Shown in pieces: positions 1 to 41,457 of a stretch of DNA of 41,457 bases (position 1 is the first letter of the stretch; every line of letters starts with the position of its first letter). The DNA lies in IMG/VR virus record IMGVR_UViG_3300046028_006105, positions 1 to 41,457 of that record; one strand, 5' to 3'. The notes below the pieces were generated by a model, which did no database searches, had not been told where the DNA came from, and saw only the letters and a program-made list of their open reading frames with translations. A program made the translations under genes and the position numbers. Origin of the DNA: a virus (taxonomy: Duplodnaviria; Caudoviricetes).

Positions 1-836
1 AGGGACGCAGAACTCGCCACCATCTGCCCCGACATTTGCGCCGCCATGCCCACATAAGTATCTCGGTAAGCCGCATCAGAGCCGTAACGATCATAGCTCT
101 CTTTTCCTAGCTCAAAGAAAAAATCCGCATGTTCCCGCGCCGTTGACGACAACGCGCCGCGAATCGTGCTATTCTCCCACTCGGCTTTACGCGCTAAAAA
201 TTCTTGATCCAACTCCCGCGCCCTAGACTCGACAATGCCGCGTAATCGCTGCGCTTCATCCGTGTTGCCAAGGCGATTGTTTTCCAGCCGATACAACTGC
301 CGCATGGTATCAATGTCGCTGCCGCTTATGGCCTTTTTCTCAGGGGTTCCGCCCAGAGTGTTTAACGCACCCTCAATCATGGAGAACACACCAGCAGCCG
401 TGTTTTGCCCAGTCTCTTCAAATGATGCCCCAGCCGTGCGCAGGAATTGCCACGACTTAACTTCTTTCTTATCGGTTTGCCCAGCTTCAGCCGGCGCGGC
501 CTGCTTCGCTTGCTTTGGCTGTAAAACAGGCTGTATAGCCATTTGCGCCGTCTCTGCTTCATGCCTTACAATCTCGTCGTAAACAGCACTTGGCGTAAGT
601 TCGCGCCCAAAATACGCACGGCTTATGCCTGCAAAGTTGCGGTCAATTTCAGCCTTAGACTGATCCACCCGTTGAGATAACCAAAGTGCACTTGCCTCTT
701 GGTCCAATTTCTCAGCCGCCCAGCCTGGACGCTGCAAATCCGCCTCCATCGTTTGCAGACTGCGCTTTACCTCGCCATCAATTAGCGCGTCGCGCTGTTC
801 CCGCCCCGCAAACATGACCGGATTAAGAATGCTCAT
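1..836 (-). CDS. N-terminal part of large internal virion (ejection) protein; continues through the overlap into 41457-35529
   Basis: ATG at 836-834 (MSILNPVMFAGREQ...) overlaps the TAA of the upstream gene and is in frame with the 1972-aa ORF. Joined length 2015 aa. Confidence 0.85.
   Translation of the reverse strand, partial: MSILNPVMFAGREQRDALIDGEVKRSLQTMEADLQRPGWAAEKLDQEASALWLSQRVDQSKAEIDRNFAGISRAYFGRELTPSAVYDEIVRHEAETAQMAIQPVLQPKQAKQAAPAEAGQTDKKEVKSWQFLRTAGASFEETGQNTAAGVFSMIEGALNTLGGTPEKKAISGSDIDTMRQLYRLENNRLGNTDEAQRLRGIVESRARELDQEFLARKAEWENSTIRGALSSTAREHADFFFELGKESYDRYGSDAAYRDTYVGMAAQMSGQMVASSAS
6..717. repeat. End overlap, left copy (circular permutation; unit genome 40,740 bp)
   Basis: Matches 40746-41457 at offset 40740. 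Identical at 6-311 and 634-717, with 37 substitutions (manual count) in 312-633. Confidence 0.95.
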
Positions 837-2620
837 TAGTAGATGTCACTAACAAGCTTTGCTGCGGACAAGTCATAAAGTTGGTTCTTGAGCTTATCGA
901 CTAAAAGTGTCGCCTGTTGCTCGCTACTAGCATCCAGCTTGTAGCCCTTGGCTGAGTAAAAGTCTGAGACTTCCTTTTCTATGCGAATTTGCGCTGTTCC
1001 CGCCCAGCCTTCTCCAAGATTGGGCAAATTGGAAAGCGTGCGTGCCAGCTCTGCCCTTGTCTTAATTTCGGACTGGTTTACCTTTTCGCCGTTATACCGC
1101 ACCGTCTCCGTTCCAGCGTTCTCCCATTTCTCCAAGTTAAGATCTACGGCCATTGCATCCAAATAAGCCTTCATCGCCTGCGCCTTGGCATCGACTGAAA
1201 GCCCTTGGTCACGGTCGATTTCCTTCAAGATTCCCATGCGGTCTGCATAGGTGTAACTATCTTTCTGCTTTGGAGTCATACTAGCGTAGTTGCTCAATTT
1301 CTCCATGAACTTCTTCGTCCGCTCTGGCGTTACGGCCATTGATGCAAACGTCGAAAGCTCAGCTTTAGCGCGAACAGTCGCTTTGAGTTTGTCTGCACCA
1401 TTTGCGCTAATATCCCCGCGCAACCGTGCCATTTCAATGTCCTCCGTCGAAAGCGTACCCTTCATAGCCGCATTGCCCATAGACTGCGCCTTTTGCGTCA
1501 TAGCCTCGCGCTTCTTGGCCTCTTTGGTTACAAACGCTCCCTCGCGCTCCGTCTTGTCCGTAATCGCACCTGCTAGCTGTTCCACAAACGCTTTCTTCGC
1601 CACGTTGTCCATGCTGCGCTCATTCTCGACATCCTTAAAAATGAATCCGGTATTGGTCGCGCTTACCTCGATGTCCACAAGCCCAGCGTCAAAACTCTGC
1701 TTTGCTTGCAGGTTAAACTCGTTGGTGCCTTGAGTAGTCGCATAGACCCTAAACAGCCGATTGACTTCCGCCTCTTGAGCGCGATCCGCCGCCTTCACTT
1801 TGCCGCGCAACTCTTGGACTAATTGAATGCGCCCTTGCGGACTTAGCCCGCCTACACGATTGCCTGCGCTGTCTTCTACCCAGCCGTTAAGATAGCCGTC
1901 CTCGTTCTCAACCAGTAACTCAATCTCCATGTCATAAAGCGCGGTCGCCTGCTTTGCTGGTGGCAACGTGCTAATGTCGGACAAATCCTTGGTGTATTTA
2001 TGGTACACATGACTATTTGTCATTTGATCCACCTTATCTTTAAGCTTTTCCGGCGTGATGTTCATGCGCTGCACCGTTGCCAACGCGCCATCAATATCGC
2101 CCACGTCCATCTTTGCGCTAGCGTCCGCATCCATGCGAGCGTTAGCCTGGTTGATTAGCGCAACATCGGTTTTAGCTTGAAACTGAATTTGAGCCCGCTC
2201 CTTAAACTCGTTGTTATCTATGGCCTCGCGCTGTTTTAGGTGCTCCGGCCAATCTTTAATCCGCTTTTGGCGATCCTTCTCAAATTTATCATACGTCTCC
2301 TTTTGAAACGCACCCCACGTTTCCGGCGTAGATTGGTTCTTATCCATGTAGGTATCTACCGCTGCCGCCGTGTTTATCCGCAGCAAACTCGATTCCGACA
2401 ACTGACCTTCCTCGATGTGCTGACGCTTCTGCATTTCAAAGCGCCCATACATTTGCGCGTCTTGGCTCGCCTCATTTGCCAGCATACGCCCTGTTTGCGC
2501 GATCTCCTGCCCTAGACCTACCAGCGCACGGTTTGGCGCGTTAAACGCATCCGCCGATAGTTGCGGACCAAGTGGGCCGGAAACAGGAACGCCAGCAAGT
2601 GCTACGGTTGGAATGTTCAT
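836..2620 (-). CDS. Internal virion/ejection protein (T7 gp15-like position)
   Basis: 594 aa, helical and charged; lies between the small ejection protein and the giant virion protein. Confidence 0.6.
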   Translation of the reverse strand: MNIPTVALAGVPVSGPLGPQLSADAFNAPNRALVGLGQEIAQTGRMLANEASQDAQMYGRFEMQKRQHIEEGQLSESSLLRINTAAAVDTYMDKNQSTPETWGAFQKETYDKFEKDRQKRIKDWPEHLKQREAIDNNEFKERAQIQFQAKTDVALINQANARMDADASAKMDVGDIDGALATVQRMNITPEKLKDKVDQMTNSHVYHKYTKDLSDISTLPPAKQATALYDMEIELLVENEDGYLNGWVEDSAGNRVGGLSPQGRIQLVQELRGKVKAADRAQEAEVNRLFRVYATTQGTNEFNLQAKQSFDAGLVDIEVSATNTGFIFKDVENERSMDNVAKKAFVEQLAGAITDKTEREGAFVTKEAKKREAMTQKAQSMGNAAMKGTLSTEDIEMARLRGDISANGADKLKATVRAKAELSTFASMAVTPERTKKFMEKLSNYASMTPKQKDSYTYADRMGILKEIDRDQGLSVDAKAQAMKAYLDAMAVDLNLEKWENAGTETVRYNGEKVNQSEIKTRAELARTLSNLPNLGEGWAGTAQIRIEKEVSDFYSAKGYKLDASSEQQATLLVDKLKNQLYDLSAAKLVSDIY

Positions 2621-3144
2621 TTAGTAGGATAAGCGCCGGTCTTGTAATAAGTGTCCATCTTGGCGTCACGCTGCATACCATAGCCCATGCTTGCCATAGA
2701 AGCACCACCTTGGAGCAACGACGCACCCGCGCCGATATATGCCGCCTGCGCCTGTTGCGCACCCATAGCACGACTTGCCCCCGCCTGCCCGTATAGCGCG
2801 GTGACGTCCTGCCCCGTCTTCTTCATGTAATCCAGATTGGACAGCTTCAAATTGCCCGCCGTCTCTGCCATAACCGCAAGTGGAGTGCCCGCCGTATCGA
2901 CGCCCGCCTTGGCGTAGGAAACGCGCTGCGTAGCCATAATCCGCTTGTTGCCAATGGCGCTTCTACGCAATTGCTCGCGTGAATCCATCTCCGTTTGCAA
3001 AGCCTGATTCTCGGCAAGTTTGGCGTTGTACTCGCCCATCTTCTTTGCCGTCTCTGCCTGCTTAACTTGTCCGTAAACGGCTACGCCCGTGCCTACCGCA
3101 GCAAGGGCCAAACTCGCAATTGCTATTGTTGTAACAGCAGCCAT
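2617..3144 (-). CDS. Small internal virion protein (T7 gp14-like position)
   Basis: 175 aa, Ala/Gly/Gln-rich with a hydrophobic N-terminus; podovirus synteny. Confidence 0.65.
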   Translation of the reverse strand: MAAVTTIAIASLALAAVGTGVAVYGQVKQAETAKKMGEYNAKLAENQALQTEMDSREQLRRSAIGNKRIMATQRVSYAKAGVDTAGTPLAVMAETAGNLKLSNLDYMKKTGQDVTALYGQAGASRAMGAQQAQAAYIGAGASLLQGGASMASMGYGMQRDAKMDTYYKTGAYPTK

Positions 3145-3145
3145 G

Positions 3146-3568
3146 TTATTGCTCCAATCCCGTTGTTGAAATGAGGTGAATCACGTCGGAGTCCGTTTTC
3201 ATAAATCCGTTCTTCTCGTAAAGACGCACAAGCGAAGGCTGACGACAGCAGGTAAGCATTACCCCATAGTTATTCGACTTCGCCAAGTCTCGCATGGAAT
3301 CAATTAAAATGCCCATGCCTCGATAAACCTGCATAGCCGTTGCGTTGGGATTGCTTACCACCCACTCCATCCACGAGACGCCCACCGAGTTGTCCATGTA
3401 GAGCCAGCCCGCTACAATTGGCGTATCACAGTCAACTTCCTGCATACACACGACTAGCCCCAGCTTTGGCAAAATGGCCTTATCCACGGCTTGCCAACCA
3501 TGCGCCGTCCACCATGCCGCCATTACCGGATAGTCGCTGTCCGCATAAACTTTGACTTGGTAGCTCAT
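3146..3568 (-). CDS. GNAT-fold virion assembly protein (T7 gp13-like position)
   Basis: 140 aa with an acetyltransferase-like C-terminus (LVRLYEKNGF); follows tail tubular B. Confidence 0.55.
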   Translation of the reverse strand: MSYQVKVYADSDYPVMAAWWTAHGWQAVDKAILPKLGLVVCMQEVDCDTPIVAGWLYMDNSVGVSWMEWVVSNPNATAMQVYRGMGILIDSMRDLAKSNNYGVMLTCCRQPSLVRLYEKNGFMKTDSDVIHLISTTGLEQ

Positions 3569-5847
3569 AAGCCAGTTACGTCATACTTTACGACCATTGC
3601 CAAGATGGTAAGTGGCAGAGGTGCCGTTTGCTTAAAAATAATCGTTGGATCGGTGCTAAAATCGCCTTCCCAAGGAAGCGACTTATCTCCGCTGAACAAT
3701 GGCGGTCCCGCATCCATGAAGTCATTGCTGTCACGGAATGACAGGGTTTGCTCGCCTTGCCCGCCATCATAAATGATTTCAATGCTCTCATGGAGTTTGA
3801 GCGAGATTTCGCGCACCTGTTTAATTTGCCCTTGGGAAACGCCGACCTGCGGATCAACGTCTAGCGGCATTGCCTCAAGAATCGAATCATAGCCAAGCCC
3901 AACTTGCGCCTTGGTCACAGATTCAGCCAGCGTAATTGCCCCGCCAGTCACGACGACATCCGGCATTTTAGCGCCATTCCCCAGCACCTTCACGGTCTTG
4001 CCCTCTAGGTGGCTAAGACCGCTAATGCTGGTCGTAGCCGCTCCCGAGTAGGTAAGACCGCTATCCACATAAAAGGCGTCCGCTTTGTCTTCCCACTGAA
4101 CCGGATTGATGCGCTCGACGTAACGTTTGGTAACGCCGCCAATGGTGCGCCGCACCACTACCCACACCTCGTCATCACTACTGCCATAGATCGTAGCCAC
4201 CGACTCAAAAAATCCGTCTGTTACTTGCCGCGCCCAGCCGACTACGTTTTGCTCGCGCTCGTAGGTAAACGAAAGCAGCACGCCGTCAGTCGTTACGCAC
4301 CACAGCACCGCAATTGGCTGTTGCTGATAGGCCATCTGCACAATGCCGCTTTTTGCAATGTGCTCGCTCAACTGGTTCATGTTTTGCGCGATAAACTTGC
4401 CGCTTACACTCGTAGGCGATTCGGCAAACTCCATAACGCGCTCGCGCCCACGTTGCAAGAATAGCACTACGTCACGCACAAGCACGCCCGTAACCGAGGC
4501 GCTACCATAGGTAGATTGGCGTTTAACGAGGATATTGGTTGGCGTGATAGGTTGATCTAGTGACCCCGCAAAAACGAGCCATTCTCCGCCAGACGTGCCA
4601 ACAACAAGCGATTGCTGCGCGACTAGCCATTCCACTGCGTTACGCTCGCCATAAATGCCGTAAGACAACGGAGAATCGGCCAACGTATCAGCGGTAAAGT
4701 TCTCAAAGTCATCCGTCGCGCTCATCCACACCCGCGCCGGATCACCCGTGGTTCCCGCCATGACAAGCCGCTGCTCGTAAAAAGCTACCGCTCGTGGATA
4801 GCCACGCACGGTAGACCATGCGCCCTCGCTCCAATCAGCCGTTGCCGTTGTTGCATAACACGCCGTTACCACTGTTGCCGTCACCGCCGTTGCGCTAGTG
4901 TAACCCGTAATCTGCACTATGCCCGCGATGTTTTGGCTAGGAACCTCTAGCCAAGCGCGGGGAGGGTGTCCAGTATGCGAAGTAAAAGCGGAAATGTTGA
5001 TACGCAAAAGCACCGGATCCGTTTCCGTTCCATTGGCCTGCACATTGTAATCCGCCATACCCTTAAACGTGCGCAACTTTTCCCATGTCGCTCCGTTATC
5101 GCTAGACCGCTCTAGGTCAATCGTAGCCGTCCATGTTCCACTGGTGTAAAAATTCCAGTCACCTTGCGCCGAAAGAGAGCTAGATGTTCCCGTTGCCGTA
5201 ATTGTTTTGTCAACCGTTGCCGAGTCAACCAGGTGCGAGAGTTGCCAATAACTGCCAACATGCGCCGCTTGAAACGTAGAGGCTGACGCCGTAAGCGTGC
5301 GCCCCGCTCCTACCGCTGCATTGCTTATCGCCAGTGTTGTAGTCGTAATGTTTTGGTCAAGTAGTGGCGGTTGTGTCCATGCCACCTCTGCCAACGTCCA
5401 ATTGGTGTCAGCCAATCGTGATAATTTACGCACCGCATAAGACGGATGCACGATGTAAACAACGTCGTTAATCTGCGCAAATTGCAGCGCGTACAAATCA
5501 GCCTCTAGGTAAGGCGTCGCAATCTCGTAAGGTACACCCACATTTAAGACCTGCCCGCCGTCTCGATAGAACCGCAGGTAGGTATCTCCAAACTCTAAAA
5601 CAAAGGTTGTCGTCGTCGAAAACTGGAACTTTTCCAGCCGTGACTTTTTAGCGTGCGTCTTGGTTTGCGCCACAAACTGAAACCCAGCCCGACGCTCTGC
5701 GCCACCATAGGGCAGGATGACAAAGTTCTGGAGCTGGCGACACGCCGACCGATACTTCTCCAAATCGACGCGCCCATTCATTAGCGGCGACCACTCGCCC
5801 GCATTAAAAGAAAACTGATGCGAGTAGCTGCGTGCTCGATTAGCCAT
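3565..5847 (-). CDS. Tail tubular protein B / nozzle
   Basis: 760 aa with FNAGEWSP, N..ILPYGGAERRAG and GYPRAVAFYEQRL motifs typical of podovirus nozzle proteins. Confidence 0.85.
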   Translation of the reverse strand: MANRARSYSHQFSFNAGEWSPLMNGRVDLEKYRSACRQLQNFVILPYGGAERRAGFQFVAQTKTHAKKSRLEKFQFSTTTTFVLEFGDTYLRFYRDGGQVLNVGVPYEIATPYLEADLYALQFAQINDVVYIVHPSYAVRKLSRLADTNWTLAEVAWTQPPLLDQNITTTTLAISNAAVGAGRTLTASASTFQAAHVGSYWQLSHLVDSATVDKTITATGTSSSLSAQGDWNFYTSGTWTATIDLERSSDNGATWEKLRTFKGMADYNVQANGTETDPVLLRINISAFTSHTGHPPRAWLEVPSQNIAGIVQITGYTSATAVTATVVTACYATTATADWSEGAWSTVRGYPRAVAFYEQRLVMAGTTGDPARVWMSATDDFENFTADTLADSPLSYGIYGERNAVEWLVAQQSLVVGTSGGEWLVFAGSLDQPITPTNILVKRQSTYGSASVTGVLVRDVVLFLQRGRERVMEFAESPTSVSGKFIAQNMNQLSEHIAKSGIVQMAYQQQPIAVLWCVTTDGVLLSFTYEREQNVVGWARQVTDGFFESVATIYGSSDDEVWVVVRRTIGGVTKRYVERINPVQWEDKADAFYVDSGLTYSGAATTSISGLSHLEGKTVKVLGNGAKMPDVVVTGGAITLAESVTKAQVGLGYDSILEAMPLDVDPQVGVSQGQIKQVREISLKLHESIEIIYDGGQGEQTLSFRDSNDFMDAGPPLFSGDKSLPWEGDFSTDPTIIFKQTAPLPLTILAMVVKYDVTGL

Positions 5848-6461
5848 TAAACATTATCCTCGTTTGTGGAATACCAACGTGATTTGACAAAACTCGACTC
5901 GCTTGCTGGATCGTAGCGGTGACGCTTGCTCTCGTTTCCATCGACCAGGCGCGCCCGCGTAAGACACGAGTTGCGATATTCGGCCATCAACGCTTGCGCT
6001 ACGCCCTCGTCTTGGCGCGTAGCAACGGCCAGCTTTGCCGCAAGTAATACCGCCACCGCATTTACAAACAAGCTGTCCCATTGCGAAGTATCCGTAATGT
6101 GCGCGATATACTGAATTTGAGCTGTATCCGCATCCGTAAGCAACGTGCGCCCCTCGATCTCGTAAAACTCGCTTGCCTCGTAATGGTTGGTAATGCCATT
6201 AACGGAGCGCACACGCATACAATCAACGGGAAGCTGGTAGGCGTAAAGCCACTCAAACGCAGGAGCAGTGGCAAGCTGGCCAATTTCCTCCCGTTTAAGC
6301 AAGCATCCCCAGTCGCTCTCACGCGCCACTTCCTGCGTAGTCATTTCAAAAATCAGCTTACACCGACGCGCCGACAAGTTAGCCGTGTCGTCAATGTCAG
6401 TGATTGGCGGTGCGCCAATACGCATCAACGCCAAGTTACAGATTTCCGTTTGAGTAGCCAT
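5847..6461 (-). CDS. Tail tubular protein A / adaptor
   Basis: 204 aa with N-terminal EICNLALMRIG and YAYQLPVDCMR motifs; directly upstream of tubular B. Confidence 0.85.
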   Translation of the reverse strand: MATQTEICNLALMRIGAPPITDIDDTANLSARRCKLIFEMTTQEVARESDWGCLLKREEIGQLATAPAFEWLYAYQLPVDCMRVRSVNGITNHYEASEFYEIEGRTLLTDADTAQIQYIAHITDTSQWDSLFVNAVAVLLAAKLAVATRQDEGVAQALMAEYRNSCLTRARLVDGNESKRHRYDPASESSFVKSRWYSTNEDNV

Positions 6462-6604
6462 TAGCCTATATTAGACGCAATTTCGTTAGCAATTTCTTGT
6501 TCCTGTCCGATAAACACAGAATAGGTTTCACCCTGAACCACAATCATGTTGTGGCTATCAGGATTTGATGGGTCTGAACCTAACAAAATGAAAGGCTCGT
6601 TCAT
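6461..6604 (-). CDS. Small hypothetical protein (47 aa, MNEPFILLGSDP...)
   Basis: Read manually; fills the gap and its TAA overlaps the ATG of tubular A. Confidence 0.55.
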   Translation of the reverse strand: MNEPFILLGSDPSNPDSHNMIVVQGETYSVFIGQEQEIANEIASNIG

Positions 6605-6608
6605 GGGG

Positions 6609-8402
6609 TTAGTTCACTTGAATTGCAAACGCCGTAATTCGAACATCGGTAACAGCCGTACCAAGCTGCGCCGTCCACGCCGTGTTAACCGTAGCCTGAC
6701 GGGCGACAACGGGAAGAATGAGTGGCAACGTAGTAGTAGCAGGAACCCATACCGAAAACACCACCGCACCAGCCGCTACCGTGCGGAAATCAACGCGGGT
6801 AGGTAGTGCGCTTGTGTTGGTGACGATGACGGCGCGAAGGTCATTGAAAATCCCAGCAACTGCGGAAATAATGGTCGTTTCCGTTGTACTGGTTAGCGTC
6901 ACCATCGGAGCCATAGTATTCAGGTCACGAATCTGTTCACCTGATCCAACATAACGCCCAATCTTGTCATGGGAGTTGGTTACTATCTGGCCAGCAGTGC
7001 GGGCCGTTTGAATAGCGGTTGCTGCAACAACGCCAACTTGCACCGGATTGCCCGATGCCACCGCACCTGCGGCTGCCATACCTGAAACGGGAGTCGTGGT
7101 CGGAGCCGTGTTAATGGCGACCGAAGGCATCTGGTCGACCGATACGCGCTGACCGTTGCCGGTGCCGGTCTGGCTCACGCCTGCAATGATGACTTTATTG
7201 ATGCCCGTCTCTTCCAGCGAGAACTTGCCAATCGTTAGGCGCGTGGTAGTGGCTGGTGCGGTCACGCCGTTAAAAGCTTGGATAAATAAGAACAACGGGG
7301 TTGTTGCATCCACCAGCGCCTCCATGCGGGAGGCGCGGCTTGTGAATTGCAGACCACTCGCGGTAGCCGGCGATGCGTCGCTAAAAAACTCCGAGGTCGT
7401 GTCGCCCGAGAATTTCAGCATCTGCCCAGTGCTTGCGTCCGTGGTGGTAGTATGGGTGCTTGCGCCCGAAGCCCAGCCCTTCCGCTGAGTATCAAACCAA
7501 GTCGTTGTGGCGCTTGTACCGTTTTTAACCGCTAAAATCGCATTCCAACCGAACACCGTCACGGTCCCAGAAGCGCTCGGGGTCCATGCCTTGGCACTCA
7601 TGGTTAGCGTCAAGGTTCCCGATGTAGCACCTGCGTTAAGGCAGGTGAACGTCGTGACGCCGCCCGAGGTCTGCGTGAGCAATGACTTTACGCCGTCAGT
7701 GATAGCCGCCACATCGCTCGATGCGCTGACCGTGGCCGTTTCGCCAATGGAAAAGATCGGGTTGCCGCCCAGAAACGTGACGGTCGCGGTGGTGGTCGCA
7801 CGAGTCCATGTCGCGGCAAAAACAGGCGAAAAGGTGACCACGTCACCGCTTACGTCGGTGATGGCGTAGCGGCCCGGTACGATCAAGGCCGCGCCAGTGC
7901 CTCCGCCGAGGTAGCAGCTTTGGCCGATGTTTTCGGCGGTGAATCCGTGACCGCTGGGCAGCGTCACCGAAATGAGCAGACCCGTGGCGTCGGTCGTAAA
8001 CGGCACAGAGTCGCCAATAAGGTCGGCAAGGTAAATGCCAAAGTGTTGATTAACGATTTTTTGGCTCAGCGTCGCCTTGATGGTGGCGATGTGGCCACTC
8101 CGGATCGAATCCACCGAGCGCATTAAAAACTCAGCGTTTGTCGTGGTGCCGGTGTCGATAAGCAGATTTCCATAAGCCTGGGCAACGGTCATGCCGGATC
8201 CGGTTGCGCCTACTTGGACAACCTCGGCGGCCAAAAGCCCCGCGCCGGTGCCAGTAAACGAGCAGTCAATGATTCTGGAGTTCTGGCTAAAATTGCCGCT
8301 ATTATTAACTGACAACACCTCGTATTGATCAGATGTCCCTTCAACTAGCCCCGCAATAAGTTGTGGTTTAGTTCCGACAATTTGATTCGCGTTTAAGCTC
8401 AT
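6609..8402 (-). CDS. Thr/Ala/Gly-rich virion structural protein (head fibre/decoration-like)
   Basis: Likely start MSLNANQ at 8402, just after the terminator; beta-rich composition; between capsid and tail genes. Confidence 0.55.
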   Translation of the reverse strand: MSLNANQIVGTKPQLIAGLVEGTSDQYEVLSVNNSGNFSQNSRIIDCSFTGTGAGLLAAEVVQVGATGSGMTVAQAYGNLLIDTGTTTNAEFLMRSVDSIRSGHIATIKATLSQKIVNQHFGIYLADLIGDSVPFTTDATGLLISVTLPSGHGFTAENIGQSCYLGGGTGAALIVPGRYAITDVSGDVVTFSPVFAATWTRATTTATVTFLGGNPIFSIGETATVSASSDVAAITDGVKSLLTQTSGGVTTFTCLNAGATSGTLTLTMSAKAWTPSASGTVTVFGWNAILAVKNGTSATTTWFDTQRKGWASGASTHTTTTDASTGQMLKFSGDTTSEFFSDASPATASGLQFTSRASRMEALVDATTPLFLFIQAFNGVTAPATTTRLTIGKFSLEETGINKVIIAGVSQTGTGNGQRVSVDQMPSVAINTAPTTTPVSGMAAAGAVASGNPVQVGVVAATAIQTARTAGQIVTNSHDKIGRYVGSGEQIRDLNTMAPMVTLTSTTETTIISAVAGIFNDLRAVIVTNTSALPTRVDFRTVAAGAVVFSVWVPATTTLPLILPVVARQATVNTAWTAQLGTAVTDVRITAFAIQVN

Positions 8403-8424
8403 GGTATAAAATGGTTTGCAGCGC

Positions 8425-8463
8425 AAAAAAGCCCGCCCCGTGCGAGGCACTAAAGGCGGGCTT
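8425..8463 (-). terminator. Rho-independent terminator after the capsid genes
   Basis: AAGCCCGCC/GGCGGGCTT stem with a T6 tract on the minus strand. Confidence 0.8.
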
Positions 8464-8480
8464 GCGCTAGCGGTTAGAGA

Positions 8481-8948
8481 TTAGGAACCGTTAATCGTGA
8501 AGGCCAAGTAGAAATCTAGCTTCTTGCCAGCAACCGGAGTTGCAAGGGTCGCAAGAGTAGCAGTGATCCACGTTTCAACGGTAGTCTCAAACGGGGTCGC
8601 TTCGGCCAGACCACCCGTAAATACGTCCCAACCAGCGGCAGCGACGTTAAGGGCGGTAGAGTAGCGGTCAGCGTCCAGAACCAATCCAGTGACGGCGGAA
8701 TAGTCGCCCACAGTGATCGTGGCAGTACCAGCCACAGCGTCACCATAAACTTCGCAGTTGCGCGGTTGAATGCGGCAACCAGGAGGCAGTTTTACGATGC
8801 GGATAATGTCGTCAGCGGCCTCAAGGCCAGTGAAGGTGTAAGTGTAACGAACGCGCTTGAACTCAGGAAGAACATCGCGGGCATCCAGCGGAGTTTTGCC
8901 GCTAGGGGAGTTTTGCTTTGCAGCAACAGCAGAATAGAGAGTAGCCAT
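8481..8948 (-). CDS. Capsid cement/decoration protein
   Basis: 155 aa, beta-rich, directly downstream of the major capsid gene. Confidence 0.55.
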   Translation of the reverse strand: MATLYSAVAAKQNSPSGKTPLDARDVLPEFKRVRYTYTFTGLEAADDIIRIVKLPPGCRIQPRNCEVYGDAVAGTATITVGDYSAVTGLVLDADRYSTALNVAAAGWDVFTGGLAEATPFETTVETWITATLATLATPVAGKKLDFYLAFTINGS

Positions 8949-8972
8949 GTTAGTAGGTATTAAGGGTTAATT

Positions 8973-9875
8973 TTAACGGTAGCACTCAATAGCCACAACG
9001 CCTTCTTCTTGACGGCGGGAAGCACCCATGCGAGCACGAGCGTAAATCTGAATCGCTTGCGAACGCTCGGGAAGAACGTCGATGTTTACGCGGCGCTGGC
9101 CATCGCCAAACTCAACGTAGTCGGAATGGTAGGCAAAGGCGCGGCGGATGTAGTTGTTGCCGGCTACCTCGCTAACAGGCAGATCACGGACCTGGGTGTG
9201 CCAAGTAAAGCCCATCCACGTTTTGCCCATGAGAGAGCCGTCAGTAATTGGCTGAACTTTGGTGTAGTCGCTGGACTGCACCTGAATGACGTTCAGGATG
9301 AGATCCTGTTCCTCTTGGGGCGAGCAGATGAAATGACGGTTCATCTGTGGAACAAAGGCGGCATCGAGACGATACTTGGCCTCGGCAACCTTAGCAAAGG
9401 TCAGACCGGCGTTAGTAGCACCGAAGTCTTCGTCAATGATCTGAGCAGCCGGAAGCGCAGTAAGCGTGGTGCCGTCTTCGCCAGTAATCGCGTTACCGTT
9501 AAGGGCCGCAACAATAGTGGCGTCAACTTGACGGTTGTAGGCGTAAACGTCAGCCTCAAGGTAGGCAGACTGAGGAGTGGCCAGCAAACCAAGGTCTTCG
9601 GCATCCCACTCAGGAATGATCTGGGGGTTCTCGTATTTTTTAGGTACGAGCCAACGGACGTAGGTGGTGGGGGCGTTAGCAATGGTGGGCAATGCGCGGC
9701 CAGTGATCTCGCGGTAAGCAACTGCGCCTAGCTGCGACATACGGCGGCGTTCGCCGTTGACGGTCACTTTTTTGACGGTGGGAAGAAGGTGGGAAGTAGT
9801 CTCCTGGAGCAGGTGAGTCCAAAGACGCTCGTATTCGATTTGAACGTGCGGTCCAACTGTGTAAAGTTCGGGCAT
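8973..9875 (-). CDS. Major capsid protein
   Basis: 300 aa with HK97-fold podovirus motifs (AYNRQVDATIVAAL; MGASRRQEEGVV); downstream of the scaffold gene. Confidence 0.85.
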   Translation of the reverse strand: MPELYTVGPHVQIEYERLWTHLLQETTSHLLPTVKKVTVNGERRRMSQLGAVAYREITGRALPTIANAPTTYVRWLVPKKYENPQIIPEWDAEDLGLLATPQSAYLEADVYAYNRQVDATIVAALNGNAITGEDGTTLTALPAAQIIDEDFGATNAGLTFAKVAEAKYRLDAAFVPQMNRHFICSPQEEQDLILNVIQVQSSDYTKVQPITDGSLMGKTWMGFTWHTQVRDLPVSEVAGNNYIRRAFAYHSDYVEFGDGQRRVNIDVLPERSQAIQIYARARMGASRRQEEGVVAIECYR

Positions 9876-10121
9876 GGTAGTAGGTGATTAAGTTTTAGAA
9901 ACGATAGATAGAAGAAACGAAACTGACTGCGTTTTTCGGGTATCCATTTCTGGGCCTACTCATGGGTAAGGCGTTTTTCGCGGGCCGGTTAAGGGTAGCC
10001 GCCACTCAATGCCTTGCTGTTAAGCATCCCCTTTGAAACTGTTTTTGCGGGAAGCAAGCATTTATTTTGAGGGAAAATGAAAATAAGGCTTGGCAAGCGT
10101 GAAGAAGGAAGTAGCTCTTAG

Positions 10122-10219
10122 CTCATCAAAGCGGCCGTGGAACTCCGCTGAGTAATCAGTTGGTGTTTTAAGGCCGCTTGAAAACTCACTTGTCCTCCAC
10201 GGCCCAAGTGAGTTTTTTT
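10122..10219 (+). ncRNA. C4-antisense-like structured RNA plus terminator, copy A
   Basis: GCGGCC...GGCCGC stem carrying GTGGAA, then hairpin AACTCACTTG/CAAGTGAGTT with a T-tract; its loop CTCCACGGCC is complementary to GGCCGTGGA. Confidence 0.45.
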
Positions 10220-10530
10220 GTGTCCGTCCGGTTACGATCGAGACCAATGAAGCAAGCTTGATCCGAGCTTTGCGGCGCAGCTTCAAGCGCGTAAGCCGAA
10301 AGACTCGTCAGAGGCTAGATTTGCCGACAAGTCCAAGAGAAGGGTTGGGGACTGTTTCCCCTCTTGGCATAATGTTCTCACGTCACCCAGGAATCTCCAG
10401 CTAGGCAAATTGAAACGCACACACTGAAAAGGTGCAGCCGAAGGGTCATTAAATAAGGTCTGGCTTCAGCCTACCTTAAACAGTCCCACTGTATCCCGAA
10501 ATCTCCAGCTTTACCAAAAACTTAACTACT

Positions 10531-10893
10531 ATGGAAACCGAAGAGTCTTACGTTATACTTACCGCTGAAAACCTACACGCTGCGTCAACTAAGGAAAGCG
10601 GTCATGGATTCACTCGCGCCCAAGTAGAACACCTAGGTTTTGACTATCCGCCAGCTAGGGGATGGCTTAAATCTGTCATTGGAGAGGTAGTGACGAAGGG
10701 GTTCTATGACGACTTTATTGCAGCTGGTAAAATTAGTGGCGGAATGCTGCGACGCATGAAAAGGCAAAGGCCGTATGTAACCCAGACACAAAAAACCCCT
10801 AGTCGCGGAAATGAAAAAACGCAACTAGGGGCTCAACCACATGAAAACCCGACACCACATCGGGCGAATTACTTCTTCAACACGCCCCCGTAG
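10531..10893 (+). CDS. Hypothetical protein, opposite to the structural operon
   Basis: 120 aa, ATG after an A/C-rich leader; contains a GFTRAQ...LG..YPP..GW segment. Confidence 0.6.
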   Translation: METEESYVILTAENLHAASTKESGHGFTRAQVEHLGFDYPPARGWLKSVIGEVVTKGFYDDFIAAGKISGGMLRRMKRQRPYVTQTQKTPSRGNEKTQLGAQPHENPTPHRANYFFNTPP

Positions 10894-11156
10894 AAGTCAA
10901 GTTCGTCATGCGTAATTGGGTTATGGTCTAACGCATACTTTTGGCGTCGCCCATCCTCAAAGGTGATTTCAAGGGTGTGCGTATGCTTAGGGAAGTGCAA
11001 CTCAGTAGGCTTAAACACGCGGTAAGTGTACCCAACTGGACGCCACGGCTCCGGTTCTTTGGTAACGGCAACAGGTACTGGTTCAATAACGGCAACTTCT
11101 GGCGTTACATCCACCAGTTCCGCCTCTTCCTTATCGTGCTTTTTGGGTCGTGGCAT
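10869..11156 (-). CDS. Hypothetical protein
   Basis: 95 aa, overlaps the end of the scaffold gene. Confidence 0.65.
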   Translation of the reverse strand: MPRPKKHDKEEAELVDVTPEVAVIEPVPVAVTKEPEPWRPVGYTYRVFKPTELHFPKHTHTLEITFEDGRRQKYALDHNPITHDELDFYGGVLKK

Positions 11157-12120
11157 GGTGTCTACGCATTAAGGATTGCCACTTTTCGGTAACGGCTGGA
11201 TCGCCCGCACGGAAACTTTTCATTTGCACCGGATCTTTGAGAATGGCGTCGGCCTGCTCAAGGAATGAACCTTGGCCGCTAACACCTTGACCCGTTACGA
11301 CGGCGGGCTCACTAGTCTGGCGCTTCATTTCCACCAGCATACGAATCATGGTCGGGTTAAGCGCGGCCTGTTGCTCGATTTGCTCGGCAGGAATACCGAT
11401 TAAGCTACTCATAATCTCGATACCGCGTTTGGCGTCCTGAATGGCGGCGGGCAGTTTATCGCCGTACACCTTCTGAAGCTCTTGACGACCGTTTTCCAAG
11501 ATTTGCGACTGTTGCGCGGCAGCTCGCTCGCTTACCTTGGCGACGTGCTTTTCAATGATTTGCTTTGCGGTGGCGGTAGAGACGTTACCCTTGTGGAAAA
11601 TATCGAGGTAATCGCCTAGGCCGTTCTCGTCCCACTCGACGCCATCGGGAAGATTCTCAGGCTTTTTAATGCCGTAGTCCTCCTTTTTATCGGGTACGCC
11701 CATCACTTCGCGCAGACGCTTGCCAAACTCATCTTTGACAGCTTGCGGCGCATCGTCTGGCGGGCGGGAGAAACCCTTTTGACTCGCCATAAACTGAAGG
11801 TTTTCGAGTCCTTGCAGGGCGGCAGCGGTCGGATCTTCCGCTTTGGCGTACTTAGCAAAGAAGGAAGACGCCCCCTTGAACTTGTCGCCAGTTAGCGCGG
11901 CCAGCTCATCGCGTAGTTTACCGCCTTCACCGTAGAACGAAAACGCTTGCGACGCGCTTTTAGCTGGTTCGCCAGTGGTGGCGGAAGTTGTTTCGGGTGC
12001 AGCAGCGGGAGCGGCAGCAGTTGTCGTTGCTCCTAGCGCAAAAAGACCTGACGGAGCTGATGCGGCAGCGGCAGGCGTAGAAGCCGTGCCTGTATTGGTT
12101 GACGTGGTAGTTTGTTCCAT
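11131..12120 (-). CDS. Capsid scaffolding protein
   Basis: 329 aa, Ala/Thr low-complexity N-terminus, GVPDKKEDY motif, helical; between portal and capsid. Confidence 0.75.
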   Translation of the reverse strand: MEQTTTSTNTGTASTPAAAASAPSGLFALGATTTAAAPAAAPETTSATTGEPAKSASQAFSFYGEGGKLRDELAALTGDKFKGASSFFAKYAKAEDPTAAALQGLENLQFMASQKGFSRPPDDAPQAVKDEFGKRLREVMGVPDKKEDYGIKKPENLPDGVEWDENGLGDYLDIFHKGNVSTATAKQIIEKHVAKVSERAAAQQSQILENGRQELQKVYGDKLPAAIQDAKRGIEIMSSLIGIPAEQIEQQAALNPTMIRMLVEMKRQTSEPAVVTGQGVSGQGSFLEQADAILKDPVQMKSFRAGDPAVTEKWQSLMRRHHATTQKAR

Positions 12121-12123
12121 GGA

Positions 12124-12441
12124 TTAAGACTGATTCATTATTGTTTCGCTTTGCTTTGGCGCAATCTCCTCTTGTGAAATACGCCCTGCTTTCACCCGTG
12201 CAATCGTGTTTAAGTGAAATAATCGCTGACCCTCGGCACTCGCGTTATATTTTTCCTGCGAGTCGGTCAAAGTAGTCCGCCACATGTAAGCGCGGTTTTC
12301 CATGTCCTCCCACACGATTTGCTGATCATGCGTGCGTTCGCTTTCGCGCCCAAACAGCCGTGCATAAGCCGCATTGATTTGCAGCTCCTTAAGTTTTTGC
12401 GCATCGAGCGCATCTTGTTCCGCCTTGGTTGGTTGTCGCAT
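12124..12441 (-). CDS. Hypothetical head-assembly-associated protein
   Basis: 105 aa with an AEGQR motif; between portal and scaffold. Confidence 0.6.
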   Translation of the reverse strand: MRQPTKAEQDALDAQKLKELQINAAYARLFGRESERTHDQQIVWEDMENRAYMWRTTLTDSQEKYNASAEGQRLFHLNTIARVKAGRISQEEIAPKQSETIMNQS

Positions 12442-12444
12442 AAA

Positions 12445-14163
12445 TTATCCGGCCATCCCCATCTGCGCCTTAGCCACAGCCTTTACATCCTCGTCGGCAC
12501 CCGCCAAGTTTTTTGCCGACTTGGTAGCCGACTCAGCCGCCATGAGTGCTTGCTGTTGCTGGGCCGCTTGCTGTGCCGCTGCGCGCATTTCGTCACGGTC
12601 TTCGATAGGACGTAAAGCTTTCGAGTAAAGCCCCGTATTTCGAGCGTAATTTCGCACGGCCTCATCCATGTCAAAATTGTCCGCAAGACCTGGCACCACT
12701 TGCAACGGCCCAGCCAGCATTTCGCTAATCCGCAAGAACGCATTGTTCTCCGTGTCGCGTACCGCCAGCGCCATCTTGCCCATCAAATTGATGTCTGGAA
12801 TCACGGGACTAGCCGTTTTGCCGTCAGCAGAAAGCACCATCATTGACTGTGGCGGCTGGGGAAACGCGCCCTCACGAAATAGAACCGAGAACACGCGGAA
12901 CAACATAGGGCGAAACACCTCATGCAGCAACCGGCTAAACGTAGGCGAGAAATTGCGCATTTTCTCCGCAAGCCGCGCCTGTACCTCAAAAGCCGTCATG
13001 CGGTCATTGGGCAAATTAGCCAAAAGCTGGAACATATCCACGAAGTAGGCGTCATGGATTTGCTTGTGGATCATTTCGATCATGTCCTTGCCGATGTCCC
13101 AACGCCCACCCGTTCCCCACTCACGCGGGCCAGCGTCAGCAGGCTGGTTAGGGTCAACGATGGTCTGACCACCAGGCGACAAATTAACCTGCCCAACCAT
13201 GCCGCTAGGAATAAGAACACGCGGCCAAGCCTGAATCTCGCCCAGCGCCGCCATGTGTTTCATCATCAGGTTGACCTGACGCACCGCCGGCAAAGCCTCA
13301 ATTGACGGAGTGTAGCCGTAAGGCGAACTGCCCCACTTGAGAAATCGCGTCACTACATAGGGCATTTCTGGAAACCCCGACTCGCGCACAATCTTGCACG
13401 CGCTCAAATCCATGTCCACCGACGCCACAGGATAAAATTTCGGGTCCAGCTTCTTGCTGTCCATCTCGCTATCACGGCGCGGGTAAATTGCGTGCAAATA
13501 CTTGGTCTTTTCCGTGTCCATCTTAGACGGCTCCTTAGCCATCTCGCGTACCTTCTCGCTCACGTTCTCCTCGCCAAACTCTTGAATAGCTTGCCGTGGC
13601 GTCAGTTCGTATTCACGAAAAACTTTGTCCACAATACCTCGCTTGTTCTCGGCAATCGAGTAGGTGCCGACATCGTCATTTCTAAAGTAAAGAGCGGCCT
13701 CTCCATTGCGACGATCTTGCGGCTCAACATATCCGCAGAACATATTTGCATGAGTAAAGGTCGAGCGATCCAACAGCATTTCATGCAATTCCAAGTAGAA
13801 ATTGGACGCATCGAGTTCAGCCAGCAAAATTTCGGTGCATTTCCCGCACCATTGACGCGCCTCGTCATTATTTCGGTCTTCACCTAGCCGTGACGGTGGC
13901 ACCAACTCCACCCAGCGACCGCCCACCAAGTAGTCCATCTGACCGCTTGCCAAGATTTGAGCATCCCGTACCGCTACCGTATCGTAAAGCGTTTCTTCTG
14001 GCGACGACGCGCCCTTTGTCTCTGTTTGCGTAATCTGATTCTTACGCGGGTGAATGTAGTTGGCGATGTCCTGATTGAGATTGTCGATGTCGCTGCGCTC
14101 TTTCTTAAGAGCGTCATTCTCTCGCTTCAACCGCTGCGCCAACTCTTCATTCATGTAGCTCAT
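12445..14163 (-). CDS. Portal (head-tail connector) protein
   Basis: Likely start MSYMNEEL at 14163; ESGFPEMPYVVTRF, YGYTP and MTAFEV motifs of T7 gp8-like portals. Confidence 0.9.
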   Translation of the reverse strand: MSYMNEELAQRLKRENDALKKERSDIDNLNQDIANYIHPRKNQITQTETKGASSPEETLYDTVAVRDAQILASGQMDYLVGGRWVELVPPSRLGEDRNNDEARQWCGKCTEILLAELDASNFYLELHEMLLDRSTFTHANMFCGYVEPQDRRNGEAALYFRNDDVGTYSIAENKRGIVDKVFREYELTPRQAIQEFGEENVSEKVREMAKEPSKMDTEKTKYLHAIYPRRDSEMDSKKLDPKFYPVASVDMDLSACKIVRESGFPEMPYVVTRFLKWGSSPYGYTPSIEALPAVRQVNLMMKHMAALGEIQAWPRVLIPSGMVGQVNLSPGGQTIVDPNQPADAGPREWGTGGRWDIGKDMIEMIHKQIHDAYFVDMFQLLANLPNDRMTAFEVQARLAEKMRNFSPTFSRLLHEVFRPMLFRVFSVLFREGAFPQPPQSMMVLSADGKTASPVIPDINLMGKMALAVRDTENNAFLRISEMLAGPLQVVPGLADNFDMDEAVRNYARNTGLYSKALRPIEDRDEMRAAAQQAAQQQQALMAAESATKSAKNLAGADEDVKAVAKAQMGMAG

Positions 14164-14167
14164 AATC

Positions 14168-14431
14168 TTATCCAAGAAGAGTTTTTTTATCAATCTGAGA
14201 GCCGCCCGCCATTGTTTCGCCGGCCAACAATGACGCTGCCGCACCACGACGCTTTGCCGCATCCATTGCCTGCCCTTTCTTTGCCGCATTTACTTCCATA
14301 CTTACCGCACGCATAGGCGGAGCAGGAGTAGGAGGAGACGAGGGCGTACTGCCACCACCAAACATCTGTTGTTGCTTAGGATAACCCACGTTTCCTACAC
14401 GCGATTGCTGTTGTTGCATAGGCTTATTCAT
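14168..14431 (-). CDS. Small virion-associated protein
   Basis: Start at an ATGA overlap; Pro-rich segment and C-terminal KKTLLG, as seen for small genes ahead of podovirus portals. Confidence 0.6.
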   Translation of the reverse strand: MNKPMQQQQSRVGNVGYPKQQQMFGGGSTPSSPPTPAPPMRAVSMEVNAAKKGQAMDAAKRRGAAASLLAGETMAGGSQIDKKTLLG

Positions 14432-14865
14432 TCCCCTTTGCTCACAGAACACATTGCCCTAGTCAATTTTTTAAGCCTATCCGTAGGATAAAACTTGATT
14501 GGCCCATCGCTACAACGTGCCCCCCGCGCAAAGGCAAACCACATATACGGCCTCGGCAATACCTCCCACGCTTTTAGCACATTTCCAGCCAAAGCCGAAA
14601 TAAACCAGCAATCGCAATCTCTTGCCTCAAAGATCATACGCGCATCGCCCACATCCCCTGCCCATGCCGCCCTGTTGACAGCCTTAGCCATCACAAAAAA
14701 ATCCGGCGTCGAGTAAACAAACCCATGCCTCATATGCAGCTCCACCCAGTAATAGAAATCCATGTCGCCCTCCTTCCGCGTCTTCTCATACAACGCCTCA
14801 ATTTGCTCGTAAGGATTCATCGTCATAGGGGTGGTTTTTGTAAGAAAAAATGGGGTGTTTATCAT
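14428..14865 (-). CDS. Hypothetical protein
   Basis: 145 aa, translationally coupled to TerL. Confidence 0.65.
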   Translation of the reverse strand: MINTPFFLTKTTPMTMNPYEQIEALYEKTRKEGDMDFYYWVELHMRHGFVYSTPDFFVMAKAVNRAAWAGDVGDARMIFEARDCDCWFISALAGNVLKAWEVLPRPYMWFAFARGARCSDGPIKFYPTDRLKKLTRAMCSVSKGE

Positions 14866-16541
14866 CGCCCCCTCAATGCCAAACCCTGCTTCATAACCGT
14901 TTGACTCCCCTTAAACCGCGCATTCACGCCCATTCGCCCCATGTCATCGCCGCCCATTGTGCTGTTATTGGCTAACCCCCTAGCTATCGCCTGCATTGCA
15001 TACCCAAACGCCGTCGAGTAATGACTCGCCCAATTGTGAACTGGCATATTCCGCAACGTCTGACCGTCCGCCTCTTCCTTTGCATGGTACGCCTCCAGCG
15101 CCTTCACCCCTTCCTCACACCCTTTCTTGGCAAACCATGCCCGCCCAAACGCGTCCACCGCCGGATTGATCACATCCCACACGTTCACACTTCGCTTCAA
15201 GCAGCTCACATTTCGCAACCCCGCCTCCAACATAGACCGCCTCCACACCACATCTCCGTCATGCGGTAACGTGTGCCCACCCCAGCTATACTTCATTTCC
15301 TTCAACCGCTTCACCCACTGCGCCGGAGTCTGGCACGCATCGCCCCCCGTCAAACTCTCCAAGAAAACGACGCGGTCCCCCACCAACTGAAACACCCAAC
15401 ATTTCGTGTTCTCAGGTGCCCCAATGTCAAAAGCCGTAAATACAGGCAAGTTTTCCCTCCACTCCACCTCTCCACTAATCCGCCCCTCGCCTCTTGCCCG
15501 CCCCACACTTGCCGCGTAAATAGCCCCAGGCGTTGGAGCCAACCAGCACTCCTCAATCACACTCGGATACTCGCTATAAACATCAAACCTTAACCGCTTT
15601 GCCTCCCCCTGATAAAACCTCATCTGCTCCTCCGTAAACGAAACGCTCCACTCCAAACGCTCCTCAAGCGCCTTAAAATACTTCTTCGTGTCCTCGGTTA
15701 TCACTCCTTTACCCCCCAGCGCATACCTCTTCTCCATCCACCACGGAAAGAAAAGCACCCTAAAATCCTTACTCGTCTTCTCCTCATCCGGCGTTTCCAG
15801 CGCATTCTTCAGCAAATTATACCAGTCCCCCCCCATACCTCCCTTGTGCGTGCTCTCCGCAAACACCTTCCCCGTTACCCCGCTCACACTCGGCAACGCC
15901 CCCGTCATTATCTCACGACTCCTCGCCGCATCATCACACGCAATCGGCCCCCACTCGCTAATATGAAGCACCTGGTTTGTACCACCACGCGCCCGCTTCC
16001 CCGCCACCACCCTCCCCCCATTTACCCACTCCAACTCCGTCCCATTCTCACTCCTCAACTTCTCCTTCACCGCCTTCGGCAACCTCTCATACGCATACTT
16101 CACCTTATCCAACTTCTCCTGCGCATCACTCTGCGTCTGGTCCACAATACTCGCCTGCTTCCCCTTACTGAACAACGTCTCATCCAAACAGATCATCGCA
16201 AACAGCGTACTCAACCCCAACTGCCGCGCCTTCGGTATCGCCAACCTCTTCCACCCTGCCACATACACCGCCCACAACACTATCCTCTGCGCCTCATTCG
16301 GCACAAACGCCCCCTCTCTCCCCTCCGCATCCTTAATCACATACAAATTACACAACCTCCACAACGGGTCTTCCATCAACTTCGCCACCTCCCCTTCCGT
16401 CTCTCCCCCCTTCAACTCATAATCCTCCAACTTCACCCTCTTCATCTTATGCCACATTACCCTCTTCCATCCATCTCTCCCCACCCCTTCCTTCACCAGC
16501 TCTTCCAGCCCCTCTAGCTTCACGTTTAACAGGTTTTCCAT
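14862..16541 (-). CDS. terL: Terminase large subunit
   Basis: Walker A-like KARQLGLST, Walker B LHISEW, coupling motif EST, and nuclease motifs AFDIG, LPHD and HNWASH. Confidence 0.92.
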   Translation of the reverse strand: MENLLNVKLEGLEELVKEGVGRDGWKRVMWHKMKRVKLEDYELKGGETEGEVAKLMEDPLWRLCNLYVIKDAEGREGAFVPNEAQRIVLWAVYVAGWKRLAIPKARQLGLSTLFAMICLDETLFSKGKQASIVDQTQSDAQEKLDKVKYAYERLPKAVKEKLRSENGTELEWVNGGRVVAGKRARGGTNQVLHISEWGPIACDDAARSREIMTGALPSVSGVTGKVFAESTHKGGMGGDWYNLLKNALETPDEEKTSKDFRVLFFPWWMEKRYALGGKGVITEDTKKYFKALEERLEWSVSFTEEQMRFYQGEAKRLRFDVYSEYPSVIEECWLAPTPGAIYAASVGRARGEGRISGEVEWRENLPVFTAFDIGAPENTKCWVFQLVGDRVVFLESLTGGDACQTPAQWVKRLKEMKYSWGGHTLPHDGDVVWRRSMLEAGLRNVSCLKRSVNVWDVINPAVDAFGRAWFAKKGCEEGVKALEAYHAKEEADGQTLRNMPVHNWASHYSTAFGYAMQAIARGLANNSTMGGDDMGRMGVNARFKGSQTVMKQGLALRGR

Positions 16542-16564
16542 GCCACACCCTTATCAACACCCTG

Positions 16565-16716
16565 CCCACGCACTCAAGCCCTTTATTCCCCACGCATTCT
16601 AGCCCCCAAATGTATAGAGGGTCAAAAAAATATTTACTAAAGGTATAGTAGCGCAGCCCGCGCCGTTTGGGGCTCCCCCCTCCCATAGGAAACGAGCCCC
16701 CCCCCTACCTATGGGG
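16565..16716. other. Candidate packaging-initiation (pac) region
   Basis: Non-coding TerS-TerL gap with poly-C runs, interleaved inverted repeats and a 17-bp imperfect direct repeat, at the edge of a skew switch. Confidence 0.35.
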
Positions 16717-16986
16717 CGTACGCCCATTACGCAGCATCACACCTACTGCATAATAACTCGCCAGCATAGACTGCTCGCCATATCGCACGCTCTTGTTGCG
16801 ACAGGTGGCGCTCGATTAGACGTAATAAGCATTGTACGTCATCCTAATTGAGACTGGCTACAGGGTCTAAGGCACTGCTTTTGACCGCGTAACACCATGT
16901 AAGCCCATAAATGAATGGCTCTACAGCTCATTAAACGCTCTCAACCCGTACCCTAGCACGGTATAATTGACGCGGGAAGCCTTCGT

Positions 16987-17436
16987 TTACCCCTCGATGG
17001 CCTCTGTTACGCTCTCCGCGAGCTTTTCCCTACGTTCCTGCGCTCCCCTTATTTGAGCGAGTAGCGACGCGCCGGCTTCCAGGTCTACTTTTACAGGTGA
17101 ATCGTAGCCTAACATCTTGCTTGCTTGCGAAATTGCGTCAATGCGCACCTTGGAGCGTTCATCTTCGTTGGTGGCGATGCGTTGGAGCACCTTAAGCATA
17201 TCCTGCTTTTCCCACACGAAGGATTTAGCGAGGTGAACCTGTCGCAGGGCTTGCTGATTCGCAATTTCTTGAATAAGAGCGGGTAAGAGTAGCCAGCGGC
17301 GAGCTTTCTCTGAGCAAGCGGCTTCCGATGAGGTAGAGCCAAGCTTGCGCATAATATCTACTGGATCAACGCCTTGCACGTAGAGTTCAGCGAATAAGCG
17401 TTGGTGAGAGGTCAGGTCAATATTTTGCTTGGGCAT
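16987..17436 (-). CDS. terS: Terminase small subunit
   Basis: Likely start MPKQNIDLTSHQRLFAELYV; HTH-like N-terminus and RIDAISQASKMLG motif; upstream of TerL. Confidence 0.75.
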   Translation of the reverse strand: MPKQNIDLTSHQRLFAELYVQGVDPVDIMRKLGSTSSEAACSEKARRWLLLPALIQEIANQQALRQVHLAKSFVWEKQDMLKVLQRIATNEDERSKVRIDAISQASKMLGYDSPVKVDLEAGASLLAQIRGAQERREKLAESVTEAIEG

Positions 17437-17614
17437 GGGTATAATAACGCGCGTGCGCACGCGTAGGGCAAGCCTAAGCGAGGGTGAGCGTGGGTGAGCG
17501 TGGAACAGGTGGGGAGAACTAAGACACGGGTTACGCCCCGTGCGGGCTTTGACGCTCGTGTAACTCGCTCGCCCGTCTCGACGTATTTTAGCGGGTGGCG
17601 GAGAGTTGTCGAGC

Positions 17615-17836
17615 TTATTCTGGGATGAAGTCGGGACAGGGAGAGGTGGGCGAGTGATGGTGGGAACAATAGCTGAGGGTGGCCGTGGGAGAGTCGCGGT
17701 GAGTCTGGCAGTGGCGTGCGCAGGTGTCGCGGTGGGGGCAGTCGATGGAGTGAAGAAGGGTGGGAGTGCCGTCGGGTAGGCGTGTTGCTTTGGGTAACAG
17801 GCCATCACAGCGGGCGATGTCGTTTGGTAGGTTCAT
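17615..17836 (-). CDS. Small Cys-rich hypothetical protein
   Basis: 73 aa, DIARCDG...CPHRDTCARH...CPDF. Confidence 0.55.
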   Translation of the reverse strand: MNLPNDIARCDGLLPKATRLPDGTPTLLHSIDCPHRDTCARHCQTHRDSPTATLSYCSHHHSPTSPCPDFIPE

Positions 17837-18191
17837 TGGGTTTTAGGTGGGTAAAGAGTGAAATCGTTTCGGTTCGGGGTTATTCGCGAGCACACTTCAC
17901 CCTACGCATTGGTAGGGATGAAGCGGCAAAGAGAGAATCGCATACGGACTGGGAATCCTGCTTCGCAACTCACAAAAGACCGCGCTGGTTCGACTCGTCG
18001 CCCGCGTTGCCGTTGTCGGCATCTTTTGTCATTCACCGACCGCTTGAAGCGATCCGTCACTTTAAAGGCCTGTTTGGGTGTTCGTTCAGGCCGCCAGAGA
18101 ATACTTGCGGGCGAGGTGGTTTAGACCGGCCAGCGCGAGGGATTGCCCCGCTTGTTTCCACCCCGAGAAGAGGGTTTAGGCTTTAGGAAAC

Positions 18192-18285
18192 AGAAAGCCC
18201 GACTAAAGGGCGTGGAGGCTTCAGTCGGGCTAAATGAGCGGCTGAATCGTTAGTCTCCTAACGGATTCCACGCCGCTCGGATGAG
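18192..18285 (-). ncRNA. C4-antisense-like structured RNA plus terminator, copy B
   Basis: Minus strand reads GAGCGGC-GTGGAA...GCCGCTC, then hairpin AGCCCGACT/AGTCGGGCT with loop CTCCACGCC. Confidence 0.45.
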
Positions 18286-18651
18286 ATGAGAAAGAATGAG
18301 GGAGGGAGCGCGAGCAAGCATTTTCTTTGCGTTGGTGGATTGGCCAAGGGTGTTTTTAACCCTTAAAAGCGTATTTGCGGAGTGGGTACACAAAGATATT
18401 TTGAGAGGAGAAACGCACTTATTTTGATTTAATTTTGAGAAAGTGCTTTACTTTGTCGTGGTAATGTCTTTTAGTCCTCACATCGAAAGCGAGACGCCTG
18501 ACAAGCAAGGAGCCAACGAGACCCGATTTTTGAAAGTTAAGTCCGAGGAGGTGAGAGAAAAACTCGACCCCTCTTTTTAATGCAGCTCGCCCAATGCGAA
18601 CGGTCACAAGCCCGATAAATGCAGAGTGAAAACCACACCACACCACACCAC

Positions 18652-19137
18652 ATGAACACAAATGACTTTTTCGCAGGATGCTATGACCAGGCCGCACTAA
18701 AAACCCGTTTCCGTGACCTTTGCAAAGTACATCACCCCGATTTAGGCGGTGACTTAAAGACGATGCAGGAGCTTAACGCAGCCTACGAACGAGCAATGCG
18801 CGGAGAATATCGCAAGACAATGAGCGACGACGACGCAGAAGAGGCCGTAAGCATGGACGCCGAGCTGGCCGCTAAGGTTGCCGAGGTTATCGCCTTAAAA
18901 GGCATCATCCTTGAGCTTGTGGGCCGTTGGCTATGGGCGACCGGTGAAACTTTTGCGGTAAAGGGAGAGCTAAAAGCCGCTGGCTTCTTTTGGGCAGCTA
19001 AAAAGGCCGCTTGGTACTACAGGAAAGCCGAAGACGGCGGATCAAGGCGGTCAAACCTTTCGCTGTTTGAGATAAAAGCCAAATATGGAGCCAAAAACGT
19101 AAACGGCGTAAATGCACGCCAAACGATTGCAGCTTAA
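18652..19137 (+). CDS. J-domain (DnaJ-like) protein
   Basis: HPD motif in LCKVHHPDLGGD; C-terminal ELVGRWLW...LKAAGFFW domain. Confidence 0.85.
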   Translation: MNTNDFFAGCYDQAALKTRFRDLCKVHHPDLGGDLKTMQELNAAYERAMRGEYRKTMSDDDAEEAVSMDAELAAKVAEVIALKGIILELVGRWLWATGETFAVKGELKAAGFFWAAKKAAWYYRKAEDGGSRRSNLSLFEIKAKYGAKNVNGVNARQTIAA

Positions 19138-19166
19138 CCCGTAGAAAAGCAAACCAATCAGAGATT

Positions 19167-19206
19167 AACCCGCTACCCTAACACGGAGCGGGTTTTTCCG
19201 GTGTAA
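19167..19206 (+). terminator. Terminator-like hairpin followed by GGTGTAA
   Basis: ACCCGCT/AGCGGGT stem plus T5. Confidence 0.65.
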
Positions 19207-19209
19207 ACT

Positions 19210-20565
19210 ATGAACACACAAACAGCCACATATTGCCCAGAGGATAACAAGTTGCGCCTATACGTCGGACGCGTACCGCGTGAGGATTACCTTGCATTGC
19301 GTGCCGAGGGATGGACAAGCACCCCAAAACAGGATTGCGATTTTGTGGCGCACTGGACGCCAGAGCGTGAGCAGACGGCGCTTGACTACGCGGGCGGCAT
19401 TGATGACGAGGACGCAAGCCCAGCAGAACGCGCAGCGGATAGGGCCGAACGCTTTGCAGGTTACAGGGACAAGCGCAGCGACGAAGCACACGCACACGCC
19501 GACCGCTACGACACAGGCCCAACCGCTCACGGCTTCCAGAGCCACGCCAAAGCCGAAAAAGCGGCAACTAAGTTTGACCGAATTGCTAGCCGTGCGGTCA
19601 ACCAATGGGACAAAGCCGAATATTGGCAGCGCAGAACGGCGGGCGTTATTTCCCACGCTTTGCACGTAAGCGGGCCAAGTGTTCGCATGGGGCGAATTTT
19701 AGAGCTTGAGAGCGAAATCAGGAAGGCCGAGAAACGCCGCGCAGAGTGCTCCACGCAGTCACCGGAGGGACCATGGCTCACGCATTACCGCAACCGCCTA
19801 GCCTATGAAACCCAGATGCTAGAGGCGCAAGGCGGACGGGCGGGAGTCGTTGAAATGGTCGCAGGCGGTTTCATCCAGTTTCGCAACTTCCGCGCCTCTT
19901 GCCCTGTTTGGGTACGAGTGCAAAAGGTCAACAAGTCACCAGCAACGGGTCGAGTTACTTCCGTAATGGTAAAAGCAACGGGCGACCGCTGGGGGAATAC
20001 ATCGGACGGGTTCCACTTGGCGCAAGTTGACGTCGAGCGCATGGCCCCCGAATCGTACCGCGCCCCAAGTTCTGAAGAGTTGGCCGAGTTTGAAGCAGCT
20101 ACCAAAGCCGAGAAAGCAGCAGCCAAGGCCAAGAAGCCAACGCCGCCGCCCTTGGTTAATCCTACCGACGCAGAAGCCGACCGAATTCAAGCGATATGGA
20201 ATGAAAAAGCACGAGATGCGTTTTTTCTTCATAATCCGCACTACTCGAAAAACCCCGACTACTTCAAACCGTCCACCGTTCAACGGATAACACAGGCCGT
20301 TTACTCCGCCAGATCGTCAGGGAGTTTTGCCCGTGCAGAAACGGAGAACCTTTGCGGCGGTGCAGTTCAAGAGCCTAAAATGTGGAATTACAACGGAAGC
20401 AAGGGGCCAGTTATTGCCAAAATCCGCACAACTTACGGAGACGGCAACACGACAAACAAAGCTGATTCAGTGGTGATCCTAACCGACAAGCCTCAAAAGC
20501 CTTTGCCCGCTTCTCTTTGGGTAGCCTACACGCCCAAAGCAAAAGAGGAATTTGCCCCAGTATAA
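19210..20565 (+). CDS. DUF3560-like hypothetical protein
   Basis: 451 aa; ERAADRAERF and KAEYWQRR segments resemble DUF3560 proteins, which often accompany methyltransferases. Confidence 0.6.
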   Translation: MNTQTATYCPEDNKLRLYVGRVPREDYLALRAEGWTSTPKQDCDFVAHWTPEREQTALDYAGGIDDEDASPAERAADRAERFAGYRDKRSDEAHAHADRYDTGPTAHGFQSHAKAEKAATKFDRIASRAVNQWDKAEYWQRRTAGVISHALHVSGPSVRMGRILELESEIRKAEKRRAECSTQSPEGPWLTHYRNRLAYETQMLEAQGGRAGVVEMVAGGFIQFRNFRASCPVWVRVQKVNKSPATGRVTSVMVKATGDRWGNTSDGFHLAQVDVERMAPESYRAPSSEELAEFEAATKAEKAAAKAKKPTPPPLVNPTDAEADRIQAIWNEKARDAFFLHNPHYSKNPDYFKPSTVQRITQAVYSARSSGSFARAETENLCGGAVQEPKMWNYNGSKGPVIAKIRTTYGDGNTTNKADSVVILTDKPQKPLPASLWVAYTPKAKEEFAPV

Positions 20566-20576
20566 GCAACCGACAA

Positions 20577-20613
20577 CCCCGCGCCGTAAATAGTGCGGGA
20601 TTTTTTGGTGTAA
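20577..20613 (+). terminator. Terminator-like hairpin followed by GGTGTAA
   Basis: CCCGC/GCGGG stem plus T6. Confidence 0.6.
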
Positions 20614-20617
20614 TCTA

Positions 20618-21268
20618 ATGAACTTTTTCACACGCCAACAAACCGCACTTGATAGGCTCGAAAGCCTACAAATTGACACCTTTCTTGCAGGCGCGACGAT
20701 GGACGCAAGCCGCGCCCGTTTTAACACGCTAAGAGATCGACACGACAACGGAACGGCCCCGCGTGCGGTTTCTGCATTTCAGCTATTCCAAACGCCCGCA
20801 ACGCTGGCAGCTCGCTTGGTTATCCTGCTTAACTTGCAGCCAGGGGCAAGAGTGCTTGAACCATCCGCAGGATTGGGCCGCATATTGGACGCACTAGAGC
20901 CAACCAAGCCCGCCGAAGTGGTAGCCGTTGAAGTAGCGGCCAATTTATCCGCCGAGCTTTACAAGCAAAACAGGCAAAACGTTACGCTTAAACAACGCGA
21001 TTTTTTAACCTGTACGCCTAACGAGTTCGGGGTGTTTGACGCCGTGGCAATGAATCCACCCTTTCACATGAGGGCGGACATTCGCCACATCCAACACGCC
21101 CGCCAATTTTTGAAGGAAGGCGGAAAGCTCGCCGCTCTTTGCATGGCGGGAAGTGCTAGAGAAAAGGCTTTTCGTGCAATTGCCACCGAATGGCACCCAA
21201 TACCAGCAGGAGCTTTTAGCAGTGAAGGAACCAACGTCCCAACCGTTTTAATGCTTATTCAAAATTAA
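20618..21268 (+). CDS. SAM-dependent amino-methyltransferase (N6-adenine DNA MTase type)
   Basis: Motif I VLEPSAGLG and motif IV MNPPF. Confidence 0.85.
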   Translation: MNFFTRQQTALDRLESLQIDTFLAGATMDASRARFNTLRDRHDNGTAPRAVSAFQLFQTPATLAARLVILLNLQPGARVLEPSAGLGRILDALEPTKPAEVVAVEVAANLSAELYKQNRQNVTLKQRDFLTCTPNEFGVFDAVAMNPPFHMRADIRHIQHARQFLKEGGKLAALCMAGSAREKAFRAIATEWHPIPAGAFSSEGTNVPTVLMLIQN

Positions 21269-21310
21269 CTATCGACTTTACCACAAATAACCCAGACAAC
21301 ACCCGACGCC

Positions 21311-21547
21311 ATGAGCCAAACACTACCACCACGACACAGAGATGACACCCGCACTGATCAGGAAATCCTTAAAAATTACAACGCATGGCTTGAAGCTTGC
21401 GAAGGAGAACGGCCCGTAATGCCCGATGAATCTCCAGCCGACAGCCTAGCGCAGACTTTTCGCAGAGTTCACGGCCAGGACTCAGACCAATACTTTGAAT
21501 TGCCTTTGTCCCGCTCGCAACGCCAACGCCTAGGACTCGACGAATAA
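21311..21547 (+). CDS. Hypothetical protein
   Basis: 78-aa ORF in the operon. Confidence 0.6.
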   Translation: MSQTLPPRHRDDTRTDQEILKNYNAWLEACEGERPVMPDESPADSLAQTFRRVHGQDSDQYFELPLSRSQRQRLGLDE

Positions 21548-21558
21548 AAACCAAAAAT

Positions 21559-21792
21559 ATGACACCGGAAGAACTCAAAATACTTCAAAATACCAAGAAA
21601 AATGGAATGCAGCGAATGGGACGCCCTCGAATGTCGGCAGACGGCACCGAGCGCCAAACGTTCACCGCTTGCATCAGCAACATAAATTCAAATTGGGTTG
21701 CATCTCAAATTCAAAAAACAGGCGACACCGCCAAAGGTGCAAAAGGGCGGTGGCTGGATAAACTTTTTGATGGTATTCGTTCCAAGTTTTAA
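21559..21792 (+). CDS. Hypothetical protein, possibly DNA-binding
   Basis: 77 aa, basic, GRPR motif. Confidence 0.55.
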   Translation: MTPEELKILQNTKKNGMQRMGRPRMSADGTERQTFTACISNINSNWVASQIQKTGDTAKGAKGRWLDKLFDGIRSKF

Positions 21793-21796
21793 AACC

Positions 21797-21919
21797 ATGA
21801 AAACCAAGCAACCAACCATCTACGACGCACTTAAGGAAAAACTAGGCCGAGAGCCTACGCATACCGAGCTATGCAATGATGTTCTAAGGATTCTCCAATC
21901 AGCCAAAAAACAAAAATGA
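21797..21919 (+). CDS. Small hypothetical protein (40 aa)
   Basis: MKTKQPTIYDALKEKLGREPT; overlaps the ERF start. Confidence 0.55.
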   Translation: MKTKQPTIYDALKEKLGREPTHTELCNDVLRILQSAKKQK

Positions 21920-22518
21920 AAACTTCTGAACTAATCGACAAAATTGCGCCCGCTTTAATCGCAGCACAGGCCAAAATCACCTTTGCGACAAAAGACGCTA
22001 CAAACCCGCATTTCAAAAACCGCTACGCAGACCTCCCCGCCGTCATTGATGCCGTAAAACCTGCCTTAAACGGCGCAGGATTGGCCTTTTTGCAAACCGC
22101 TTCACCCAGCGATGACGGAAAACTGCACCTTACCACGCGCTTGATCCACATTAGCGGCCAATGGATCGAGGATTGCGCAGTCTGTCCGCTGCCAAAAGCG
22201 GATCCGCAAGGATTCGGTTCAGCGATGACATACCTTCGCCGCTACTCGTTGGCCTCGATTTGCGGATTATACCAAGACGACGACGACGGAGAAGCGGCAC
22301 GGCATGACAACGCCGCCGCAACTGTAGCCGCCGCGCCCAAAGTTGATGCACTAGCGACAGAAAAGCAGCGCGAAGACCTCAAACTTTTTCTTGGCGGATC
22401 ACCCGCCGAAATTGCAAAGGTAAAAGCCGGACTTGTCGCATTCAAGGTCACGCTTGACACCGTGACTCAAAAGCAGGCCGCAACCATCATCACCCGCACG
22501 AAAGAACTTTCCCAATGA
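21916..22518 (+). CDS. erf: ERF-family single-strand annealing protein
   Basis: NPHFKNRYADL and QGFGSAMTYLRRYSL...DDDG signature. Confidence 0.92.
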   Translation: MKTSELIDKIAPALIAAQAKITFATKDATNPHFKNRYADLPAVIDAVKPALNGAGLAFLQTASPSDDGKLHLTTRLIHISGQWIEDCAVCPLPKADPQGFGSAMTYLRRYSLASICGLYQDDDDGEAARHDNAAATVAAAPKVDALATEKQREDLKLFLGGSPAEIAKVKAGLVAFKVTLDTVTQKQAATIITRTKELSQ

Positions 22519-22823
22519 GCAACAAAATCAGAATCAAAATTGACGTAAAAAAGCTAAACAAAGATTGGTTTTTCAACTCCGAAAAAGGCGCAGTTTACGC
22601 CGACCTCACCATCATCCCTAATAAACAGGGGCCAGGTAAATTTGGGGATACGCATTTTATCGTGCAAGATCCTAGCAAAGCCGCACGAGATGCAGGCCAA
22701 AAAGGACCGATTATCGGCAACGGCAAAGAATTAGACTTTAGCAATATGCCGCCAGCGCAGAACGAGCCACGCCATAAGCCAACACCACCACCAGCCGACG
22801 ACGACACGGATATACCTTTTTAA
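22515..22823 (+). CDS. ssDNA-binding-like protein
   Basis: Acidic tail DDDTDIPF; PIIGNGK motif; next to ERF. Confidence 0.7.
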   Translation: MSNKIRIKIDVKKLNKDWFFNSEKGAVYADLTIIPNKQGPGKFGDTHFIVQDPSKAARDAGQKGPIIGNGKELDFSNMPPAQNEPRHKPTPPPADDDTDIPF

Positions 22824-22834
22824 TTGCTACGTTG

Positions 22835-22872
22835 CCCCGCTTCCCTCACCGGAGCGGGGTTTTTCGGTGTAA
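22835..22872 (+). terminator. Terminator-like hairpin followed by GGTGTAA
   Basis: CCCCGCT/AGCGGGG stem plus T5. Confidence 0.65.
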
Positions 22873-22886
22873 CCCACCAACACCAC

Positions 22887-23153
22887 ATGAACGACTACAA
22901 ACCAATGACCATCGAGCAGGTCGAAGACCTTGCCCGTCAGTTAATCCCCGTGCCCACGGGTGGCTTGATTGTCACCCAAACTATCCAGACCGGCGAACAC
23001 ACACGCCCACCGGTCATTCGATGGTCAATCTCACACTTTAAGCCCCATAACTGCAATCAATGCACAATGGGCCACGGCACCACACCGCTAGAAGCACTTT
23101 CCCGCCTAGTTCAATTACTCACACCATGCGACTCCTCAACTCCATCCGCCTAA
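22887..23153 (+). CDS. Hypothetical protein
   Basis: Start MNDYK after a CAC-rich leader. Confidence 0.55.
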   Translation: MNDYKPMTIEQVEDLARQLIPVPTGGLIVTQTIQTGEHTRPPVIRWSISHFKPHNCNQCTMGHGTTPLEALSRLVQLLTPCDSSTPSA

Positions 23154-23290
23154 GCTACCACGCCACGGCCTGCGCCTTCTGGCGTGGCCTTTACCACTTC
23201 GCCTTTGACCAAGCCGTAAACGCGGAACGCCGACACAGCCGCATTCTTTGCGCTGAAATCCGTATAAAGCCCTCCCAGCTTTCCAGTTAA
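23126..23290 (+). CDS. Small hypothetical protein
   Basis: Start MRLLNS after ACACC; 54 aa. Confidence 0.4.
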   Translation: MRLLNSIRLSYHATACAFWRGLYHFAFDQAVNAERRHSRILCAEIRIKPSQLSS

Positions 23291-23303
23291 ACCACCCCAC
23301 CAT

Positions 23304-23939
23304 ATGCAAACCATCATCGATATTGAGACTTCCGACCTACCCATCGAGCAAATCGACCACCTTGCGCCCACGTTCACCGCCCCCGCAAACTACAAAGACG
23401 CCGACAAAATCGCCGCCAACATTGCAGAACAGCGCATGGAGTGGTTTAAGCGTGCCGCACTTAGCCCCATGACAGGTAAAATCGTTGCTATCGGTTACAA
23501 AGTGCCAAAACAAAGCCCCGTTTTACACGTTGCGGACGAAACCGAGCTTTTAACTGAATTCTGGCGTAACTTACAAGAACCCAATGCAGACGTTAATCAG
23601 TTTATAGGCCACAACATTCTAGGCTTTGACATCCCGTTCATCATTCGCCGGAGCTGGGCAAATAAAATCCGCGTTCCCGCCACCGTGCAAAATGGTCGCT
23701 ACCTAAACGAACGACGCTTTATTGACACCATGACCGCTTTTCAGTGTGGAAACCGCACAGAGAAGTTTCACTCACTCGACACGGTAGCAAAGTTCATGGG
23801 GTTTGCAGGTAAAACCGAGGCAATCGGCGCACAGTTTGCCGAGATCCTAGCGACCGACCCCAAACGCGCCCTTGCCTACCTTGCGGCAGACTTGCAGGCC
23901 GTCGAAGATATTGCTAAACGCATGGGTCTTTTGACCTAA
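23304..23939 (+). CDS. DnaQ/PolB-type 3'-5' exonuclease
   Basis: Exo I DIET, Exo II GHNILGFD and Exo III YLAAD. Confidence 0.85.
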   Translation: MQTIIDIETSDLPIEQIDHLAPTFTAPANYKDADKIAANIAEQRMEWFKRAALSPMTGKIVAIGYKVPKQSPVLHVADETELLTEFWRNLQEPNADVNQFIGHNILGFDIPFIIRRSWANKIRVPATVQNGRYLNERRFIDTMTAFQCGNRTEKFHSLDTVAKFMGFAGKTEAIGAQFAEILATDPKRALAYLAADLQAVEDIAKRMGLLT

Positions 23940-23991
23940 GCACACCACACCCGACGCCGTGACGGGTTCAACTCACGGCACACCACACCAC

Positions 23992-24423
23992 ATGGATTTA
24001 TTCAGCATTCCCACCACAGGCGCAGGCGCTTACCTAGCCGACAAGCTACTAGCGCAGCAAAAAGATGGTCGCAGCTTCACCCGTGACAACCTAGCGCAGT
24101 TTATCGAGGACTCACTAGCACAGTTTAACGGAACACCCTACCAGACCACCCCAAAGCCTGCCGCAAATGGCCCTAGCAAGCCAAAGTCAGACCCTAAGAG
24201 CATTCCGCCTGCCCCGGAAGACGTAACCGCTTATTTCGAGTTTATCGGCTACCCCATAAAAGGCGAAGAATTTTGCGACAGCTACGAAACAAAAGGATGG
24301 AAAGTTGGCCGAGTTCCAATGAAGAACTGGCAAGCCGCTTGTCGTAACTGGAAAAACAACGGATGGGGAAAGCTTACCCGCCGCCCTAGCGCAGCACCCA
24401 TAACCAATTACACCACGTTCTAA
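23992..24423 (+). CDS. Replication-initiator-like protein
   Basis: C-terminal FCDSYETKGWKVG..PMKNWQAACRNW typical of phage replication proteins; precedes the helicase loader. Confidence 0.6.
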   Translation: MDLFSIPTTGAGAYLADKLLAQQKDGRSFTRDNLAQFIEDSLAQFNGTPYQTTPKPAANGPSKPKSDPKSIPPAPEDVTAYFEFIGYPIKGEEFCDSYETKGWKVGRVPMKNWQAACRNWKNNGWGKLTRRPSAAPITNYTTF

Positions 24424-25293
24424 ATGGCGCACCACCACGAAACCCCAGCATGGAAACAGCTAGGCAGTTGCAGCGCAGGCCCAGAAGTAGGCAACCTCAC
24501 CATTTGCGAGCTGGCTTACCTTAATGAGCACCCAGAACACCCAATGCGTGAAATGGTTGACCACGACTGCCACGGACGACCATCAGACAAGCCTGGCGAA
24601 CGCATCCCATGCCCTGATAAAGCCCGTTTTAAGTGCATGACGTACTTTTCGGAGCTTACCGTTTGCGATAAATGCCGCGCAGATTGGGAGCTAGAGCAGA
24701 AAATGAAAGCCGCCAAGGACTACTGGGAACACATTTGCCCCGAAGACTACCGCGATACCCGCACAGATCACCCCATGTTTCCCAAAGGTATCTTCTCCAC
24801 GCTTGCCCAATGGGACGGCAAAGAAAGCCTATTTTTCTATGGGCCTAGCGGTTCATGCAAGACCCGCGTTGCAATGCTTCTCCTAAAACGCCGTCTAATT
24901 AAAGGCGACCACGTTGGCATCCTTTGGCCGGAAGAAATGAAAGATGCCGCTAAATCACATGACCGCTTAAACAAGTTGCGCCAAATCACCCGCTACAAGG
25001 TTTTGCTCATGGATGACAGCTTGCTTACCGGAGCGCAGGATGAGAAAATTGCCGATTTCTTGAAAGATGTCGTAGAAATGGCGATCCGCAACAAGCGCAC
25101 ACTCATTTTTACCTCTCAAATCGGAGGCGATGACTACCTAAGCCAGGGCAACAAATACAGCAATCAGACCAAAACCGACGCTGAACGCATTCGCGCACTC
25201 CTTCGCCGCATCCGTGAAAGATGCCGAGTTGTGCCATTTGTCGAAGTTCCTAGCCAATCACAAAACAACAGAGCAGGACCAGACCAGTTTTAA
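24424..25293 (+). CDS. DnaC/IstB-like AAA+ ATPase (helicase loader)
   Basis: Walker A GPSGSCKT, Walker B LLMDD, LIFTS; Cys-rich N-terminus. Confidence 0.8.
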   Translation: MAHHHETPAWKQLGSCSAGPEVGNLTICELAYLNEHPEHPMREMVDHDCHGRPSDKPGERIPCPDKARFKCMTYFSELTVCDKCRADWELEQKMKAAKDYWEHICPEDYRDTRTDHPMFPKGIFSTLAQWDGKESLFFYGPSGSCKTRVAMLLLKRRLIKGDHVGILWPEEMKDAAKSHDRLNKLRQITRYKVLLMDDSLLTGAQDEKIADFLKDVVEMAIRNKRTLIFTSQIGGDDYLSQGNKYSNQTKTDAERIRALLRRIRERCRVVPFVEVPSQSQNNRAGPDQF

Positions 25294-25295
25294 CC

Positions 25296-25583
25296 ATGCC
25301 ATTAACACCGGAAGAAACAAAAGAACGTAACCGATTATCCGCAGCAGCTTACCGAGCAAGAAACAAAGAAGCAATTGGGGCTAAACGCCGAGAGCATTAC
25401 AAACTTACATACCAGCCCAAACCTCGCGTTAAATCCTTTGCGAGGCGACCACGTCCGGCACAAGTTTTACCAGAATTAGAAAAGCCGGCAGATACCGAAA
25501 AAGCCAAATCCCTTCGTGAACGCTTTCACCGTTTCCAGCATGAAAATAAAATTAACCACAAACCGCTTTTGTTTCGAAGTTAA
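25296..25583 (+). CDS. Basic hypothetical protein
   Basis: 95 aa, Arg/Lys-rich. Confidence 0.55.
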   Translation: MPLTPEETKERNRLSAAAYRARNKEAIGAKRREHYKLTYQPKPRVKSFARRPRPAQVLPELEKPADTEKAKSLRERFHRFQHENKINHKPLLFRS

Positions 25584-25776
25584 AAGCTCAACTGGCCTTA
25601 TCAACTACCAAGTTGATATCAAGGCTAACGAAGGGGCCGGAAAATGCCAATGCCAAGATTTTAACCGCCGTAAATTAGCAGCGGTTAATCGAAAAGAACC
25701 AAAAGGAACAACCGCAACCGCTTGCAAACATATCCTAGCAGCCCGTCAGTTTTACCTAAATCAACAATTAAGTTAA
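25540..25776 (+). CDS. SWIM zinc-finger-like protein
   Basis: CxCxDF...CKH motif; start MKIKL. Confidence 0.7.
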   Translation: MKIKLTTNRFCFEVKSSTGLINYQVDIKANEGAGKCQCQDFNRRKLAAVNRKEPKGTTATACKHILAARQFYLNQQLS

Positions 25777-25783
25777 AACTAAA

Positions 25784-26032
25784 ATGTGGTCTTTACCGAT
25801 AAAAGAACAACCCTTACCAGCCGACCCATACCACAACCAACCAAAGCGTTGGATCGGAGCAACAGCACGCTTTGACCTAAACGGAAAGCGACTCGTTGGT
25901 GTTGTAATGAGTCACGTTTTTACAGGAAGAACCGCCAAAGGTAACATTCCTGATTACGAAGTAACAATTCGCGGCCAATCAGGCGCAGTTTTAACAGTTT
26001 CAATGCACAAAACTTACATGGACATAGGATGA
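25784..26032 (+). CDS. Hypothetical protein
   Basis: 82-aa ORF in the operon. Confidence 0.6.
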   Translation: MWSLPIKEQPLPADPYHNQPKRWIGATARFDLNGKRLVGVVMSHVFTGRTAKGNIPDYEVTIRGQSGAVLTVSMHKTYMDIG

Positions 26033-26487
26033 AAACTTTAACCGAAAATATAGAAATTTACCGTCAGCAGTCAGCCGCCCTACTGGTTACAATAAATGCC
26101 ATTACTCGCATTCTCGACGTTAAAACAACCAACGTCTCACACTCCAAACGCATCAGCATTATCCAGCGCACCATTTGCGAGCATTTTGATTTGCCTGTTG
26201 AAGCCATGCACTCACGGGCGAGAACAAACCGCTACGTCACCGCCCGGCACATAGCCATATATCTTAGCCGAGAACTTACCAAGCACAGTCTAGCGGAAAT
26301 TGCAAAAGCCTTTCGCCCTGATATGGACCACGGAACAGCCTGCTTTGCCGTTAAATGCATACAGAACCGTCTCGACGTAGATAAGCCCTTTAACTCCACC
26401 ATCGCACTCCTCCGCAACACTTGCGCGGAACGTATTACCACGTCAACCGCTGATCTCTTAGACTACGCCAAAACCAAAAAAACGTGA
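26029..26487 (+). CDS. DnaA C-terminal (domain IV) HTH-like protein
   Basis: ARHIAIYLSRELTKHSLAEIAKAF...DHGT signature. Confidence 0.85.
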   Translation: MKTLTENIEIYRQQSAALLVTINAITRILDVKTTNVSHSKRISIIQRTICEHFDLPVEAMHSRARTNRYVTARHIAIYLSRELTKHSLAEIAKAFRPDMDHGTACFAVKCIQNRLDVDKPFNSTIALLRNTCAERITTSTADLLDYAKTKKT

Positions 26488-26981
26488 ATCACAAAAACAC
26501 CACCGCAAAAACACTTGCCCTTGACCTAGCAACCACCACGGGATGGGCAATGATAGCCAATAGCCTAATCACTTCCGGCTCTAAGTCATTTGCCCGTAAA
26601 CCAGCAACAAAGACACGCCCAGCCTCAACCCCAGGTGAACCGTTCCACCTTTTTGACGTTTGGCTAAACGAGCTAATCCGTACCTCCAAGCCTGACACCA
26701 TCGTTTACGAAGAGGTTTACCGCTGGATGAGTTCAAGCGCAGCGCATACGTTTTGCGGACTTCGCGCTATCGTCCTAAAAACCTGCCACTATAAAAACAT
26801 TACCAATAAAGGATACAGCCCCACCGAGATAAAGAAATTCTTCACGGGTAAAGGTAACGCCAAGAAAGAACACATGATTGCCGAAGCTAAAAAGCGTTGG
26901 CCTGATTTGAACCTAACTTCTGATGATGAGGTTGACGCCATAGCCCTTCTCCATCTTCACCTAAAAACTACCACACCATGA
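26484..26981 (+). CDS. RuvC-like Holliday junction resolvase
   Basis: LALDLATTTGWA, IVYEE, KKFFTGKGNAKK and DEVDA motifs. Confidence 0.85.
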   Translation: MNHKNTTAKTLALDLATTTGWAMIANSLITSGSKSFARKPATKTRPASTPGEPFHLFDVWLNELIRTSKPDTIVYEEVYRWMSSSAAHTFCGLRAIVLKTCHYKNITNKGYSPTEIKKFFTGKGNAKKEHMIAEAKKRWPDLNLTSDDEVDAIALLHLHLKTTTP

Positions 26982-27397
26982 ACGTAAAATTACTTCTCAC
27001 CTCTGCAACCTCAGTAATGCCCAAAACCGCACGCAAAGGTGACGCTGGAATGGACTGCTACGCCAACGAATTTGTAGTAATTGAACACGGTCACACCAAG
27101 AAAGTGCCACTAGGCTTTTCCGTAGAACTACCAGAAGGCTTTGAAATGCAAGTTCGTGGCCGTTCTAGCATGAGCTTAAAAGGCATTCTCTGCCACACCG
27201 GAACCATTGATTCCGGCTATCGTGGCGAAGTAAGCGCCATTATCACTAACTTAGGCCCAGACACTGCTATAATCTCACGGGGCGACCGTATAGCACAGGT
27301 TATTATCACCCACTACGTTGGAACCGTCTTTATGCCCGTTGCATTCCTTAACGAATCAGAGCGTGGAACAGCTAGTTTTGGTTCAACCGGAGTTTAA
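26978..27397 (+). CDS. dut: Trimeric dUTPase
   Basis: AGMD, RSS, GTIDSGYRGE, RIAQ and RG..SFGSTG motifs. Confidence 0.95.
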   Translation: MNVKLLLTSATSVMPKTARKGDAGMDCYANEFVVIEHGHTKKVPLGFSVELPEGFEMQVRGRSSMSLKGILCHTGTIDSGYRGEVSAIITNLGPDTAIISRGDRIAQVIITHYVGTVFMPVAFLNESERGTASFGSTGV

Positions 27398-27400
27398 CTT

Positions 27401-27640
27401 ATGAAACTTGCTCGACGATCCAAATCCAGCCGGCACCGAAAATGCGGCCCTAAAACACTGGCAGCCTTTGCCGACAAGAAAGACCCGGCATTGGCTTTTT
27501 TACGTGATGGTTTTTCCGCCGGCTGGGTCGCCCGAAAACTGGAGTTAACCGAACAACTGGTCACGCACTGGCGCGACGAAGCCGGAATCTCGCCATGCAA
27601 GCCGGGAAAATGTAGGCCAATGCCTGCGGCGACTGGTTAG
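27401..27640 (+). CDS. Small HTH-like protein whose 3' end overlaps a degenerate attC
   Basis: GFSAGWVARKLELTEQLVTHWR is HTH-like; the TAG stop lies inside GTTAGAC. Confidence 0.6.
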   Translation: MKLARRSKSSRHRKCGPKTLAAFADKKDPALAFLRDGFSAGWVARKLELTEQLVTHWRDEAGISPCKPGKCRPMPAATG

Positions 27641-27642
27641 AC
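27548..27642 (-). repeat. attC0 (degenerate)
   Basis: Ends in GCGACTG-GTTAGAC like the other sites; residual stem GCACTGGC/GCCAATGC; ACCGAAC at the left; 95 bp. Confidence 0.45.
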
Positions 27643-27670
27643 ATCCGTGTCTTTGGTTTCCGATTTAATT

Positions 27671-27886
27671 ATGATAACCCGAAAACTCACCGATGCCGAA
27701 AAGGCGTTTCTGTCAGACCTAAATGAACTTATGCGACGCCACGGCGTCTCGCTTTCGGGCTCCGATCAATATGACGGGGCCGATAACTTCGCGGGCACAG
27801 AATACACATTTGAGAAATGGGAACCCCACGCCGAACGGGCCACCGTGTATCTCGAACTCCGCGCCGTGGAAGACATGCTTCCGTGA
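27671..27886 (+). CDS. Cassette 1 hypothetical protein
   Basis: Likely ATG at 27671 (MITRKLTD), 71 aa. Confidence 0.7.
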   Translation: MITRKLTDAEKAFLSDLNELMRRHGVSLSGSDQYDGADNFAGTEYTFEKWEPHAERATVYLELRAVEDMLP

Positions 27887-27896
27887 TTGCTGCCTT

Positions 27897-27992
27897 GGCT
27901 AACGCTCAAGCTCAGCGATGACCACAACACTGAAGACTCCCGAAGCATCAGAGGAAACAGTGTGGTCATTCGCCTGTAGCGCTTGGTTAGGC
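27897..27992 (-). repeat. attC1
   Basis: GGCTAAC..AAGCTCAGCGATGACCACA / TGTGGTCATTCGCCTGTAGC..GTTAGGC, 96 bp. Confidence 0.9.
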
Positions 27993-28030
27993 TCTGATGC
28001 CTTTTAATTTCTGAATAACTAATAAAAAAT

Positions 28031-28270
28031 ATGGGAGCACACTATTTCAACCTGAATAACAAATGCGCGGGAGTGATGCACCTCGCGGACATCTACACAT
28101 TCGAGGGATATACTTTCGAGTGGCATCACTACTGCGGGCCGTTCCGATGCCGAAAGAACGGAGAACCAACCCTAAGGCAACCGATGGAGCGATCAAAATT
28201 CTGGAAGATGCTTGAGCGGTGGGAAAAACTGACGAAGGCCGAAAAAGAAAAAACACGAATCTACGGGTAA
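28031..28270 (+). CDS. Cassette 2 hypothetical protein
   Basis: 79 aa, FEWHHYCGP motif. Confidence 0.75.
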   Translation: MGAHYFNLNNKCAGVMHLADIYTFEGYTFEWHHYCGPFRCRKNGEPTLRQPMERSKFWKMLERWEKLTKAEKEKTRIYG

Positions 28271-28279
28271 TCCCGCCTT

Positions 28280-28368
28280 GCCCAACGTCCAAGCTCAGCG
28301 ATGACCACTGCAACTAGCCGAAAAATTAGCGGCGTCTGCGGGCTATTCGCTGTAGCGACTGGTTAGGC
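28280..28368 (-). repeat. attC2
   Basis: GCCCAAC..AAGCTCAGCGA / TTCGCTGTAGCGACTG GTTAGGC, 89 bp. Confidence 0.9.
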
Positions 28369-28433
28369 TCGATAAGATTGGGCAACCTTTAATATAAACT
28401 GAAAACTCCCGCATACGACGGGCTGATAATAAT

Positions 28434-28709
28434 ATGTATAAACAAGAATACGAAACGAGAATAACCCGAATGACGATTCTGCCAAAGGGCGAGCCGATCT
28501 TCTGTGAGCAAGCCACGCACATCGAAATTGACGACGAATGCGCAGGGGAGTTCATAAAAATAAGCCAAGTCGGAGGCCATGAAGATGACGATAAATTCGT
28601 GCTGTTTAATAGCGACGAATGGGCACTTGTGAACAAAGCCGCGATGCAGCTTTTCTCGGAGATTGCCGCGAGGGAGTCTGAATCCGGTTCCGTTCTGCCT
28701 AACGTTTAA
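28434..28709 (+). CDS. Cassette 3 hypothetical protein
   Basis: 91 aa, EIDDECAGEF motif; ends LPNV* inside attC3. Confidence 0.75.
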   Translation: MYKQEYETRITRMTILPKGEPIFCEQATHIEIDDECAGEFIKISQVGGHEDDDKFVLFNSDEWALVNKAAMQLFSEIAARESESGSVLPNV

Positions 28710-28792
28710 GCTCAGCGATGACCACAACACTGAAGACTCCCGAAGCATCAGCGGTAACAGCGTGGTCATTCGCCTGTAGCGACTGGTTAGAC
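28697..28792 (-). repeat. attC3
   Basis: GCCTAAC...GTTAGAC, 96 bp, near-identical to attC1. Confidence 0.9.
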
Positions 28793-28815
28793 ATCCGAGT
28801 CTTGAGTTTCCGAAC

Positions 28816-29130
28816 ATGATAATCAAAAAACTAAAATCTATAATCGCCCGATGGGCACACGACGACGAAAACAAGCGACTGCGTGAAAAGCTGCGCATGT
28901 ACAAAGGATATCTGCGTGCCGCGAATAAAGGAGCCGAGTGCAATAATCGCGTTAGCCAACTGTCAGCCGCTCGAAATAGCCAGTTGCATGTTCGTATAGC
29001 CGAACTTGAGGACAGGCTTAACGGTAAGGGCGGGCTGACTATGCGGCAGATGGACGAGCTGGCCCAGTTCCGTGAATACCGAAAACTCGGCACGGTAACA
29101 GAACTGAAAACAATGATCGGGCATGGCTGA
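28816..29130 (+). CDS. Cassette 4 hypothetical coiled-coil protein
   Basis: 104 aa. Confidence 0.7.
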   Translation: MIIKKLKSIIARWAHDDENKRLREKLRMYKGYLRAANKGAECNNRVSQLSAARNSQLHVRIAELEDRLNGKGGLTMRQMDELAQFREYRKLGTVTELKTMIGHG

Positions 29131-29140
29131 GTCCGAAACT

Positions 29141-29229
29141 GTCTAACGCCCAAGCTCAGCGATAGCCCACTGAAACTAGCCGAACAATTAGCGACGTTGC
29201 GGGCTATTCGCTGTAGCGCTTGGTTGGGC
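29141..29229 (-). repeat. attC4
   Basis: GTCTAAC..AAGCTCAGCGATAGCCC / GGGCTATTCGCTGTAGC..GTTGGGC, 89 bp. Confidence 0.9.
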
Positions 29230-29259
29230 GTCTTTGTCTTTAATTTCTGAATAACCTAA

Positions 29260-29523
29260 ATGAAAAACATGAACTTATGTATTAACTGTAAGTGGAACGA
29301 GTCAGGGGAATGTAAGGCCCCCCAAAATATGACTAGGCTTAATCCCGTAGATGGCAGTGCATCTTTCCGGTTTATGCGCATGTGTATATCACATCGAACC
29401 GGATTTGGTTCGGGGTGGATAGGGTGTCGATTACACAAACTATGCGGCAGAGAGGGCCGATGGTTTCTGCCCAACGTTCAAGCTCAGAGACGACCACATC
29501 TCAGCGACACCCGAACCATTTGA
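29260..29523 (+). CDS. Cassette 5 Cys-rich hypothetical protein
   Basis: CINCKW...C...CGREGRWF; reads into attC5. Confidence 0.75.
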   Translation: MKNMNLCINCKWNESGECKAPQNMTRLNPVDGSASFRFMRMCISHRTGFGSGWIGCRLHKLCGREGRWFLPNVQAQRRPHLSDTRTI

Positions 29524-29562
29524 GTGATTAGCGTGGTCGTTCTCTGTAGCGACTGGTTGGGC
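29469..29562 (-). repeat. attC5
   Basis: GCCCAAC..AAGCTCAGAGACGACCAC / GTGGTCGTTCTCTGTAGC..GTTGGGC, 94 bp. Confidence 0.9.
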
Positions 29563-29595
29563 GGCTGGTGTATCCCTTCTGAAATAATTGATCAA

Positions 29596-29784
29596 ATGAG
29601 TCTCAACAACGATACGCATAACGGGCCGTGGCCTAAGCCAGTATTCCTGCACAAGTGGGGGTGGGAAGTAATCAAGGCAGGGCCAAACAGATACCAACTA
29701 AGCTGGGCTGGAAAATATAACTACATCGCTACATTCACCACACTGGACGACGCGATCAACTACATGAATCAAGAATTCCTATGA
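29596..29784 (+). CDS. Cassette 6 ORF a, hypothetical
   Basis: ATG at 29596; alternative in-frame GTG at 29524 inside attC5. Confidence 0.6.
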   Translation: MSLNNDTHNGPWPKPVFLHKWGWEVIKAGPNRYQLSWAGKYNYIATFTTLDDAINYMNQEFL

Positions 29785-29939
29785 ACAAACAAAAACTCGG
29801 TGACTGGCTTTTTGAGAACGCACCTATCATAATTATCGCGCTTCCGTTCGCGCTTATGGGAATGGCTGCATACTACCTTAAAAAGTGGACGGTTAACGCT
29901 TTCTTGGCTGGGCATGAACTGGCGAGGGATTGCGATTGA
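29781..29939 (+). CDS. Cassette 6 ORF b, 52-aa membrane peptide
   Basis: Read manually: MNKQKLGDWLFENAPIIIIALPFALMGMAAYYLKKW...; ATGA overlap with ORF a. Confidence 0.6.
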   Translation: MNKQKLGDWLFENAPIIIIALPFALMGMAAYYLKKWTVNAFLAGHELARDCD

Positions 29940-29946
29940 TCGCTTT

Positions 29947-30078
29947 GCCCAACGTTAAAGGTGAGCCGCAGCCCGACAAAATACTATGAAACAAGAAACT
30001 GAAAACCTGACATTAGAAAGCCCTGGGCCGGACGCCAACGTGGAGACTAGGGCTGTTGGCTCTAGCGACTGGTTGGGC
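29947..30078 (-). repeat. attC6
   Basis: GCCCAAC..GGTGAGCCGCAGCCC / GGGCTGTTGGCTCTAGC..GTTGGGC, 132 bp. Confidence 0.85.
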
Positions 30079-30119
30079 GGTCGGTGTATCCCTTCCGATA
30101 ACCTTTAATATAAACTGAA

Positions 30120-30473
30120 ATGATAAATAAGAAAAATGCCGAGTTTCGCGCAATGCTGACCGAGGCAACAAACGCCTCTTTTGACTGCGGCGAATATGAG
30201 TTCTACGCTGGCGAAAAAGTAGAGGAAAACTATGCCGACCTAGAAGATAAATCGACTGCGAAACGGGCAAAGGTAATCGAAACTTATTCCGAGCTTGAGC
30301 GGGAGAATGCCAAGCTGCGCGAGCTTGGAAACGCACTGCGGGACGCGCTCGCTTTCGAGTGCCACAAAATGGGCGATTTCCCGCGTGAGATCGACGCATG
30401 GGATGCCTTGGTGTCTGCATTGCCCAACGCCAGCGATCAGACACGACCCGCACAAGTATCCAACCATGAATAA
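30120..30473 (+). CDS. Cassette 7 hypothetical protein
   Basis: 117 aa with coiled-coil ELERENAKLRE; ends inside the attC7 loop. Confidence 0.75.
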   Translation: MINKKNAEFRAMLTEATNASFDCGEYEFYAGEKVEENYADLEDKSTAKRAKVIETYSELERENAKLRELGNALRDALAFECHKMGDFPREIDAWDALVSALPNASDQTRPAQVSNHE

Positions 30474-30536
30474 CACCACCGAAAACCCCACGAACGCGGA
30501 CAGCTGCGGGTCGTTGTCTGTAACGCCTTGTTCGGC
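30422..30536 (-). repeat. attC7
   Basis: GCCCAAC..GATCAGACACGACCCGCA / TGCGGGTCGTTGTCTGTAAC..GTTCGGC, 115 bp. Confidence 0.85.
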
Positions 30537-30789
30537 TCTGTCTTTTTCTTCTTCCGATTTTGCCCATGCGCTTGTGTGCGCGGATTGGGTGGCGAGCTTC
30601 CAGAGTGCGTGCAATAGAGCTGGCGGCGGGGCATGGGATAGCGTCAAGGGCATGACGGTCGAAGAGGCGATGCACCTGCTTGCACCGAACGGAATCCGAT
30701 TCTGCTACGACTATGCTGCCCACATAGAGAAGGCGCAAGAGGTGGCCGAACAAATGAAGCGTGCCCTTCCTTTTCTGCCGAACGTCTAA
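30466..30789 (+). CDS. Cassette 8 hypothetical protein, starting inside attC7
   Basis: ATG at 30466 (MNNTTENP) is coupled to the stop of the cassette 7 ORF; ends LPNV* in attC8. Confidence 0.65.
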   Translation: MNNTTENPTNADSCGSLSVTPCSALSFSSSDFAHALVCADWVASFQSACNRAGGGAWDSVKGMTVEEAMHLLAPNGIRFCYDYAAHIEKAQEVAEQMKRALPFLPNV

Positions 30790-30870
30790 GCTCAGAGACG
30801 ACCACCTCTCCCTGACACTCGAACCATTTGCGTGCCAAGCGTGGTCGTTCTCTGTAGCGCGTGGTTGGGC
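30777..30870 (-). repeat. attC8
   Basis: GCCGAAC...GTTGGGC, 94 bp, same family as attC5. Confidence 0.9.
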
Positions 30871-30909
30871 TGTATGACTCCGACTTTCCGATAACTAAAC
30901 GATAACTTT

Positions 30910-31122
30910 ATGGACTGGAAAAACTACAAACGAAAAGGGCTCAGTGAAATGCGCCCGTATATCAACGGCGAAAGCCTAAACAAAATCGTCAGTATCTCGG
31001 ATGCCGACTTCAAGAACGGCTCACCGAAAGAGGGAGACATGATCGCACGCAATCCGAAGAACCACGCCGACCAGTGGCTCGTCGCAAAGAAATACTTCGA
31101 GGACAATTTGGAGCCTGCCTGA
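30910..31122 (+). CDS. Cassette 9 hypothetical phage protein
   Basis: 70 aa, EMRPY...GSPKEGDMIARNPKNHADQWLVAKKYF. Confidence 0.8.
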   Translation: MDWKNYKRKGLSEMRPYINGESLNKIVSISDADFKNGSPKEGDMIARNPKNHADQWLVAKKYFEDNLEPA

Positions 31123-31131
31123 TTCTGCATT

Positions 31132-31223
31132 GCCCAACGTTAAAGCTGAGCCGGATGCGCTCCTGTAACCAAACGAACAATCAGCGGGCCAAGGCGCATC
31201 TTGGCTCCAGCGACTGGTTGGGC
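31132..31223 (-). repeat. attC9
   Basis: GCCCAAC..GCTGAGCCGGATGCGC / GCGCATCTTGGCTCCAGC..GTTGGGC, 92 bp. Confidence 0.9.
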
Positions 31224-31263
31224 TCTGTGTCTTTTAATTCTGAATAACTAATAAATAACTAAA

Positions 31264-31560
31264 ATGAGTGATACACCTAGAACCGACAAATTGAAAAACG
31301 CATACTGTGATATGCCTTATATGGATGAGGCTAAGGCTCTAACCATCCTTTGCCACGAACTAGAGTTGGAGAACGCACGACTGCTCGCCAATGAATCCGC
31401 GATGAAAGACCAAATTTGCGAAATGGCGGCGCAACTATCAAAACTCCGTGAAACTGCGCAGTCCGTGGTTGATCGGTGGGAAACCCCGCTGTGGAAGGAC
31501 GTAGAACCAACTGCGGCTTGCATCTATCGGCTCCGAGATTCCTTGCCCAACGCACACTAG
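31264..31560 (+). CDS. Cassette 10 hypothetical phage protein
   Basis: 98 aa, MSDTPRTD start, coiled coil; ends LPNAH* across the last core site. Confidence 0.75.
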   Translation: MSDTPRTDKLKNAYCDMPYMDEAKALTILCHELELENARLLANESAMKDQICEMAAQLSKLRETAQSVVDRWETPLWKDVEPTAACIYRLRDSLPNAH

Positions 31561-31563
31561 GCA
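31545..31563 (-). other. Candidate attI-like insertion site
   Basis: Minus strand reads TGCCTAG-TGTGC-GTTGGGC: a core site with no attC hairpin, at the upstream end of the array in attC polarity. Confidence 0.5.
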
Positions 31564-31707
31564 GAGGATTTGCCAGATAGGCGGGCAACACCCCGCAGGA
31601 ACTGGAAAAAGGTAAGCTTTCCACGGGTAGGCTTAGGTACGTTTAACGCCTGCTAAACTGAAATGCTTTCCATCAGGGTAAGACCCCATAAGCACTGTAA
31701 AAAAACC

Positions 31708-31738
31708 AAATCCCCACTGTAGCAAGTGGGGATTTTTT
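31708..31738. terminator. Probably bidirectional terminator between the convergent arms
   Basis: AAATCCCCACT/AGTGGGGATTT stem with T6 on the right and A-runs on the left. Confidence 0.8.
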
Positions 31739-31742
31739 GTGC

Positions 31743-32078
31743 TCACTTGCCTAAAATCGTGTTGTGCAGTCCTACACTCACCGCCCACGAAATGAACCCA
31801 CCTACGCCACCAATGACAGCCGTAAGCGTAGCCACCCGCACCATTACCGACTGTTGAAATCGCTCCAGCGCCGTAACCCGTCCATTGGTCTTTAATACCT
31901 GCACCTTGATAGCATTTAGTTCTTCCTTTAGCTCAGCCCTAAATACAGCCGTAGCCTCTTTATCGGCCTCACGGTCAATGTCGTAGCGACGATGCCGCTC
32001 CATGATTGTGGCAAACATGGCATTCACGCTGTTGGGATCAAAAGTAGACTCCTGACGATTGCGGTCATCCCAGCTCAT
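31743..32078 (-). CDS. Holin-like membrane protein
   Basis: Coiled coil, KTNGRV motif and a C-terminal transmembrane segment. Confidence 0.45.
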   Translation of the reverse strand: MSWDDRNRQESTFDPNSVNAMFATIMERHRRYDIDREADKEATAVFRAELKEELNAIKVQVLKTNGRVTALERFQQSVMVRVATLTAVIGGVGGFISWAVSVGLHNTILGK

Positions 32079-32716
32079 GACTCGCCCCCTTTCTTTGACT
32101 CTAAAAAGTCTGGAATGTTGTTACCATTTTTATCCCACTCAGCTCGTTTATAGCCAGCAACCATCAGCGCAGCACCGACCAGCACCGCCAGCCACAACCA
32201 GGCCGGCACTTCGCAGAGCTTCCAAGCAGCACCCGCCGCCACTGCTCCCACAAGCAAGCCGTTCGATAACGCGGGCCAAGCAGGAAGCAGGGACTTCAGC
32301 ACCAGGCCAACCACCCCGCAGCCAATAGCCGCCCACAGTAACCAACGCCTTTCACTCGCCGCGCTCTCCACCTCGATACGCTTCACCGCTACCGTTGAAT
32401 CAGTCGTACCACTTGAAGCCTTAGCCTGATGCGTTTCTGAGCGTAATTCAGACGCCCCCGCCAGTACCACCTTCACAGACGCAGGAATGGCCGCAGACGT
32501 AGCGGAAGCAGGCACAGCAGGCACGCTCTCCACCGTTGACCCAGCCGGAACGGGTATCGTGGTCACTGTCCCACCACTCTCCACCACCGCTGGCGCACCA
32601 ATGTCACGCGGCCCTTGCGCCGTTGCACCCTTTACCTTCACATTAGGAAGCGCCGTGCCGCAGCCGACAAAAAAAAGCACTACCATTGCAGCAAAACAAA
32701 ATGATACGGATTTCAT
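32075..32716 (-). CDS. Lipoprotein with C-terminal transmembrane helices
   Basis: Signal peptide with lipobox FVGC, several hydrophobic helices and a DKNGNNIPD tail. Confidence 0.55.
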   Translation of the reverse strand: MKSVSFCFAAMVVLFFVGCGTALPNVKVKGATAQGPRDIGAPAVVESGGTVTTIPVPAGSTVESVPAVPASATSAAIPASVKVVLAGASELRSETHQAKASSGTTDSTVAVKRIEVESAASERRWLLWAAIGCGVVGLVLKSLLPAWPALSNGLLVGAVAAGAAWKLCEVPAWLWLAVLVGAALMVAGYKRAEWDKNGNNIPDFLESKKGGES

Positions 32717-32718
32717 TA

Positions 32719-33165
32719 TCAGCGTTTAATGTTGTAGATCTTCACCACCACACCACGAAGGTTCGCCTGTGTGACCTTGCCTATGTCATAGCCAATGTTG
32801 GCACTGCCTGTCGTAATCCAGCCAGACGAGGTCAGCTCGGCCAACTGGTGGATAATCAAGCCTAACGGGTGCGTAAAGATCACGCACTGACCCACCTTTA
32901 ATGAATCCATGGATCTTGACTCGTAAATGGCAACCGCAACAACCTCATCATGCCGCCCCGCTGGAATCGTTGGCCTCATTGACCCCGTGCCCAGCACACG
33001 CACGGCATTGGCTTGCTCCCGTAAAATCTCGTCCACTTCGTAGCGTTCGATCCACACGGGTACAGGCATAGCGTCCAAAGCTGTTTTATTGCGCTTCATT
33101 TCCATGTAAATGAGGGCAGAGAACACAAGTGCAGCAGCACAGATTATGAAGGTGATCTTAGTCAT
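32719..33165 (-). CDS. S24/S26 signal-peptidase-like protein
   Basis: N-terminal transmembrane segment, GTGSMRPTI serine motif and IIH motif; start MTKIT. Confidence 0.6.
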   Translation of the reverse strand: MTKITFIICAAALVFSALIYMEMKRNKTALDAMPVPVWIERYEVDEILREQANAVRVLGTGSMRPTIPAGRHDEVVAVAIYESRSMDSLKVGQCVIFTHPLGLIIHQLAELTSSGWITTGSANIGYDIGKVTQANLRGVVVKIYNIKR

Positions 33166-33167
33166 AA

Positions 33168-35486
33168 TTAGAAGGTAGAAGTTGCCACACGTCGCCAAGT
33201 GTGAGTTGTGCCGTCGCCTGTATAAACGTAGTAGTTTGTAGCATCAGCCGCAAAGTCACCTACAGAGCCCGCAGTGGTCGATGTTCCTGGCACATCCACT
33301 TTACGCCCTAACAGCCCGCCGATTGAGGCACCAGTCAAATTAAAGTTATTACTTCTGAATAAACGCCCCGTTGATGGTCCCGTGTTAGTGAAAACAATGT
33401 TTGAATTATGAAGCAAATTATCTGAAACAAAAAAGGATTTATTAGTTCCTGAGTTTGCGCTAGCATTAACCACCTCTATATCTATAGGGAAGTTGAGAAT
33501 CATTGGATTGCCAACGATGTAAGCATTCTCTGGGGTGCCAAAGCCCGACGATATAACATACACGCCTCGGCTACCACTAGGCTGAGCAACGGAACTATCA
33601 ATGACATTCCCACTTATGAGGGTGGTGCCAACAGAGCCTTGACTGTGCCCAGCAATGTTTATTGCTGAAAATGGTGTTGCACAAACATTAGTAAACCTCA
33701 GTGAATTTCCCTCTATAATAGAAAGAACACAGTTATTGCCATTGTTATTTACTGCATTGTTTAAAAATTGGCAACCCTTAATAATAAGAGAATAAACCGC
33801 ATCGGTGGCATTGGTTAAATTAACGCCTAAGCCTGTGTACATGAAAGTACAACCAATGAAAGAAATTGATTCGTTTAACGAATTTTGTGATGAATTGTAA
33901 ATTTTGTATAATGGGTAGGCTATATTACTCTGACTCGATGAGCAGCCAGAAAAAACCACGTTCCGGCAATAAAAGAACGTCGTGTAATTTCCATTAGTTG
34001 CATTCTCAACTGAGCAGCCTGTTGCCGTAGAGTTCCAACAACCTTCAAAATCAATGCCAACATCAGAGCAATTAGTAACAGAACACCCTGTAACATTTAC
34101 CCTGTTGCCCATTGAGCCCCAAACACCGGCTTGGCAGTTAGTTATAACTACGTTATTAACACTTATGTCACGGCATTTGCGATCGTTTGAAACACCCCCA
34201 TCGACAGATGGGTTAGAATCCCCGCCCCACCACTGTACACCATAAAGGAATTGGTTAAGAACTAGATCGCTTACCGTAACACGGTTACAGAAGTACAGAT
34301 TAACAAATGAAACACCGGCAGAGGCAGACGAACCAAGTGAAACACTAGGCCCAATAATTAAATCAAAGTTAGAGTTGCCATCATTAACGGCAGCGTAGTT
34401 ACCCGCAGTGGTTGCAGTAATAACCAAGCTACAATTTAAACAGTTTCCAGAAATCTTAATGCGACTTCCAACGGTTATTCTTACCCCGACAACCAAGTTA
34501 CCAGTGGCCTCATAGTTGCACTGAATGCCTATGTCCGTGGCACTTGTGATGGAAAAGAAGCTGGGAAGTGACACGGTACTACCAGTCCACAGCAGTTTAC
34601 CGTTAGCATCGCAGGATATATTTCGGTTACTTGCCACCGTTACCGTAGTTGAAACAGCAAAAGTCCCGTTAGGAACATGGATAGACCCAACGGCCAAAGC
34701 ATCTTGAATTTTTACTGAGTCATTGGTAGTTCCATCGCCAACAGCACCAAACCAACGAATGTTAGCAGGGCCAGAATAAACACGCTTCCACCGTCCCGTA
34801 CCTGTGGTCGGCTGAATAACCGTGCCTCCGTTGTCCGCCTCAGAAGAAGCCGAGTCATAGTAGAACGTGCCGCCTCCACCGTCGCCCGCAACGTAGTAGC
34901 CAAGTACGGATACGACTTGTTTGTTGGTAAGACCAGATACCAAGATAGCCTTTAGACTGGCAATGGAGTCAGCAGCAAGAGAATCGCCAGGGGTATAAAG
35001 CACGCCTTCTGGAGTGATGAAGGAAATGTTTCCGTTTTCATCAAAGCTCAAAACTTTGCTTGCCCGCGCCGTCTTAACTAGCGTGCCGTCTGTAGTCTCG
35101 CCATCCTCAAATCGCAGCGAGCGTGACGCAATTTCGCTAACTTGCTGAATCTGCATGGTAGAACGGTCACTCATGCGCTCAAGTGTGATCGACGGCAAAC
35201 GGTCGTTTACCACCAAGTCAATCGGCTGAGTAAGTGCCATATTACGCTTAATCGTAATAACATCGCTAACACTTACCCCTGTACCCGTAAGCGTAATTGA
35301 CCCTCCCGCTTCGACGCCCGCGCCTGATACCGTGTAATTGGTCGTAATGGCCAGCGTTACCGGAGTAGTGCCCTGCTTGATGACTTGCAGATCCGTAGTC
35401 GCCAAGAAATAAAATGGCACCGACAGCGTTTGCGTGGTCGATGTAAGGGTATAAGATACCCGACTTGTGCTGTTTGGGACGCTCAT
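33168..35486 (-). CDS. Tailspike / tail fibre with beta-helix domain
   Basis: N-terminal podovirus fibre attachment domain, GDGGGGTFYYD and WFGAVGDGTTND motifs, Asn/Ser/Cys-rich beta-helix repeats. Confidence 0.85.
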   Translation of the reverse strand: MSVPNSTSRVSYTLTSTTQTLSVPFYFLATTDLQVIKQGTTPVTLAITTNYTVSGAGVEAGGSITLTGTGVSVSDVITIKRNMALTQPIDLVVNDRLPSITLERMSDRSTMQIQQVSEIASRSLRFEDGETTDGTLVKTARASKVLSFDENGNISFITPEGVLYTPGDSLAADSIASLKAILVSGLTNKQVVSVLGYYVAGDGGGGTFYYDSASSEADNGGTVIQPTTGTGRWKRVYSGPANIRWFGAVGDGTTNDSVKIQDALAVGSIHVPNGTFAVSTTVTVASNRNISCDANGKLLWTGSTVSLPSFFSITSATDIGIQCNYEATGNLVVGVRITVGSRIKISGNCLNCSLVITATTAGNYAAVNDGNSNFDLIIGPSVSLGSSASAGVSFVNLYFCNRVTVSDLVLNQFLYGVQWWGGDSNPSVDGGVSNDRKCRDISVNNVVITNCQAGVWGSMGNRVNVTGCSVTNCSDVGIDFEGCWNSTATGCSVENATNGNYTTFFYCRNVVFSGCSSSQSNIAYPLYKIYNSSQNSLNESISFIGCTFMYTGLGVNLTNATDAVYSLIIKGCQFLNNAVNNNGNNCVLSIIEGNSLRFTNVCATPFSAINIAGHSQGSVGTTLISGNVIDSSVAQPSGSRGVYVISSGFGTPENAYIVGNPMILNFPIDIEVVNASANSGTNKSFFVSDNLLHNSNIVFTNTGPSTGRLFRSNNFNLTGASIGGLLGRKVDVPGTSTTAGSVGDFAADATNYYVYTGDGTTHTWRRVATSTF

Positions 35487-35528
35487 GTTTTAGTTTTCTT
35501 TAGGTTCGTTTAAGTTGTGCGCAAGTTT

Positions 35529-38500
35529 TCAATTACCTTGAACGCGTTTTTCTAAAGCTCTGATTTTGCGCGTCAGGCTTTCTTCGTCCGCGCCTTCTTC
35601 CTTTGGCTTGGTTGTCACAAACCATCCAATGTCCTCGCGTTGCTGTGCGTTGCGCTCGGCATTAGAGCCCAAGCGTTCGTCATAGATTCGCCCTATAAAT
35701 GGGACGTTGCTCAGTACGCGAGCGTTTAACAGCAGTTCGGCAAGCGTCATATCGGTTTGGTCTGACGCCTTTGCGTAGGCAATTAGATCGTCAGCATCAC
35801 GCCATAGATCCGTAACCGTAGAACCGACAGCCGGAATCATTAAACTTGTGGCCCCACGAATAGGATCACGCCTAGCTTCACGGGTAACGTAGGCGTTAAG
35901 ACCGATTAACCCAAGCAGGCGATTGGTGATTTGCTCGTCCAAGATAAACGTGCGACCTGTTAGCCATGCCTTTAACGCTTCCATTGGCAGGCCAAGCATT
36001 AGCAGCGTAGCCGTAAGCGCGAGCAGTTGCTTAGTCCCGTTCATCATGCGCGTTTTGTCGCCGCTCTTAATCTCGTTGTAGCAATCATCACGCATTCCGC
36101 TAAACTGCACCGTCAAGAATGAGCGAAACTGGAAGAAGAGTTTGCCATATTGGGACGTAAGCATGGCCTGCGATTGCTGATCTTGCGAGATAGGCTGATA
36201 GGTTGCCACCGTAGCCCACGCAAAAAGCATGGTTTCCGGCGTTTTCTGCCCTGCCGCAAGCATTGCCTCCACTTGTGCCGCATCCTGCCCGAAAAGGCGC
36301 TGTAATCGCTTCTGTTGAAGCCCGCTCATATTGCCTTTCTTAGCTGTCTTAATGGCATTGTTAAGCGCAGCATTGAGCCCAGCTTGCACAAAGGTTTTGG
36401 ACAGGTAGGTAAGGCCGTTCCATTTGAATACCCAGCGCACCATTGAGTCTTCCCACTTCTCGCCAGACTGAAACTCCGCGCCGATGTCGCGTATATCAAT
36501 GCCTGCTTCTTCAAGCGTGATCTTGTTTTTCCCCGTAACCGCTTGAATTAGGCCCGTGAACACACCAACCGGATTGACTGAGTTCTCGCGTAAGCCAATG
36601 CCTAGGCCGTCAACGCTTGCCGTCAAGCCACTGTAAGCCTGCCCAAGTCCGAACACGTAACCAAGCGCCTTCATTACGTTGACCGCACGCATGGAGGGAG
36701 TCGGGTTAAAGCGAGCGTCGATTAGCTTCTTAAGGTTGTTCCTCGTTTGCTCGTCTAGCTTACCTTGCCCCGCAAGTGCGCCGACAAGTGTGCTAGTAGA
36801 TTGAACCAAATCAATTGGACTTGCTCCCGTACCACGATCTTTCTCAATATCCAACTTGATCGACTTACCGAAGAACTGCCGTTGCTGAATCTTGGTCCGC
36901 ATCGACTCAACGTGGTTTAACGCCGTTTCGATAGGGTCGACGTAAAACTGCATCATGGCAAAGTTAATGTCCTCGTTTGCAATGGTTCGCCCCTTAAGTG
37001 CAGACGGCCCCGCCTTGCCACGGTTGGCGACTAGCTTTGACACCATTCCGTCTAGGTCTTCCTCGTCTATGGCCTTACCCTTGCGAATGGCTTCCGCCTC
37101 AAGAGCGCGGTAGGCTTGCTCCATTTTGCTGCCGACTACGGCCCCACGCATAAACTCTTGGAGTCCTTTTACGTCGAAAACCTTGGACGGCCAGTAGAAC
37201 TCGATGTTCTTGGTAAAGCCATAGTTTGCCAGCACGCGCTCGACAGCCTCTCCTACGCGCCCCTTGCGCACGCGCTTAGCCGCATCCATGTCGGCTTTGA
37301 ACGCGTCGCTTGCCTCAAAGTTAGCCGGCTGTGACCAGAAGCGGGAATACTCCTCGCCCGCTTCGATGATGTCGCGGCGGATATCGGTTAGCATTGCCTC
37401 TGCCGCCGCCAGCTCTTTAGCAAAGCCGTTGGCCCGCGCCAAGGTTTCCAAGTTGGTACGGTCGTCGCGCCGTGCTAACACGCGGAATTGCTCAAGAATC
37501 AAATTGGCGTTCGGTAGCGCAGTGATCTTCTCGGCCAAAGCCACAATGACTTTCTTATCCCGCGCCGTCTTTTTAGCTTTTTCGTATGAACTAATTTCAA
37601 GAAGCGTGCCAAGACCAGGCGCAAAGCGGTCAAGCTCGCTGCGCACCGTCAGGAAAAATCGGCCCATAGCATCGCCAAACTCACCGTTATTCTCTAGGCG
37701 TGCGACATTGTTTGCCGCGTTTACTCGCGCCACCATGGTTTCTCGCTGCATATCGGCTACTGCTGCAAGTCCAAATCTCTGCCACGATTTCAGTTTTTGC
37801 ATGGCAAAGATGCGGTCAATCTCTTCGGCTAATGCAATCTCCTCACTCGTCTTAGGGCGATTAGATGGATCTACGGCCAAAGAACGAGTAGTCGCCCCTG
37901 CTTGCTCTACTTTTTTACCGTTCTCCTCGATGATCTTCACTAGCGACTCGTCAAAGATGACGTAGTTGGACGTGCCACCCTTGCCACGGCTTGCACCGTC
38001 TAAGTAGCGGATTCCAGAAATGCCAGCAGCTAGAAGTTTCTCAGATGCTTCTTTAGCTGTACCTAGAATTTCAAGAACGTTCCTAATCGGTAAAGTAGTG
38101 CGTTCCTGTTGCGTGAACCTCCCCGCTTTACCCAACGCCGCCTTCACCTTATCGCTTTGCTCGCTCAGTGGCTTGTCCCAGTCCAAAAACGAGTCAGCGT
38201 CGGGTAGTAGCTCTACGGTGTAAAGGTTGCCCGTAGAAGAAGCCACCCGCTGACGTTCCGCCATTTGTGCATCATAAAGCTCAGCAGCCTTACGCCCTTC
38301 ATCAGTGCGAAACTTACGGTACTCACCTGGAATCGCGTCACGAGACATGACTTCAGCCAGCGACTTCAGCTCAGCGTTTACCTTGTTTATTCTGGCTACG
38401 TCTTTGACGCTATCCGCATACGCACCAGCCACCGCTTTGTTCTCCGCAAAGTAAAGCCCCCAGCCGTAAGCCTGCGCACCCTCGCCAGTGCCGATCTTGT

Positions 38501-41457
38501 CCATGCTGAACTTGTCCACCTTGTGGGGTGTACCGTGATAGGCGGTCAATGCAAACGTAGTAGGCCCGACCAGTTGCGCACCATCCGGCAACACCGTGAC
38601 GTTGCTTGCGTCCGCAGGCTTTGCCCGTGAATCGCTCAGGCTAAACGTCTCCTCGCCACCCCGCGCATACACTGGATTGCCTCGCGTACTTTCATCGAGT
38701 GCCACCAGCAAGTCATTGACCGTCTGGAATTGGAAGCCTTCGCCTACCAGTGCCTCACGCATTTCATCTAAGCTCAGCGCATTCTTGCGGAATAACCGCA
38801 GGCGCTTACCCGCATCTAAGTTCTCAGCTACCGCTCTAAGCTCACCGCTCATGTCGCCACCCGAAGGAGCCAGCAGACCACCCTTCATGATGATAACGCG
38901 CTGCAACTCCTCAGACGCCTTCACGCCTTGGTTCTTAGCCTGCTTCTTCTCGCTAGCCAGCTCTTGCTTCATGTACCACGCCATTGCCTTGTCTTGCGCA
39001 TCTTCTAGCGTTGTAGTCGTGGCGATAAGCAAGCCGTCAGGATCGCTCACCGTCCAGCCTGCTTCTTCATTGCCCTCAATCTTGGGGAACGTGTCGACTT
39101 TCATCGCCTGAGTTGCCATTTCTTGATCCAGCTCCGACATTAGCGGAACCTCATTCACGCCCCGATCGTCAGCTGTTCCCGTAGCTTCCTGCAATGCGCG
39201 TAAAAACTGGGCAGGCAATGCCCCTTCCCGCTCCATTTGCATGACCTTAGCCGCAAAATCTAACGACTCACGGAACAGCTTAGCAAAACGGTCAAGGAAC
39301 CGCTTAAAACTCAAAGGAAGGTTACTCGCCTCCGTCTCTTGTACTTTGCCCATCGCGTAGCCGACTGCGTACTTGGCGAGCCATTCGTGCATCTCGGTGT
39401 ACTCCATCTTACCCGACCAGCCCGCTTCTACCTGCTTACGCCAACCGTCCACCGTGGCGTTGTTAAATTGGCCTAGTTCAATCTGACGTTTAAAGTAGTC
39501 GTGTGCCGATTCTTCCATGACCACCAAAACGTCACCGCCCTCGGCAATACGAATAGCCGTTACAAACTGGCGCGTCTTGTCATCCCACTTTGTATCACTT
39601 GCCCCGCGTGTTGGCGCTAAGGTATCGAGTGTCGTACCCGCTGGCAACGCCCCAGCCTTAACGTATGCAGCCACTTTTTTCTCTGCCTCTTCCCGCCCAA
39701 ACTGCGCTTCTAGTCCGCCAATCTTGGCTTTTGTCTCAATCGTGGTTATACCGCCCCGTTCAGCTTGTAGCTGTTTAACGTACTCCACCATGTCACTTGT
39801 CGCCTGTAGCGCGTCCTCGCCTTTGAGGTCTTCATTGAGCTTAACCATCTCGGCGTAATTTACGGCCTGTTGCTGAATGCTATTCCAGTTAGCCGCTTCC
39901 TCGCTATCACTCATGTCAAAGTCAACCAACTGACCGTCTTCTTTTAACAGCATGGGCCTGCCTTTATATTCGCCTAGCTTGTCACCGTTTGGCAGTACCA
40001 GTCCATCAGTAGGCTTAAAGTTTTGCGTGATAATCTTTGAGTTGTATTCCGTGCGCGCCGCCTCGTCTCCCTTTGTGGCCTTTAGCAACAGCTCACCTTC
40101 TGGCATCGCCAAGATTTCCTCATCGCTACGCGCCTGCGCTAATAGCTTTACGTCATTCGGCCCAAACGTACCACCATCCTTAGCCGTTAGCATCTTTTTC
40201 GCTTTTTTGGCATCAATGTTTTGTTGCGCCATTTCCAGCGGTGCCACCATGCCTTTCATCATTACGCCGCCCGCAAAGCCTGCAAACGCCTCGCCAGCAC
40301 GCCGCTTGATGTAATCCATGTTTGCCCCGTAATCGACAACGCGCTCGTCGTCATAGGCCATGTCCACGATAAAATCTTCCCATGCGCCTTGCAGCACTTC
40401 TTCCGCGCCTTCAACCGCGCCCGATTTTGCCGCCTGCTTTGGAAACTGACGCAACACTTGTCCCATCGTAACCGAGCCGCCGCGTGACGATGTTTTAACG
40501 GCCAACTCTAAGGCGTTGTCCAAAAACTTAACCGACTCAATTTTTTGTTGAACGGCACCAATGGCAACATCCCCAATAAACTGCCAACCCTCGTTCCTGT
40601 AATCCTCACCCATGAACTCCCTACGATTCTGCGTAGCATTAGCCACCCCTTGCGCCGTTCCCGCAATAGCCGCACCAGCAACCGCAGCTTTGGCCCCCAA
40701 GTAGCCAGCTCGCCCCACATTGGCAATCGAAGCCGAAGCCATAATCGCAGAACTCGCCACCATCTGCCCCGACATTTGCGCCGCCATGCCCACATAAGTA
40801 TCTCGGTAAGCCGCATCAGAGCCGTAACGATCATAGCTCTCTTTTCCTAGCTCAAAGAAAAAATCCGCATGTTCCCGCGCCGTTGACGACAACGCGCCGC
40901 GAATCGTGCTATTCTCCCACTCGGCTTTACGCGCTAAAAATTCTTGATCCAACTCCCGCGCCCTAGACTCGACAATGCCGCGTAATCGCTGCGCTTCATC
41001 CGTGTTGCCAAGGCGATTGTTTTCCAGCCGATACAACTGCCGCATGGTATCGATGTCACTCCCGCTTATGCCCTTTTTCTCAGGGGTTCCGCCTAGAGTG
41101 TTTAACGCACCCTCAATCATGGAGAACAAACCCGCCGCCGTGTCTTGCCCCGTTTTCTCAAACGATGCCCCAGCCGTACGCAAGAACTGCCACGACTTCA
41201 CCTCTTTCTTGTCGGTTTGCGCAGCTTCAACCGGAGCGGCCTGCGTAGCCTGCTTTGGCTGAGAAACAGGCGTTAAAGCCATTTGCGCCGTCTCTGCTTC
41301 ATGCCTTACAATCTCGTCGTAAACGGCACTTGGAGTAAGCTCGCGCCCAAAATACGCACGACTTATGCCAGCGAAGTTGCGGTCAATTTCAGCCTTAGAC
41401 TGATCCACCCGTTGAGATAACCAAAGTGCACTTGCCTCTTGGTCCAATTTCTCAGCC
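35529..41457 (-). CDS. Large internal virion / polyvalent protein (C-terminal ~1975 aa) with an ADP-ribosyltransferase-like domain
   Basis: Open to the window end, true start at 836 through the overlap; internal YHGT...F...GTGEGAQAYGWGLYFAE...NYVIFD. Confidence 0.8.
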   Translation of the reverse strand, partial: AEKLDQEASALWLSQRVDQSKAEIDRNFAGISRAYFGRELTPSAVYDEIVRHEAETAQMALTPVSQPKQATQAAPVEAAQTDKKEVKSWQFLRTAGASFEKTGQDTAAGLFSMIEGALNTLGGTPEKKGISGSDIDTMRQLYRLENNRLGNTDEAQRLRGIVESRARELDQEFLARKAEWENSTIRGALSSTAREHADFFFELGKESYDRYGSDAAYRDTYVGMAAQMSGQMVASSAIMASASIANVGRAGYLGAKAAVAGAAIAGTAQGVANATQNRREFMGEDYRNEGWQFIGDVAIGAVQQKIESVKFLDNALELAVKTSSRGGSVTMGQVLRQFPKQAAKSGAVEGAEEVLQGAWEDFIVDMAYDDERVVDYGANMDYIKRRAGEAFAGFAGGVMMKGMVAPLEMAQQNIDAKKAKKMLTAKDGGTFGPNDVKLLAQARSDEEILAMPEGELLLKATKGDEAARTEYNSKIITQNFKPTDGLVLPNGDKLGEYKGRPMLLKEDGQLVDFDMSDSEEAANWNSIQQQAVNYAEMVKLNEDLKGEDALQATSDMVEYVKQLQAERGGITTIETKAKIGGLEAQFGREEAEKKVAAYVKAGALPAGTTLDTLAPTRGASDTKWDDKTRQFVTAIRIAEGGDVLVVMEESAHDYFKRQIELGQFNNATVDGWRKQVEAGWSGKMEYTEMHEWLAKYAVGYAMGKVQETEASNLPLSFKRFLDRFAKLFRESLDFAAKVMQMEREGALPAQFLRALQEATGTADDRGVNEVPLMSELDQEMATQAMKVDTFPKIEGNEEAGWTVSDPDGLLIATTTTLEDAQDKAMAWYMKQELASEKKQAKNQGVKASEELQRVIIMKGGLLAPSGGDMSGELRAVAENLDAGKRLRLFRKNALSLDEMREALVGEGFQFQTVNDLLVALDESTRGNPVYARGGEETFSLSDSRAKPADASNVTVLPDGAQLVGPTTFALTAYHGTPHKVDKFSMDKIGTGEGAQAYGWGLYFAENKAVAGAYADSVKDVARINKVNAELKSLAEVMSRDAIPGEYRKFRTDEGRKAAELYDAQMAERQRVASSTGNLYTVELLPDADSFLDWDKPLSEQSDKVKAALGKAGRFTQQERTTLPIRNVLEILGTAKEASEKLLAAGISGIRYLDGASRGKGGTSNYVIFDESLVKIIEENGKKVEQAGATTRSLAVDPSNRPKTSEEIALAEEIDRIFAMQKLKSWQRFGLAAVADMQRETMVARVNAANNVARLENNGEFGDAMGRFFLTVRSELDRFAPGLGTLLEISSYEKAKKTARDKKVIVALAEKITALPNANLILEQFRVLARRDDRTNLETLARANGFAKELAAAEAMLTDIRRDIIEAGEEYSRFWSQPANFEASDAFKADMDAAKRVRKGRVGEAVERVLANYGFTKNIEFYWPSKVFDVKGLQEFMRGAVVGSKMEQAYRALEAEAIRKGKAIDEEDLDGMVSKLVANRGKAGPSALKGRTIANEDINFAMMQFYVDPIETALNHVESMRTKIQQRQFFGKSIKLDIEKDRGTGASPIDLVQSTSTLVGALAGQGKLDEQTRNNLKKLIDARFNPTPSMRAVNVMKALGYVFGLGQAYSGLTASVDGLGIGLRENSVNPVGVFTGLIQAVTGKNKITLEEAGIDIRDIGAEFQSGEKWEDSMVRWVFKWNGLTYLSKTFVQAGLNAALNNAIKTAKKGNMSGLQQKRLQRLFGQDAAQVEAMLAAGQKTPETMLFAWATVATYQPISQDQQSQAMLTSQYGKLFFQFRSFLTVQFSGMRDDCYNEIKSGDKTRMMNGTKQLLALTATLLMLGLPMEALKAWLTGRTFILDEQITNRLLGLIGLNAYVTREARRDPIRGATSLMIPAVGSTVTDLWRDADDLIAYAKASDQTDMTLAELLLNARVLSNVPFIGRIYDERLGSNAERNAQQREDIGWFVTTKPKEEGADEESLTRKIRALEKRVQGN
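40746..41457. repeat. End overlap, right copy
   Basis: Matches 6-717. Confidence 0.95.

Follow-up and report, generated by a model that had tools for sequence, protein, structure and literature searches.

Integrons are modelled as arrays of promoterless genes that lie upstream of attC sites and are read from the promoter Pc, and they are now viewed as anti-phage libraries. Here we describe a cassette array of a lake phage, in a 41,457-nt Caudoviricetes record (IMGVR_UViG_3300046028_006105; "the window" below means this whole stretch of DNA). The sites of the array resemble integron attC sites, as set out in the available part of Nivina et al. 2016 (PMC5027507), in box order, spacers and bulges at 16 and 23, and also in the GAA-type loop of the bottom strand, the AA|C crossover and the match of core and inverse core within a cassette. 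They differ in that the cassette genes are written on the bottom strand, after the hairpin, where a Pc-type promoter could not serve them.

Clusters of attC sites that have no integrase and carry methyltransferase cargo have been described in phages by Qi et al. 2023 (PMC9892861), and five of the six phage sites tested there recombine with IntI1. The window array is of this general kind, and DNA methyltransferases make up many of the phage accessory genes in such arrays. It is a CALIN (a set of two or more same-strand attC sites within 4 kb that lacks a nearby integrase), an assignment judged by the definition as taken from PMC4889954. However, reversed genes, an attI-like end and a frame rule are not reported in the available part of PMC9892861. 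One phage of that study, TJE1, is ordinary, its genes and the top strand of its sites being alike on plus; this was judged by reading the sequence against the published oligos, as neither TJE1 nor MW202573 gave any site with our strict finder.

Among bacteria, the sedentary chromosomal integrons of Verrucomicrobia and Planctomycetes carry attC sites of the same sequence family as the window, but in the example from strain IMCC26134 the genes are on the top strand in 10/10 intervals and intI is divergent from them. In the inverted-integrase integrons of Treponema, intI and the cassette genes share one strand, as they do in the intI-carrying phages. There, according to the parts available of PMC3607928 and PMC4889954, intI is flipped toward attI and the genes keep the attC orientation, whereas in the phages it is the genes that are flipped, with intI in the position and on the strand that are usual for it. 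Bacterial integrons already offer examples of lone genes that run opposite to Pc and of translation that is coupled through att sites, among them cassettes inverted singly and short ORFs encoded in attC (symE/sRNA-Xcc1 in Xanthomonas, 10.1101/2025.06.18.660453; review, PMC8876359). In the portions of these two sources that were available such cases are exceptions, whereas in the window reversal is the rule, coupling is on the bottom strand and the crossover would fall inside a codon. A literature search found no description of a layout with the gene behind attC on the bottom strand.

Anatomy and polarity of the attC sites

Nine full attC sites occur between 27897 and 31223 (Table 1). In all nine, the R and L boxes pair into a hairpin whose spacers measure 5 and 6 nt and whose L boxes are 8 nt and 7 nt long, and the plus strand reads 7-6-7 ... 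8-5-7. The unpaired base is the fifth of the right-hand 8-nt box on the plus strand in 9/9 sites; it is T in eight of them and C in site 9, where the choice between positions 4 and 5 is tied. The second bulge is in the same, right-hand arm. The extrahelical bases of the R''-L'' arm thus occupy positions 16 and 23/24, as given for attC in the part of PMC5027507 that we had, although the base at 16 is T or C and not the usual G. The bottom strand of attC aadA7, printed in the supplement of PMC9892861, has the same layout as the window sites on plus. The initial annotation had put the bulged bases in the right arm, with a 6-nt spacer on the left and a 5-nt spacer on the right, and had read site 4 in reverse complement as a canonical top strand; the arm and spacers are seen in all nine sites, and the quoted reverse complement is correct.

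A covariance model was built from 24 top strands in three host arrays that adjoin an integron integrase. It matches eight of the nine sites at full length on the minus strand (42.6-67.2 bits) and site 6 partially (17.8 bits), against a top score of 9.9 bits on the plus strand over the same sites, as expected from the claim that they are canonical on minus. The host sites in the model were first found with a pattern derived from the window, so that only its polarity label is independent. A strict structural finder gave five matches on plus, none on minus and none in each of five shuffled windows. Between 27000 and 32000 no Rfam family reached the gathering level (there were two weak matches), and blastn against INPHARED phages gave no match to the array. 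Site 3 is 92% identical to site 1, and among the collected loci the nearest relative of each window site is verrucomicrobial. The evidence confirms nine genuine attC sites in anatomy and polarity, with the top strand on minus; the strand that would recombine is plus.

One feature usual in integron attC sites is not apparent. The bottom strand (plus here) is the more stable in only 4/9 window sites and in 73/155 viral sites, compared to 42/49 verrucomicrobial sites, and the folding advantage of the bottom strand that is usual for attC (PMC5027507, as far as that text was available) seems to be absent. The loop is CGAA in 71 of the 155 viral sites and TTCG in five.

Table 1. Positions of the array and of associated features in the phage record (bits, score of the attC covariance model)
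Feature	Position	Strand	Remarks
Erf-family single-strand annealing protein	21916..22518	+	PF04404, E 6.5e-23; PHROGs
Fixed gene at left border of array, 79 aa	27401..27640	+	98% identical in relative L027, 68% in L004; different cassettes follow in each
Half-site 0, attC right arm alone	27622..27642	+	in L004 the same fixed gene ends normally, then full attC
ORF 1, 79 aa from GTG, 71 aa from ATG 27671	27647..27886	+	no homologue found
attC site 1	27897..27992	-	50.5 bits
Cassette 1 gene, 79 aa	28031..28270	+	differences to L271 at codon positions 1/2/3: 0/2/14
attC site 2	28280..28368	-	52.2 bits
Cassette 2 gene, 91 aa	28434..28709	+	phrog_20561, E 8e-7; crossover AAC translated as Asn; stop codon in spacer of site 3
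attC site 3	28697..28792	-	48.7 bits
Cassette 3 gene, 104 aa	28816..29130	+	opens array in relative L027
attC site 4	29141..29229	-	52.4 bits
Cassette 4 gene, 87 aa	29260..29523	+	stop in loop of site 5; in L019 both neighbours differ from those in the window
attC site 5	29469..29562	-	61.9 bits
Cassette 5, two genes, 62 aa and 52 aa	29596..29939	+	
attC site 6, long loop	29947..30078	-	17.8 bits, partial match
Cassette 6 gene, 117 aa	30120..30473	+	stop in loop of site 7; 8-nt overlap with next start
attC site 7	30422..30536	-	42.6 bits
Cassette 7 gene, 107 aa	30466..30789	+	start inside hairpin 7; two homologues with different hairpin-like N-termini
attC site 8	30777..30870	-	67.2 bits
Cassette 8 unit, 355 bp: hairpin 8 body and gene 30910-31122	30783..31137	+	missing from part of wild population; 1555 homologues of the protein
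attC site 9	31132..31223	-	56.5 bits
Cassette 9 gene, 98 aa	31264..31560	+	terminal AAC translated as Asn; attC next instead in L004 and in a run X19 contig
Putative attI-like docking site: R box 31545-31551, then ~150 nt conserved	31545..31700	-	does not fold as attC
Terminator-like hairpin between array and converging late genes	31708..31735	both	consensus match only

Genes on the bottom strand

All eleven ORFs between 27647 and 31560 are on the plus strand, which is the bottom strand of the sites, and the typical integron layout, with a gene on the top strand and attC downstream of it, is not seen. Two of the eleven, those starting at 27647 and 31264, are outside 27897-31223. The longest-ORF rule alone is noisy, choosing the wrong strand for three of eight window intervals, and homology tests were therefore added. 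Nine of the eleven ORFs have outside support as genes: three match PHROGs (two of them weakly), five show third-position bias against homologues, and ORFs 30910 and 30466 have database homologues. ORF 29260 has an identical copy only, and ORF 27647 found no support in PHROG, Pfam or homologue comparison. No Pfam family matched any of the eleven at the cut-off, and none of ten minus-strand window ORFs matched a PHROG. The strand assignment made earlier, with eleven ORFs on plus opposite to the attC polarity, is upheld by these results.

Viral and host arrays differ in layout. Genes are on the bottom strand in 69/95 intervals of viral arrays, while in host arrays they are on the top strand in 104/129; of the 62 viral contigs found by pattern scans, ten carry no full site. 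That all cassette genes are inverted is true of the window but is not a rule for every phage array. The top-strand genes in phage array L004, and a ParE toxin pair in L006, are ordinary host cassettes inside phage arrays, and the left-hand sites belonging to them reach the top scores with the host model (82-83 bits). No gene was common to phage and host cassettes in a small sample of 324 viral ORFs and 129 host cassettes.

The genes often stop and start within the hairpins, keeping a common frame with the sites. The crossover AAC is in frame in 64/73 ORFs that cross it in viral arrays, as opposed to 6/13 in the host control, and of 58 hairpins that contain a stop as well as a start codon, 40 show an overlap of 4 nt. 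Some of the ORFs in these two counts are antisense shadows of ordinary cassettes, as seen in locus L053. A promoter scan was at chance level (four found, 4.8 expected), and GC skew did not show the direction of replication.

Crossover point and cassette unit

The initial annotation had placed the crossover at AA|C, at the left end of each hairpin, and each attC upstream of its own gene. In the window, the right end of a site fits the left end of the following site better than its own (1 versus 7 mismatches in 9, p 0.004), and the same pairing is found at 85 junctions in 21 viral arrays (56 mismatches, 87.9 when shuffled; p<1/5000). By itself, such pairing is silent on which of the ends is cut. 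The terminal R box tracks the last cassette in its first letters, with 4 mismatches in 18 arrays versus 14.5 in shuffled data (0/100000 shuffles), and a conserved attI-like element starts at this box. Units bordered by AA|C have complementary core and inverse core; pairing of cassette ends outside attC was not seen in 95 viral cassettes (5.39 versus 5.35 shuffled).

Natural variation points to the same end. In the lake runs X17 and X18, which may be one sampling campaign, the contig graph forks after 30785 and one contig continues into site 9. The variant lacks 355 bp, exactly cassette 8, and the join is confined to five shared bases around AA|C, leaving a 10-base identity at the right ends unused. 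The variant is based on assembled contigs (a 20-nt loose end and graph borders), not raw reads, and is not among the joints called. Joints in runs X19 (31552) and X24 (30425 to 29145) are also at left-end R boxes. Other breakpoints are at right arms: half-site 0 in relative L027 and in run X21, and loose ends at 28369, 29229 and 31223. Half-site 0 was considered as an attI and ruled out by L004, where a normal gene end is followed by a full attC; it is probably a deletion product joining the end of the fixed gene to an attC arm. R-box tracking, the cassette 8 join and the X19 and X24 joints thus favour a left-end crossover, but the right-arm exchanges show that it is not the only place where arrays were joined. 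Likewise, the missing unit of hairpin plus gene agrees with an attC upstream of its own gene, but linkage of hairpin bodies to genes in phages is weak: 3/12 pairs are at 80% or more with the downstream gene (median 0.69) and 2/10 with the upstream gene (median 0.65). The corresponding figures in hosts are 47/61 downstream and 1/12 upstream.

The weak linkage bears on an alternative in which the sites descend from host attC but are now mainly repeated linkers, genes being swapped by Erf or replication slippage through short homology and hairpins being kept as translation joints. The genome has an Erf gene and no integrase was found in it; the right-arm exchange at half-site 0 involves an arm that cannot fold, the bottom-strand folding bias is lost, and the attG preprint, in the part available, notes that slippage can delete folded attC. 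We nevertheless consider this account unlikely. The cassette 8 deletion used the five shared bases at AAC and not the longer right-end identity, R boxes covary across genes with rare variants included, bulges and stems are kept, and the attI-like site is conserved in different phages.

Still less probable, in our estimate, is that IntI acts substantially on both strands, with top-strand recombination at G|TT at the right ends, such that a cassette could also be a gene and its downstream hairpin. This would accommodate the right-end breakpoints and the strands without folding bias, and low-frequency recombination of the top strand is known for some attC sites (PMC5027507, as far as available). 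However, the docking site at the right end of the array does not fold and would be cut there at AA|C, the bulges on plus are in the bottom-strand position, and cassette formation would also be expected to leave right-end breakpoints between similar attC sites and different genes.

Docking site and source of the recombinase

An alignment of 13 sequences of the element at 31545 places the beginning of conservation at the R box. The possibility that the element is an attC or a structured RNA was ruled out, as its consensus fold is only -3.45 kcal/mol. It matched no host attI region in sequence and no host locus by nhmmer, and gave only short, chance-level matches in 8/401 genomes of the likely host order. 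The array appears, from sequence comparison, to end in an attI-like site that is conserved across different phages. This site faces against the early operon, and because the genes point toward it, a Pc located there could not express them.

No intI adjoins the window array, and the phage record, rated 100% complete, has no match to the tyrosine recombinase family PF00589. At the TIGR02249 cut-off an integron integrase was found in 3/49 viral records with such sites, in a search that had 15 viral loci and L068 outside it. In these three, intI is on the gene strand, directly after an R box that matches the preceding site. The same cut-off was passed in 61/301 genomes of the likely host order, to which the phage is assigned by indirect evidence. 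Another recombinase could do the cutting: a host Xer-type enzyme, the integrase of a helper phage or a phage protein that escaped recognition. Such an enzyme would fit the several early ORFs that could not be placed in a family and the lack of a host match for the long docking element. We regard it as very improbable, since sites of this family adjoin bona fide IntI in hosts, and where a phage with these sites has a recombinase of its own, the enzyme is IntI.

We think it probable that this phage holds an array of nine attC sites and an attI-like end, with genes on the bottom strand behind the hairpins, whose cassettes are moved at AA|C by a host integron integrase; a host enzyme is proposed because none was found in the phage. 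The plus strand would fold when single-stranded during phage replication, host IntI would excise a circle of hairpin plus gene, and the circle would re-enter at the attI-like site beside the terminator, so that new cassettes would be added at the distal end of the early operon. With the docking site facing against phage transcription, only reversed cassettes would be expressed, and selection may therefore have fixed the reversed layout and the common frame. In that frame the crossover AAC would be read as Asn, and the stop and next start inside the hairpin would let any cassette follow any other. Ordinary host cassettes could enter but would sit antisense. Homology-driven exchange between repeated arms, probably by Erf, for which the Erf-family protein is a sequence-based candidate, may be a second route, swapping hairpin bodies. 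The earlier suggestion that the phage genes are read from the early operon and would be silent under a host Pc fits this scheme.

It is possible, though we put it somewhat short of an even chance, that phages exploit the host integrase for a mirror-image cassette economy, with their own attI against the early operon, a frame-locked attC joint and any gene order, the opposite polarity silencing host defence cassettes in the phage and phage cassettes in a host integron. On this view, one gene core found behind different hairpins would be a snapshot of cassettes being formed, and natural gene-hairpin joints bear on how cassettes are made, an open question in the field. Sites 8 and 9 and the site at 31545 are ready substrates for a standard recombination assay. 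If the proposal is correct, phages borrow the shuffling enzyme of their hosts for their own accessory genes, a counter-move to anti-phage integrons, and the evidence for it would be a class of arrays laid out the other way round, an attI-like site in phages of which most have no integrase, and a one-cassette polymorphism in the wild.

Polarity of sites and genes

On the plus strand, each of the nine attC sites has the order R box, 6 nt, 7-nt box, loop, 8-nt box, 5 nt, R box, and its unpaired bases fall in the right arm. The bottom (recombining) strand of the aadA7 attC (PMC9892861 supplement) and the attC description in PMC5027507 have this same layout. The polarity reference came from host arrays whose sites belong to this family, oriented by their neighbouring integrase. 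Of 129 host intervals, 104 have their longest ORF on the top-form strand; of 95 intervals in viral contigs, 69 have it on the bottom-form strand. In viral arrays, PHROGs matches were obtained for 18 of 91 bottom-strand ORFs, several of these 18 being related copies, and for 2 of 97 top-strand ORFs. A model built from 24 host top strands matches all nine window sites on the minus strand, and nine of the eleven plus-strand ORFs of the array have outside support, upholding the initial annotation's observation that the genes run opposite to attC polarity. In box layout, unpaired bases and model matches the sites qualify as attC; a comparison of strand folding found no advantage for the bottom strand.

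Features of the window and of related loci (L-numbers, other viral or host loci with related sites)
Locus	Position	Feature
Window	27622..27642	Half-site 0, attC right arm alone
Window	27897-31223	Array of nine attC sites
Window	30783..31137	Cassette 8 (gene, 30910-31122)
Window	31132..31223	Site 9
Window	31545..31700	attI-like docking element
Window	31600-31640	Second TAGG-containing block and short palindrome, inside the conserved docking element; may be extra protein-binding sites
Window	11009-11103	Weak plus-strand model match (15.6 bits); spans a gene end, lacks attC boxes; probably chance
Window	26029-26487	Gene with DnaA C-terminal helix-turn-helix domain (PF08299), upstream of RuvC
Window	9876-10530; 16690-18600	Few clear genes; between capsid and protease genes, and around the strand switch
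Window	1-717; 40741-41457	717-bp imperfect repeat; 41 differences, 37 between positions 312 and 633
L006	200-800	Ordinary toxin-antitoxin cassette (ParE toxin)
L053	1551-7778	Long array, ORFs chained by 4-nt stop/start overlaps in hairpins; reversed and ordinary cassettes mixed
L247	6412-7470	Same border gene and attI-like element; downstream genes point the opposite way, by eye resembling a different head module
L064	2625-3626	Integron integrase, read the same way as the reversed cassettes; terminase gene follows directly
L307	1483-2439	Integron integrase, same direction
L308		Integron integrase, same direction
L003, L009, L010, L035, L038, L040, L042, L061, L066, L067		Methyltransferase, RNA ligase or PAPS reductase cargo

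Cassette unit and crossover

Between neighbouring sites, the right end of the first and the left end of the second are complementary, even where rare variants occur, both in the window and at 85 junctions in 21 viral arrays. This complementarity shows cassette behaviour and is silent on which end is cut. Two results settle the cut end: the terminal R box covaries with the last cassette, and a deletion of cassette 8 joins at AAC. At 31545 the array closes with a single R box; the stretch after it is conserved across an alignment of 13 sequences, of which two are identical, and does not fold as an attC. Variable letters of this R box track the last cassette in 18 arrays (19 loci submitted), as expected at an attI junction. 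The long docking element had no match in the host genomes and host loci searched.

Lake-water metagenome runs contain DNA near-identical to the window. In two of them, X17 and X18, there is a branch in the contig graph after 30785: one contig opens with 20 letters identical to window 30756-30775 and then runs on into site 9. The 355 bp thereby lost comprise hairpin 8's body together with its downstream gene. The two sides of the join have just five bases in common, around AAC, and the right ends' 10-base identity was left unused. In X17 the contig with cassette 8 has a depth of 4.8, versus 9.2 and 9.6 on its flanks; the deletion contig extends 950 bases with one difference and therefore belongs to the same phage population. 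The deletion is read from contigs, in two of eight runs that may represent one campaign.

Crossover had been placed at AA|C, at the left end of each hairpin. The terminal R box and the cassette-8 join bear this out, but exchanges occur at right arms too, including half-site 0, which cannot fold. In addition, hairpin bodies track the gene downstream of them far less closely in phages than in hosts, and homologues of ORF 30466 have differing hairpin-like N-termini. Together with the bottom strand's lack of a folding advantage and the docking element's lack of a host match, these results speak against the simple reading. A second, homology-driven route of exchange, plausibly driven by Erf, is the simplest account; top-strand recombination may, less probably, also act.

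Some phage arrays carry cassettes in ordinary orientation. That of L006 also has a reversed cassette, and L004 has top-strand genes, one directly adjoining the attI-like site. The sites belonging to these ordinary cassettes lie on their left and give the top scores on the host model, as the unit definition predicts. None of the reversed phage cassettes was found among 129 host cassettes compared.

Translation through hairpins and genome setting

Five of the eleven window ORFs cross the crossover, AAC being an in-frame Asn in all five, and one begins within hairpin 7. In viral arrays as a whole, 64 of 73 crossing ORFs have AAC in frame, and where a hairpin contains a stop as well as a start the two overlap by 4 nt in 40 of 58 cases, although these counts include antisense shadows of ordinary cassettes and thus overstate the number of real genes. 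Methyltransferase matches often start at residue 22-28, past a hairpin-encoded leader. DNA methyltransferases from several families are abundant among the reversed cargo, with RNA ligase and PAPS reductase also present.

The 41.5-kb record is rated 100% complete. A PHROGs search placed terminase, head and tail genes on the minus strand and genes for Erf, exonuclease, helicase loader, RuvC and dUTPase on the plus strand. The array is the last element of the plus-strand run, and the hairpin at its end scores as a terminator on both strands. The repeat common to the window ends reflects either mixed strains where the assembly terminates or a genuine duplication.

Integrase, host and known systems

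PF00589 has no match in the window. Among 49 viral records carrying sites of this kind, 3 pass the integron-integrase cut-off and a fourth contains a fragment. Two of these three matches carry a flagged stop, though L307 has an open frame of 318 aa. In all three the integrase lies on the gene strand directly behind an R box agreeing with the site before it; apart from the flipped genes, this is the usual attI-intI geometry. For every window site the nearest host site among the loci compared is verrucomicrobial; IntI is encoded in 61 of 301 genomes of the order of Geminisphaera (Opitutales), and a terminase homologue (35-38% identity) occurs in 3 of 401 genomes of the likely host order. These sequence relationships make a host of this order probable.

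Phage CALINs (attC clusters without an integrase) have been described: Qi et al. (2023, PMC9892861) reported 17, with IntI1 active on five of six sites tested, and the available portions of that paper make no mention of reversed genes. The TJE1 phage CALIN, when checked, had the ordinary layout, unlike the window's reversed array. Single inverted cassettes and attC-linked coupling are already known from bacterial integrons; for whole reversed arrays in phages, a full-text literature search, with most subscription papers outside its reach, found nothing. The window array falls short of a complete integron: it is a CALIN that has an attI-like end. The best explanation of the array, and quite a probable one, is that the host's IntI recombines the window cassettes at AA|C. 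The reversed layout is real and is a variant form of the integron cassette system.
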